A stretch of 64,000 nucleotides of DNA. Source: an uncultured Solirubrobacteraceae bacterium (lineage in GTDB: Bacteria > Actinomycetota > Thermoleophilia > Solirubrobacterales > Solirubrobacteraceae). The stretch is from assembly GCA_963846015.1 (NCBI GenBank), contig CAWJUE010000005.1, positions 81,466-145,465 on the forward strand, written 5' to 3'. The position numbers and the translations under genes were made by a program. Below the pieces are notes generated by a model, which saw only the letters and a program-made list of their open reading frames with translations, was not told the DNA's origin and ran no database searches. The stretch's first letter is position 1. Each line of letters starts with the position of its first letter. This document shows, piece after piece, positions 1-64,000 of this stretch.

Positions 1-3000
1 TCAGGCGCGGAGGACGCGACCAGGGACGCGATCGCCGTGCGGACGTCGTCACCGCGACCGCGGCCGATCGTCACCGCTCGAAGGTCGCGATCAGGGTGCG
101 CGGCACTCGCGGCGACCAGCGCTACCCAGGCGGCCAGTCGCTGCTTGTAGCCCAGTCGCGAGTAGCTGACGTTGAGCAGCACGTCGCCGTGGGGGGCCGG
201 GACGGTGCCGGTCAGCAAACGTCCGTCGCTCAGCCGAACGCGGATGTCGAGCGGGCCGCCGCCGCTCGCCTGGCCCGCACGTACTCGAGCGCGGCGATGG
301 CGAGCGCGTCGGCCATCGGCTCGACGCCGTCGACGATCCGCTTGCCGAGCATGCCGGGCGGCAGCAGGCCGCGGTCGATCTCGGCCAGGCAGGCGGCACG
401 GCGGTCGGCGCCGCGCAGCCGCGCCTGCAACAGCCGCTCGCCGACGCCCCAGCGCTCGAGCGGGTCGAGCTCGATCGAGAGCGCATCGGAGACGTCGTCG
501 TCGTAGCGGCGGGTGCGGATCCCGAGCCGCTGGCGCAGGAAGGCGCGCACCGGGTGCCGACGAACGCGATCAGGTCCGCCAATTCGACGACGTTCTCGTT
601 GCGCGCCGGCAGCGGCGCCGCGCAGGAACGGCGCCGGCGACGGCACGCGGACCCTCGAGCGCGCAGGCGCCATCGAGCGCGTCGCGGTCGAAGCTCCACG
701 GCGTGCTCGCCAGCGATCGCGCCCGTCACGAAGTTGCGTGGATCGAACGGCTGCAGCGGATGCGTGATCGACGACCCGCTCGACTCGCCGGGCCTCCGTC
801 GGGGCAGCGGGCGGTCGGCGTCGATCGCGTCCAGCAGCTCGCCAACGGGGACCGCGGGCGGCGCGGCGCTTGTTCGTCCGCTCGTCGTGGCCGGTGTAGG
901 TGACGATCAGCTCGCTCAGCGGCGGCCATCAGCGCGTCGAGCAGCAGCTGGCGGTCCTCGGAGCGGGGGTCGCGCTCGCCGATCCAGGGGTCGTCGAGCA
1001 ACAGATCGTCGCCATCGCGCGGGGCCTTGCGGGGGAACGCGTCGTCCTCGAGCCCGAGCAGGCAGACGATTCGGTGCGGCACCGAGCGCATCGGTTCGAG
1101 CGTGCAGACGGTGAGGTGCCCGGTGCGGAAGTTCGCGCGCGTCGGCCGCCCCTCCAGCCGCGCTCTGAGGTGCGCGGCGATCTCGCCCGGGCTCAGCTGC
1201 AGCGCCGCGGTTCCGGGTATGCCGTCGGCCTCGGCGACGAGTTCGTCGAGCATGCGCTGTAGCTCGTTGCGCTGCCAGCGGTCGCGGTCCGAGCTTGCCG
1301 TCAGCGCGTCGGCGGCCTCGGCGAGCGCGTGTGCCCAGTCGGTCAGGGGCTGCGTCCGTGACAGCGCATCGAGTGCCACGGTCAGCCGCTCGACGAGCTC
1401 GGACAGCCGGCCGGCGAGGTCGATCGCGCGACTGTCGACATCGTCCAGCGGGAGCACCCGATGAAAGCTGCGCTCGTCCTCGGCCATGGTGACGCCGACG
1501 AGCACACGGTCGAGCCCGAGCTCCCAGGTGCCGTCAGCGACGCGTTTGAAGGCTGTAGACGGTGCGGTGTGCCGCGTCAAGCCCCCAGCGGACACCGGAC
1601 GCGCGGACCCAGTCCTGGATCTGGGTGAGATCGTCGTCGTCAAACCCGAATCGGCGGCGCACTGGCTCCCGATCGGCGAGGTCGAGCACCTGAGATGACG
1701 GTCAAACGGGCGCCGACCAACTCCAGCAGCGCCGCGATCGTGCCCAGCACCGGGTTGGTCTGGTGCAGCGCCCGGTCAGCGAGGCGCACGCGTAGGTCGG
1801 CGCCGTCGCGGTGGATGTCGCCGTTCGGACGGGCTGCGTCTGGCTCGCCGTCATCGGGCGAACGCTCCCCGGCGCCGAAGGTGGCACCGATCAACGGCGC
1901 GAACGTCTCGATGTCGGGGCACATCACGATCACGTCACGCGGCTCGAGCGTGGATCGGACTCGAGCGCGTGCTGGATCGCGTCGCGCAGCACCTCGACCT
2001 GCCGCAGGCGGCCGTGGCAGGAGTGGATCTCGACCGAACGGTCGCTCTCGTCCAATTCGAGCCGTTGGTCGGGCTCTGTGCCCACGGGTGGTCCGAGCGT
2101 TGCGCGGTCGTGCCGGATGTCGTCCTGGAGGCGCCCGAGCAGCGTCGGCGTGGCGAGCTCATCGTCCTCCTCGTGGTCCTCGAAGCCGGTCCCGCCGCGC
2201 AACAGGACCAGTTCCATCTCGCGGGAGTCGCGGCCCCAGGACGCCAGTAACCGGTTGACGGCCAGCTGGGCGGTCTCATCGTCGGCTCGGCTTGGACTCG
2301 GGGCTACGGGCGCTACTGCGAGCCGCCGCCACAGCGCCGACGACGGGTGCAGCAGGAACAGGTGGACGTCACGGTGCGTGGCCAGGGCCCGCAGAATCTG
2401 CAGCTGACCGGCCGGCAGGCGCGTCAGCCCGAACAACGAGATCCGTTCGGGCAAGTCGGCCAGCGACGGGTCGGCGATCAGCCGGTCGCGCGCCTGCGAG
2501 ACGGCGCTCGGCCGGGCTGGGGACCGCGATCCGCGCCCGCAGCCGGCGCCACAGCTCCGCCTGCCACACGGCCTCGGGGCGCAACGGCGCGCCGGACGCG
2601 TCGTGATCGTCGCCCTTGAGCCACGCCTCCAGCATCGCCGGTCGGTGCATCGCGTAGCGGTCGAACAGGGTGGCGAGGTGGCCGACGACGCTGAGCCGGC
2701 GCGACCGCTTGTAAGGAGCTCGTCGTCGACACCGCCCAGATACGTGGCAAGTGCGGCCAGCCACGTCCTCCGCGCAGCGACTCGTCGACGATCGCCAGCA
2801 GCGGCCAGACGGCTCGCTCCGGTAGCCACGGATCCCGCGCCGGGTCGATCTCGCAGGCGGCCGCAGCGGCATCGGTGGTCAGCCGATGGGGGGTGGGGAA
2901 CAGGACGTTGGCGCAGATGCCATCCGCACGCTCAGGCGTTGCGCCGAGCACGGCCGACATGTGCTGGGTGAGCCACCGCTCCATGCCGCGGGTCGGCACC

Positions 3001-3104
3001 GCCACGACGTCCGCGGCGAACGGGTCGGCCGGGGCCTGGGCGAGCATCGCGGCGAGCGCCGACGCAAGTCGGTCGGCACGTGGGGCTCGGTGAACATGCA
3101 GCAC
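1..3104 (-). CDS. recC: Exodeoxyribonuclease V gamma subunit (RecC), several frameshifts, continues past left edge
   Basis: RecC segments in successive frames: MLHVHRAPRADRLA..DPFAADVVAVPTRGMERWL, SVEIHSCHGRLRQVEVLRD, IVMCPDIETFAPLI, NFRTGHLTVCTLEPMRSVPHRIVCLLGL, HPVRAFLRQRLG. Confidence 0.92.
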
Positions 3105-3174
3105 CTACTCAGCGTATCCGGGGGCTCGCCGGCGCCAATCGGGCACCGGACGCGCGCCGACGGTGCATTTTGCC

Positions 3175-3203
3175 TTGCAATTGCTCAGCGGTTCAGTTAC
3201 CTT
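3175..3203 (+). promoter_or_regulatory. Sigma70-type promoter TTGCAA-N17-TACCTT
   Basis: -35 at 3175-3180, 17-nt spacer, -10 at 3198-3203, in an AT-richer patch divergent from recC. Confidence 0.65.
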
Positions 3204-3234
3204 TTCTGCCGCCCCGACTGGAGTACCGATCTCA

Positions 3235-3369
3235 ATGGCAACCCTTTTCCACATCCCCACGACCGACCGCCTCGCCGCGCTGCGCGGCGTGCGCGCGCCG
3301 GCGTTTGCGCGGCGCGTCCACGGTCGAAGGATGAAGACGATCGTCCCTGCAGGGAGGCGCGCGCGCTAG
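3235..3369 (+). CDS. Putative 44-aa Arg-rich leader peptide (uORF)
   Basis: GGAG at 3220-3223, ATG 3235; MATLFHIPTTDRLAALRGVRAPAFARRVHGRRMKTIVPAGRRAR*; ends just before a terminator. Confidence 0.55.
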   Translation: MATLFHIPTTDRLAALRGVRAPAFARRVHGRRMKTIVPAGRRAR

Positions 3370-3408
3370 ATACGCGCACGCGCATACCAACTCCCACGCA
3401 CGGGCGAT
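3340..3408 (+). promoter_or_regulatory. Putative antiterminator hairpin
   Basis: ATCGTCCCTGCAGGGAG (3340-3356) can pair with CTCCCACGCACGGGCGAT (3391-3408), which sequesters the 5' arm of the terminator; the uORF stop codon lies in the loop. Confidence 0.55.
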
Positions 3409-3429
3409 CCGCAAGGGTCGCCCTTTTTT
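3402..3429 (+). terminator. Intrinsic terminator (attenuator)
   Basis: GGGCGATCC-GCAA-GGGTCGCCC followed by TTTTTT. Confidence 0.85.
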
Positions 3430-3466
3430 GTGCCCTTTTTCGAGTTCAAACGCCAGGAGGTAACCG

Positions 3467-3490
3467 ATGTCGAAGATTCCAGCGAACTAA
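3467..3490 (+). CDS. 7-codon micro-ORF MSKIPAN
   Basis: Perfect AGGAGG at 3455-3460, 6 nt before ATG 3467; TAA at 3488-3490. Confidence 0.4.
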   Translation: MSKIPAN

Positions 3491-3493
3491 TCA

Positions 3494-3577
3494 GAGCCCA
3501 GCTGGGCTCAAAGCAAGCATCGCAGTGCGGATAGCCGCAGGGTGACGCCCGGCAACGGGTGACACTCGCGGCTATCC
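3494..3577 (+). ncRNA. Candidate structured RNA element
   Basis: Palindrome GAGCCCAGCTGGGCTC (3494-3509); long hairpin GGATAGCCGC (3529-3538)/GCGGCTATCC (3568-3577) capped by GCCCG-GCAA-CGGGT. Confidence 0.4.
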
Positions 3578-3623
3578 AAGAACAGCCGTGACATTGACAT
3601 CCGTTTGATTGGAAGGATTACCC

Positions 3624-3867
3624 ATGTATCAAGATCGCGACGAGCTCCTGGCGTTCGCTCGCTACGGAAGGCTGCCGCGCCCGCCCGACGCGCCCCCGCG
3701 TCGCGCGCCAGCGGCCGGATTGGGGCTGGCGCTGGCGCCGGCGGCCCGCACCGATGCGCCGCCCGGGCGGCTCGCGCCCGGCCCGGCGCCCGGCGCAGCC
3801 GGCACCGCTGGACATCCACGAGTACCTCGAACTCGAGTTCGCCGTCGGCCAGGAGAGCCGGCGGTGA
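3624..3867 (+). CDS. Small hypothetical protein (~80 aa, one probable frameshift)
   Basis: GGAAGG RBS at 3611-3616; N-terminus MYQDRDELLAFARYGRLPRPP, Pro/Ala linker, then QPAPLDIHEYLELEFAVGQESRR* in the +1 frame. Confidence 0.5.
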
Positions 3868-3897
3868 ACTCGGGCCGGGGCCGCTTTCGAACTGCGG

Positions 3898-4903
3898 CTA
3901 CGTGCTGTCGCCGAAGCGCTCGCGCAGGCGCGGCAGCACGTCGTCGCAGAAGCCGCGCAGGAATCGCTCCTGGTCGTCGCCGGGACCGTGGAAGACCAGA
4001 TGGCTGAAGCCGAGCTCGACGTAGGGGGCGATCAGCTCGACGACTTCATCGGGGTCGTCTGAGCAGATGAACCGGGACGGGGCACGATCGAGGATCTTGT
4101 CGGCCGCCTGCTCCATCTCGATCGGGTCGTCGATCCCGGACTTCTCGTCGGGCGTCAGCGCCAGCGGCGCCCAGAACGCACACGCGTTCTGCGCGTGCTC
4201 CAGGTCCTGGTCGTAGCTGACCTTGATCTCGATGAACTTGTCGATCGCGGCGACGTCACGACCGGCGGCCTGCGCGCCCTCGGCGAGGTTGGCCAGCAGC
4301 TCCTGGTAGAGCTCGGGCTTCTTGCCCGAGGTCGCGATGAACCCATCGCCGGCGCGCCCGGCCAGCTTGGCGGCCAGCGGCCCCGAGGCCGCGACGTAGA
4401 TCGGGATCGGCTGCTCCGGCTTGTCGTAGATCGTCGCGCGGTCGGTCCGGTAGTACTCGCCCTCGAACGTCACCCGGTCCTCGGTCCACAGCTGGCGGAT
4501 CAGCGTGATCGCCTCGCGCAGCATCATCCGCCGCTGCTTGGCGCCGGGCCAGGGCGCCGCGGTGGCGGGCGTCTCGTTCAGCGCCTCGCCGGTCCCGACC
4601 CCGAGGAAGATCCGCCCGGGGAACAGACAGCCGAGCGTCGCGAAGTTCTGGGCGATGATCGACGGGTGGTAGCGCATCGTCGGCGTCAGCACGCTCGTGC
4701 CCAGCAGCGCGTCCGGGGATCGTCGCGCCGGCGGCACCCAGCCACGGCAGCACGGCGGGGGTGTGGCCGCCGTGGTGGCGCCACGGCTGGAAGTGGTCGG
4801 AGATCGCGACCGTCTCCAGGCCGAGCGAGGCAGCGAGCCGCGAGTAGTCGAGCAGCCGCTGGGGGTCGAACTGCTCGGCGGACGCCTTGTATCCGTATCG
4901 CAT
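3898..4903 (-). CDS. fgd: F420-dependent glucose-6-phosphate dehydrogenase (frameshift ~4720)
   Basis: MRYGYKASAEQF, SDHFQPWRH, TPTMRYHPSIIAQNFATLGCLFPGRIFLGVGTGEALNE, GDGFIATSGK. Confidence 0.88.
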
Positions 4904-4914
4904 ACGAATCCTTT

Positions 4915-7307
4915 CTACGCCGCCGCCGCGACTTCGTGCTCCGGGGTTCCGTACAACGTCGTGCGCTGACGCAGCGTGCGCCCGAGCGAGCCGACGAGGC
5001 GCTGGACCTCGTCGACGTCGAGCGACTGCCCGTGCGAGGCGCCCGCCGCGCGCGAGATGTTCTCGTCCATCAGCGTGCCGCCGGCGTCGTTGACGCCCGC
5101 CTGCAGCAGCTGCGCGAGGCCGCCGAGCCCGAGCTTGACCCACGAGGCCTGGATGTTGTCGATGTCCCCGTGATAGGCGATCCGGCCGACGGCGTGCATC
5201 AGGATGACCTCCCGGAAGGTCGGTCCGCGCCGGGCCGCGTGCTTCAGATAGATCGGCGACGCCATGTGCACGAACGGCAGCGGCACGAACTCGGTGAAGC
5301 CGCCGGTCTCCCGCTGCAGCGCACGGGTGCGCAGCAGGTGGCGCGCCCAGGACACCGGCTGCTCGACGGCGCCGAACATGATCGTGACGTTCGAGCGCAG
5401 ACCGACCGAGTGCGCCGTCCGGTGGGCCTCCAGCCACTCCTCGGTGTTGACCTTGTCCGGGCAGAGGATCGCGCGGACCGGATCGTCGAGGATCTCGGCG
5501 GCGGTGCCCGGCAGCGAGCGCAGTCCGGCAGCTTTCAGCCGCGTCAGGTATTCGGCCAGCGGCTCGCCCAGCCGGCGCGCGCCCTCGGTGACCTCGAGCG
5601 CCGTGAACCCGTGGAGGTGCAACTCGGGCACCGACTCGGCGACGGCGCGGGCGATCCGCTCGTATGTGTCGCCGTCGAAGCTTGGGTGAATGCCGCCCTG
5701 CAGGCAGACCTCGGTCGCGCCCGCCGCGTGCGCCTCCCGTGCGCGCCCGACGATCTCCTCGTCGGTGAGCAGATACGGGGTGCCGCGCAGGTTCAGGCTC
5801 AGCGGCCCCTTGGCGAACGCGCAGAACTGGCATTTGAACGTGCACAGGTTCGTGTAGTTGATGTTCCGCGTGCGCACGAAGGTGACCGTCTCGCCCGTCG
5901 CCTGCTTGCGCAGCTCGTCGGCGAGCGCGGCCACCGCGGCGACTTCGGGCCCGCGCGCGGAGAACAACGTGACGAGCTCGTCCTCGCCGGTCTCCTGGCC
6001 GAGCTGTACGCCTTCGATCACCTCGCGCACCGGCCCTCGGGGAATCCGGAAAGCGGCCTCGATATCGGGAACGAGCAGGGGCGGCGGGGCATCCCCGCCG
6101 GAGCACCAAGCGGTGCTGCGCCGGCCCGTCAGCCGCACTTCGGCACCGTCGCCGGCGTTGGCGACGTCGGCGAACCGCTGCGGCAGGATCGTCCCCGGGT
6201 CATCGCGAGCCAGCCCCTCGGCGTCGGACCGGTCGAGCACCGGGAAGCGAACGCGCTCGTCGAGCCAGCGTTCGGGCTGCGAGGCCGTGCGACGGCCGAA
6301 CCGTCAGTCGCGGCGCCAGGACATGCCCGGACCGCTCGGTCGCATCGCGCAGCTTTTGGAGTGATGGCCAGGGGCGCTCGGGGTTGACGTGGTCGGCGGT
6401 CACCGGCGAGACGCCACCCCAGTCGTCGATCCCGGCCGCGATCAGCGGCCCGAGGTCGTCGGCGAGGTTCGGCGGCGCCTGCACGGAGATGTCGGGCGGC
6501 AGGATCAGCCGCGCCAGCGCGATCGCGTCGAGATGATCGGACGGCGGGCACGCCGGGTGATCGCGCATCCCGGTGCCGGGCTTGGGGAGGAAGTTCTGGA
6601 CGATCACCTCCTGCACGTGGCCGTGGCGCGCGTGGCTGGCGGCGATCGCCGCCAGCGCCTCGATCCGGTCCTCCCGGTTCTCGCCGATGCCGACGAGGAT
6701 CCCGGTCGTGTACGGGATCTGCAGCCGGCCGGCGGCCTCGAGCGTCTGCCAGTCGTCTGGTCGGATGCTTGTCGGGAGCGCCCCGGTGGCAGGGGAGATC
6801 GGCGCGCAGCGTCTCGATCATCATTCCCTGGGAGGCGCTGACCGTGCGCAGCCGCGCCAGCTCGGCCTCGGAGATCGCGCCGGCGTTGGCGTGGGGGAGC
6901 AGGCCGGTCTCCGTGAGCACCAGCTCGCACATCTCGACCAGGTAATCGATCGTCGTCGCGTGGCCGCGCTCGGCCAGCCACTCTCGCGCGACGTCCCATT
7001 TCGTCTCGGGTGCCTCGCCGAGCGTGAACAGCGCCTCGTGGCAGCCGGCGGTCGCGCCCGCGGTCGCGATTTCGAGCACCTGCTCAGGCGACAGGAACGG
7101 CGCCGCCAGACGCTTCGGCGGCTGCGCGAACGTGCAGTACTGACAGCCGTCGCGGCACAGCTGCGTGAGCGGGATGAACACCTTGGGCGAGAACGTCACC
7201 CGCGTACCGAACGCCTCGTCGCGGGCGGCCGCCGCCTGCGCACGGAGCTCTGATGGCGCGAGCGCGGAGACCTCGGCCGCCGCCCCTTCGGTCCGCTGCG
7301 GCGTCAT
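4915..7307 (-). CDS. fbiC: FO synthase, fused CofG-CofH radical SAM protein (frameshifts)
   Basis: Two CxxxCxxC motifs: VTFSPKVFIPLTQLCRDGCQYC (CofG) and RNINYTNLCTFKCQFCAF (CofH); QAPPNL, DDWGGVSP, NIQASWVKLG, GGTLMDENISRAAG. Confidence 0.9.
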
Positions 7308-7379
7308 CGCCAGACCTCCATGACGTGTGATGCTAGGAACACGGCGGCGGTCACCCGAAAGGCGCCGGTCTGATATGCC

Positions 7380-7399
7380 ATTTAGCTCACATGCTAAAT
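7380..7399. promoter_or_regulatory. Inverted-repeat operator for the ArsR/SdpR repressor
   Basis: ATTTAGC-N6-GCTAAAT just upstream of ATG 7408. Confidence 0.65.
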
Positions 7400-7407
7400 T
7401 GCTTGAG

Positions 7408-7728
7408 ATGACGATCGCGAACGGCTATCGCGCGCTGGCTGACCCGTCCCGGCGCGAGATCCTGCGACTGCTGCGCGAAGGCGACCTGCCGGCCGGCGAG
7501 CTGGCGGCGCAGTTCGAGATCTCGTGGCCGTCGGTGTCACGGCATCTCCGCGTGCTCGAGGAGGCCGGGCTGGTCAGGTCCAGGCGGCACGGCGGCAACA
7601 TCATCTACTCGCTGCAGACCTCGGTGCTGCAGGACATCGTCGCCGAGCTTGCCGACCTCACCGGGCTCGGCCGCGACAGCCCCGAACCGCATGTCGCCGC
7701 CGCGACGCGCCGGCCCCAACGAGCGTGA
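7408..7728 (+). CDS. ArsR family repressor (SdpR-like)
   Basis: YRALADPSRREILRLLREGDLPAGELAAQFEISWPSVSRHLRVLEEAGLV..IIYSLQTSVLQD. Confidence 0.88.
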   Translation: MTIANGYRALADPSRREILRLLREGDLPAGELAAQFEISWPSVSRHLRVLEEAGLVRSRRHGGNIIYSLQTSVLQDIVAELADLTGLGRDSPEPHVAAATRRPQRA

Positions 7729-7733
7729 TCGGG

Positions 7734-7970
7734 ATGATCGGCAAGCTCGTTCGAGACTTCAGGGGACTTTCGCCGGTCAAGCAGGCGGCGATCGTGGCGA
7801 TCACCGCCTGGAACTGGTGGCTGTCGGGGTCCGCGGAGCTGAGCATTCAGCGGACGCCCACGGAGCGTCTCCGCGGGCCGAAGCTCCTGTGGCGATTGGC
7901 CTGCCTGACGAACACGGTCGGTCCGCTCGTGTACTTCCGCTGGGGTCATCGTGAGGAGACGAGCTCGTGA
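7734..7970 (+). CDS. Small membrane protein, PLDc N-terminal-like domain
   Basis: Hydrophobic helix then RTPTERLRGPKLLWRLACLTNTVGPLVYFRWG. Confidence 0.65.
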   Translation: MIGKLVRDFRGLSPVKQAAIVAITAWNWWLSGSAELSIQRTPTERLRGPKLLWRLACLTNTVGPLVYFRWGHREETSS

Positions 7971-8189
7971 CCGGGCTCGTGATCCTGCTGGCGCTGGTGA
8001 TGGCCGCCTCGTTCTCCGCCGGCTGGGTGCTGCGCGATGCGCAGGCGCGCGGGCATCCCGACCCGCAAGGCGTTCACCTGGGCGGCGTTGCAGTTCGTCG
8101 AGTTCCCCGTGTTCCTGTGGCTCTACCGGCGGATCCGCCCGAGGCGCCGGCTGGACGCGCCGACCAGCTCGCTGCCCGACGAACGCTGA
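7967..8189 (+). CDS. Small two-TM membrane protein (frameshift ~8060)
   Basis: GTGA overlap and GAGGAG RBS; MTGLVILLALVMAASFSAGWVLRDAQARG then RKAFTWAALQFVEFPVFLWLYRR in another frame. Confidence 0.55.
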
Positions 8190-8241
8190 CGTCAGACGAA
8201 ACCCTGAGGGCTCCGGGCGCCTCGACGAACGCTGACGTCAG
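8177..8241. repeat. 19-bp direct repeat
   Basis: CGACGAACGCTGACGTCAG at 8177-8195 and 8223-8241, between convergent genes. Confidence 0.75.
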
Positions 8242-9739
8242 TCGGCCCCGGCGGCGACCGGTTCTCCCTGGCTCGCCGCCTGCACGTGCGCGCGGCTGTC
8301 GGCCGAGGAGATCAGTCACCGCCGCGAGGATCGCCCCGACGATCGCGAACCCGGCGCCGATCAGGAACGCGCGGTCAAAGCCCTTGGTCAGCGCGACCGC
8401 GTGGTCGACGCCCCGCGGCGTGCAGGAGGTCAAGCGTGCGGGAGTTGGCGATCGTCGCGAGGATCGCCAGCCCGAGCGCGCCACCGACCTGCTGGGACGT
8501 GTTGATCAGCCCGGACGCGAGCCCGGACTCGTTCGGTTGGATCCCGCTCACGGCGGCGATTGTGACCGGGACGAACGCGAGCCCGAGCCCGACCGCGGCC
8601 AGCAGCGACGGCCCGAGCACGTCGGAGTAGAAGTGTCCGCCGTGGCCCGGCACACGGGAGAACCAGATCAGGCCGCCGGCGATGAACAGCATCCCGACGA
8701 TCAACGGGGTCTTGAAGCCGAGCTTGGTCACGAGCGCCGAGGCGAGCCCGGCGCTGAGGATGATCCCGACCGCCAGCGGCAGGTAGGCGATCCCGGTCTG
8801 AATCGGCGAGTAGCCGAGCACGTCCTGCAGGTAGAGCGAGATGAAGAAGAACATCGAGAACAGCGACATGCCGACCAGCAGCCCGACGACGTTCGCGCCC
8901 CGCAGAGTCCGCAGCCGGAAGATCGAGAACGGCACCAGCGGATCTCGACGGCGCAGCTCGATCGTGACGAACGCGATCAGCAGGAGCACCGCGACGATCA
9001 GGCAGACGATCGTCCGCGTCGCGCCCCAGCCGACGTTGACGGCTTCGACGACCGCGTAGACGAGCAGCGCCAGACCGCCGGTGACGGCCACCGCACCGGG
9101 GATGTCGAATGAGTGGGGTGGGTGGGATCCAATATCACGACGGCTTTCACGCAGCGTGCGCGGCGCCAGCGCGGCCGCGGCGATCCCGATCGGGACGTTG
9201 ACGAACAGCACCCAGCGCCAGCTCAGTCCGCTGGTCAGGATTCCGCCGAGCAGCACGCCCGCGGCACCGCCGGCGCCCGCGACCGCGCCCCAGATGCCGA
9301 GCGCGCGGTTGCGCTCCGGGCCGTCGGCGAACGTGTTGGTGATGATCGACAGCGCGGCGGGGGAGACGATTGCGGCACCGAGGCCCTGGACGGCGCGGGC
9401 CGCGATCAGCCACGCCTCGGACTGCGCCAAGCCGCCGAGCAGCGATGCCAGCGAGAACACGACCAGCCCGAGCATGAACATCTTCCGGCGCCCGAGCAGA
9501 TCGGCCATCCGGCCGCCGAGCAGCAGAAACCCGCCGAACGTCAACGTGTAGGCGTTGACGACCCAGGTGAGGTTGTCCTGGGAGAAGTGCAGGTGCGAGC
9601 CGATCGACGGCAGCGCGACGTTGACGATCGACGCGTCGATCACGATCACGAACTGCGTCATCGCGAGCAGCAGCAGCGCCCGGTTCTTGGCCCGGTCGCT
9701 CATCGCGGGTTCGCGGTCGGTGCTCAGCAGCGAGCTCAT
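8238..9739 (-). CDS. DHA2 (EmrB/QacA) MFS efflux transporter, C-terminal frameshifts
   Basis: DASIVNVALPSI, WVVNAYTLTFGGFLLLGGRMADLLGRR, WRWVLFVNVPIG. Confidence 0.9.
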
Positions 9740-9764
9740 CGTTAGTCCACCAGTCTCGTCGGAT

Positions 9765-9816
9765 TCAATCGCATGTCGCCAGTCTGCCTGCGATTGAGGT
9801 CGACTTCGGTCCTCAA
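9765..9816. promoter_or_regulatory. Inverted repeats upstream of the MFS gene (possible operators)
   Basis: TCAATCGCA..TGCGATTGA (9765-9797) and TTGAGG-N11-CCTCAA (9794-9816). Confidence 0.35.
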
Positions 9817-9829
9817 GGCGAAGTGACGC

Positions 9830-10348
9830 TCAGCCGCGGGTGAGGAAGTCCGGCTTGGGCTGGGGCGGGGGGGCGCGGTAGAGCACGTGCGGCCAGCCGG
9901 CGTGCTCGAACTCGTGGGCGTACTCGAGGCCGAGTTTCTCCATCACCCGGCGGGAGGCGGCGTTGTCGCGGCGCGTGAACGCGACGACGCGACGGAGCTG
10001 CAGGTCCGATGCTTCGCTCAGGGCGCGGCGCCCGAGCTCGGTGGCGACGCCCTGACCCCAGTGGTCACGGGCCACCGTCCAGCCGACCTCGACCTCGCCG
10101 CGGCCGGCGGCGATCGTGTGCTGGACGAGGCTCCAGCCGATACAGCGGCCGTTCTCCCAGGCGAGCGACCGGCCGAAACCGTGCGCGGTCCAGTGCGCGA
10201 CGGCCCGTGCCACCATCGTCTCGCAGTCGGCGAGCGTGAACGGCCCCTCGTCGCCGGCGCGGCGCAGCCACGTCGCGACCGCGGGATCGCCCAGCAGATC
10301 GTGGACGGCGGCCGCGTCGTCGGGGGTGATCGGGCGGAGGTCGAGCAC
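9830..10348 (-). CDS. GNAT N-acetyltransferase (RimJ/RimL-like)
   Basis: EVEVGWTVARDHWGQGVATE..DNAASRRVMEKLG. Confidence 0.88.
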   Translation of the reverse strand: MLDLRPITPDDAAAVHDLLGDPAVATWLRRAGDEGPFTLADCETMVARAVAHWTAHGFGRSLAWENGRCIGWSLVQHTIAAGRGEVEVGWTVARDHWGQGVATELGRRALSEASDLQLRRVVAFTRRDNAASRRVMEKLGLEYAHEFEHAGWPHVLYRAPPPQPKPDFLTRG

Positions 10349-10424
10349 GCGGGCCAGCCTAGTGGCACCGGCGGCAACGAAACGGCCGCAGCTGCGCTTG
10401 CGCCGCTTGCGAATATGTGTGCAC

Positions 10425-13169
10425 GTGACAGTGGCCCCATCCACCGACAGCGCCTTTGAGGCCGACCAGGCGTTGTTGACCGGGGTGTTGCGCGAGGTGA
10501 TCGCCCTGAGCGAGAGCGAGGACGCGCTGGCGCTGCTCGACGAGGCGGTCGAGCTGGGACGTCGCGCGCGCCGGGGTTCGGAGGCCGACGCCGACGCGCT
10601 CGCCGAGCTTGTCGCGGGGCTGGATCTGGACCGGATGGAGGTGCTGGTGCGGGCGCTCACACGCTGGTTTCAGCTGATCAATCTGGCCGAGGACAACGAG
10701 CGCGTACGGCGGCTGCGGGGGCGTGACCTGGCCGACCCGCAGACGCCGCGCAAAGGCTCGCTGCGCGAGGCGATCTCCCGCTTGCAGAGCTCCGGTATGA
10801 CCCGGGCTCAGCTGCAGGAGCTGCTGAGCCAGGCCGAGCTGCGGCTGGTGATGACCGCGCACCCGACCGAGGCCCGCCGCCGGACGACGATCGACAAGCT
10901 CGCCCGCGTCTTCAGCGTGCTGCACGAGCTCGACGAGCGCTCAGCGCCCGACCGCGAGGATGCGCGCCGGCGGCTCGAGGCGACCGTCCAGGAGCTGTGG
11001 GGCTCCGACGACATCCGCGCCGCCGAGCTGACCGTGCTCGACGAGGTTCGCGGCGGGCTCGTGCACTTCGCCTCGACGCTGGCCGACACCGTGCCGCGGA
11101 TCTACCGCGACCTCGAGCGGGCGATCGCCGAGAGCTATCCGGACGTCGACGGGGCCGAGCCGGTGACGGTGCCGCCGCTGCTCGGGTTCGGTTCCTGGAT
11201 CGGCGGTGATCGTGATGGCAACCCGTTCGTGACCCCGCGGATGACGGTGCAGGCGCTCGAGCTGATGCGTGAGCAGTGCCTGCGTCTGCTGGAGTCCGGC
11301 CTCGAGCAGCTCGCCGGGCGGCTGTCGCTGTCGGAGCGGCTGACCGGCCGCCCGACCGGCCTGGCGGCGATCCTGGCTCGCGGCGAGCTCGAGTTCCCGG
11401 AGTTGGCCGCGACGCTCGCCGGGCTGAACCCCGAGGAGCCCTATCGCCGGGCGCTGACGTTCATGCGCGAGCGCATCCGCGCCACGCAGTCGCGCACCGC
11501 CGGCGGATACGCGACGCCGGACGAACTGCTCGAGGACCTCGATGCGGTGCGGCGGTCGCTGTGCGCCGGCTCGGGCGCGCTGACCGCAGACGCGGAGCTG
11601 GGCGACTTCATCCGCCAGGTGCAGGTATTCGGCTTTCACTACGCGCGGCTGGACATCCGTGAACACGCCCAGGTCCATCACCGCACGCTGCACGAGATCT
11701 ACCACCAGCTCGGGGTTTGCGAGGACTATGCGGGCCTGTCGGAGGACGAGCGCCGCGAGCTGCTGCAGCGCCAGATCGCCGATCGCCGTCCGCTGCTGCC
11801 GGCCGACATCGAGCGCTTCTCGGCGTCGGCGCAGGAGACGATCGAGACCTTCCGGATGCTGCGTGAGACGCTCGCGGTCGCCAACCCGGGCGCGGTCCAG
11901 ACCTACATCGTGTCGGGCACCGAGGGACCGGTGGACCTGCTCGAAGTGCTGCTGCTGATGAAGGAGTGCAGCCTCTGCGAGGCCGGCGGGCGTGACGCTC
12001 AGCTGCGGATCGTGCCGCTGCTGGAGGCCGGCGCGACGCTCGAGGCCGGACCGGAGACGATCGCGGCGCTGCTGGAGATGCCGGTCTACCGCGAGGCGCT
12101 GCGGTCGGTCGGTGACGAGCAGGAGGTGATGATCGGCTATTCGGACTCCAACAAGGACGTCGGCTATCTCGCCTCGGCCTGGGCCGCCTATACGGCGCAG
12201 GTGCGGATCGCCGAGGTGCTGCGTGAGCGGGGCCTGCGGTGGCTGTTCTTCCATGGCCGCGGTGGAGCGGTCGGGCGGGGCGGCGGGCCGACCAACCGCG
12301 CGATCCGGGCGCTGCCGCCCGGCACCGTCGACGCGCGGCTGAAGATGACCGAGCAGGGTGAGGTGCTGACGGCCAAGTACGCAGTCCCGCAGATCGCCCA
12401 TCGTGAGCTGGAGCTCGCGACGTCGGCGACGCTGGCCACCGGCCGCGCCAACCGCCACTCCGAGAGCGCCCGGTTCGACGAGCTGATGGATCAGATGGCC
12501 GCCGAATCGGCGGCCAAGTACCGCTCGATCGTGGTCGGCGATCCGGACTTCGTGCGCTTCTTCGAGGCGGTCACCCCGGTGGGGGAGATCTCGCTGCTGC
12601 GGCTCGGGTCCCGGCCGGCGAAGCGCTCGCGCGCAGCCGGAATCGACGATCTGCGCGCGATCCCGTGGGTGTTCTCGTGGACGCAGTCGCGGATCCTGCT
12701 GCCCGGCTGGCTCGGGCTCGGGACGGCGCTACGCGGCGCCCGGGAGCGGCATGGGCTGGATGTGTTGCGGCAGCTGCGCGACGAGTGGCCGTTCTTCGAA
12801 AGCCTGCTGTCCAATGCCGAGATGGGCTGCGCCAAGGCCGACCTGCAGATCGCGCGGCGCTACGTCGCGCTGTGGGATGACGCCCAGCCGCGCGACCGGA
12901 TCTGGCGGGCGCTCGAAGCGGAGCTCGAGCTGACGATCGCCGAGCTCGTGACGATCGGCGGCGGCGAGCGGCTGCTCGACGCCGAGCCGGTGCTGCAGGC
13001 GTCGATCGCCCGGCGCAACCCCGCCGTCGACCCGCTGTCGTTCGTCCAGGTGGAACTGACCCGGCGGCTGCGGGCCGCCGGTTCCGACGGCGACGGTTCC
13101 GAGCAGCTGCATCGCGTCAGCCAGCTGACGATCAACGGGATCGCCAGCGGCCTGCGCAACACGGGCTGA
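10425..13169 (+). CDS. ppc: Phosphoenolpyruvate carboxylase
   Basis: VMTAHPTE, GSWIGGDRDGNP, QEVMIGYSDSNKD, FHGRGGAVGRGG, LRAIPWVFSWTQ, C-terminal GLRNTG. Confidence 0.96.
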   Translation: MTVAPSTDSAFEADQALLTGVLREVIALSESEDALALLDEAVELGRRARRGSEADADALAELVAGLDLDRMEVLVRALTRWFQLINLAEDNERVRRLRGRDLADPQTPRKGSLREAISRLQSSGMTRAQLQELLSQAELRLVMTAHPTEARRRTTIDKLARVFSVLHELDERSAPDREDARRRLEATVQELWGSDDIRAAELTVLDEVRGGLVHFASTLADTVPRIYRDLERAIAESYPDVDGAEPVTVPPLLGFGSWIGGDRDGNPFVTPRMTVQALELMREQCLRLLESGLEQLAGRLSLSERLTGRPTGLAAILARGELEFPELAATLAGLNPEEPYRRALTFMRERIRATQSRTAGGYATPDELLEDLDAVRRSLCAGSGALTADAELGDFIRQVQVFGFHYARLDIREHAQVHHRTLHEIYHQLGVCEDYAGLSEDERRELLQRQIADRRPLLPADIERFSASAQETIETFRMLRETLAVANPGAVQTYIVSGTEGPVDLLEVLLLMKECSLCEAGGRDAQLRIVPLLEAGATLEAGPETIAALLEMPVYREALRSVGDEQEVMIGYSDSNKDVGYLASAWAAYTAQVRIAEVLRERGLRWLFFHGRGGAVGRGGGPTNRAIRALPPGTVDARLKMTEQGEVLTAKYAVPQIAHRELELATSATLATGRANRHSESARFDELMDQMAAESAAKYRSIVVGDPDFVRFFEAVTPVGEISLLRLGSRPAKRSRAAGIDDLRAIPWVFSWTQSRILLPGWLGLGTALRGARERHGLDVLRQLRDEWPFFESLLSNAEMGCAKADLQIARRYVALWDDAQPRDRIWRALEAELELTIAELVTIGGGERLLDAEPVLQASIARRNPAVDPLSFVQVELTRRLRAAGSDGDGSEQLHRVSQLTINGIASGLRNTG

Positions 13170-13338
13170 GCGCTTGCCGGTGAGAGCGCACGCTGATCGA
13201 GATTTCTAACGACAGGTGAGCAAAATCTCGAGCACCCCGGCCAACATCGGCGGCGTTGCGCCAGGCGCGTCGGACTGCGCCGCCGGCGCGCAACTTCGGG
13301 TAGTACCTTGGGGTACCTCTTGCCGGGGCCCTTCCTGA

Positions 13339-15072
13339 ATGCCGCACGTTCCTGATCTCACCGGCTCCGCGCTGGACGACCGCTATGAGCTCCACGCCGT
13401 GATCGGTGAGGGGGCGTTCGGCCGCGTGTACGCGGGCCGCGACCGCCGCCTGGAACGCGCGATCGCGGTCAAGGTGATCAAGCCGTGGTGGGCGGAGGAC
13501 CCGGACTGGGTGACCGACTTCGAACGTGAGACGCGGCTGCTGGCGCGGATCTCGGACCCCGGGATCGTGCAGATCTATGACGTCGGGCACGCGCCCGAGG
13601 GTCGCTACTACGTGTCGGAGCTGGTGTCGGGCGAGAACCTGGCGCAGCGGTTGCGCCACGGTCCGATCGCGCCATGGCGGGCGGCCGGGATCGCCGCGCA
13701 GCTGTGCCGGGCGCTGGCCGGCGCGCACGCCCAGCGGATCGTCCATCGTGATGTCAAGCCGCCGAACATCCTGCTGTCGAGCTCGGGTCAGGTGAAGGTC
13801 GGGGACTTCGGCGTCGCCGGGTTGGCGGAGGGCTCCAGTGGCGGCGGCTCGCAGACGATCGTCGGCACGCCCTCCTACATGGCGCCGGAGCAGAGCCGCG
13901 GCCGCCCGATCTCGCCCGCCACGGACGTCTACAGCGCCGGTGTCGTCCTGTACGAGATGGTCGCCGGCCGGCGACCGTTCCGCGCCGATTCCGCGGTCGA
14001 GCTGGCGCTCTGCCATCTGCAGGACCCGCCGCCGCCGCTGCCCACGAGCGTCCCCGAGCCGCTGCGACAGATCATCGCGCGGGCGCTGGCCAAGGATCCG
14101 TCGGAGCGCTACGCCGACGGCGGCGAGATGGCCGACGCGCTGGTCGACGCCAGCCGCCGGGCGGGCGAGCGCGCCCGGGAACGGACCGGGCGCTCGACGG
14201 GCCGCGCGGCGCTGCGCCCCCCGCGCCGCAGGGCGGAGCGCAGCGCCAGCACCGCCGTCATGGCGACCCCCTCGTTCGTGGCCGCGACTGCCGGGACCGC
14301 GATCCTGACGCCCCCGGCGCGACCGACCGACCGACCTCGGCGCTCGTCGGCGACCACGCCGCCACGCCGTCCCGCACCGCCGGCGGTGGCGATCGGCCCC
14401 GATGGCACCCGTCCGGCGCCGCTGGTCTCGCCGCGTTCCGAGCACAACCCACCCGCCCGGCGGCGCGCGATCGGAGCGCTGTTCGCGGCGTTTGCGCTGG
14501 TCGCAGCGATGGTCGCCGCCGCAATCCTGGTCGGGTCGGGCAGCGGCTCCGGGAAGCACCACGCCGTCGTCACGTTGACCCGGGTCCCTGACGTGACTGG
14601 CATCAGCGCGGTTGCCGCCGAGGCGAAGCTGAAGCGCAGCCACCTCCATGTCCACACCGTGACGGTGCCCTGGCCCGGGCACGCGGCGGGCACCGTCCGC
14701 AGCCAGTCGTCGGTCGCGAGACAGCTCGCGCGCGGCTCGACGGTGACGCTCGACGTCGCCGAGGTCCCGACCTGGAAGACGGTCGGCCGGTTCAGCACGG
14801 CGAGCTCGCCGGTGTTCCTGATCGAGGGCAACCGGTTCCGGCTCGTGTACAGCGTGCAGGACGAGAAGTCCTGCACGCTCTGGGTGTTCTGCTCGCGCAC
14901 CAGCGCGACGGTGACCGACACCGCGTCGGGCTCCCAGCTCGACACGTTCGACCTCAGCGACGGCAGCGGCGAGAGCCAGGTGTTCGCCACCGGGCCAGGC
15001 AGCTACCAGGTCAAAGTCGACCCCGCCTCGGGCGACGCGCGCTGGTCCTTCGCGGTCCAGGACTGGTACTAG
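13339..15072 (+). CDS. Hanks-type Ser/Thr kinase with TM helix and PASTA-like extracellular domain
   Basis: GEGAFGRVY, AVKV, HRDVKPPN, DFG, GTPSYMAPE; TM then VPDVTG PASTA start. Confidence 0.92.
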   Translation: MPHVPDLTGSALDDRYELHAVIGEGAFGRVYAGRDRRLERAIAVKVIKPWWAEDPDWVTDFERETRLLARISDPGIVQIYDVGHAPEGRYYVSELVSGENLAQRLRHGPIAPWRAAGIAAQLCRALAGAHAQRIVHRDVKPPNILLSSSGQVKVGDFGVAGLAEGSSGGGSQTIVGTPSYMAPEQSRGRPISPATDVYSAGVVLYEMVAGRRPFRADSAVELALCHLQDPPPPLPTSVPEPLRQIIARALAKDPSERYADGGEMADALVDASRRAGERARERTGRSTGRAALRPPRRRAERSASTAVMATPSFVAATAGTAILTPPARPTDRPRRSSATTPPRRPAPPAVAIGPDGTRPAPLVSPRSEHNPPARRRAIGALFAAFALVAAMVAAAILVGSGSGSGKHHAVVTLTRVPDVTGISAVAAEAKLKRSHLHVHTVTVPWPGHAAGTVRSQSSVARQLARGSTVTLDVAEVPTWKTVGRFSTASSPVFLIEGNRFRLVYSVQDEKSCTLWVFCSRTSATVTDTASGSQLDTFDLSDGSGESQVFATGPGSYQVKVDPASGDARWSFAVQDWY

Positions 15073-15134
15073 CGCTCACTGCCCGGCCCCGCGAGGGCGG
15101 CCCTGGCAGATTTCGACTCAAAGCGCGCTCCGGC

Positions 15135-16178
15135 TCAGCGGTTCGTGAGCTGACGCCGGATCGCGGCCGCGAACGCGTCGACGTCGGATTCGGTCGTGTC
15201 CCACGCGCACATCCAGCGGACCTCGTCGGCGCGCTGATCCCACATGTAGAACGGAAACTCGTCCTGCAGCGGCGCGATCGCCTCGGTCGGCAGCGTCGCG
15301 AACACGACGTTGGCCTGCGGGGCACGAGTGATGCGAACGCCGTCGATGTCCGCGACCGCGTCGTGCAGGCGCGCGGCCATCGCGTTGGCGTGGCCGGCGT
15401 TTGCGCGCCACAGCTCGTCGTTCAGGTACGCGTCGAACTGCGCCGCGACGAACCGCATCTTCGAGGCGAGCTGAAGCGTCAGCTTGCGCAGGTAGAGGAA
15501 GCCGTCGGCGAGTTCCGGCTCGGTGAATACGACCGCCTCGCCGCCCAGCAGCCCATTCTTGGTGCCGCCGAACGAGACGATGTCAGCGCCCGCGGCGGTG
15601 CTCGCCTCCGCCAGCGAGACGCCGAGCGCGGCCGCGGCATTGGTCAGCCGCGAGCCGTCGACGTGCAGCACGAGCCCGTGTTGGTGGGCGAACTCGGCGA
15701 GCGCCCGCAGCTCGGCCGGTTGGTACAGCGTGCCGAGCTCGGTCGACTGCGACACGGTCAGCACCCGCGGCTGCACGACGTGCTCGTCGCCGATCCGATC
15801 GATCCAGCGCTCGGCCAGTTCGGGCGTCAGCTTCCCGTCGGGCGCCGGGACGGTCAGCAGCTTGATTCCGGCGACCGACTCGGGCGCGCCGCATTCGTCG
15901 ACGTTGACGTGTGCGCTCTCAGCGCAGATCGCCCCCTGCCACGGCCGGCAGGCGGCGCGCAGCGACAGTACGTTGGCGGCCGAGCCGTTGAACACGAAGA
16001 ACGCCTGAGCGCGCTCGCCGAACTGCGCCGCCACCCGACGCTCGATCTCCTGGGTGTACGGATCGTGGCCGTAGGCGAGCGCGTGTCCGTCGTTGACCGC
16101 GGCGATCGCGGTCAACACCTTCGGGTGCACGCCGGCCGAGTTGTCGGAGGCAAATCCCCGTGGTCTCGCGTCGCTCAT
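15135..16178 (-). CDS. ltaE: Low-specificity L-threonine aldolase
   Basis: FASDN, YGHD, HVNVDECGAPE, HVDGSR, SFGGTKNG. Confidence 0.88.
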   Translation of the reverse strand: MSDARPRGFASDNSAGVHPKVLTAIAAVNDGHALAYGHDPYTQEIERRVAAQFGERAQAFFVFNGSAANVLSLRAACRPWQGAICAESAHVNVDECGAPESVAGIKLLTVPAPDGKLTPELAERWIDRIGDEHVVQPRVLTVSQSTELGTLYQPAELRALAEFAHQHGLVLHVDGSRLTNAAAALGVSLAEASTAAGADIVSFGGTKNGLLGGEAVVFTEPELADGFLYLRKLTLQLASKMRFVAAQFDAYLNDELWRANAGHANAMAARLHDAVADIDGVRITRAPQANVVFATLPTEAIAPLQDEFPFYMWDQRADEVRWMCAWDTTESDVDAFAAAIRRQLTNR

Positions 16179-16208
16179 CGCGCCGCGAGCTTATTCACTA
16201 CGGGCCCG

Positions 16209-17282
16209 CTAAGAGCGCAGCGGGGGCGCCTGCGCCGCGCCAACCGTGCCGGCGGCCCCGCGTCGACGCGCTTGCGCCCACGTGACCATCCGCCCTTGAT
16301 CCTCGTCGTACAACTTCAGCCGGACCGCCCGCAACCCGTCGACGAGCGACAGCACCGGGACGTCGTGGAAGATCGGGTTGTCGTCGTGGGCGCGCTGGAG
16401 GTTGTAATTGGGGATCCGGGCGCTGAGATGGTGTACGTGGTGCAGACCGATGTTGCCGGTGAAGAACTGCAGCACCTTGGGAAGTTTCAGGTAGGAGCTG
16501 CCCCGCAGCGCTGCGTCGGCATAGCTCCAGTGTTCGGCGCTCTCCCAGTAGACGTCCTCGAACTGATGCTGGACGTAGAACAGCCAGATCCCGGTGGCGC
16601 CGGAGATCATCAGGATCGGCACCTGGATCTCCAGGAAGTGTTGCCAGCCGATCAGCCAGCAGATCGCCGCGACCAACACGACCAGAACCGCGTTGGTGGC
16701 ATAGACAGCGTTGCGGATCCGCGGACGAGCGCCCTTCTCGGGGATGCGCGGCGCGACCAACATCGCCACGAACGGTCCGATCCCGAACATCACCAGCGGA
16801 TTACGGAACAACCGGTAGGCGAGCCGCCCCGACCAGGGCTTTGACTCGTACTCCGCGAGCGTGATCGTGTCGACGTCGCCGACCCCGCGGCGATCGAGAT
16901 CGCCGGCGGTGGCGTGATGGATCGCGTGCTCGAGCTTCCAGGCGCGGAAGCACTGGAAGACGATCGCGCCGACGATCGTCCCGACCCACGCGTTGGCGCG
17001 CTTGGAGCGCATGAACGATCCGTGCGTGCAGTCGTGAAAGACGATGAACGAGCGGACGGCGAAGCCGGCCGCCGGAATCGCGAGCGCGAGGGTCAGCAGA
17101 TATGACACCGACAGCGACAGGTACATCAACACCCACAGCGCGATGTAGGGGACGACCGAGGTCGCGATATCGAGCGCTGAGCGCCGCGGGTTCGGGCGGG
17201 CGTAGGGCGCGAGCGTCTCGCTCCAGCCCGAGGGCTCCAGCGAGATCGGCGCATCCGGCGTGGACAGGGTTGGGGTCAGCAT
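16209..17282 (-). CDS. Membrane fatty acid desaturase (Des/DesA-like)
   Basis: His boxes HDCTH, HAIHH, HHVHH; FYVQHQFE. Confidence 0.92.
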   Translation of the reverse strand: MLTPTLSTPDAPISLEPSGWSETLAPYARPNPRRSALDIATSVVPYIALWVLMYLSLSVSYLLTLALAIPAAGFAVRSFIVFHDCTHGSFMRSKRANAWVGTIVGAIVFQCFRAWKLEHAIHHATAGDLDRRGVGDVDTITLAEYESKPWSGRLAYRLFRNPLVMFGIGPFVAMLVAPRIPEKGARPRIRNAVYATNAVLVVLVAAICWLIGWQHFLEIQVPILMISGATGIWLFYVQHQFEDVYWESAEHWSYADAALRGSSYLKLPKVLQFFTGNIGLHHVHHLSARIPNYNLQRAHDDNPIFHDVPVLSLVDGLRAVRLKLYDEDQGRMVTWAQARRRGAAGTVGAAQAPPLRS

Positions 17283-17619
17283 CGATTAAGAACTCCCGAG
17301 TTGCACAGCAAGCCTGGAAGTCAGCCCGCGCTCCATCCCGGCCCGCGACGATGCCCTCCGCTCGGCGGAGCGTACCCGCTGCGGAAGTCGGCTGCGTCGG
17401 GGGCCGAGCATCTGCGGCCATCGGGGACCGCCGGCGACGGCCGTCCTCACCGGCATCTCATCTCCGGTCGCGATGATCTCCGGCGATGATGACGTTGCGG
17501 TTTCTGCGGTGGTTGGCGGGTGCGGTTCCCGCGAAGCTGAGGCAGGGTTCGGTATCTGGATCACGTCGCGAAGGTACACGACTTGACGCCCGCCATCGGC
17601 GATCGTCTCCCGATCGATC

Positions 17620-17679
17620 CAGTTTTTAGGGTTCGCTTACCCGAGTCATGGCTCGTGCTAAGAAAAACCCTGCAAACTG
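17620..17679. promoter_or_regulatory. 60-bp nested imperfect palindrome upstream of the desaturase
   Basis: CAGTTTTTAGGGTT (17620-17633) versus AACCCTGCAAACTG (17666-17679), with inner CTTA/TAAG and CGAGTCATGGCTCG. Confidence 0.5.
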
Positions 17680-17683
17680 AGTT

Positions 17684-18427
17684 TTATATGAGATCCGTGC
17701 CGTCGCGCGCGAGCCGTTCACGGACCGCGACGGCGGTCGCCGGATCGTCGGTGATCACGCCCTGAAGCGCCGGCTCCGACAGCCAGCGGGTCAGCCGGGC
17801 GGGCTGGTTGACGGTCCACACCCACAGCGGCAGCGACCGGGCCGCCAGCAGCTTCGCCGTCAGCCGTCGCTCGGCCAGCACCAGCGCTTGGGCGTCACAC
17901 GCGTGCGCATCGGCGAGCGGGTCGCCGATATGCATCGGTCCGGCGATCAGCCCGGTGGCGCGGGACGGATCGCGCTCACGGATGGCGCGGATCGCGGCCG
18001 GGTCGAACGACGTCAACAGCAGTGGGCCGTTCCAGCCGGCGATCGCGTCGAGCAAGACCGGTACGACCCGCGCCTCCTTGATCTCGAGGTCGAGTCCGAT
18101 CCGACCGGCGGACAGCTCCAGCAGCGCCTCGAGCCCGACCGGAGCGGATGCCGTCCGGCGAGACCGCGATGGCCGCGGCCGGGGCCGGCTCGGAGAGCGC
18201 CGGGAGCGGGGGCGGCCATGGCGGGCACTTGGCGAGATCGGTCGCAGGCGCTCGTGTGACAGCACGGGCCGTCCCGCGCGGTCCGCCCGGACGTCGGTCT
18301 CGATCATCTCGCAGCCAGAATCGATCGCCGCCTCGAACGCCTCAATCGAGTTGTCGGGCAGCCGCAGGCTGGCGCCGCGGTGGGCGCAGACGATCGGGCG
18401 GGCCGGCGCGCCGTCGTGCTCGGTCAC
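17684..18427 (-). CDS. Glycerophosphodiester phosphodiesterase
   Basis: CAHRGAS..PDNS, IETDVR, VLSH, LEIK, VWTVN, GVITDDP. Confidence 0.88.
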   Translation of the reverse strand: MTEHDGAPARPIVCAHRGASLRLPDNSIEAFEAAIDSGCEMIETDVRADRAGRPVLSHERLRPISPSARHGRPRSRRSPSRPRPRPSRSRRTASAPVGLEALLELSAGRIGLDLEIKEARVVPVLLDAIAGWNGPLLLTSFDPAAIRAIRERDPSRATGLIAGPMHIGDPLADAHACDAQALVLAERRLTAKLLAARSLPLWVWTVNQPARLTRWLSEPALQGVITDDPATAVAVRERLARDGTDLI

Positions 18428-18491
18428 GGCTGGGAAGCTAGTCGCTGGCGGTGACGCACCGCGACGGCGCCCGCAACGACCCAGCGCGGTG

Positions 18492-19769
18492 TCAGCTGGA
18501 GGGGAGCAGCTCGTCGGAGTGATCCAGAGCTGCGGCGATCGCGCCCGTGATCCGCCACAGCTCGCCCTCCTCGATCACGAACGGAGGCGAGATCTGGATC
18601 GTGTTGTTGGTGATGATCCGGACCACGACCTGCTGCTCCAGGCAGGCACGAGCAATCGCCGCGCCGTCGACGTCCGGCGCCAGTTGGACGCCGGCCAGCA
18701 GACCAATTCCGGTCCGGACCTCGGTTACGAGCGGATGCTTGGTGAGCGGCGTCATCGCCTGCTCGAGGACCGGCGACAGGGTCGCGACGCGGGCGACGAG
18801 TTGCTCCTCCTCGATCACGTCGAGGTTCGCCTGAGCGACCGCGCAGGCGGTCGCGTGGCCGGAGTAAGTGACGCCGTGGCGGAAGATCGGTGCGCCCTCG
18901 GCGAAGAACGGCTCCCACACCCGAGGCCCGATCAGCACGCCACCCAGCGGCGCGTAGCCCGAGGTGATCCCCTTGGCGACCACGACCATGTCGGGGTGCA
19001 GGTCGAACAAATCGCTGGCGAACATCTTGCCGGTGCGACCGAAGCCGGTGATCACTTCGTCGGCGACGAACAGGACGTCGTACTCCTGGCAGATCTGCTC
19101 GACCCGCTGCAGGTACCCGGGCGCCGGCAGGATCACGCCGCCGGTCCCGATGATCGGCTCGGCGAACACGGCCGCGACCCGGTCAGGCCCCAGTCGGAGG
19201 ATCTCGGCCTCGAGCGCGTCGGCGTCGTTGGCGGGGACGCGGGCGGTCTCGGGGATCAGCGACTCCGAGCCGTAGCCCTCGCGGTTGTAGGGGATCCCGC
19301 CGATCGAGGTGCCGAAACCGTGGAGCCCGTGATAGGCCCATTCACGGCTGATGATGATCCGCTTGTTGGTCTGGCCCTGCAGCTGCCAGAAACGCCGCGC
19401 CAGCTTGGCGGCGGTGTCGATCGCGTCCGAGCCGCCGGACACGAAGAACACCTTGGCGTCGTCGATCGGGCTGATCGATGCGATCCGGTCGGCCAACGCG
19501 ACCGCTTGATCGTTGACGTACGTTCCGAACGTGTGGTACGTCTCGAGCTTGCGCATCTGCGCCGCGGCGGCGAGCGCCAGGCGCTCGCGTCCGTGACCGA
19601 TGTTGGCGTGCCACAGGCCCGCCGTCGCGTCCAGCAGCCGGACGCCCTGGTCGGTTTCGAGCCAGGCGCCCTCGCCGCCGACGATCGTCACGCGGTTGGC
19701 CGCCGCGGTCGACATATCCGCCTGCGGCTGCCAGAGCGCGGCGCCCGTGATTTGGGATCCGGAGGTCAT
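18492..19769 (-). CDS. Class III (omega-amino acid) aminotransferase
   Basis: [55 protein letters not shown]. Confidence 0.92.
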
Positions 19770-19815
19770 CGGCCAGACGCTACCCCACGGGCGGCGGCCC
19801 ATGCGTCCAAATCGG

Positions 19816-20335
19816 TCAGTGCAGGAGCACCTTGACGGCGACGACCACGGATCCCGAACAGGACGCCGACGGACGTGTCGATGACCAGCGCACGGCCGGT
19901 CTGCTCGGTGCTGATCCCGATCACGAACTCGGCGAGGACGATCATCCCGGCCGCCGTGTAGACGCCGATCGTCAGTGCCGTGCTCAGGGTGGCGCCGGCG
20001 ATCCAACAGACGACGATCACCAGGAATGGGGGGACGCCGCTCAGCACGACCGCGAGCTCGTGCTGGGCGCTGCTCCAGAACCTCTTGAACTCGAATGAAT
20101 CTCCGGTCTTGACCCGGTCGCCCGCGAACTCCGAGTAGGAGAGCGCCAGCCAGTAGACGATCTCGGCGATCACAATGCCGCCGAGGGCACCCGCATACCG
20201 CTCGGCCCTGGCGTACTCGGCCGAGATCAGCGTCGCGCTCAGGATCGTCCCGTAGACGAGGCCGCCGGGGTTGGTCGGCAGCGGCATCCGCTGCACCTGC
20301 GTTCTGAGCCAGCTCATCGGGCGCGTGCGCTCCAT
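19816..20335 (-). CDS. Hypothetical multi-pass membrane protein (frameshift near C-terminus)
   Basis: [23 protein letters not shown], several TM segments, ends VVAVKVLLH*. Confidence 0.7.
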
Positions 20336-20366
20336 CGCGCCGCGAATCTTGCCGCACGCGGCCCGG

Positions 20367-20660
20367 TCAGCGTCCCTCGAAGCTGAGGCGGCGCTTCTCG
20401 ACGAACGCGTGGACGCCCTCGGAGAAGTCGTGGCTGGATCGGAGCAACCCGTGACGGGCTCGCCGACGTACCGGGTCGTCTCGATCGCGGCGGCGTAGTA
20501 CGGGACCGGGCTCGAGCACGCCGCCGCGACCGGCTTGCAGAGCCGCTGGACGTCGGCGCCGGTGATCACGCCGATCACGCCGTCGCACTGCAGCGCGCGG
20601 TGTGAGTCGATCGAGCTGATCCGCGCGTGGGCGTGGGGCGAGCGGGCGATCGCGCTACCG
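20367..20660 (-). pseudogene. Chimeric remnant: Mo-hydroxylase large-subunit N-terminal fragment joined to the C-terminus of an enoyl-CoA hydratase/hydrolase
   Basis: [28 protein letters not shown] (~20645-20453) abuts [27 protein letters not shown] (~20452-20367). Confidence 0.7.
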
Positions 20661-20672
20661 TGACGGCCCGAC

Positions 20673-21059
20673 ATGACGTCCGTGCTCCGCAAGCTCGCCG
20701 GTCCGTTCTTCATCGGCGCCGGCGCGTTGCACTTCGTCAAGCCCGTGCCCTACCGGGCGATCGTGCCGCCCTATATCCCCGCGCCGGATGCGATGGTCGC
20801 GCTGTCGGGCGTTGCGGAGGCCGCCGGCGGCGCCGGGCTGCTGGTGCCGACGACGCGACGCTGGGCGGGCTGGTGGCTGGTGGCGACGCTGATCGCGATC
20901 TTCCCGGCCAACATCGAGATGGCGCTGCATCCCGAGCGCTACGAGCAGCACGTGCCCGGCGGCCGCGCCGGGCTTTACGCCCGGCTGCCGTTCCAGGCGG
21001 TGTTCATCGCCTGGGTGCTGGCCGCGGCCCACGGCCCAGCCACGGAGGTACAGCCGTGA
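20673..21059 (+). CDS. DoxX-like membrane protein
   Basis: [33 protein letters not shown]. Confidence 0.85.
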
Positions 21060-23324
21060 TCGGACAGCGCGTTCGTCGGCGGGAGGATCCGCGGTTTCTG
21101 ACCGGCAACGGTCGCTACGTCGACGACCTGGAGCTCGACGGGGCGCTGTGGGCGACGTTCGTGCGCTCCGAGTACGCGCACGCCACGATCACCGAGATCG
21201 ACACCTCCGAGCTGCCCGACGGCGCCCAGGTGTTCACCGCGGCCGACGTCGATCTGAGGCCAACGCCGCCGCCGCACCCCGCGATCGATTCGCAGATGGG
21301 ACGGCCGCCGCTTGCGTCCGGCAAGGCGCGGTTCGTCGGCGAGATCATCGCGGTCGTCGTCACCGACACGGCCGCCACGGGCGTCGACGCGGCCGAACGT
21401 GTCTGGGCCGAGATGGAGCCGCTGCCCGCGGTCACCGACGAGCGTGAGGCGATCAAGGACGAGATGCTGCTGTTCGAGGATGCCGGCACCAACGTCGCGA
21501 TGGCCGACGGTCCGACCGAGCCCAGCGCGGACCTGTTCGACGGCTGCGAGGTCGTCGTCGAGGGCGAGCTCAACAGCCAGCGGATCCACGTCGCGCCGAT
21601 CGAGCCGCGGGCGACCGCGGCCGTCTGGGAGCACGGCAGGCTGCGGATCTGGCTCTCGACCCAGACGCCCCACCAGGACCGAGACGCGCTGGCCCAGGCG
21701 CTCGGCGTCGAGCTCGACCGCGTGCACGTGATCGCGCCTGACGTCGGCGGCGGCTTCGGCGGCAAGGGGCTGCTGCCCGAGGACGTGCTGGTCGCGTGGC
21801 TGGCGCGCAAGCTCGACCGGCCGGTGCGCTGGACCGAGACGCGCTCCGAGCACATGGTCGCGATGGGCCACGGCCGCGGAGAGCGGATGTGGTTCACGCT
21901 CGGCGGCGATCGCGACGGGACCCTGAAGGCGCTGTATCTGCGGCTGCTGCAGGACTCCGGCGCCTACCCCGGGATCGGCGCGATCCTGCCGACGTTGACG
22001 CGGCTGATGGCGTCCGGCGTGTACCGGATTCCGCGGATCGAGGTCCGGTTTGACTCGGTCGTGACGAACACGAGCCCGACCGCGGCGCTGCGCGGCGCCG
22101 GCCGTCCCGAGGCCACGCAGGTGCTGGAGCGCGCGGTCGACGCGTTCGCCGCCGAGGCCGGGCTCGATCCCGCGGAGCTGCGGCGCACGAACTTCATCGG
22201 CGCCGACGAGTTCCCGTACACGACCGTCGTCGGCGCGACCTACGACGTCGGCGACTACCGACTGGTGCTCGACACGGCGCTGGAGACCGCCGGCTACGAC
22301 GAGCTGCGCGCCGAGCAGGCGCAGCGGCGCCGCAAGCGGACGACCCGAAGCTGCTCGGGATCGGCATGTCGACCTACGTCGAGATCACCAACGGGATCGG
22401 CGAGAGCGAGTTCGGCGCGGTCGAGATGACGCCCGAGGGCGACGCGATCGTCAAGACCGGCTCGTTCTCCCACGGCCAGGGCCACGAGACGACGTTCGCG
22501 CAGATCGCCGCCGCGCAGATGGGGCTGCCGGTCGAGCGGGTGACGGTGATCAAGGGCGACACCGACCGGGTCGCGCGCGGGACCGGCACCTACGGCTCGA
22601 AGTCGACCCAGATCGGCGGCGCGGCCGCCCGTCAGGCCGCCGAGGAGCTCGTCGAGAAGGCCAAGGAGCTGGCCGCCGAGCAGCTCGAGGCCGACCCCGC
22701 AGGACATGGTGCTGGAGCTCGGCGCAGGCACGTTCCACGTCACCGGCGCGCCGCAGCCCGTCGCTGGACTGGTCCGAGCTCGCCGGGCGACTGCACGCGG
22801 CCGGGCGGCTGCCCGAGCTAGCGTCGAGACCGACTTCAAGGCCAATCAGCCGACGTTCCCGTTCGGCGCGCACGTGGTCGTCGTCGAGGTCGACTCCGAG
22901 ACCGGCTCGGTGGCGCTGCGACGGGTGATCGCGGTCGACGACGCCGGGCACGATCATCAACCCGATGATCGCCGACGGTCAGATCCACGGCGGGGTCGCG
23001 GCTGGGCTCGCGCAGGCGCTGTTCGAGGAGTTCGCCTTCGACGCCGACGGCAACCCCCAGAACGCGAACTTCGTCACCTACTGCATCCCGGGTGCGACGG
23101 AGTTCCCGTCGTTCGAGCTCGTCCGCACCGAGACGCCGACGCCGGTCAACCCGCTCGGCGCCAAGGGGATCGGCGAGTCCGGGACGATCGGCTCGACGCC
23201 CGCGGCGCTGAACGCGGTGATCGACGCGCTGTCGCACCTGGGCGTGCGCTCGATCGAGATGCCCGCCAACGGCGAGCGGGTGTGGCGGGCGATCCAGGAC
23301 GCCCGCGCGGGCGCGACCGGCTGA
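21056..23324 (+). CDS. Xanthine dehydrogenase/CoxL-family molybdopterin-binding large subunit (frameshifts)
   Basis: RRREDPRFLTGNGRYVDD, DVGGGFGGKG, ALRGAGRPEA, HGQGHET, GTYGSKS, NPLGAKGIGESG. Confidence 0.9.
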
Positions 23325-23347
23325 GCGGCGGCTGAGCGGCGGCAGTC

Positions 23348-24098
23348 GTGACTGAGCCGTCCAGGGCGATCCTGCCGCGGCCCGACGGCGTGCGCGCGTT
23401 CGACGGTCCAGGCGTTTGCCGGGATCGCCGACTGCGCGCCGAGCGGCCGCGTCCGGCTCGACGCCCTCGCGCGCTGGCTGCAGGACATCGCCTACGCCGA
23501 CGTGCTCGACGCCGGCCTTGAGTCGGTCGCGGTGTGGGTCGTCCGGCGCACGCGGATTCGCGTCAACCGCTGGCCGCGGTTCGCCGAGCGCTTCGAGCTG
23601 ACGACGTTCTGCAGCGGGCTCGGGCGGATGTGGGCCGAGCGGCGGACCGACGTCGTGCGGTCAGGGGCCGAGGCGCCCGACGTCGAGGCGGTCTCGCTAT
23701 GGGTCCACCTGCGATCCGGAGCGGCGCCTGCCGTTCCCGCTGACCGAGACCGAGGTGAGCGCCTATTCGGGACCAGAGCCCCAGCGGCGGGTGACCGCGC
23801 GGCTGCGCCATCCGCTGCCGCCTGCGTCGTGCGGAGCGGCTCCGAGTGGACGTTCCGCGCGACCGAGTCAGACATCGCCGACCACGTCAACAACGCCGCC
23901 TACTGGCAGCCGCTCGAAGAGGAGCTGCTGCAACGCGATGCGGAGCCCGGTCCGGTCGACATCGAGCTCGAGTACCGGGCGCCCGCCCAGCCGGGCGTCA
24001 AACGCTGGCTGGCGGAGGGTGAGGCGCGGTGGATCGTCGGCGGGGGACAGGCCGGGGGCGAGGCGGAGCTGCACGCCTCGTTCCTGCTCAGGTCGTGA
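23348..24098 (+). CDS. Acyl-ACP thioesterase family protein (frameshifts)
   Basis: RLDALARWLQDIA, WVVRRT, WAERRT, DIADHVNNAAYW. Confidence 0.8.
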
Positions 24099-25054
24099 AG
24101 ACGATCTTGCCGACGACCTCGCCGCCGACAAGCGCCTCGAAGCCGGCGCGGGCGTCGGCCAGCGGCATCGTCGCGTGCCTGGTGGGGCGGATGTCGCGCT
24201 CCAGGCAGAAGCGGATCAGTCGCTCGAGCTCGTCGCGGGTGCCCATCGTCGAGCCGATCACGGACAGCTGCAGGAAGAACACGCGGGTCAGCTCGGCCGG
24301 CGGCGCGTCGCCGGAGGTGGCGCCGGAGATCACGAGCTTGCCGCCGGGCCGCAGCGAGCGGATCGAGTGCTGGAAGGTGGCCTCGCCGACGGTCTCCATC
24401 ACCGCGTCGACCCGCTCGGGCAGCCGCGCGCCGGACTCGAACGCCTGCTCGGCGCCGAGCGCCAGCGCCTGCTCGCGCTTGTCGGCGGTACGCGAGGTGA
24501 CCCACACGCGAGCGCCCGCCGCCGAGGCGAGCACGATCAGCGCGGTCGCGACGCCGCCGCCGGCGCCCTGGACGAGCACGGTCATCCCGGGAACGATCTC
24601 GCCGCGGGTGAACAGCATCCGGTAGGCGGTCAGCCACGCCGTCGGCAGGCACGCGGCGTCCTCGAACGACAGCTCGGCCGGCTTGCGCAGGACGTTGCGC
24701 TTCGGCACCGCAACCCGCTCGGCAAGCGCTCCCTGATGGCGCTCGGACAGCAGCGAACGACGCGGATCGAGCGTCTCGTCGCCGCGCCACGAGTCTGACG
24801 AGATGACCGCGTGCACGAGCACCTCGTCGCCGTTCTCGTCGATCCCGGCGGCGTCGCAGCCGAGGATCATCGGCAGCTGTTCGGCGCCCAGGCCGACGCC
24901 GCGCAGCGACCACAGGTCGTGGTGGTTGAGCGCCGCGGCCTTGACCGTGACGGTCGTCCAGCCGGGTCGGGACCTCAGGTTCCGGGCGGTCTCCGACGAC
25001 GAGCCCGGAGAGCGGGTCGTCGGGGTTGATCGAGGCGGCGTAGACGGCGAGCAT
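24088..25054 (-). CDS. Zn-independent MDR / NADPH:quinone oxidoreductase-like (frameshift ~24965)
   Basis: AAALNHHDLW, ILGCDAAG, ACLPTAWLTAYRML, VLVQGAGGGVA, GSTMG. Confidence 0.88.
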
Positions 25055-25105
25055 GCCGCGAACCGTATCGATCTGGTGTCCTCCGAGGCTGGCACACTGC
25101 GCCCG

Positions 25106-25543
25106 ATGGGCAAGGTGAAAGCAAGCGCCAGCGTGCAGCTGGAGGCGGCTCCGGACCGGGTGCTGTCGTTCCTGCGCGACTACCGGGACAACCGTCCGCG
25201 GATCCTGACCGACAACTACACCGCCTACCGCGTCGAGCAGGGCGGCAAGGGCGACGGCACCGTGTACGCGTATCACTTCGCGGCGGGCGGCCGCGAGCGC
25301 GACTACCGGCTCCACGTGCAGCGAGCCGGGGTCGCGGCTGGAGGAGGCCGACCAGATGTCGTCGTTTCGATCGGTCTGGTCGGTTGACCCGGCCCCGGGT
25401 GGCTCGCGGGTCACGATCGAGAGCTCGTGGGACGGCGCCGGCGGGATCGCGGGGGTGTTCGAGGGGTTCTTTGCGCCCAAGGGGCTGCGGCGGATCTACG
25501 CGCAGATGCTGGCGCGGCTGAAGGAACGAGCTCGGCGCGCTGA
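25106..25543 (+). CDS. SRPBCC/START-like polyketide cyclase family protein (frameshifts)
   Basis: DYRDNRPRILT..YRVEQGGKGDGT, W(D)GAGGIAGVFEGFFAPKGLRRIY. Confidence 0.78.
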
Positions 25544-25664
25544 CGCCGATTCGCAGCCGACATCGCGCCTGGCACGATCGGTCGTCGCCGATGCTGCTAT
25601 CCCAGTGGAGCCCGGGTCCCAGCCCGGGTGCCGGCAGTGCGGCAGTGCCGTCGCCGCTCGATCG

Positions 25665-27247
25665 ATGACCGACCACGCGCCTCAGCCCCCAGTGAGCCCG
25701 TTCGCCGAGCCGTCCCCCCGGATCGACCGGCGCGGGTTCCTCGTCGCGCTGGGCGCCGGCGGCGCCGCGGCTTCGATCGCCGCGTGTGGCGGCTCGGCCG
25801 CGACGCCAACGCACCCCGGCCACCGCCGGCGAATCACGCCGACGCTACCCGCGACCGAGTCACGGCGCCTGCTGTCGGTGCCCGAGCTCAAGCCGCCTCC
25901 GATCGAGGTCACCAAACGCCCGTCGGGGCCGCAGTTCGGCACCTACGTGTTCACCGACGTGCACGCGGGCAATGGTCAGCAGGGGCCGCTGATCATCGAC
26001 CGCGCAGGCCGGCTCGTCTACTTCAAGCCGGTCTCCGGCAGGGGCACGACCACCCGGCGCGCGTTCAACGTCCGTGTCCAGGACTACCAGGGTGAGCCGG
26101 TGCTGACGCACTGGATCGGCGCGACCGTGTACGGGCACGGCCAGGGTCACTACGAGCTCTACGACCAGCGCTACCGGCTGGTCGCGCAGGTGCACGCCGG
26201 CAACGGCTACCTCGGCGACCTGCACGAGTTCAAGCTGACCAACCGCGGCACCGCGTTACTGACCGCGTACGGCGAGGGGATCGGCGACCTGCCCGCCGGG
26301 CCGGACGGTCCGGCGCGCGTCGGACCGTACTTCTACGGCGTCGCCCAGGAGGTCGAGATCGCGACCGGCAAGGTCCTGCTGCAATGGCGCAGCAACGATC
26401 ACGTCCTGTTGTCGGCGTCCCATGAAGCGGTGCCCCGGCCGGACCGCGCGCGATCTGGGACTACTTTCACATCAACTGCATCGCGGTCGATCCCGACGAC
26501 GACAACCTGATCATCAGCGGCCGCCACACCTGGTCGTTCTACAAGGTCGATCGCCACAGCGGAGACGTGATCTGGACGTGTGGCGGGCGCGACAGCGACT
26601 TCGAGATGGGCCCGGACACGCACTTCGCCTTCCAGCACCACGTCGTCCCACATCCGCACGGCATCTTCACGATCTTCGACAACGAGGGCGGGCCGCCGAA
26701 CGAGGCCGCGCCAGTCCCGCGCGCTGGTGCTGCGCCTCGACGAGCGGCGGCGCCAGGCCAGCTTCGTGCGCCAGTACCGGCACCGTCCACCGGTCCTGTC
26801 CGAGGCCGAGGGGTCGGTGCAGCCGCTGGGTACCTACCCCGGCAACGTGTTCGTCGGCTGGGGTGACTCGACCTACTTCACCGAGTACGACCGCGACGGC
26901 GACGTCGTGCTCGACGCGCGGCTGAACGCGCCCGGGGTGCTCTCGTACCGCGCCTTCCAGGACGCCTGGCGCGGGACTCCGCAGACCGCTCCGAGACTGG
27001 CCGTCGCCCGGAGGGGCCACGGCGCGCGCCTGTACGCGAGTTGGAACGGCTCGACCGAGCACCGCAGCTGGCGCGTGCTCGGCGGCCGGACGAGCACGCC
27101 TTGTCGACGCTCGGGATCAGCAGCTCACACGGGTTCGAGACTGAGATCCGGCTGGGCCACGCGCCCAGCCACCTGGCGGTCGAGGCGGTGGGTGGGTCCG
27201 GCGACGCCGCGCTGGGCCGCTCGGCCGTCGTCGTGATGGGCCCATGA
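25665..27247 (+). CDS. Tat-exported lipoprotein arylsulfotransferase (ASST-like) 1, frameshifts
   Basis: DRRGFL Tat motif, IAAC lipobox; VQDYQGEPVLTHW, DLHEF, WDYFHIN, FQHH, FDN, SYRAF, YASWNG. Confidence 0.85.
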
Positions 27248-28785
27248 CCGAGCGCAGGGATCAGCCGCCGCCGTCCAGGGCGATCGACCGGCGGCGGTTC
27301 CTGGCGACGGCCGGCGCTGCCGCCGGCGCCGCGGCCGGGCTGGCCGCCTGTCGCTCGGCGGGCGGCCCGGCGACTGGCTTGACCGGGGGTTCCGGCGCTG
27401 CCCCGCCGGCCCGGCACCGTTCCACACCCGCCCGGACCTGCAGCCGCCCACGATCCACGTCGCCACGGCAGCGGCGCGGCGAACGTCTGACGACCATGTG
27501 TTCACCGACGTGCACGCCGGCACCGGTCAACAGGGAGCGCTGATCATCGACCGCCGCGGCGAACTGGCCTACTTCGAGCCGGTCTCGGACCACGGCGGCA
27601 ACGGCCGGCGGGTCTTCAACGTCCGCGTCCAGGAATACCAGGGCGAGCCGGTGATGACGTATTGGTTGGGCGCGATGGTGTCCGGCCACGGCCAGGGGAG
27701 CTACTACCTCTACGACCAGAGCTACCGTCAGGTCGCCGAGGTCAGGGCCGGCAACGGCTACCTGGGCGATCTGCACGAGTTCCGGCTGACGCCGCGCGGC
27801 ACGGCGCTGCTGACGGCCTACGGCACCGCCGATGCCGAGATCACGAGCTCGGATGTCGCCGGCGGATCGCACCACGGGCCGTATTTCTACGGAATCGCGC
27901 AGGAGGTCGACGTCGCGACCGGGCGGGTGCTGTTGCAGTGGCGCTCGGACAACCACGTCCCGTTGGAGGCGTCTCACGAGCTGCCGCCGGACTCGGCCGC
28001 CAACAGCTGGGACTACTTCCACATCAACTCGATCGAAGTCGATCCCGACGACGGCAATTTGATCATCTCGGGACGCAACTGCTGGGCGTTCTACAAGGTC
28101 GATCGCCATACCGGCGAGGTGATCTGGCGCTGCGGGGGCCGCGACAGCGACTTCCAGATGGGGCCGGGCACGACATTCCGCTTCCAGCACCACGTCGTCC
28201 CCCACGGCCACGGCGTGTTCACCGTGTTCGACAACGAGGGCGGGCCGCCGCAGGAGGAGAGCCAGTCACGGGGCCTCGTGCTGCACGTCGATGCGCGGCA
28301 CCGCCGAGTCCGGTTTCTACGTGCACTGCACCACCGCCCGGGCGTCTACTCGAGCGCGCTGGGCAGCGTTCAGAAGCTCGGGCACGGCGGCATCTTCATG
28401 GGCTGGGGCGTATCGACCTGGTTCACCGAGTACGACCGCCACGGCCGGGTCATGCTGGATGCGCGGCTGGAACCAGTCGGCGTCAACTCCTATCGAGCGT
28501 TCCAGCATCGCTGGAGCGGTCACCCCCACTGGCCGCCGCGGATCGCGGTGCAGCGGTCCGGCCGCCGCGCCACCGTGTACGTCAGCTGGAACGGCGCCAC
28601 CCTGCACCGGTCCTGGCAGGTGCTCGGCGGCGACGATCCGAGTGGCCTGCAGCCGATCCAGACCCACGCGCGTGGACGGCTTTGAGACCGCGATCGCGCT
28701 CGACGACGCGCCCGCCTGGATTGCCGTCGCGGCGATCGACGAGAACGATCAGCAGCTGGCGCTGTCGGAATCGATCCGCGCCTGA
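27244..28785 (+). CDS. Tat-exported lipoprotein arylsulfotransferase (ASST-like) 2, frameshifts
   Basis: DRRRFL, LAAC; paralogue with WDYFHINSI, FQHH, FDNEG, GSVQ, SYRAF, YVSWNGAT, GFET. Confidence 0.87.
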
Positions 28786-28787
28786 GA

Positions 28788-30366
28788 TCACGGAAACTGC
28801 GTCAGGTGCTCGGCGATCTCGCATGATTCCGGGCCACGGCAGTGCTCGAGTCGCCGCAGTTGCTTCTGCAGCCGCGTCCGCTTGGTCGAGCTCAGTGACC
28901 CGTAGACGTTGAACAGCTCGTAGGGGTCGGTGACCAGGTCGTAGTACTCGTGTTGGCCGTTGTCGTAGTCGACGTACAGGAAGTGTCGGGTGCGCAGCGC
29001 CTCATACGTGGTCGGGTTGCCGCTGTCGTAGTTCTGGGCATCGGGGTCCGCCTCGGTGTTCGCCACCGGTCCGCGGTGCTCGACCAGGACGGCGTTCTGC
29101 CAGCCGGGCGGCGTGCGCCCGTGCAGCAGCGGCAGCAGCGAGTCGCCGTCGTTGCGCGAATGGGTGCCGGCGAGCGCCTCGAACGTGCTGGCGAGGTCGA
29201 TGTTCTCGGTGATCCCCTCGATCCGGGCGCCGGCGGGGATCCCCGGACCGGCGAACACCAGCGGCACGCGGATGTCGGTCGTGAACGCGGTCAGCTTGCC
29301 CGGCAGCAGCCGGTGCTCGCCGGTGTGCAGCCCGTTGTCAGAGCTGAACACGATGTCGGTGTGGCGCAGCTCACGGTGGGCCGCGAGCGCCGTCTCGATT
29401 CGAGCGATCATGTCGTCGATCGACTGCACGTCCTGGACGCGCAGGCGAAACGCGCGGTTGATCTCCCTGATCTGGGTGCGTGTCGAACGGCTGGTGGCCG
29501 CGCAGCCAGGTCGGCGCGTGGGTTGGCAACACGTCAAAGTCGGGTGGGCGCGGCGCCTGCAGACCCCGGAAGTCATGGCGGTAGCGGGGGGCGGGAACGT
29601 ACGGCTCATGCGGGGCGAACGTCGCGAGCTCCAGGAAGAACGGCTTGTGTGACCGCGACGCGTGATCGATGAACCTGACGCCCAGGCGCCCGAGCACGTC
29701 GGTCAGGTAATCGCGGGGCTTGGAGCCGTAGTAGCGGATCCGCCCGTTCTGATTCATGTGGTAGTGAAACTCGCTGTAGGCCTTACCGGCGACGTCCCAC
29801 TGGTTCCAGCCGGGCGGGACGTAGCGGGCTGGAAACGGGTCGCGCCTGGCGCCCTCGAGATACCCGTTCAGGTACTTGCCCATCATCGCGGTCGTATACC
29901 CGGCGCGCTGCAGATAGATGTTGAACGAGCGGCGCAGGTCGCCGTGATCGACGAACGCGGAGAAGCCGCCGTTGGGCGGCACGTTGGTGTAGACGTGCGT
30001 GTTGTGCGGGTACTCGCCGGTGAAGATCGACGAGCGCGACGCGCAGCACACCGAGTCGGTCACGAACTGGTTATCGAAGGTCACGCCCTCGTTCTCCAGC
30101 GCCTGCACCTGCGGCATGTACGCGATCAGGTTCAACGACAGGTCGTCGGTCAACACGAACACGATGTTCGGCCGGTGCCCGGGCCGGGTCAGCGTCCCGC
30201 CATGGCGGATCACGTTGCCCGGCTTGGCGGGCAGCTGGGTGAGCTTCGGAGGGCGCGGGCTCGAGCTCGAGAACGTGCCCGTCAGCACCAAGACGATGAT
30301 CGCGATCAGGGCCACGGTCAGTCCGGCGGCGACGGGGTCTCGGTACCTGCGCAGCTGTTCGTTCAC
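28788..30366 (-). CDS. Membrane-anchored formylglycine sulfatase (GlcNAc-6-sulfatase-like), frameshift ~29480
   Basis: N-terminal TM; PNIVFVLTDD, CCASRSSIFTG (CxAxR), GKYLNGY, FAPHEP, SSDNG..GEH..GK, EYYDLVTDPYEL. Confidence 0.9.
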
Positions 30367-30440
30367 TGCGAGCCGAGCCCACCGGAACGTAGAGTCATCG
30401 TGCGTCCTTGAGTCGACTCCGGCGAACCTTACCCACAACC

Positions 30441-31523
30441 ATGGACTCCTTCGCCACCATCCCCGCCGAGATCGAACGTCGCGTCACGCGCGGTGAACGC
30501 GTCGCGCTGATCATGATCGATGGACTCGGCGCCGAGCTGCTGGCGCGCTACGAGCACCACCCGTTTCCTCAGCGGCTGGCGCTGACGCCGCTGCGCAGCC
30601 AGTTCCCGGCGACCACGACCGCGCACGTGACGACGATCCACTACGGGCTGCCGGTCGAGCAGCACGGTCTGTACGAATGGAACATCCTCGAGCCGTCGCT
30701 GGGCGAGCTGATCTGCCCGCTGATGTTCGAGCTCGCCGGCGGACATCGGCAGGACGGGCTCACCGGGCGACTCGACCCCCGCGTGCTCGCCCCGGGGCCG
30801 ACGCTGTACGAGATGCTCGAGCCGCGATCACTCGTCGTCCAACCGCACTACATCGGTGGGTCGCAGTACACGTTGATGGCGACGCGCGGGGCCGAGCGGG
30901 CGGTGTTCGCCGACCTCGCCGACGGCGTGCGCCTGCTGATCAACGCGCTGACTGACCGCCGCGGCTATGGCTACGGCTTCCTCTACTGGGACCGGGTCGA
31001 CGCGGCCGGCCACGAGCACGGGCCGGACTCGCCGCAGTTCGACGCCGCCGCCCGGTCCGCGCTGGACGCGCTCGAGCTGACGCTCGGCTCAGACCGCGAC
31101 GCCCGCGTCGCAGAGCTGACCGTGCTGGTCTGCGCCGACCATGGCCAGGTCGCCGTCAGTCCCGAGCGGGTCGACTACCTCGACGAGCGGTGGCCCCAGC
31201 TGCCCGCGCTGCTCAGCCAGCAGCGCCCGGCCGGCTCCTCACGCGATGCGTTTCTGCACGTCGCGCCGGGACAGCTGGAAGCCGTGATCGACGGCCTCCG
31301 CGAGCGGCTCGACGGTCGCGCGCAGGTCCGGCCGGCCGCGGAGCTGTTCGGGTCGATCGGACCGCGGCTGGCGGCCCGGCTCGGGGACGTGGCGGTGTTG
31401 CCCGCGGCCGGCCGGCAGGTATGGATGCGGTCAGCCGCGGCGGGCGAGCGCTGGTTCCGCGGTCATCACGGCGGTTTCGAGGACCAGGAGGCGCTGACCT
31501 ACCTGGCCGAGCTGGTCGACTAA
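30441..31523 (+). CDS. Alkaline phosphatase superfamily / nucleotide pyrophosphatase-phosphodiesterase
   Basis: IDGLG, SQFPATT, DAAGH, ADHG, GHHGG. Confidence 0.85.
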   Translation: MDSFATIPAEIERRVTRGERVALIMIDGLGAELLARYEHHPFPQRLALTPLRSQFPATTTAHVTTIHYGLPVEQHGLYEWNILEPSLGELICPLMFELAGGHRQDGLTGRLDPRVLAPGPTLYEMLEPRSLVVQPHYIGGSQYTLMATRGAERAVFADLADGVRLLINALTDRRGYGYGFLYWDRVDAAGHEHGPDSPQFDAAARSALDALELTLGSDRDARVAELTVLVCADHGQVAVSPERVDYLDERWPQLPALLSQQRPAGSSRDAFLHVAPGQLEAVIDGLRERLDGRAQVRPAAELFGSIGPRLAARLGDVAVLPAAGRQVWMRSAAAGERWFRGHHGGFEDQEALTYLAELVD

Positions 31524-31713
31524 CCGGGCCGGCCGATCGTGCTCAGTACCGGAGTCACGTTCCCATGCCCACGCGGCGTGCCGGCGCTGCCGACGAACCG
31601 GTCCTGATCGGCGGCTGGACCGCGATCGGCGGGTCGGCAGGCGCGATACAGTGACCGCGGTGTCCGGTTGCTTTCCGGGCCTGCGGCCGGGCAGGCTTGC
31701 CCACGATCTGACC

Positions 31714-33157
31714 ATGAGGCGAGACGGTGGCGTGCGTGCGTCGGTCGCGCGGGCCCCCTTGGTGCTGGTCGCCGCGCTGATCTGCGCGCTGGCGCTCGCC
31801 CCCGGGTCAGGTCGCGCCGCGAACGTGCAGCTGTTCGCCGTGCCGACGGCCGGAGCGGGGCTGTCGAACATCGTCGCCGGCCCCGACGGAGCACTGTGGT
31901 TCAACGAGCAGAATGGGTTCGCCGTCGGGCGGATCACGACGGCCGGGGCGGTCACCGAGTTCCCGGTCCCGCGCGCGTCGTACAGCGCCAACGGCGACGG
32001 ACCAACGACGATCGTCTCGAGTGGCGGCAACCTGTGGACGCTGGCCAACGTCGGCTCGACGATCGACGAGATCTCGATCGCCGGGACGGTCACGCAGCTG
32101 TACGCCAACCTCAACCAGTCGGCGACGAACCTGGCGCCGGACAGCGCCGGTGGCGTCTGGGCGACGAGCCTGGCCGGTGCCGGCGGCGGGTCGGTGTCGG
32201 GCGGGCTGTTCCGGGTCGATCCTCCGACCGGCGCGGTTCGCAACTACCGCAATCCCCAGTTCACCGGCCAGTTTCAGCCAGTGCCGATTGTCGCCGGGCC
32301 TAACGGCACCGTCTGGTTCGCCGACGGTGGCGCCGCGATCAGGGAGGTCAACAACGCCGGCAAGATCACCTCGATCCCGATCCGACGGCTCGGGGTCGAT
32401 GCTCGTGACCTCGATCGCGTTCGATCGTCAAGGCGACCTGTGGTTCACCGAGTACGTGCCCGGCGGAGGCTTCGTCAGCTCCACCAAGGGCGCGATCGGC
32501 GAGATCCCGGCCGGCAGCCAGGCGGCGACGCTGACCCGGCTCCCCGGCAACCAGACCCCCGGCTCGATGGTCCTCGGCTCCGACGGTGGCATCTGGTTCA
32601 CCTGGTCACGCGGGATCGGGCGGCTGGCGACCCAGACCGGCGCGAGGCAGGTGGTCAAGCTCGGCCGCTCCTACCACCCGTCGTCGATCGCGTTCGGCTC
32701 CGATCACAACCTCTGGTTCGTCGATTCGCAGGCCGGCGACATCGGCCAGGTGCAGGTCTCCCAGCTCGCGATCGGGAACCAGACGCCGGTGCCCACGCCC
32801 GCCGTGAGACTCGCCCCGGGCAGGCTCGCGGCCGTCGCTGCCGATCGGCGGCTGTCGCTCACCTGCCGGCTGTCGGCGGCCGCCCGGTGCGCCGTGACGG
32901 CGACGCTGACGGCTGCCACCGCGCACCGGCTCAAGCTCGAGCCCAAGCAGGCCAGGCACCCGATCTCGCTGGGCACGGCGACCGGGACGGCGCGTAAGCG
33001 CGGCACCGTCAAGCTGGCGATCCGCTTGTCCGGGAGCGTCGCGGCGGCGTTCGCCGGTCCGGGGTCTCGAAGGTGCCGGTGTCGCTGACCGCGAAGGCGA
33101 CGATCGTCACCGGGCGCTCGGCCGTCGTCGACCCGTACGGTCACGCTGCGCCGCTGA
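31714..33157 (+). CDS. Secreted Vgb-lyase-like beta-propeller protein with C-terminal beta domain (frameshifts)
   Basis: Signal peptide; repeated IVAGPDGALWF / GPNGTVWF / GSDGGIWF / GSDHNLWF blades. Confidence 0.8.
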
Positions 33158-33194
33158 GGGCCGCCACGCTATCACCGGCGCTGCCCTCGCCACC

Positions 33195-35835
<2,641 letters not shown>

Positions 35836-35904
35836 GCAGCGGCATCCTACCGCCGGCACCGCTCGCCAGCCGCCCCAGGCTGAGACAGCCCGGACGGCTG
35901 AGCG

Positions 35905-36937
35905 CTACGCCGACGCCGTCGCCAGCGCGGCGCGGGGCTCGAGCCCGAACGCGTCGGCGAGCAGCTCGTAGGAGCGCCGGCGCGCCTCGTGGTCGTAGGT
36001 GATCGTGACGACGATCACCTCGTCGGCGAGGTACTCGGCGGCGAGCTCCTCGATCCCCGCGCGGACCTTCTCCGGCGACCCGACGATCGTCCGCCGGCCA
36101 CCCGGCCGACCCTGCGATCGGAATCCCCTCGGCCTTGAGGAACTTCACGGCCCGCTCGGGCGGCGGGACGGCGATCAGCTGGCCGCGGCGCAGCATCGTC
36201 ATCGCCATCCGGCTCGAGGAGGCCAGGAACTCGGCCTCCTCGTCGGTCGGCGCGCACAGCACCCAGGCCGCGACCGCGGTGCGCTGGGCCTGCAGCGCCC
36301 GGACCGGCTGAAAGCGCTCGCGGTAGACGCTGGCGATCGTCGAGCCGGCGGAGTTGATGAAGTCGGCGAACGCGTAGGGGAGGCCGAGCTCGCCGGCCCA
36401 GATCGCGCTCTGCTCCGAGGAGCCCAGCAGCCACGGCACCGGCAGCTCGGGCAGACCCGGCAGCGTCCTGGCCAGGTGCCGGAATGGGTGGTCGGCCGGC
36501 AGGTCGTCCTCGAAGTAGGCGAGCAGCTCGGCCAGCTGCTGCGGGAAGTCGTCGGGCGCGGCCTGGCGGCGGTCGCGCTGCAGCGCGAACGTCGTCATCG
36601 GGTCGGTGCCCGACGCCCGGCCGAGCCCGAGGTCGATCCGGCCGGGGTACAGGGCCGCCAGGATCGTGAACGACTCGGCGACCTTGAGCGGGCTGTAGTG
36701 CGGCAGCATCACGCCGCCGGAGCCGACGCGGATCGCCTCGGTCGCCGATGCGATCGGGCCGATCAGTACCTCGGGTGACGGCCCGGCGAGCATCGGCCCG
36801 CCGTGGTGCTCGGCGACCCAGTAGCGGTGATAGCCGAGCCGATCGGTCAACCGCGCCAGGTCGATCGTGTTGTGCAGCGCCTGCGCGCCCGTCGAGCCCT
36901 CGGCGATCGGCGATTGGTCGAGGACCGAGAGCAGCAT
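35905..36937 (-). CDS. Luciferase-like (LLM) flavin monooxygenase (frameshift ~36100)
   Basis: LSVLDQSPI, RYWVAEHH, RVGSGGVMLPHYSPLKVAE, RIDLGLGRA, WLLGSS. Confidence 0.9.
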
Positions 36938-36962
36938 GCATTCGATGGTAGAAACGTGCGCG

Positions 36963-37736
36963 ATGACGGCCGTGTCCGAGCTGCGCCGGGTCGCCGCGAC
37001 CCGCTACGTGACCCCGCTGCGGGAGGGCGGTTCGCTGCCCGGGCTGGTCGAGGCCGATGACGACGGCCTCTACGTCGCCAAGTTCCGCGGCGCGGGCCAG
37101 GGGCTGCGGGCGCTGATCGCCGAGGTGATCGTCGGCGAGCTGATCCGCTGCGCCGGGCTGTTGATCCCGGAACTGGTAGTGCTGACGATCGATCCCCGGC
37201 TGGGCGCCGCCGAGCCCGACCCGGAGATCCAGGAGCTGATCGCTGGGTCGGCGGGCGTGAACCTCGGCGTCGACTTCCTGCCGGGCTCGCTGCCCTACAC
37301 CGCCGCCGGCGACTTTCAACCGGGGGCGGAGCTCGCCGCCGAGATCGTCTGGCTCGACGCGCTGTGCACGAACGTCGACCGGACCGCGCGCAACCCGAAC
37401 ATGCTGCGCTGGCACGACCGGCTGTGGCTGATCGACCATGGCGCGGCGCTGTATCTCGCGCACGGCGGGCTCGATCCGGCCGCGCAGGCAGAGCGCCCGT
37501 TTCCGATGATCGCCGAGCACGTGCTGCTGTCCCGAGCCGGCTCGATCGCCGACGCGGGTGCGCGGTTGCGCGACCGGGTCACGGCCGACGCCGTCCGGGG
37601 TGCGGTCGGTCTGGTGCCGGGCGACTGGTTCGCTGGCGGCGATCCACCGGATGCCTACGCCGAGTACCTGACCCGCCGGCTGGTCTGGGGCGGATTTAGC
37701 GAGGAGGCCGACCGTGCCCGCGCCGGACGCCCCTGA
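36963..37736 (+). CDS. HipA-like kinase
   Basis: RYVTPLREGGSLP, YVAKFRGAGQG, NVDRTARNPNML, LIDHG. Confidence 0.85.
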   Translation: MTAVSELRRVAATRYVTPLREGGSLPGLVEADDDGLYVAKFRGAGQGLRALIAEVIVGELIRCAGLLIPELVVLTIDPRLGAAEPDPEIQELIAGSAGVNLGVDFLPGSLPYTAAGDFQPGAELAAEIVWLDALCTNVDRTARNPNMLRWHDRLWLIDHGAALYLAHGGLDPAAQAERPFPMIAEHVLLSRAGSIADAGARLRDRVTADAVRGAVGLVPGDWFAGGDPPDAYAEYLTRRLVWGGFSEEADRARAGRP

Positions 37737-37763
37737 ACCGGGTCGGCTCAGGGAGGTGGGCGG

Positions 37764-38172
37764 GTGGGCGGGTGGGTGCCCTACTCCTACGTGATCCTGC
37801 GAGTCGTCCCGAGCGTCGAGCGCGGCGAGCGGATCAACGTCGGCGTCGTCCTGTTCTGCCGGCAGCGGCGGTTTCTCGGGGTCCGCTGGGAGCTCGACGG
37901 CGAGCGGCTGGCGGCGTTGCGCCGCGCGGAGCCGGCGGGTGCGGCCGAGCTCGAGGCCGAGCTCGACGGTCACCTGCGCGCGCTGGCGCGCGTCGCCGAG
38001 GGTGATGCGCGGCGCCGGGCCGATCGCGGCGCTCGATCAGTCCGACCGCTTCGGCTGGCTGGCGGCGCCGTCGAGCACGGTCGTGCAGCCGTCCGAGATG
38101 CACACCGGCCTGTGCGTGGATCCGCTGCAGACGCTCGAAGCGTTGTTCGCGCGGCTGGTCCCGGCACGCTAA
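37764..38172 (+). CDS. DUF3037 domain protein (frameshift ~38010; start uncertain)
   Basis: YSYVILRVVPSVERGERINVGVVLFC..RFGWLAAPSSTVVQPS..HTG. Confidence 0.85.
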
Positions 38173-38182
38173 GAATACGAGC

Positions 38183-39205
38183 GTGACCGGCACCGCCTCC
38201 GCCTCCGCTTTGCAGACGATCGATGTCGGTGGCCCGTGGTTCGATGAGCTGTCGGTCGGACAGGTCTCGCCGCCGGTGCCGGCGTTGACGCTGACCGACG
38301 GACACGCGGCGCTGCATCAAGCGATCGTCGGCGACCGCCTGGCGCTCGCCCTCGATGGTCCGTTGAGCGCGGCGGTGACCGGTTCCGAACGGCCGCTCGC
38401 GCATCCGGCGCTCGTCTGGGACGTCGCGATCGGCCAGTCGACGCTGCTGACCCAACGGGTGATCGGCAACCTGTTCTACCGCGGGCTGGTCCTGCGCCGC
38501 GCGCCGACGATCGGCGACACGCTGCACACGAGCACCGAGGTCGTGGCCCTGCGCCAGAATTCGCCGAAGCCGGGACGGGCGGCGACCGGGTTGGCGGTGC
38601 TCCGCGTCCGGACGACCGACCAGCAGGACCGGCGGGTGCTCGACTTCTGGCGCTGCGCGATGTTGCCGCTGTCAGATCCCGACCGACGGACCGGCCATGC
38701 CGACTCGCTCGACGCGATCCCGTCCGAGCTCGATCCGACCACGCTCGGAGATGCGGTCGCGGACTGGTGCCTCGAACCGCTGCGGGACGGCGACGTGCTT
38801 CCGGCGCCGGGGACCGTCTGGAGGCTGCTCGGCGGCGACGTCGTCTCGGCCGCGCCCGAGCTGGCACGGATGACGCTGAACGTGGCGGTCGCTCATCACG
38901 ACGCCCGCGAGGCGGGCCGGCGGCTGGTCTACGGCGGACAGACGATCGGGATCGCGGCCGCGCACGTCACTCGGGTGCTTCCGAACCTCGTCACGTTCGT
39001 CGCCTGGCACGGATGCGATCACACCGGACCGGTGCTCGAGGGCGACACGCTGTCCAGCGTTATCGAGCTCGAGCAGGTCCAGCCGCTGCCCGGCGATCAC
39101 GGCGGGCGGCTCGTGCACCTGCGCTGCCGCGTGGCGGCCACCCGCGGCGAGCCGGCGGAGACGGTTGACGTGCTCGACTGGCGTCCGGTCGCGGTGGTCG
39201 CGTGA
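38183..39205 (+). CDS. Double-hotdog MaoC dehydratase, mesaconyl-CoA hydratase (Mch)-like
   Basis: GPWFDEL, VIGNLFYRGL..GDTLH..EVVALRQN, HHD..RLVYGG, DHTGPVLEGDTL. Confidence 0.7.
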   Translation: MTGTASASALQTIDVGGPWFDELSVGQVSPPVPALTLTDGHAALHQAIVGDRLALALDGPLSAAVTGSERPLAHPALVWDVAIGQSTLLTQRVIGNLFYRGLVLRRAPTIGDTLHTSTEVVALRQNSPKPGRAATGLAVLRVRTTDQQDRRVLDFWRCAMLPLSDPDRRTGHADSLDAIPSELDPTTLGDAVADWCLEPLRDGDVLPAPGTVWRLLGGDVVSAAPELARMTLNVAVAHHDAREAGRRLVYGGQTIGIAAAHVTRVLPNLVTFVAWHGCDHTGPVLEGDTLSSVIELEQVQPLPGDHGGRLVHLRCRVAATRGEPAETVDVLDWRPVAVVA

Positions 39206-40442
39206 GCGGCGCGATCCTGTCCGGGTTGCGTGTCGTCGAGGGGTCGGCGTTCGTCGCGGCGCCGCTGGGCGGGATGACGCTGGCCCAGCTCGGCGCCGAC
39301 GTGATCCGCTTTGACCAGGTCGGCGGCGGCTTGGACTACACCCGCTGGCCGCTGGCCGCCTCTGGGCAATCGCTGTTCTGGGCCGGCCTGAACAAGGGCA
39401 AGCGGTCGATCTCGCTGGATCTGCGCTCCGAGCAGGGGCGCGAGCTCGCGACCGAGCTGATCTGCGCCGGCGACGGGCCTGACGACGGACTGTTTTTGAC
39501 GAATTTCCCGGCCCGCGGCTGGCTCTCCTACGAGCGGCTGGCCGAACGTCGCTCGGACCTGATCATGGTCGCGCTCACGGGCAACCCGGATGGCAGTTCA
39601 GCGAGGTCGACTACACGGTCAACCCGGCGACCGGGTTCCCGTGGGCGACCGGGCCGCGCAACCTGTCCGAGCCGCTCAACAGCGTGCTGCCGGCGTGGGA
39701 CATCGCGACCGGCTCGCTGGCCGCGGTCGGGTTGCTGGCGGCCGAGCGGTGGCGGGCGCGGACCGGGGAGGGACAGCAGGTTCGGTTGTCGCTGTCAGAC
39801 GTCGCATTCGCGATGGTCGGCAACCTCGGTCGGATCGCCGAAGCGCAGCTCGGCGGCCAGGACCAGTCCAAGGACGGCAACTATCTGTACGGCGCGTTCG
39901 GCCACGATTTCGAGACCCGCGACGACCGCCGCGTGATGGTCGTCGCGCTGACCGCGCGGCAATGGCGCGCGCTGGTCCAGATCACCGACATCGGCGAGGC
40001 GTGCGCGAAGCTCGCCGAGGTCATCGGCTATGACCTGGACACCGCCACCGGTCGCTTCGAAGGGCGCGATCTGATCGCGGGGCTGTTGCGCCCCTGGTTC
40101 GCGTCCCGCGAGCTGTCGGAGATCCGCGAGGCGTTCGCCGGCACCGGCGTCTCCTGGGGCCCGTATCAGACGTTCGGCCAGCTCGTGACCGAGGACCCGC
40201 GCTGCTCGCCCGCCAACCCGATGTTCTCGATGCTCGCGCAGCCTGGGATCGGGGAGTACCTGGTGCCCGGCTCGCCGCTGGAGTTCTCGTCGCTGGGACG
40301 GTTGGCGCCGACCCGAGCGCCGGTGCTCGGCGAGCACACCGACCAGGTGCTCGCCGAACTGCTGGGTCTCAGCGACACCGAGATCGGCCGGCTGCACGAC
40401 GCGGGCGTGGTGGCGGGTCCGGGCGTGGCGACGTCGGCGTAA
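39202..40442 (+). CDS. mct: Mesaconyl-CoA C1-C4 CoA transferase (2-methylfumaryl-CoA isomerase), family III (frameshift ~39600)
   Basis: ILSGLRVVEGSAFVAAPLGGMTLAQLGADVIRFD..GGGLDY.RWP..SLFWAGLNKGKRS, TNFPARGWLSY, EVDYTVNP, GNYLYGAFG; matches Chloroflexus Mct as I recall it. Confidence 0.82.
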
Positions 40443-40509
40443 CCCGGCGCACCTAAGAACTCCATCAAGGGCCCTGTTCACGACCGCGCGATCGTGCTAA
40501 GCCTTCGGT

Positions 40510-41405
40510 ATGAACGCTGCAACACGGTCACCCACGCGCGTTCCGCGCGATCTGTCGTTGACGGTCCGGATGGTGCTGGTGTCGGTGCTCACGCCGGTGG
40601 TCTCGCTCGGCCTGCTGGCGCTGCTGTTCCTGCTGCCCGGCGCGTTCCAGCTGGGGATCGCGATCGCGTTGACGATCGGCCTCGTCAGCTGGGCGGTGTC
40701 ACGCGGCGACCGCCGCCGGCAACTCGGCCGCCTGGTGACCGAGGCCGATCACCCCGAGCTGCTGGAGATCGTCGATCGTCTGTGCGCGATCGCGGACATC
40801 TCCCGTCCGGAGGTTCGCCTGGTCGACCAGCGCCAGCCCAACAGCTGGGTCGTCCAGTACCGCGCCTCGAGTCCACGGCTGTATCTGACGACCGCGCTCG
40901 TGCAACTGCTCAGCACCGACGAGCTGACCGCCGTGATCGGTCATGAGCTGTCGCACATCGCCAATCGCGACGCGCTCGTGATGAGCGTCGTCGGGATGCC
41001 GAGCGCGGTCATGCGCCGGTCGACCGCGGGCGGCCTCGGTGCGGCGTTCGTGGTCATGATCGGGCTGTTCGCGGAGGTCGGGACGACGATGCTCTCGCGC
41101 TACCGGGAGCTGGCAGCGGACGCGGGCTCGGCGGCGATCACCGGTCACCCGTCGGCGTTGGCGTCGGCGCTGATGAAGGTGTCCGACGGTCTGACGCGGG
41201 TTCCGTCAAGGGATCTGCGCGAGGCGGCGGCGCTCAACTCGTTCAATCTGGTCGCGGTCCGGCCACGCGAATCCGGCCGGCAGGCATGCGGCCGACTCGC
41301 GCGTGGAACCGCGCCCACCGGCGCGTGTTCGCGACGCACCCGCCGCTGCAGGCGCGGCTCGACGCGCTGCACGCGCTCGAGCGCGCTCAGCACAGCGCCG
41401 GCTGA
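40510..41405 (+). CDS. M48 (HtpX-like) membrane zinc metalloprotease (C-terminal frameshift)
   Basis: GHELSHIANRD, SRYRELAAD, ALASALMKV, FATHPPLQAR. Confidence 0.85.
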
Positions 41406-41487
41406 TCCAGGCAGGGTTCACCTCCCACCCCGCGGCCGGCGGCGCCCGTCGTCGGCAAGCCGAGCTCAGATCCCCGGATCGGGTCGC

Positions 41488-41784
41488 TTAGCCGCGGCGC
41501 ATCAGGCGACCGACCGCGTCCATCAGCTCGGCCGTCTTGTCGTCGCGCTCGGCCGCGGTCTCGGCGCCGATCACGCAGTGGTGCGCGTGATCGTCGAGCA
41601 GGCCGAGCGCAACCTTGTCAAGCGCGGCGCGCACGGCCGAGATCTGCGTGAGCACGTCGATGCAGTACCGGTCCTCGGTGACCATCCCCTCGATCCCGCG
41701 GACCTGACCCTCGATCCGCCGCAGCCGCGCCAGCAGCTGATCCTTGGAGGCCGTGTACCCGCGCGTCGTCGTCGATTCGGTCAT
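41488..41784 (-). CDS. csoR: CsoR family copper-sensing repressor
   Basis: RLRRIEGQVRGIEGM..RYCIDVLTQISA..DDHAHHCV (Cys-His-Cys ligands). Confidence 0.88.
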   Translation of the reverse strand: MTESTTTRGYTASKDQLLARLRRIEGQVRGIEGMVTEDRYCIDVLTQISAVRAALDKVALGLLDDHAHHCVIGAETAAERDDKTAELMDAVGRLMRRG

Positions 41785-41803
41785 CGGGCGCGCAGAATAC
41801 CAC

Positions 41804-41818
41804 TACCCCCTATGGGTA
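41804..41818. promoter_or_regulatory. CsoR operator
   Basis: TACCC-N5-GGGTA (TACCCCCTATGGGTA) between divergent csoR and the permease, overlapping -10 TATGCT. Confidence 0.8.
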
Positions 41819-41828
41819 TGCTGAAGCG

Positions 41829-43148
41829 ATGCTCGACGTGATCTGGCATGGCGTCCGCGACGCGCTGCTGATGGCCTGGGAGGTCTGGTGGGCGCTCGTG
41901 GCCGGCTTCGCGATCTCCGCGATCGTCCAAGCCTGGGTCCCGCGTCAGCGGATCGAGCGGGCGCTCGGGGCCGACCCGTCGCATCCGGTCGCGCCGGTCG
42001 CGCGGGCGACCGCGCTCGGCGCGGCGTCCTCGTCGTGCTCGTATGCGGCGGTCGCGATCGCTCGTTCGCTGTTCGACAAGGGTGCGTCGCTGACCGCGAC
42101 GCTGGCGTTCCAGTTCGCCTCGACCAATCTCGTGTGGGAGCTCGGGCTCGTGCTCTGGGTATTGATCGGCTGGCAGTTCGCGGTCGCCGAATACATCGGC
42201 GGGATCGTGATGATCGTGCTGATGGCGATCGCCGCCCGGACGTTCGTGAGCCGGACGGTGGAGCGCGAGGCCCGGGCCCGCGCCCACGACGCCGACCCCG
42301 GTCATCAGCATCACTCGGCCGGCGGCGAACACGGGGCCGGCGGCGAGTTGGGGTGGCGCCGGCGACTGACCTCGGTGCAGGCCTGGTCAGACGTCGCCCA
42401 TAACTTCCGCGGCGACTGGCAGATGCTGTGGCGCGAGATCACGATCGGATTCGTGCTGGCGGGGTTCATCGCGCAGGTACCCGACCGGGTGTTCCGGCTG
42501 CTGTTCATCCATTCCGCGCCCGCGCCGCTCCCCGCGATCGAGAACGCCGTCGTCGGGCCCGTGATTGCGGTGCTGAGCTTCGTCTGCTCGGTCGGCAACG
42601 TGCCGCTGGCGGCGGTCCTGTGGTCGGGCGGGATCGGGTTCTCGGGCGTGATCGCGTTCCTGTTCGCCGACCTGATCGTGCTGCCGATCATCGCGATCTA
42701 CCGCAAGTACTACGGCGGGCGGTTCGCCTGGCGGATCACCGCGCTGATGGCGGTCACGATGATCGTCGCGGCGCTGATCGTCGACGCCCTCTTCTCGCTG
42801 CTCGGGTGGGTTCCGTCCGGCCCGCGGCCCACCCGCGCGCACGTGTTCGCCTCGATCGGGCTCAACTACAAGTTCTGGCTCAACCTCGCGGCGACGATCG
42901 TGTTCGCCGCGCTGACCTGGCTGACGCTGCGTCGCGGCGCCGTCGACCCGGTCTGCGGCATGCGGGTCGATCGCGCCACCGCGGTCGTCCGCCACACGCC
43001 ATCGGGGACGCGGTACTTCTGCTCCGAGCACTGCGCCGCTCGGTTCGACGCCGGGGTCATGCAGCGGGGACGCCGGGGCCACGCACGACGACGGCGGTGC
43101 CGCGCATGCGCACGTCGGCTGACCGCATCACCGATCACGGATCCGTGA
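41829..43148 (+). CDS. DUF318/ArsP-type permease with C-terminal YHS metal-binding domain
   Basis: ASSSCSYAA, SFVCSVGNVP, His-rich loop HQHH; DPVCGM..YFCSEHC. Confidence 0.85.
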   Translation: MLDVIWHGVRDALLMAWEVWWALVAGFAISAIVQAWVPRQRIERALGADPSHPVAPVARATALGAASSSCSYAAVAIARSLFDKGASLTATLAFQFASTNLVWELGLVLWVLIGWQFAVAEYIGGIVMIVLMAIAARTFVSRTVEREARARAHDADPGHQHHSAGGEHGAGGELGWRRRLTSVQAWSDVAHNFRGDWQMLWREITIGFVLAGFIAQVPDRVFRLLFIHSAPAPLPAIENAVVGPVIAVLSFVCSVGNVPLAAVLWSGGIGFSGVIAFLFADLIVLPIIAIYRKYYGGRFAWRITALMAVTMIVAALIVDALFSLLGWVPSGPRPTRAHVFASIGLNYKFWLNLAATIVFAALTWLTLRRGAVDPVCGMRVDRATAVVRHTPSGTRYFCSEHCAARFDAGVMQRGRRGHARRRRCRACARRLTASPITDP

Positions 43149-43177
43149 CGACCGACGTCGGCGGACTCGGTGTCGGC

Positions 43178-43418
43178 CACGGTTGGTCGTTTTTGCCGAT
43201 CGGGGGACGAAAAGAGACCAAGCCTGCAGCGCAAGACCCGTGCCCCGTGGCCCCTGTTACTCAGCGCTGGACCTCGAAACTGCGGATTCCAGGAAACCCT
43301 TGAGTCCGGGCGCGCGGCTGGCGACTCGGGCGCGGCCGCGCCAGCGAGGTTGCGGGCCCCAGGTCGATCACGGTTGGTCGTTTTTGCCGATGGGAGGACG
43401 AAAAACGACCAATCCCTG
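43178..43418. repeat. Two copies of a REP-like palindromic element
   Basis: CACGGTTGGTCGTTTTTGCCGAT..GGACGAAAA.(G/A)GACCAA at 43178-43221 and 43369-43412; each folds TTGGTCGTTTTT/AAAAACGACCAA. Confidence 0.75.
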
Positions 43419-43673
43419 GGATGCGGGGGCGCGGCATCTGGTGCTGGGGCGGCGACCTGGTGGGGGCGCTGGGCAGGGCGCTGTCCGTGAGCTCGTCGCG
43501 CCCGGGCGTCTGCGTGGCAGCCCGCTGCGGGCTGCTGCGGTCGGGCCCGACGGTGGGCACGGCGGCCGTCGTGGCCCGGGCGGCCCGTCGCGGCCCGGCA
43601 GCCCGCCGCGTGCCCGGGCAGCCCGCTGTGTGCCCGGCGTCCGGCCGGGCACACGGCGCCGCCGTCCCACCTC

Positions 43674-44153
43674 TCAAGCGGCGGCGGTCGCCTCAGCGGG
43701 CAGTTTCGGCTCGGGTGCGTCCTCTCCCTCGGAGCGGACGATCAGAACCGGCACGTTGCTGTGGTTGAGCGCGTAGTGGCTGACGCTGCCGAGTACCGCC
43801 GCGCTGAGCGCCCCGCGGCCGCGGGTGCCGAGCACGACCAGGTCGTAGCGCCCGCTGTGGATCTGGCAGATCAGCGCTTCGCGGATCGGATCGTCGGACA
43901 GGATCGTCGTCACCGGGATCGAGGGCGGCACCCGATCGACGGCCGTCCGCAGCGTCAGCTCGGCCTCGTGCTGCAGCTCGGATCCGATCGGGCCGGCAAC
44001 AACCATCGGCGTGTTGGCCCAGTACGGGGGGCGGGAGACGGCGGTCAGCAGCGTCAGGCGCGAGTTCTGACATTCGGCCAGATCGATCGCTTCGCTCAGC
44101 GCTCCGTCCGCCTGAGGGGAGCCGTCCACGCATACCAAGATGTTTCTGAACAT
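43674..44153 (-). CDS. Universal stress protein
   Basis: MFRNILVCVDGS, DLVVLGTRGRG..LGSVS..VPVLIV. Confidence 0.92.
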   Translation of the reverse strand: MFRNILVCVDGSPQADGALSEAIDLAECQNSRLTLLTAVSRPPYWANTPMVVAGPIGSELQHEAELTLRTAVDRVPPSIPVTTILSDDPIREALICQIHSGRYDLVVLGTRGRGALSAAVLGSVSHYALNHSNVPVLIVRSEGEDAPEPKLPAEATAAA

Positions 44154-44179
44154 GTCGTCGCTCGTTCATCTGTGGCTTA

Positions 44180-44205
44180 TTGGCATGCCAAATATTAGCA
44201 TGGCA
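44180..44205. promoter_or_regulatory. Probable MarR operator
   Basis: Perfect palindrome TTGGCATGCCAA (44180-44191) plus degenerate TTAGCATGGCAG between divergent usp and marR. Confidence 0.6.
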
Positions 44206-44225
44206 GTGGCTGCTACGGTTGGCTC

Positions 44226-44777
44226 ATGGCCGACCTTGAGGAGTTGACCGAGGTGATCTTGATCAAGCCGGGAGCGGCGCTGGGAGCGGATCGTGGCGAC
44301 AGCTTCGTCGACGCGGTCGACGCGGTCGACGCGGATGGTGGCGACAGCTTCGTCGAGGCGTTCGACGCGTTTTCGCAAGCGATCCGGCGCGCGCGGGGGG
44401 CCGGTTCGGATCATCCCGGGGGGCTGACCTTCTCGCAGTACGCGCTGCTGCGCACGCTCGCCGACCGCGATGGCGCGCGGGTCTCGGATCTGGCCGGCCA
44501 GGCGGCGGTGACGCCATCGACGGCGACGCGAATCCTCGACGCGCTCGAACGCCGGGCGATCGTCTGCCGTACGCGCTCAGCGCACGACCGCCGCGGCGTC
44601 ACGGTCACGCTGACCGACGCCGGACGGGCGGCGCTGCACCGCCAGGACGCCTGGATGCAGGGTCGCCAGCGGGCGTTCTACGCCCAGCTGCCTGAGGATG
44701 AGCGCACGCTGGCGCCCGATCTGCTGCTGCGGATGTCGGCGCTGATCGACGAGCTCGCCGCCGGGCCGCAGGACTGA
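44226..44777 (+). CDS. MarR family regulator
   Basis: LTFSQYALL..PSTATRILDALE..R...DRR...TLTDAG. Confidence 0.88.
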   Translation: MADLEELTEVILIKPGAALGADRGDSFVDAVDAVDADGGDSFVEAFDAFSQAIRRARGAGSDHPGGLTFSQYALLRTLADRDGARVSDLAGQAAVTPSTATRILDALERRAIVCRTRSAHDRRGVTVTLTDAGRAALHRQDAWMQGRQRAFYAQLPEDERTLAPDLLLRMSALIDELAAGPQD

Positions 44778-45043
44778 CACGGCGACTCCCGAATCCGACG
44801 TTCTTCACACCTCGTCCACATCGGCGCACGGTTGGCCTCCTATAAAACGTCGTGCTGCTCGCCGGGCGCCAACCCTCCTCGGGCGCCCGGCGGGCCTGCG
44901 TTTGACCTGCGGTGGAGCGCGACCCCCCGGTTGTCTGTAGTTCCGCGTCGCGGCCTGGCAAGCTGTTCCGCCGTGCCGGAATCTCAGCGATCGTGCCTCC
45001 CGTTCTCTCGCCAGACCCCCAGCCGACGCGGGGATTCGTAGCG

Positions 45044-46048
45044 ATGCCGTCCGCACGTCCCGGCGCCGCGGCGGTCTCCGTTGGCGCCAGTCTCCCGGCC
45101 GGCGTGCTGCTCAACGCGGAGATCGAGGCCCGGCTCGAGCTCGCGCCAGACTGGATCTTCCGCCGCACCGGGATTCAATCTCGCCGGCAGGCGAGCCCCG
45201 ACGAGCGGCTCCAGACGCACGCCACCGCGGCGGCGCGTCAGGCGCTGGAACGAGCTGGAGTGGCCGCCGAGGAAGTCGAGCTCGTGATCGTCGCAACGAC
45301 GACGGCGGACGAGATCATGCCCGGCGCCGCCCCGCTGGTCGCTCACGACCTGGGCGCCACCCGGGCCGGCGCGTTTGATCTCAGTGCCGCCTGCACCGGC
45401 TTTCTGTCGGCGCTATCGGTTGGGTCGGCACAGATCGAATCCGGTCGCGTCGAGCACCGCGGTGATCGTTGGCGCCGACCTGATGTCACGGATCACCGAT
45501 CCGACGGACCGCTCAACCGCCGTCGTATTCGGCGACGGCGCCGGCGCGGTCGTGTTGCAGGCGACCGACACCGACAGCCTGATCGGTCCGGTGATCCTCG
45601 GCGCCGACGGCGCGGGCGCCGATCACATCCGGGTCGGCCGCGAGGACGGCATGATCCGGATGCGCGGGCACGAGACCTTCCGGGAGGCGGTCGCGAAGCT
45701 GTCGCTCTGCACCGAACAGGCGATCCGCGCCGCCGACGTCGCGCTGGACGAGATCGACCTGTTCGTCTATCACCAGGCCAACGGCCGGATCCTGACGGCA
45801 GTCGGCGAGCGCCTCGGCCTCGACCGCGCGAAGGTCGTCGACTGCATCGCGGAGCTGGGGAACACGACCGCGGCGACGCTGCCGCTGGCGCTCGACCATG
45901 CGCAGCGCGACGGCCGGCTGGTGCCGGGCGCCAAGGTGCTGCTCGGCGCGTTCGGCGCCGGGTTCACCTGGGGCGCGACCGTGGTTGACGTGGGGCCCGC
46001 CCACCCCGCCCGACCCCACCGGTCCCGCCCACCCGAGGTCCAGCTTGA
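45044..46048 (+). CDS. fabH: 3-oxoacyl-ACP synthase III (frameshift ~45450; C-terminus uncertain)
   Basis: WIFRRTGI, DLSAACTGF (Cys), FGDGAGA, HQANGRI (His), GNTTAA (Asn), GAGFTWG. Confidence 0.88.
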
Positions 46049-47469
46049 CGCTCGCCCTGGCGCCGCAGCCAACCACGACGACCACGACGACGCCGCTGGC
46101 CCGGCTCGAGGCGCTGTGCGATCCCGGCTCGCTGCAGCTGATCCGCACCGAGGTGATCTCCGCCGCGATGGGTGCCAAGGCCCGCGCCGGCGACGGCGTG
46201 CTCGGCGGCGCCGGCACGGTCGACGGGCGCCCGGTGTTCTGCTATGCGCAGGACCCGAGCTTCGTCGGCGGCTCGCTGGGCGAAGCCCATGCCGACACGA
46301 TCACGCGCGTGCTGGAGCTCGCTGATCGCGGCCGCGCCCCGGTCGTCGGGTTCGTCGCCTCCGGGGGCGCCCGCATGCAGGAAGGGGTCGCGGCGCTCGG
46401 CGGCTACGGACGGATCTTCCGCCGGACGGTCGCGCTGTCGGGACGCGTTCCGCAGATCTCGATCGTGACGGGGCTGTCGGCCGGCGGTGGTGCCTACTCG
46501 CCGGCGTTGACCGACTGGGTCGTGATGACCGAATCGGCGAGCATGTTCCTGACCGGCCCCGGCGTCGTCCGCGACGCGCTGGGTGAGGACGTCGACGCCG
46601 AGACGCTCGGCGGCACCCGGGTCCACGGCCGCAACGGCGTCTGTCAGTTCGTCGCCGAGGACGACTACGCCGCCGCGCTGCTGGCGCGTGATCTGCTCGG
46701 CTACCTGCCGAGCCACCGGGACGAGCGGGCACCGGCGCGCTCGCCCGAGCCGCCCGCCGCAGGGGATCCGGGAATGCCGGTCCCGGCGCAGCCGCGGCAG
46801 GTGTACGACGTCCGGGACGTGCTCGCGGGTCTCGTCGACGACGGCCGCCTGCTGGAGGTCTCGTCGGCCTGGGCACGCAATCTCGTCTGCGGCTTTGCCC
46901 GCCTCGACGGCCGCAGCGTCGGCGTGATCGCCAATCAGCCCCGGTACCTCGGCGGCGTGCTCGACGCGGCGGCGTCGGAGAAGGGCGCGCGGTTCGTGTC
47001 CAAGTGCGATGCGTTCGGGATCCCGCTGCTGGTGCTGGTCGACACCCCGGGCTACATGCCCGGCACCCGGCAGGAGGGAGCCGGCGTGATCCGCCACGGC
47101 GCCGGCCTGGTGCATGCGTTCGCGCAGGCCACCGTCCCGCGGATCACGCTGATCGTGCGCAAGGCGTTCGGCGGCGCGTTCATCGCGATGAACTCCAAGG
47201 ATCTCGGCGCCGACTACGTGTTCGCCTGGCCCCGCGCCGAGATCGGCGTGATGGGCGCCCGTCCCGCCGTCGGCGTGATTCACCGCCGCGAGCTCAGCCG
47301 GGCGCCGGACCCCGAAGCCGAGCGCGAGCGTCTGGCGGCGCAGTACGCGGAGGCCCAGCTGCGCCCGCAGGTGGCCGCCGCAACGGGATACGTCGACGAG
47401 TTGATCGAGCCGTGGGAGACGCGCGGACGGCTGGCGTGGGCGTTCGGGACGCTGGCGGCGCGGCGATGA
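46045..47469 (+). CDS. Acyl-CoA carboxylase carboxyltransferase (AccD/PccB-like)
   Basis: GGSLGEAHA, SGGARMQEG, AGGGAYSPALTD, MFLTGP, VDTPGYMPG, RKAFGGAFIAM. Confidence 0.9.
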   Translation: MTLALAPQPTTTTTTTPLARLEALCDPGSLQLIRTEVISAAMGAKARAGDGVLGGAGTVDGRPVFCYAQDPSFVGGSLGEAHADTITRVLELADRGRAPVVGFVASGGARMQEGVAALGGYGRIFRRTVALSGRVPQISIVTGLSAGGGAYSPALTDWVVMTESASMFLTGPGVVRDALGEDVDAETLGGTRVHGRNGVCQFVAEDDYAAALLARDLLGYLPSHRDERAPARSPEPPAAGDPGMPVPAQPRQVYDVRDVLAGLVDDGRLLEVSSAWARNLVCGFARLDGRSVGVIANQPRYLGGVLDAAASEKGARFVSKCDAFGIPLLVLVDTPGYMPGTRQEGAGVIRHGAGLVHAFAQATVPRITLIVRKAFGGAFIAMNSKDLGADYVFAWPRAEIGVMGARPAVGVIHRRELSRAPDPEAERERLAAQYAEAQLRPQVAAATGYVDELIEPWETRGRLAWAFGTLAARR

Positions 47470-48606
47470 GCGGCGACGTCCTGCTGACCGGCGCCACCGG
47501 CTTCGTCGGGATGGAACTCGTCGCGCAGATATCTGGAGCGCTCGGATCGCGACCTGATCACGCTCGTCCGGGCCGCCGACGATGCGGCTGCGCAGGCGCG
47601 GATGAACGCGGTCCTCGACGACTTGTTCGGCGAGCGCGCCGGGCGCTACCGCGGTCGCGTCCGCGCGGTGGCGGGCGACGTCACGGCGCCGGGCCTCGGC
47701 CTGACCGCCTCGATCCGTGACGAGCTCGCCGAGCGGACCTCGACGATCGTCCACTCGGCCGCGTCGGTGTCGTTCACGCTGTCGCTCCCCGAAGCGCGCG
47801 CGATCAACCTCGAGGGCACCCGCCGGATGGTGGAGCTGGCCGAGCTCGCCAATCGGCGAGGTGGCCTGGACTGCTACGGCCAGGTCTCCACCGCGTTCGT
47901 CGCGGGAGACCACGCGGGCGCCTTCGCCGAGACCGACCTGAACGTCGGCCAGCAGTTCCACAACTCCTACGAGCAGTCGAAGTTCGAGTCCGAGCTGCTG
48001 GTTGCCGCCAGTGACCTGCCGAGCCGGGTGATGCGGCCGAGCATCGTCGTCGGCGAGCGTGAGAGCGGCTGGACGGCGGCGTTCAACGTGGTCTACTGGC
48101 CGCTGCGGGCGTTCTCACGCGGGCTGTTCGATGTGATCCCGGCGGACCCGAGTGCGCCCGTCGACGTGGTCCCGATCGACTACGTCGCCGACGCCGTGTA
48201 CGCGCTCTGCGGCGACGCCGGCACCGACGGTCAGACCTACCACCTGACCGCCGGCCCGCACGCCAGCACGATGTTGGAGCTGTGCACGATGGCGAGCCAC
48301 TACTTCGACCGTCCGCCGCCCCGGGTCGTCACCGCCGAGGAGTTCGCGAAGCTGCCGCCGCCGAGCGTCGCCGTCCAACAGGCGTTCATCGCCGGCGCCG
48401 CCTACTTCCCGTACTTCGCGATGGAGGGCTCGTTCGCGGACGCGAACACACGGCAGCGGCTGGAGCCGGTCGGGATCAGCTGCTCGCCGCTGCCGGACTA
48501 CATCGACCGGCTGCTGGATTTCGCGACCCGGAGCCGCTGGGGCAAGATCCGGATCCCGCGCGCGGAGGCGGTCGGGGTCCCACGCGCGGACGTGCTCGCG
48601 GCCTGA
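47466..48606 (+). CDS. Fatty acyl-CoA/thioester reductase (extended SDR, NAD_binding_4), frameshift ~47527
   Basis: LLTGATGFVG, GDV..PGLGL, HSAASVSF, VSTAFV, YEQSKF, RPSIVVG, VPIDYVA. Confidence 0.87.
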
Positions 48607-48689
48607 CCTCCGGCCCGTCCCCCCAGCCGGGGGGTTGGCCGACCGGTTCGCTTGCCCGCGCCGGACCCGAGGCAGACGATCGTTCGATC

Positions 48690-48971
48690 GTCCCGCTCGC
48701 TGACATCGCCCGGTTCCGCCCCGATGATCCCGACACGCTCGTGCAGGCATCGCTCGCCTGTCCGTTGTGCCTCAGCTCAGAGCAGGTCGTGTGGGAGGGG
48801 GCGCTCGAGGGTTACGATCCGTCGATCCGATGCGAATGTGGCTCGTGCCAGCAGCAGTGGAGCGTCTACCTTGCGCCCGAGCAGGCGTTGCGGCTCGGTT
48901 TGATGCACGCGCACGCCCGGCTGATCGCGGCGGTGACGGCCGCTGACAGATCACGCGGCGTCGCGCGATGA
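48690..48971 (+). CDS. Small Cys-rich zinc-ribbon-like protein (start uncertain)
   Basis: ARFRPDDPDTLVQASLACPLCL..RCECGSCQQQWSVYLAPEQALRL; stop overlaps kinase start (ATGA). Confidence 0.65.
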   Translation, partial: VPLADIARFRPDDPDTLVQASLACPLCLSSEQVVWEGALEGYDPSIRCECGSCQQQWSVYLAPEQALRLGLMHAHARLIAAVTAADRSRGVAR

Positions 48972-50125
48972 GCGACGTCGTCACGCAGGACGGCGAGGCC
49001 GGTCTCGGCGTCGGCGCCGTCGAGCTGCTCGTCGACGTGCTCTCGCAGTCAGACTCCAGCCGCCCCGCGGGCGCGGCGCCGACCGACTTCTACGACCGGT
49101 TGTGCGAGGCGGTCTGCCGCTTGGCGCGGATGCGGCGCGCGGTCATCTTCCAGTACGACGCGGGGACGCGCCGCGTGCGCGCGGTCGGCGTGCACGCGAT
49201 CAGCATCGCGCCGTTCGCCGACGCGCAACTGTCGTTCGACTCGCTGCCGATCACCGCCCGCGCGCTGGCGGAGGACGCGGTGCTCGAGGTCGTCGGCGAT
49301 CTCACCGGCCAGGCGTCGGAGGAGTTCGCCGAGCTGGTCTCAGAGCCGGCGCAGCTGGTGTGCGCGCCGATGGCCGCCGCCGGTCGTGCACTCGGCGTGA
49401 TCCTCGCCGATCGCCCGATGAGCGACCCGCCGCTGCAGGACGCCGACCGCAGCCTGCTGTGGACGCTGGGCAAGGTCGCGGCGCTCGTATCGGTGGCGCG
49501 GACCGTCTCGACCCAGTCCGAGCGGGCCCGAGCGCTGGAGCAGCGGATCGACCTGGCGCGGGAGATCCACGAGGGCGTGATCCAGCGGCTGTTCGGGGTA
49601 TCGATGGCGCTCGACGGCGACGGTGACCTGCCGGAATCGGCCCGCCAGCGGTGCGCGACCGAGACCCAGTCGGCGCTGGCTGAGCTGCGGTCGGCGCTGC
49701 AGCGCCCGCTGGGGCGCGCGCCGCGCGCCACCCAGACGACGCTGTTCGCGGAGATCACGCGGCTGGCGCGGCTGCATCCGGTGCTCGGGCTCGAGCTCGA
49801 GCTGGAGCCGGGTCAGCCGCCCGTCCAGGTGCCGGCGGCGCTCGAGCCGCTGGCCCAATCGGTTCTCCGTGAGGCGGTGCGCAACGCGATCAAGCATGCC
49901 GAGCCGAGCCGTGTATCGGTGCGCGTCGGGGACGCTGACGGGGCGTTCTCGATGGAGGTCGTCAACGACGGGGTGGCGCCCGACGCGCGCCGGCTCGCCG
50001 GGATGGGACTGCGGCTCGCGACGGTCGAGGCGCTGCAGTCGAACGGTTTCGTCGAGTTCGGCGAACGTGAGCCGGGGACCTGGCAGGTCCGTCTGGTCGT
50101 TCCCGACGAGGACGGCGATGAGTGA
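48968..50125 (+). CDS. Soluble GAF-HisKA_3 sensor histidine kinase
   Basis: GAF (LVCAPMAAAGRALGVI), H-box LAREIHEGVIQRLF, EAVRNAIKHA, NDG, GMGL; no TM seen. Confidence 0.88.
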   Translation: MSDVVTQDGEAGLGVGAVELLVDVLSQSDSSRPAGAAPTDFYDRLCEAVCRLARMRRAVIFQYDAGTRRVRAVGVHAISIAPFADAQLSFDSLPITARALAEDAVLEVVGDLTGQASEEFAELVSEPAQLVCAPMAAAGRALGVILADRPMSDPPLQDADRSLLWTLGKVAALVSVARTVSTQSERARALEQRIDLAREIHEGVIQRLFGVSMALDGDGDLPESARQRCATETQSALAELRSALQRPLGRAPRATQTTLFAEITRLARLHPVLGLELELEPGQPPVQVPAALEPLAQSVLREAVRNAIKHAEPSRVSVRVGDADGAFSMEVVNDGVAPDARRLAGMGLRLATVEALQSNGFVEFGEREPGTWQVRLVVPDEDGDE

Positions 50126-50744
50126 GGCTCGGGCGGCGCAGCGCAGCCCGGCGCGGCTGCGGGTGCTGGTCGTCGACGATCACGACGTCGTGCACTGGGG
50201 CTTTCGGCTGATGCTCACCCAGCAACCGTGGGTGGAGCGATGCCTGAGCGCCCAGAACGGCGCCGACGCGTTGGAGCTGGCGGCCCGCTATCGCCCGCAT
50301 GTGGCGCTCGTCGACCTGTTCATCGGCGAGGAGTCGGGTGCCGAGGTGTGCGAGCGGATCCGGGCCGAGCAGCCGTCGACGCGGGTGCTGCTGTTCTCCG
50401 GCGCGGGCGAGATCTCGTCACGGGCCGCGCGGGCCGCGGGCGCCTCAGGGTTCGCCTACAAAGACTGGCCGGCGCGGCGGATCGCGGAGGCGGTGCGACT
50501 GGTCGGGCTCGGCAGGACCGTGTTCGAGCGCCACGAGCCGCAGGGTGCGATGGGGCTCTCCGAGCGTGAGCGAGCGGTGCTGGAGCTGATGGCCTCAGGC
50601 GCCACCAACCCCGAGATCGGCGAGACGCTGCACATCTCCCGACACACGGTCAAGGAGCACTGCTCGGCGGTGTACCGCAAGCTCGGGGTTCGCAACCGGA
50701 CCGAGGCCGTCCAGCGCGGGCAGCTGCTGGGGCTGTTGCGCTAG
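50118..50744 (+). CDS. NarL/LuxR family response regulator
   Basis: VLVVDDH, VALVDL, YK; LSERE..GATNPEIG..TVKEH..KLGVRNR. Confidence 0.92.
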   Translation: MSEARAAQRSPARLRVLVVDDHDVVHWGFRLMLTQQPWVERCLSAQNGADALELAARYRPHVALVDLFIGEESGAEVCERIRAEQPSTRVLLFSGAGEISSRAARAAGASGFAYKDWPARRIAEAVRLVGLGRTVFERHEPQGAMGLSERERAVLELMASGATNPEIGETLHISRHTVKEHCSAVYRKLGVRNRTEAVQRGQLLGLLR

Positions 50745-51379
50745 GCGCCGAGCGCCAGCATGTACAGGCGCACGAGCTCGTCGATCACATCGTTCATCGG
50801 GTAGGCGCCGTTGCTGATCGCCCAGTCGGTCATCGCGTAGCGGGTCGCGCCCAGCAGCGCGCCCGAGGTGATCGTCAGGTCACGGCGAGGGATCAGTCCG
50901 ACGGCCATCATCTCCTCGCCTTGGCCGAGGAACAGCTCCATCAGCTGCTCGCCGGTGACGCGCCGGTGTTCGTCTGAGTCGGCGACGACCGCCAGCACCT
51001 CGAAGAAATGGACGCGGGCGGCGCGCGGGTCCTCGACGAAGCCGGCCGCGTAGGCGGTCAGGCCGACCGTCACGCGATCGCTGACGCCGGCGCCGGCGCC
51101 GGTACCGGCCAGCGCCAGCCCGATGCGCTCGGCGGTTCGCTCGACGATCCGCGCATCAACGGCGAGGATCAGCCGCTCCTTGGTCGCGAACAGCTCGTAG
51201 AAGGTCCTCGTCGAGACGCGGGCGCCGGCGCAGATCGCCTCGATCGAGGCGGCGGCGAAGCCGATCGTCCCGAACAGCTCTAATCCGGCGTCGAGCAGCC
51301 GCGCACGGCGCTCGGCGGCGCGCTCCTCGGGGGCCTTACCGGCGTAACGGCGAGACGGTCGGGGTGGGGAGCGATCCAT
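50741..51379 (-). CDS. TetR family regulator
   Basis: YAGK..ERRARLLDAGLELFGTIGF..SIEAIC..VSTRTFYELF. Confidence 0.9.
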   Translation of the reverse strand: MDRSPPRPSRRYAGKAPEERAAERRARLLDAGLELFGTIGFAAASIEAICAGARVSTRTFYELFATKERLILAVDARIVERTAERIGLALAGTGAGAGVSDRVTVGLTAYAAGFVEDPRAARVHFFEVLAVVADSDEHRRVTGEQLMELFLGQGEEMMAVGLIPRRDLTITSGALLGATRYAMTDWAISNGAYPMNDVIDELVRLYMLALGA

Positions 51380-51458
51380 CGGCGACTGCCACCGTAGCGC
51401 GCGCTCAGGCAAACCGATAAGATTTCTGACCAGATTGATCGTGGAGAGAGGAGACGCC

Positions 51459-53071
51459 GTGTCAGATCAGAGATCAGAACGGGGCGAACCCGGCGGGAGA
51501 TCGTCCGGCTGGGGGCCGGCGCGGCGGCGACGGCGCTGCTGCCGGTCATGGCGCCGGGCACGGCCGCGGCGGCGGTGCGCACAGCCACTCGGCCAGCCCC
51601 ACACAGCCCATATCCGCGCAGCCCACTGACCGGCGCCGCGACGCGCCGGGTCGATCCCGGAAGGTTCATGCCGCCGAGGCAGATGCGCAGCTGGTATGAG
51701 CAGCTCGACGGCCGCGGCCTGCGGGCGACCGGCTCGAGCGAGCACCAGAGCTACATCGATCAGCTCCGCGCGAGGCTGCCGCAACTCGGCGTGTCGGGCG
51801 TCGTCGCGGAGGACGTCCCGCTGACGCGCTGGAGTGCGTCGCCGCCGACGCTCGACATCGTCTCAGGCCCGTCGGCCGGATCGCTCCCGGTGGCCAACTA
51901 CATCCCGTACTCGGGCCCGCTGCCCGGCGGCAGCGTCACCGGCGAGCTCGTGTTCATGCCCGACCCATCCGCTCCGGGCGCGACGCCGCCGGCGCCGGGG
52001 TCGCTGGCCGGGAAGATCGCGGTGTTCGACATCACGATCCCGCCGTACACGCTCGGACTGTTCGCGCTGTTCGGCTATGAGATCTACAACAAGCCCGGGT
52101 TCGATCTGACCGCACCCTACGTCCGCTCCTATCTCGCGCAGGGCGACGTCGAGGCCCAGGAGGTCGCCGCGCAGGCCGCGGGCGCGGTGGCCGCGATCGC
52201 CGTTCTGCCGCTGAACGAGTTCGCCTCGCGGGGGATGTACATGCCCTATGACGGCGTGATCCACCAGATCCCCGGTGCGTTCGTCTCGCAGGGCACGGGC
52301 GACACGCTCAAGGCGCTCGCCGGAACCGGCACGCAGGTTCGGCTGGCGATGAAAACCGAGATCAAGCAGGTCAAGACCCAGAACCTGTATGGCTTCATCC
52401 CCGGCGCATCGAAAGAGCTCGTCGTCGTCCACAGCCACACCGACGGCCCCAACGGAATCGAGGACGACGGACCGGACACGATCTCGTCGATCGCGCAGTA
52501 CCTGGCACGGATCGACCCGCACGCGCTGCCGCGGACGGTGATGATCCTCTACACCAGCGGCCACTTCGCCGGCGGCGTCGGCGCCGTTGCATGGTGCAAG
52601 CGCCACGCCCATGACCTGATCCCCCGGATCGCGGCGGCGGTGACGGTCGAGCACGTCGGCGCCAAGCAGGGCACGCCGCAGCCAGACGGATCGGTCACGA
52701 TCTCCAACACGCCCGAGCCGCAGGCGTTCTTCATGCCGCAGAGCACGGGCCTCGAGCGCGCGTCCTACGGGATGTTCAAGCAGGCGGGCCGCCAGGCGGG
52801 CCTGGTCGCCAAGCCGCTGACCCCGAACGCGACCCCGACCGAGGCCGCGTGGCCGGGGGAGGGGCAGTACCTCTGGAACAACGGCGGGATCGCCGACACC
52901 AACTACATCACCGGTCCCAGCTACCTGCTCAACGCCGGGATGAAGACGACCGGCTACGTCGACTACGGCGATCTGCGACGCAAAGCGATCGCGTTCACGG
53001 ACATGGCGCTCGGCTTGACGCGCGCCCCCCGGGCGAGCCTAACCGCGCCGAAGCCGACCCACTCTGGCTAA
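51459..53071 (+). CDS. Tat-exported PA-domain, M28-peptidase-like protein (frameshift just after start)
   Basis: GAGGAG RBS, TRREIVRLGAGAAATALL signal; LRATGS, HSHTDG, EDDG, EHVG. Confidence 0.7.
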
Positions 53072-53091
53072 GCCGGTTCAGACGTGCGCGA

Positions 53092-54523
53092 TCAGTCCGG
53101 TTGGACCTCGCGACCGTCCTCGCCCCACATGGTGTGGAACGTTCCCTCGCGGTCGACCCGCTGGTAGGTGTGGGCGCCGAACAGGTCGCGCAGGCCCTGG
53201 ATCAGCGATGCCGGGCCGGTCGCGCGGCGGTAACCGTCGTAGTAGGCCAGCGACGACGAGAACGCCGGGGTCGGGATCCCCAGCTCGGCGGAGCGGGCGA
53301 CGACTCGGCGCCACGGATCCTGGGCCTCGGCCAGCGCCTCCGCGAAGAAGTCGGCGAGCATCAGGTTGGCGAGGCCGGGCTCGGAGTCATAGGCCTCGCG
53401 GATCCGGTCCAGGAACCGGGCGCGGATGATGCAGCCGCCGCGCCAGATCGTCGCCATCGCGCCGAGGTCGATCTTCCAGCCCTCGTCGTCCGCGGCGGCG
53501 GCCATCTGTTGAAAGCCTTGCGCGTAGGCGACGATCTTCGACGCGTACAGCGCGTGCTCGAGGTCGGCGGCGAGCGATTCGTCGGCGCCGCCGGTCGGGC
53601 CCTGCAGGACTCTGCGGCGTGGACGCGCTCTGATTTCAGCGCGCTCAGCGAGCGGGCGAACACCGCCTCGGTGATCCCGGTCAGCGGCACGCCCGAGCTC
53701 GAGCGCGTTCTGCGCGGTCCAGCGGCCCGTGCCCTTCTGGCCGGCGGCGTCGAGGATCACATCGACCAGCGGCTTCCCGGTCCGCTCGTCGGTCTTGGCC
53801 AGCACGCGGGCGGTGATCTCGATCAGGAACGACTCGAGCTCGGTCTCGTTCCACGCCTCGAACCGTTTGCCGATCTCGGCCACCTCCAGCCCGCAGGCGT
53901 GGCGCAGCAGGTCGTAGCTCTCGGCGATCAGCTGCATGTCGGCATACTCGATGCCGTTGTGGACCATCTTCACGAAGTGGCCGGCGCCGTCGGCGCCGAC
54001 GTAGGTCACGCACGGGGTGCCGTCGACCTCGGCGGCGATCGCCTCGAAGATCGGTTTGACGGACTCGTCGTAGGGGGCCTGGTCGCCGCCGGGCATGATG
54101 CTCGGGCCGTTGAGCGCGCCCTCCTCGCCGCCGGACACGCCGACCCCGAGGAAGTGGATCCCCTGCTCCGACAACTTGGCGTGGCGGCGCTGGGTGTCAC
54201 GGAAGTTCGCGTTGCCGCCGTCGATCAGCACGTCGCCCTGGTCCAGGTGCGGGAACGATCTCGTCGATCACCGCGTCAGTGGCCGGTCCCGCCTGGACCA
54301 TGCTCATCAGCACCCGCGGCCGCTGGAGCGCGTTCACCCAGTCAGCGACCGACTCCGCGCCGGTGATCGGCCCCTCGGATCCGTGCTCGTCGACGAACCT
54401 GGTCATCCGGCTCGTGGTCCGGTTGTGGACGACGACGGGAATCTCGTGGTGGGCGACGTTGCGGGCCAGGTTGGCGCCCATCGTCGCCAGGCCGGTCAGG
54501 CCGAAATGGGTGTCTGAGCTCAT
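53092..54523 (-). CDS. gnd: NADP-dependent 6-phosphogluconate dehydrogenase (frameshifts)
   Basis: GLATMGANLARN, DGGN, VSGGEEGA, GHFVKMVHNGIEY, QKGTG, WRGGCIIR, RDLFGAHTY. Confidence 0.95.
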
Positions 54524-54534
54524 GCGGGCGACCC

Positions 54535-54580
54535 TATCGCGCGCGGGTTCAGCCGGTTATCGCGCGCGGCGTTCAGCCGG
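54535..54580. repeat. 22/23-bp tandem duplication
   Basis: TATCGCGCGCGG(C)GTTCAGCCGG at 54535-54556 and 54558-54580. Confidence 0.7.
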
Positions 54581-55545
54581 CCGCTCCGGCGGCGAGCCGG
54601 TCGGCCATCCCGCGGGCCGCGTCGCGCAGCTCGTCAGGCCCGAGGATCTCGATCGCCTCGCCGAGGCTCGCCATCCAGACGACAAACCCCGGATGCCATC
54701 CGCCGCGGGTGCTGACGACGCACGCGTCGCTCGCCGTCGGGCTCGACGGTGGCGTAGCGGCTCGGGACGCGCTGCTGGATCCGCGTCGCCGGAGCGGTCA
54801 CGCGGACCCGCCCGGGCTCGGCGGCACCCTCGCGCTCCTCGCCTCGGCGTTGCAGCTGCCCCTTGACATAGGCGGCGGGGTCGCCGCCGGGGACCGTGCG
54901 CCGGCGGCCGCGGCCGCCGACCCGCACGCGGCCGCTGATCCGGTCGACGCGGAACGTGCGCCAGTCATCGCGGTCGAGATCGAACGCGACCATGTACCAG
55001 CGATGGCCGCAGTAGACGACCGCGGTCGGCTCGGTCTGACGCTGTGAGGAGCGATCGTCGCGGGCGACGTAGGAGAACCGCAGCTGCACGCCGTCGCGAC
55101 AGGCGCCGGCAACCTCGGCCAGCAGGTCAGCGTCGATCTGCGGTTGTTCGAAGCTGAACGCCGAGGTCACGTCGCCGAGCGCGCGCACGCGGCGACGGAG
55201 CCGCGTCGGCAGCACCTGCTCGAGCTTGGCCAGCGCGCGGACGGAGGTCTCCTCGATCCCGGCGATCGAGCCCGACGCGGCGGTCCGCAGGCCGACCGCG
55301 ACGGCGACCGCCTCCGCGTCGTCGAGCAGCAGCGGCGGCAGCTCGCCGCCGGCACCGAGCCGGTAGCCGCCGGCGACGCCCCGGGCGGACTCGACCGGGT
55401 AGCCGAGCGAGCGCAGCTTGTCGACATCGCGGCGGATCGTGCGAGGACCGACCTCGAGCCGTTCGGCAAGTTCGTCGCCGGTCCATTCGCGGCGTACCTG
55501 GAGCAGTGAGAGGAGCGCGAGCAAGCGCGCGGAGGTCTGAACCAT
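54573..55545 (-). CDS. YafY-type HTH-WYL transcriptional regulator (frameshift ~54730)
   Basis: TSARLLALLSLLQ..RTIRRDVDKLRSLGYPV..GGY; RWYMVAFD..DWRTFRVDR. Confidence 0.92.
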
Positions 55546-55564
55546 GGTCCGAAGCATGACAGCA

Positions 55565-55620
55565 ATAGCGGACTGAAGCTGACCTGTGGCAGCAGAATTG
55601 AGGCCCGGAACCGACCTAAT
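55565..55620. promoter_or_regulatory. Possible tandem YafY/WYL operator sites
   Basis: ATAGCGGACTGAAGCTGACCT and ATTGAGGCCCGGAACCGACCTAAT in the divergent intergenic region. Confidence 0.4.
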
Positions 55621-55640
55621 TCGACGGGAGCATCCCAGGC

Positions 55641-57101
55641 ATGTCAACGCTCGCTCTCACAACTGAATACCCACGGCCCGCCGTGCATCGCATCGGCGCC
55701 CGCGCGGCCTGGCTGGGCTTTGCGGTGGTGCTCGCCGCGATGGTGATGGACCTGCTGGACTCGACGATCGCGCAGACCGCCGCGCCGGCGATCCGGCGTG
55801 AGCTCGGCGGTTCGTTCGCGTCGCTGGAATGGATCTCGGCCGCCTACACGCTCGCGATGTCGGTGACGCTGCTGCTCGGCAGCCGGCTCGGCGACATCCT
55901 CGGCCGGCGCCGGGTGCTCCTGACCGGAGTCGGTGGGTTCGGGGCCGCCTCGGCGCTGTGCGCGCTGGCCCCGTCGGCGGACGCCCTGATCGCGGCCCGG
56001 ACACTGCAGGGAGCGATCGCGGCGATCATGGTCCCGCAGGGCTTCGGGCTGGTGCGGGAGCTGTTCGGCGACGAGGGTCAGCAGAAGGCGTTCGCGATCG
56101 TCGGGCCGGTGATGGGGCTCGGCGCGGTCGCCGGGCCATTGGTCGGTGGCGGACTGATCGACCTCAACCTGTTCGGCTCGGGCTGGCGGGCGATCTTCCT
56201 CGTCAACGTGCCGATCGCCGCGGTCGCGATCGTCGCCGGGCTGCGCTTTTTGCCGTACACGCCGCCGTCGACGCCGGACGCCCGTCCGGACGTGATCAGC
56301 GTCGCGCTGTCGATGGTCGGCGGGTTCGGGCTCGTGTATCCGCTGATCGAGGGCCGCGCGCACGGTTGGCCGGTGTGGTCGTTCGCGCTGATCGCCGTTG
56401 GCGTGGCCGCGTTCGCGGCGTTCGGTTGGCGCCAAGCACGGCGCGTGCGCCGGGGCCGCTCGCCGCTGGTCGATCCGTCGATCCTCAGCCGACGGCCGTA
56501 CGTCGCCGGACTGGCGGTCGTCGTCTGCTTCATCGGCGCGATGGGCGGGATGCTGATCGCGCTCAACGTCATGTTCCAGACGGGGCTCGGCTACAGCCCG
56601 CTGGCCTGCGGCATCGCGACCGTAGCGATCCCGGTCGCGGCGATCGGCGGCTCGATCACCTCGTCGGCGCTGCTGAACCGGCTCGGGCGGACGACGATGC
56701 ACATCGGCGTGGTCGTGATGGCGCTCGGGCTCGGAGTCGTCGACCTGGTCCTGCGCTCGGCCGGCGGCGGCGTGACCGGTTGGGACCTGGCCGCGCCGCT
56801 GGCGCTGACCGGCTTCGGCATGGGAATGGTGTTCGTGCCGATGTTCGACGTGATTCTGGCCGGCGTCGCGCCGCAGCAGCTGGGCTCGGCGTCGGGTCTG
56901 CTGGAGTCGGTGCAGCAGCTGGCGATGTCGCTCGGGATCGCCGCGGTCGGCACGGTCCTGTTCGACTCGCTCGGCCACGGCTTCGGACCGGCGGCGTTCG
57001 TCCGCGCCGCCGACCATGGGCTGCTGGTCGCGATCGGGTTCCTCGTGTGCGCGGCGGTGGCGGTGCTGTGGCTGCCGAAGCACGCGCGCGAGCACACGTA
57101 G
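55641..57101 (+). CDS. DHA2 MFS efflux transporter
   Basis: MDLLDSTI, WISAAYTL, GSRLGDILGRRR, MVPQG, WRAIFLVNVP. Confidence 0.9.
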   Translation: MSTLALTTEYPRPAVHRIGARAAWLGFAVVLAAMVMDLLDSTIAQTAAPAIRRELGGSFASLEWISAAYTLAMSVTLLLGSRLGDILGRRRVLLTGVGGFGAASALCALAPSADALIAARTLQGAIAAIMVPQGFGLVRELFGDEGQQKAFAIVGPVMGLGAVAGPLVGGGLIDLNLFGSGWRAIFLVNVPIAAVAIVAGLRFLPYTPPSTPDARPDVISVALSMVGGFGLVYPLIEGRAHGWPVWSFALIAVGVAAFAAFGWRQARRVRRGRSPLVDPSILSRRPYVAGLAVVVCFIGAMGGMLIALNVMFQTGLGYSPLACGIATVAIPVAAIGGSITSSALLNRLGRTTMHIGVVVMALGLGVVDLVLRSAGGGVTGWDLAAPLALTGFGMGMVFVPMFDVILAGVAPQQLGSASGLLESVQQLAMSLGIAAVGTVLFDSLGHGFGPAAFVRAADHGLLVAIGFLVCAAVAVLWLPKHAREHT

Positions 57102-57162
57102 CCCACTGCCTCGGAGAACGCGGTCAGGGGGTCGCGACGAGGTGGGGACCGATGAGCACGAA

Positions 57163-57210
57163 GCCGGGGAAGGTTATGGCCCTCCACGGGCGCAAACTTT
57201 CCCCGCTGGC
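57163..57210. repeat. REP-like/terminator hairpin between convergent genes
   Basis: GGGGAAGGTT..GCCC-TCCAC-GGGC..AACTTTCCCC. Confidence 0.45.
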
Positions 57211-57249
57211 CGCGGGTTACTTCGGAGCCGGGGCGGCCGGGTCCCCGAG

Positions 57250-58200
57250 TCAGCGGCGGCGGCGCACGAGCGTCACGAACCCGTGCCGGCGACGAGCATC
57301 ACGACCCCGTAGACGCCCGGCACCACCGCCGCCCGCGTACCGAATGCCTGCGAGGCGAGCGCCGCGGCGACCGCGAAGTCCCGCATCCCGATCGCCAGCG
57401 CGCCGGGGACCGCGGTCGTCGGGTCGGGCGCTGCCGCGCCGGGCGTGCCACGCCCAGCCGAGCAGCGCCGGACCCCGCGCAGAAGCAGACGCTCGCGGCC
57501 AGCGCGGACCCGAGCCCGTGCGACCCGTGGGTGCCGCTCAGCGACGCGTAGACGAGCACGATCACGGTGAGCGCGGCGATCCCGTCGCGCTCGTCGTCGC
57601 GCCGGGCCAGCCAGGCGCCGCTCGCGCGGACGCTGCGCACGGCGACGCCGGCGCACAGCGGCGCGAGCACGACCAGCGCGAACCGCGCCAGCAGCTGGCC
57701 GGAGCCGCCGTGGGCGTGACCGTGGCCGCCCGCCAGCCAGCCGATCGCGACCGGCCCGGCGAGCGCCGCCAGCACCAGCGAGCCGGCGACCGCGCCGAGC
57801 GCGACGGTCGCGTCGGCGCCGGCGAGCGCGGTCAGCCCGACCGACGCGACCTCCGAGCTGGAGAGCCCGACGGCCACCACGCCGTCACGCGTGAATGACC
57901 CGAAGGCGTGGCCGAGCGCCCAGGCGAACGCCGCCAGCACGACCAGCGGCGCGACCGACAGCAGCGCGACCGTCGCCGCCCGCGACCGCAGCGCGGTCAG
58001 CTCCGACCACGGGATCCCGAGCGCCGTGGCCAGCACCAGCAGCGCCAGCAGCACGTCGGAGCGGCCGGCGACCGCCCCCGACGGGACCAGCAGCGCCAGC
58101 GCGGCCGCCACCAGCGTCAGCGGCAGGATCAGGCGCGTGACCGCGCGGCCGGCGGCGGCGGCGCAGCTGGTCGCGCGAGCGGGTGGCTCGCGGCGGTCAC
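57250..58200 (-). CDS. Bile acid:Na+ symporter/ACR3-like membrane protein (frameshifts)
   Basis: Multiple TMs, GLSSSEVASVGLTALAGAD, LAIGMRDFAVAAALA, PGVYGVVML. Confidence 0.65.
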
Positions 58201-58235
58201 GGTGCTCAGCGGCGCGGCTGACTAGGGTCGAGGGC

Positions 58236-59260
58236 ATGGACTACCGCACACTTGGAACCACCGGCACAAAGGTCACCCCGCTGTGCCTCGGCGCGATGAT
58301 GTTCGGCGACTGGGGCAACACCGACCACGACGACAGCATCCGCATCATCCACCGCGCGCTCGACGCCGGCATCAACTTCATCGACACCGCCGACGTCTAC
58401 AGCCGCGGCGAGTCCGAGGAGATCGTCGGCAAGGCGCTGGCCGGCGGCAAGCGCGACGACGTCGTGCTCGCGACCAAGGTCCACGGCACGATGGGCGACG
58501 ACCCCAACCAGTTCGGCAACTCCCGCCGCTGGATCATCAAGGAGGTCGAGAACTCGCTGCGGCGGCTGAACACCGACTGGATCGACCTCTACCAGATCCA
58601 CCGCCCGGAGGCCGACACCGACATCGACGAGACGCTCGGCGCGCTGACCGACCTCGTCCGCGCGGGCAAGGTCCGCTACATCGGCTCCTCCACCTTCCCG
58701 GCCTCGCAGATCGTCGAGGCGCAGTGGGTCGCCCAGCGGCGCGGCCGCGAGCGGTTCGTCTGCGAGCAGCCGCCGTATTCGATGCTCGTCCGCGAGATCG
58801 AGAAGGACGTGCTGCCGACCGCGCAGCGTCACCGGATGGGCGTGATCCCGTGGAGCCCGCTGGCCGGCGGCTGGCTGTCGGGCCGCTACCGCAAGGGCCA
58901 GGAGATCCCGACCTCGAACCGCGCCGACCGGCTCCCGGGCCGCTACGACCTCTCGACGCCGGAGAACCAGCGCAAGCTCGACGCCGCCGACGCGCTCGCG
59001 CAGCTCGCCGACGAGGCCGGGATCACGCTGATCGAGATGGCGATCGCGTTCGTGATCCGCCACCCGGCGGTGACCTCGGCGATCATCGGACCGCGCACGA
59101 TGGAGCACCTCGAGTCCCAGCTGACCGCCGCCGACGTGGTGCTGTCCGACGACGTGCTCGACCGGATCGACGAGATCGTCGCCGCCCGGCGTCAACATCA
59201 GCCCGGGCGACGGCGGCTGGCCGAACCCGGCGCCTGGAGCCCGCGGCCCGCCGGCGCTAG
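58236..59260 (+). CDS. Aldo/keto reductase (C-terminal frameshift)
   Basis: LCLGAMMFG, FIDTADVY, LATK, DWIDLYQIH, GKVRYIGSS, PWSPLAGG. Confidence 0.93.
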
Positions 59261-59302
59261 GCGAGCCGGCGCTGCGACCCGAGGCAGCTCACGCCGCGGA
59301 GC

Positions 59303-60102
59303 TCAGTCGGCGCAGTCGGCGGTCGTCCGGCGTCGGCCGGGAAGAACGCCTCGACCGACAGCTCTGAGACCGTGACCTCGACCGCCGTCCCGAACGTGGT
59401 GACGGTCGAGAAGAACGTCAGCGGCGGTCCCTGCGCGCCGGCCGCCAGCCGCAGCGGCGACCATGAGCGCCGAGCCCGCTCGGATCCTGCGGCGGCCGGC
59501 TCGCCGGGATAGCCGAGCACCTCGTCGAGCAGCTCGGTCAGCCGCGGGTCGCCGGTGAGCTGCGCCTCGCGCGTCCAGCCGGTGGAGCGAGATGGCCCTT
59601 CCACTCGGCCAGGTTGAGGATCCGCGGCGCCAGCCCGTCGGGGTGCAGCGCCAGCGCGGATGCAGTTGACCGGCGGCACCAGCAGCTCGTCGGAGACGCC
59701 CTCGAGCAGCGGGCCCAGCGCGCGTTGGAGGCGACCATGTTCCAGCAGCGGTCGACCGCGAACGCCGGGTAGGGCTCGTGGCCGGCGAGCACGTGGCCGA
59801 CCGCGTCGCGGACGCTCGTCAGCGCAGGATCGTCGAGCGCGTGGTCGGCATAGCGCGGCGCATAGCCGGCGGCCAGCAGCAGCTGGTTGCGCTCACGCAG
59901 CGGCACCTCCAGCTGCTCGGCGAGCGTCAGCACCATCTCCGGGCTGGGCTGCGAGCGGCCGGTCTCGACGAAGCTCAGGTGCCTCGTCGAGACCCCGGCC
60001 TCGAGCGCCAGCTCCATCTGGCTCAGCCGCCGGCGCCGCCGCCAGTCGCGAAGCAGCGATGCCGATCCGGCTCCCGGTGCTCACGGTCTCCGCCACGAGC
60101 AT
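59303..60102 (-). CDS. XRE HTH with MmyB-like ligand-binding domain (frameshifts)
   Basis: WRRRRRLSQMELALEAGVSTRHLSFVETGRS, HEPYPAFAVD, ALHPDGLAPRILN, FFSTVTTFGT..ELSVEAFFPAD. Confidence 0.88.
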
Positions 60103-61552
60103 CAGCGTACCCTCGCCGGCAGCAGCCGCGTGAGTGCCGCGACGACCAGCAGCACGACCGCCGAGCGTGCCGACGCCGCGCTCGAACGCGACCGCGAAAC
60201 CGTGACCGAGCGCGCCGTAGAAGATCGCGCCGATCCCGGCGACGCCGATCGCCGTGCCGATGTTCTGGGCGGTCGCCAGCACGCCGGAGACCGAGCCGAC
60301 GTGCTCGGGCGGCGCGCCGGCCATCACGAGCGTCGCCAGCGGCGTGATCCCGAGCCCCATCCCGGCGCCGGCCAGGATCAGGCCCGGGGCGAGCGCGAAC
60401 ACCGAGCCGCCCGTGCCGACCGCGCGCGACCGCGCCGAGCAGCAGCGCGTGGCCGGCGGCCAGCGCCAGCGCGCCGATGGCCAGCACCCGGCGCCCGTGG
60501 CGTCGCGGTCAGCGTCGGGGCCCGCATCGACGTCGCCAGGTAGGCGACGGCCAGGATCGTGAACACCAGTCCGGAGTCGCAGCGCGCTCAGCCCGCGGCC
60601 CTGCTGCAGGTACAGCGCCAGCACCAGGAAGAACGACGCCTGGCCGCACCAGAACACGAGCTGGCGCCGCCAGGCCGGCGGTGAACGCCCGTGACTTGAA
60701 CAGCGCGGGCGCCAGCATCGGCGCGCCGCCCCCGGCGGCCAGCCGGCGCTGCTGGACCGCGAACGCCGCGAGCAGCAGCGGCGCGGCGGCCAGCGACAGC
60801 CAGGTCCACAGCGGCCAGCCGTGCGCCTGGCCTTCGACCAGCGGCAGCACGATCGCGGTCACGGCGGCCGTCACCAGCGTCGTGCCGGCGACGTCGATCC
60901 GTCCGCCGGTCGCCGAACGTGACTCGGGCACCACGCGAGCGCACCAGCGCCAGCGCGCCGAGGCCGACCGGGAGGTTGATCAGGAAGACCGTGCGCCACT
61001 CCAGTCCGGCCGGATCGGCCGGCGAGCAGCGCGCCGCCGAGCAGCTGGCCGCCGACCGCGGCCAGACCCATCACCATGCCGTAGGCCGACAGCGCCCGCA
61101 GCCGGTCCGGGCCGTCGTACAGCGCGCCGATCAGCGCCAGCACGTTGGGCAACAGCAGCGCCGCCGCCGACGCCCTGCACGAGCCGGCGCGACCACGAGC
61201 GCGGTCGCGCTCGGCGCGATGCCGCAGCCCGCCGACGCCAGCGTGAACAGCGCCAGCCCGAGCGCGAACAGCGCCGGCGGCCGTAACGGTCGCCGAGCCG
61301 GGAGCCGGTGATCAGGAACACGGCCGAGGTCAGGCTGTAGCCGGCCACGACCCACTCGACCGAGCCGGCCGAGGCATGCAGACGCGCCTGCATCGACGGC
61401 AGCGCGACGTTGACGATGAAGAAATCCAGCACGACCATGAACGTGCCGGTGAGGACGATCGGCAGCGGTGCCCAGCGGCTGGCCCGCGCCCGTCCGATGG
61501 CCCCGCGCACGGCGGCGCGGAGCGGAGTTTGGCTAACGGTTGATGTGCTCAT
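60102..61552 (-). CDS. DHA2 MFS transporter (many frameshifts)
   Basis: FMVVLDFFIVNVALPS, WVVAGY, GSRLGDRYGRR. Confidence 0.85.
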
Positions 61553-61587
61553 GGCCGGAACGATCCCGGCCGCGGCGCTGCGTGACG

Positions 61588-61604
61588 ATTACCCGCCAGG
61601 TAAT
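61588..61604. promoter_or_regulatory. Inverted-repeat operator, probably for the XRE/MmyB regulator
   Basis: ATTACC-N5-GGTAAT upstream of the MFS-XRE operon. Confidence 0.6.
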
Positions 61605-61611
61605 GCTGGCG

Positions 61612-62233
61612 CTACACGTCGCGCTGGGTGTCGAGCGCGTCGAGCATCAACTCCAGCATTCGCGGCCAGTGCTCGGGCTCCAGCCGCTTGGCGGCGCGCG
61701 TGGCGGCGAACAACAGCCGCAGGTCGAGCGAGGTGGCATCGGCGCGCAGGCGGCCTTCGGCGCGCGCCGCGGCCAGCACCCGCTCCTGGGCGTCGGCCGC
61801 GCGGGCGGTCGACTCGATCACGTCCGGGTGGTCGGCGACCAGCGCGCGGGCCTCGCCGACGAACGGCTCGACCGACTGCTCGGCGACGAGGTCACGGAGC
61901 ATCTGGGTCAGCCCCGTCCAGCGGTCGCCCGGCAGCGATTCCGCCGCGCGGGCCGCATCGACGATCTGGTCCATCCGCCGGACCACGAGCGCCGCGTACA
62001 GCTCGTACTTGGACGGGTAGCAGCCGATAGACGCTGGCGACTCCCGCGCCGACGGCCTCGGCGACGTCGCTCATCGGCGTCTCGAGCCCCTGGCGCGAGA
62101 ACACCGAGGCCGCGGCCACGAGCAGCCGTTCGCGCTTCGCGGGTCCGGTCAGCGACGACCACTCGCGGCGGCCCGGCCGACGTCCCGCGCCGGGACCGTC
62201 GGATGGCTCCTCCGGTATCACCGGAATGCCCAT
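61612..62233 (-). CDS. TetR family regulator (frameshift)
   Basis: RERLLVAAASVFSRQGLETPMSDVAEAVGAGVASVYR; C-terminal GRLRAD..WPRMLELMLDAL. Confidence 0.85.
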
Positions 62234-62252
62234 TCCGCTAGAGTATCGGCTC

Positions 62253-63739
62253 GTGTCGACGGGTGGCGCCACGCATCACCGTATCCATACCACGGTGATC
62301 CTGGCGGTCCTCTCGATCGGCGGCCTCGCGTACGCGATGCTGAGCTCGGCGGTGATCCCGGCGTTGCCCGAGATCCAGCACGCGCTGCACACCTCCGAGG
62401 AGGGCGTCACCTGGCTGCTGACCGGCTACCTGCTGTCGGCGTCGATCGCGACCTCGATCCTCGGCCGGCTCGGCGACATGTACGGCAAGGAGCGACTGCT
62501 GCGTCGCTGACGCTGGTGCTGCTCGCGCGTCGGGACCGCTGGTCTCGGCGCTGGCCACCTCGCTGGTCCCGATGGTCGTCGGGCGCGTGATCCAGGGCGC
62601 CGGCGGCGGGATCTTCCCGCTCGCGTTCGGGATCGTCCGCGACGAGTTCCCGCGTGACAAGGTCGCCGGAGCGATCGGGATGCTGTCGTCGATCCTCGGG
62701 GTCGGCGGCGGGATCGGGATCGTGCTCGGCGGGCTGATCGTCGAGCACCTGGACTACCACTGGCTGTACTGGATCCCGCTGATCGTGATCGTCGCTGGCC
62801 GCGGCATCTGACCTGGCGGTTCGTGCCCGAGTCGCCGATCCGCGTTCCCGGCAAGGTCAATTGGACCGCGGCGGCGTTGATGACCGCCGGTTTCTGCTGC
62901 GTGCTGATCGCGATCTCCGAGACGACCGTCTGGGGCTGGGGCTCGGTCAAGACGATCGCGCTGCTGCTGGTCGGCCTGGTGCTGGCGGCGCTGTGGGTGC
63001 TGGTCGAGGTCCGCGCCAGCGAGCCGCTGATCGACATGGCGATGATGCGGATCCGCGGCGTGTGGACGACCAACCTGGTCGCGTTCCTGCTCGGCGCGGG
63101 CATGTACGCGGCGTTTCTGATCTTCCCGCAGTTCGCGCAGCTGCCGAAATCGACCGGCTTCGGGTTCGGCGCCTCGATCGTCGACCGCCGGTCTGTACCT
63201 GCTGCCGGCGGCGCTGCGGATGAGCCTGGTCGGCTCGTTCGCGGGGACGGTCGCCCGTCGGTTCGGCTCGCGGTTCGCGGTGATCGTCGGCGCGGCGATC
63301 ACCGCCTTGGCGTTCGCCTGGCTGGCGGTGCTGCACGCGCCACCCGTACGACATGCTGATCGCGGCGGCGCTGATGGGCGTCGGGATCGGGCTGGCGTTC
63401 GCGGCGCTCGGCAACCTGATCGTCCAGGCCGTGCCGGCCCACCAGACCGGCGTGGCGAGCGGGATGAACACGGTCATGCGAACGCTCGGCGGCGCGCTCG
63501 GTGGCCAGATCGTCGCCACCCTGATCGCCGACAACACCGGCCACGACGGGCTGCCGACCGTGACCGGATTCACCGATGTCGTTCGCGCTGGAGGCGGCGT
63601 TCCTGGTGATCGCCGTCGTCGCCGGGCTGCTCGTGCCGGCCGCCGGCCGCGAGCGCTCGAGCACCGGTGCCGACGCCGGCACAGCGTGCGGAGGTGGCAG
63701 AGGCCTCGTCCGCCCTCGTCAAGCCTGGAGGTGAAGTAG
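62253..63739 (+). CDS. MFS transporter (many frameshifts)
   Basis: PALPEIQ, WLLTGYLL, ILGRLGDMYGK, PLAFGIVRDEFP, ASGMNTVMRTLGG. Confidence 0.85.
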
Positions 63740-63745
63740 CCGAGC

Positions 63746-64000
63746 ATGGCCGGCGTAACCGCAACCGCCAACGGCGCGTCGGGCCGCGCGGCACGACCCG
63801 CGCGGCGAGAACTACAAGTGGATCGCGCTCTCCAACTGCACGCTCGGCGTGCTGCTGGCGACCCTCGACGCGTCGATCACGCTGATCGCGATGCCCGACA
63901 TCTTCGCGGGATCAAGCTCGATCCGCTGGTGCCGGGCAACAGCTTCTACCTGCTGTGGATGATCCTCGGCTTCCTGGTCGTCTCCAGCGTGCTGATCGTC
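63746..64000 (+). CDS. MFS transporter, N-terminal part (truncated by window edge)
   Basis: GGAGGTGA RBS; YKWIALSN.TLGVLLATLDASITLIAMPDIF..LLWMILGF. Confidence 0.8.
   Translation, partial: MAGVTATANGASGRAARPARRELQVDRALQLHARRAAGDPRRVDHADRDARHLRGIKLDPLVPGNSFYLLWMILGFLVVSSVLIV

Follow-up and report, generated by a model that had tools for sequence, protein, structure and literature searches.

A soluble GAF kinase and its NarL-type partner as a candidate switch for fatty acid synthesis in Solirubrobacterales

What is a handful of lipid-synthesis genes doing beside a two-component system of its own? The genes lie at 44226..50744 of a 64,000-nt window (the whole stretch of DNA that was analysed, and the frame for all window positions below), which spans 81,466-145,465 of contig CAWJUE010000005.1, assembly GCA_963846015.1, from an uncultured Solirubrobacteraceae bacterium. 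The genome is 69% complete and indel-rich, and our genome-wide site scans covered 4.05 Mb. Two unpublished genomes, G025 and G030, figure only in tallies and carry none of the claims below.

The original prediction saw a synthesize-and-sense circuit, in which the enzymes make a small lipid that the kinase reads inside the cell, as part of either a quorum-like or a lipid-homeostasis loop. The lipid-homeostasis half stands, because a shared candidate operator ties the kinase pair to the operon and to itself. The dedicated-signal half found no support, since the FabH is canonical and the only one found, and each of the enzymes belongs to the FAS II operon that the family ordinarily has. We think it probable that the soluble GAF kinase and its NarL-type regulator form a dedicated switch that activates FAS II and itself through a C6-N4-G6 palindrome, in the role that belongs elsewhere to FasR/MabR.

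The genes of the window cluster

All features are on the forward (+) strand, and Pfam and family models bore out the gene identities and order first described. A MarR-family regulator (44226..44777, Pfam MarR) is followed by FabH (KAS III) at 44993..46048, with start and end inferred (likely GTG 44993, also ATG 45044). Next come the carboxyltransferase of an acyl-CoA carboxylase (AccD/PccB type; 46045..47469, PF01039 at 2e-145, with PDB matches) and a stand-alone NAD_binding_4 acyl-thioester reductase (47466..48606, PF07993). Then follow a four-cysteine protein of ~76 aa, a predicted Zn ribbon (about 48687..48920), a soluble GAF-HisKA_3-HATPase histidine kinase (48968..50125) and a NarL/LuxR-type response regulator with receiver and GerE (HTH) domains (50118..50744). 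As claimed, ACP, FabD, FabF, FabG and biotin carboxylase are all missing from the window cluster. The order held up better than the idea of one mostly overlapping operon; two transcription units are likely, because the Zn-kinase-regulator unit is set off by an 80-bp gap that contains a palindrome of its own and has promoter-like spacing.

The frameshifts in fabH and the reductase gene are likely assembly errors in real genes, judging from related sequences. A relative at 85% DNA identity has intact genes, without the extra bases at 45453, 45986 and 47527. The bases near 45452 and 47525 are absent from the contigs of four out of four runs (from different studies), and the base near 45990 from the contigs of one run. 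The overlap of the Zn and kinase genes depends on another likely extra base (48916). We rejected a FabH-carboxyltransferase fusion: the frames permit read-through if the errors are limited to the two confirmed extra bases, none of 67 relatives is fused, and a third extra base probably lies behind the apparent read-through (46008-46049 is bridged by none of the contigs listed). Two metatranscriptomes hold short pieces resembling the cluster genes, a small share, which we do not count as expression evidence.

The kinase has no transmembrane helix, as was predicted. Its highest 19-residue hydropathy is 1.53, and the structure model agrees. His201, Glu302, Asn306, His310, Asp334, Gly345 and Gly347 are invariant in 83 of 83 sequences, giving complete H, N, G1 and G2 boxes, and the fold matches DesK (Pfam HisKA_3 by itself scores 22.7 against 24). 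Three cysteines in the GAF region are near-invariant, at 82/83 each. Fold matches for the GAF domain are generic only, the best at Z 17.8 with 8% identity, and point to no particular ligand. The best-scoring named models belong to the MadS/MadR and MctS/MctR systems (MadS for the kinase, MadR and MctR for the regulator), far below cut-off (kinase 40.8 against 500 and regulator 103 against 300 for MadS/MadR), so these proteins are not members.

Is the pair really part of the locus? In relatives with enough flank it is there every time (72 of 72 loci), alongside the reductase in 69, fabH in 66, the carboxyltransferase in 56, marR in 53 and fabF in 10; ACP and fabD occur in none of these window-type loci. 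The Zn protein, with four invariant cysteines (CxxC, CxCxxC), is found in 15 of 50 kinase-positive genomes and 0 of 30 kinase-negative ones, and is likely an accessory to the pair. It matches no Pfam entry and no known family. Its model (pLDDT 85) has no structure match at E<=0.001; weaker rows include PDB 3po3_S and 9rtt_b. Apparent fusions of the Zn domain among distant matches look like frameshifted read-throughs, and we set them aside.

One half of a divided FAS II operon

In other genera a single operon runs (Zn)-kinase-regulator-site-fabD-fabH-fabG-acpP-fabF-accD-(maoC)-fabI-(reductase), and we found 12 loci, in other genera and families, where the kinase pair heads a full FAS II operon; the reductase is last in six. 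Of the 18 best reductase orthologs, 16 lie no more than 20 kb from the kinase. Here the operon appears in two places. The core copy (C5:538-548 kb) has kinase, regulator, fabD, fabG, acpP, fabF, accD and fabI and is without fabH; the window copy has fabH, a second accD, the reductase, the Zn protein and a second kinase pair. Judged by gene content, the window cluster is one of two partial FAS II operon copies in this genome. A rare palindrome before both copies points to the pair as the likely dedicated FAS switch of much of Solirubrobacterales.

The core operon is contiguous, with fabD abutting fabG and no fabH between them, and it is cleanly without fabH in four genomes (G000, G008, G012 and G028). 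One of the findings that would have counted against the original prediction was that this is the only housekeeping fabH/accD set, which turned out to be partly the case: the window fabH is the only one found in the 69% complete genome. The carboxyltransferase has a paralog in the core-operon accD at C5:545447-546823. The window-type fabH is likewise the sole FabH-family match in six genomes (G000, G004, G008, G010, G012 and G028). In many genomes a second fabH persists in the core operon, and fabH is still present in 28 of 53 kinase-negative genomes of the family.

On motifs and family models, the window FabH is a canonical one. Its two frameshift halves were scored separately, and an intact ortholog (L112) was used for full-length scores, which exceed the cut-offs of TIGR00747 (314.5 against 292.1) and PRK09352 (335.9 against 249). 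The Cys-His-Asn triad is present (AACTGF, HQAN and GNT in the window; HQAN in 101 of 101 orthologs). The comparison with housekeeping FabHs and DarB proposed at the outset came down on the housekeeping side: in FastTree trees (used for FabH and the regulator), with only relatives' FabHs included, the window type nests among FabHs of kinase-linked core operons, and the intact ortholog scores 46.5 against 450 on the StlD/DarB ketosynthase model NF005293. Since the window-type FabH is not sister to the genus's core FabH, duplication and transfer from a relative are both possible origins. The regulators of the four genomes that lack fabH in the core copy cluster, so the gene may have been lost from that copy only once.

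A candidate operator before three units

The original prediction had missed two palindromes. Candidate operator 1 (44921..44940) is a degenerate C6-N4-G6 lying 72 bp before the likely fabH start; candidate operator 2 (48617..48636) is a perfect copy 70 bp before the Zn-kinase-regulator unit. The same palindrome stands ~61 bp before fabD, fabH and the Zn-kinase-regulator unit. Exact C6-N4-G6 occurs twice in 4.05 Mb (0.03 expected), operator 2 being one of the two, and the exact arms with spacers of 0-3 or 5-12 never occur in the genome. A matrix trained without this genome's sites ranks the fabD, Zn-kinase and fabH sites first to third in 4.05 Mb; when the matrix is symmetrised, the window fabH site falls to rank 10 of 55.

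Of 35 upstream regions, 32 match a single palindrome pattern. All 66 fabH promoters of relatives' loci, some of them from matrix-training genomes, have the site, and where fabH has been deleted (L177, L180, L181, L184 and L185) it stands before the reductase instead. In 58 of 77 loci the site is also called ahead of the Zn gene. The spacing from site to start codon is constant, modally 70-72 bp. From its position, operator 2 is likely to serve autoregulation of the Zn-kinase-regulator unit.

Does the site follow the pair? Among held-out fabD promoters, seven of the 10 that are kinase-linked score at least 11 and the other three only 6.5-7.0, against 5.5 or less for all 12 unlinked ones. The unlinked clade has a different palindrome in nine of 13 loci (against 0 of 12), and there accD is followed by a TetR gene in four of five intervals examined. 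Two genomes (G105 and G209) have the kinase, yet their operon is unlinked and without the site.

We inspected ~36 neighbourhoods of other exact-pattern sites; most lie beside unrelated genes and occur once only. A serine-palmitoyltransferase-like gene with a C6-N4-G5 site (C8:174998 in G000) was dropped as a regulon member, the site appearing in one genome of 30. A CCCCCCTGAAGGGGGG variant of the pattern recurs in gene-poor stretches.

How might the switch work? The window FabH would prime chains on the core copy's ACP, and the carboxyltransferase, partnered by a biotin carboxylase whose gene lies elsewhere, would supply malonyl-CoA. Long acyl-ACP or acyl-CoA would be reduced by the reductase to a fatty aldehyde or alcohol, with wax esters the likeliest destination. 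The phosphorylated regulator would bind the candidate site as a dimer, at class-I activator distance from weak leaderless promoters, and boost its own genes. The likeliest ligand of the GAF domain is an intermediate of the lipid pathway in the cytoplasm (acyl-CoA, acyl-ACP or free fatty acid), and the Zn protein would be an optional modulator. The window regulator is 63% identical to its paralog ahead of the core FAS II operon and the recognition helix is conserved; one position of it differs in window-type regulators (S[RK]H versus SPH).

The reductase has the expected Rossmann GxxGxxG and YxxxK motifs (TGxTGFxG in 82 and YxxSK in 89 of 91 orthologs), and among solved structures the MxaA reductase domain comes closest (E 3e-30). 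Only its N-terminal domain matches two-domain fatty acyl-CoA reductases of the PRK07201 type (162 against 549). The genome has wax-ester synthase genes in three locations. The ether-lipid/plasmalogen marker PF10520 is in none of five genomes, and equally in none of 14 controls. The open-access full text that we searched gave nothing relevant on an ether-lipid or plasmalogen sink and did not confirm a link between Thermoleophilum and wax esters.

Other readings and known systems

The reductase invites another reading: a closed intracellular loop, in which its fatty aldehyde or alcohol is the ligand of the window-copy kinase and feeds back on the same operator. It is the enzyme most tightly kept with the pair (69/72). 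Some loci consist of a minimal site-kinase-regulator-site-reductase-Zn module and lack any fab gene (L263; G069, G090 and G210 by coordinates). The candidate autoregulatory site, the GAF-region cysteines and the S[RK]H helix position, alongside the asymmetric fabH site, also speak for it. Yet the pair heads six of the 12 full operons without a reductase and so does not need its product. All six kinase-positive genomes of family f4 have no reductase ortholog at E<=1e-60 and retain the same three cysteines, and the fold matches of the GAF domain are generic. We consider the loop unlikely. Equally doubtful is a grander scheme in which Zn-ribbon protein, cysteine-bearing GAF kinase and NarL activator form a cytoplasmic lipid sensor and FAS master switch in much of the order, evolutionarily interchangeable with TetR, whose second copy in this genus senses its own reductase's aldehyde or alcohol and whose regulon reaches pyruvate dehydrogenase in some species.

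A quorum-like circuit, with FabH, carboxyltransferase and reductase making a photopyrone- or dialkylresorcinol-like diffusible signal for the pair, is the least probable reading. FabH-fold signal synthases do exist, PpyS and DarB/StlD with their LuxR solos among them, and here too a FabH-fold enzyme lies near a LuxR-family gene. The cluster has no ACP or fabD, and the second core fabH of many genomes would free the window copy to specialise. This FabH, however, is canonical rather than StlD/DarB-like, is the sole family match in six genomes and sits in a housekeeping context; a signal synthase separate from primary lipid synthesis is not what we found, as all the enzymes sit in relatives' core FAS II operon. 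Loss of fabH, the carboxyltransferase and fabF has been independent, unlike in a fixed pathway, the housekeeping operon is preceded by the same candidate operator, and the regulator carries a receiver rather than a ligand-binding domain. We regard as very improbable, too, that the palindrome is bound by another factor, a FabT-like MarR or an unlinked regulator, with the kinase pair a mere conserved neighbour. The marR-fabH arrangement resembles streptococcal fabT-fabH-acp (PMC4996995), and marR is within 53 of the 72 loci, often kilobases from fabH. The MarR protein, though, scores 31.7 against a cut-off of 200 on the FabT model NF050133, and no marR adjoins core fabD in 21 core-type loci, whose promoters carry the best palindromes. 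Moreover, the site tracks the linked pair across genera, is swapped out where the pair is missing, and precedes the kinase genes themselves.

How, then, does a dedicated kinase switch compare with what is known? The activators FasR (Streptomyces coelicolor) and MabR (Mycobacterium) are PucR-like, and actinobacterial FAS II genes come in orders such as fabD-acpM-kasA-kasB-accD6. The likeness includes a regulator gene directly ahead of fabD, an accD-type gene inside the operon, lipid-pathway intermediates as likely signals and a palindromic operator at activator distance (here a candidate site); the activator FasR of S. coelicolor has its site close to -67 (PMC5541348). The candidate C6-N4-G6 differs from their TTTTGT-N9-ACAAAA (PMC5541348). 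FasR/MabR are one-component and without a receiver; here a receiver-GerE regulator of NarL type, no member of their family, is predicted to be phosphorylated by its own soluble GAF kinase, with an optional Zn protein. Also unlike FasR/MabR, an acyl reductase may close the operon, which this genus has split into two partial copies with two kinase pairs.

In B. subtilis DesK-DesR, as in the circuit proposed here, a HisKA_3 kinase and NarL-type regulator govern a lipid enzyme as well as their own genes. DesK uses membrane helices as its sensor and has a desaturase as its target, whereas this kinase is soluble, GAF-bearing and tied to core chain synthesis. In S. pneumoniae, marR adjoins fabH and the two-component regulator YycFG (WalRK) acts on fab transcription; YycF is a global regulator that acts on the fabT promoter in its unphosphorylated form, and PMC4996995 does not describe it as part of the operon, whereas the present pair is operon-linked with very few candidate sites.

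To our knowledge, the dedicated FAS II regulators (FadR/FabR, FapR, FabT and FasR/MabR) are one-component and bind lipid directly, and the open-access full-text literature we searched does not describe the present system. If real, a soluble kinase pair that is linked to the operon and has an operator of its own would add to the ways in which membrane and storage-lipid synthesis can be controlled, and would do so in soil bacteria that are widespread and little studied. Direct and cheap tests are possible thanks to the 16-bp site, its constant position and the natural TetR swap in sister lineages, and the same features open a way to a new GAF ligand and to the role of an unnamed Zn-ribbon family.

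MarR likely belongs to an upstream usp/marR unit rather than to the core module. A TATAAA -10 box (44841-44846) and a 14-bp hairpin (44857-44895), together 44841..44895, were originally taken for the fabH promoter and leader; the sequences are as described, and that assignment is probably wrong. In relatives that retain a phosphodiesterase-like gene, the elements precede it, ~2 kb from fabH. By position they are likely the leftover promoter and leader of that lost gene, or a small RNA. A sigma-70 scan gave nothing at 44841 and one chance-level site; Rfam matched nothing in 43000-52000 except one chance row, leaving no known RNA to assign, and the genome has no second copy of the hairpin. The hairpin folds with a z of -2.3 (four of 200 shuffles fold equally well), its loop CUCCUC is invariant in 26 of 26 sequences, and five of its 14 pairs carry two-sided changes.

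Two partial fatty acid synthesis operons in one genome

All eight genes of the original prediction are present, in the order it gave and on the + strand (44226–50744), and the kinase has no membrane helix, as claimed; its domains are GAF, HisKA_3 and HATPase, and its catalytic residues are invariant in 83 of 83 aligned copies. As assembled, fabH and the reductase gene are frameshifted. Both are intact in a close relative (L112, 85% DNA identity), which has one base fewer at each of 45453, 45986 and 47527; four runs, each from a different study, have contigs without the bases near 45452 and 47525, and in one of the four the base near 45990 is missing too. The same kind of damage affects the core fab genes of this assembly (fabD, fabG, fabF, accD and fabI, G000:C5:542281–547652). 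The assembly shows a high indel error rate, and the extra bases in the window are likely sequencing errors. Upstream of marR, at 41488–44153, lies a metal or stress block (a csoR-like repressor, an ArsP-type permease with a YHS domain and a Usp gene) that stays beside the cluster in several relatives.

The only FabH-family match in this genome (4.05 Mb, 69% complete) is the window's fabH. At C5:538–540 kb are paralogs of the window's kinase (47%) and regulator (63%), and the operon that follows them, fabD-fabG-acpP-fabF-accD-fabI, runs directly from fabD into fabG and has no fabH. Judged by gene content, the two partial copies complement each other. Three other genomes (G008, G012 and G028) likewise lack fabH in the core copy and have only the window type, which may reflect one loss event; other members of the genus retain it there.

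The relatives with a taxonomic name are mostly soil metagenome-assembled genomes of Solirubrobacteraceae or Solirubrobacterales, the rest being Actinomycetota without a finer name. We found 80 window-type loci. Among the 72 with at least 7 kb upstream, which were used for gene counts, all have the kinase and regulator, 71 the Zn protein, 69 the reductase, 66 fabH, 56 the carboxyltransferase, 53 marR and 10 fabF. None carries fabD or ACP. Downstream of the regulator, genes for a cNMP-CBS-DUF294 nucleotidyltransferase (52 of 72) and an RNase T-like exonuclease (48 of 72) are common (L114–L190); the window has neither.

The likely ancestry of the cluster is visible in 12 loci from other genera and families, where the kinase–regulator pair directly heads a full fabD-fabH-fabG-acpP-fabF-accD-(maoC)-fabI operon (L255 and L269 miss single genes). 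The Zn gene is often 5' of the kinase there, and the reductase is the last gene in six (L255, L256, L259, L270, L271 and L285). Intact FabH scores above canonical FabH cut-offs and fails the StlD/DarB model; in the tree, window-type FabH nests among FabHs from kinase-linked core operons and is not sister to the core FabH of its own genus. Because of these operon contents, the canonical FabH and its nesting, we take the cluster for a second, pared-down copy of the housekeeping operon that arose either through duplication or through transfer from a relative. The quorum-like half of the original proposal is not supported by these findings. Further partial copies with the palindrome described below occur at L085 (G022:C1:28000–36500; fabH-acpP-fabF-fabI-biotin carboxylase) and L288 (G021:C6; kinase-regulator-fabH-accD-reductase, four sites).

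Within the family, the kinase was found in 98 of 151 genomes, covering 33 of 42 genera; two more families of the order have it as well, and none of the 124 genomes sampled from other orders of the class does. Of 97 kinase-positive genomes 27 were chosen, and fabH was found in 26 of these and in 28 of 53 kinase-negative family genomes, related genomes not being independent samples; the other 25 kinase-negative ones, several of them 95–100% complete, have no match at E≤1e-60 (e.g. G062, G080, G092 and G138).

A palindrome that travels with the kinase

CCCCCC-N4-GGGGGG lies upstream of fabD, and a degenerate form, ACCCCCCGnnTGTC[GT]G, upstream of window-type fabH; one pattern matches 32 of 35 upstream regions and the other three show visible variants. 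The exact palindrome has two copies in G000 against 0.03 expected, and its arms occur there with no other spacer of 0–12. A matrix whose training left out the two sites of this genome was run on the whole genome: the fabD site ranked first, the fabH site (44921–44940) third, and between them came 48617–48636, 5' of the Zn-kinase-regulator genes, which had not been looked for beforehand. Against this, a symmetrised matrix placed the window fabH site only tenth. With some genomes belonging to the training set, a site was called 5' of fabH in 66 of 66 loci and 5' of the Zn gene in 58 of 77; in loci that have lost fabH, it stands 5' of the reductase. The three site classes lie mostly 70–72 bp from a start codon, centred near −61 if transcripts are leaderless. 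This resembles the position of Streptomyces coelicolor FasR, which binds near −67 and activates (PMC5541348).

Unlinked operons, those without the pair, include a clade (L274–L284) with a different palindrome upstream of fabD, TT[C/T]GACA-N-TGTCGAA (9 of 13 unlinked loci versus 0 of 12), and a TetR/EthR-type gene after accD in four of five intervals examined. They point to another candidate regulator of FAS II within this family. At L274:4435–9114 (G157), a class II ribonucleotide reductase with a LAGLIDADG intein adjoins the fab operon.

A probable dedicated activator and its alternatives

We think it probable that the pair is a two-component system dedicated to activating FAS II, the operon of which is split here. 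The regulator would bind the palindrome, activating the FAS II genes and its own, and the kinase would sense a lipid intermediate. The pair would act in the manner of FasR/MabR, yet does not belong to their family; our searches of open-access text turned up no account of this system. Some other factor might bind the palindrome, and G105 and G209, whose fab operons are unlinked and site-free despite kinase paralogs, count against the pair. Among fabD promoters from loci outside training, however, seven of 10 kinase-linked ones score 11–21 and three 6.5–7, versus 5.5 or less for all 12 unlinked ones, and we consider another factor very improbable.

The reductase bears on two further readings. 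It retains NAD(P)-binding and YxxxK motifs, resembles thioester-reductase domains and would produce fatty alcohol, for which wax-ester synthase genes at three places in G000 offer a putative sink; the kinase lies within 20 kb of 16 of its 18 best orthologs, and weaker paralogs occur also in kinase-negative genomes. A closed loop, with the reductase product feeding back through the pair, is unlikely. A quorum signal made by the cluster, as first suggested, could draw on the same reductase, and with so canonical a FabH we give it the least credence of all, slightly below another binding factor. Like the activator reading itself, these judgements come from comparative genomics.

Accessory features and the regulon

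The Zn protein represents a real family without a name (about 76 residues, four invariant cysteines). Its model is confident (pLDDT 85), with no significant structural match. Of 50 kinase-positive genomes 15 encode it, and of 30 kinase-negative ones none does; in 12 of the 15 its gene lies next to that of the kinase or the reductase. It is therefore likely an optional accessory. Biotin carboxylases are encoded elsewhere in G000, outside the cluster.

The TATAA box and 14-bp hairpin (44841–44895), once taken for the operon's promoter and leader, are conserved across relatives. All 26 aligned copies have the same loop, CUCCUC (anti-Shine-Dalgarno-like), and their stems show compensatory changes; about a third of marR-bearing loci keep the element (21 of 63 with the loop). 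It is likely not the fabH promoter, since in four relatives it lies about 2 kb away from fabH and 5' of a phosphodiesterase-like gene; it persists in relatives that lost that gene. It could contribute read-through into fabH. The hairpin, with no Rfam match, is a candidate leader or small RNA.

The palindrome regulon is small. Promoters of aceE (pyruvate dehydrogenase) have a site scoring at least 10 in 10 of 29 genomes (L222–L251; e.g. G027:C1:16086 and G022:C196:4213), versus 0 of 29 coding controls; G000 has none there. Six sites are cleanly placed, 10–11 bp before the −10 box (two being discovery cases); the other four, which run into the start of a divergent esterase gene, are doubtful. 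A serine-palmitoyltransferase-like gene (G000:C8:175055–176317; L072:2556–3818) was ruled out as a member, with a site in one of 30 genomes. Its best NCBIfam model is SPT, for which it scores 389 (cut-off 640); 43 of 46 genomes from the order have matches at E≤1e-60, a few of these being to a remoter paralog, and this hints at sphingolipid-like lipids in Solirubrobacterales.
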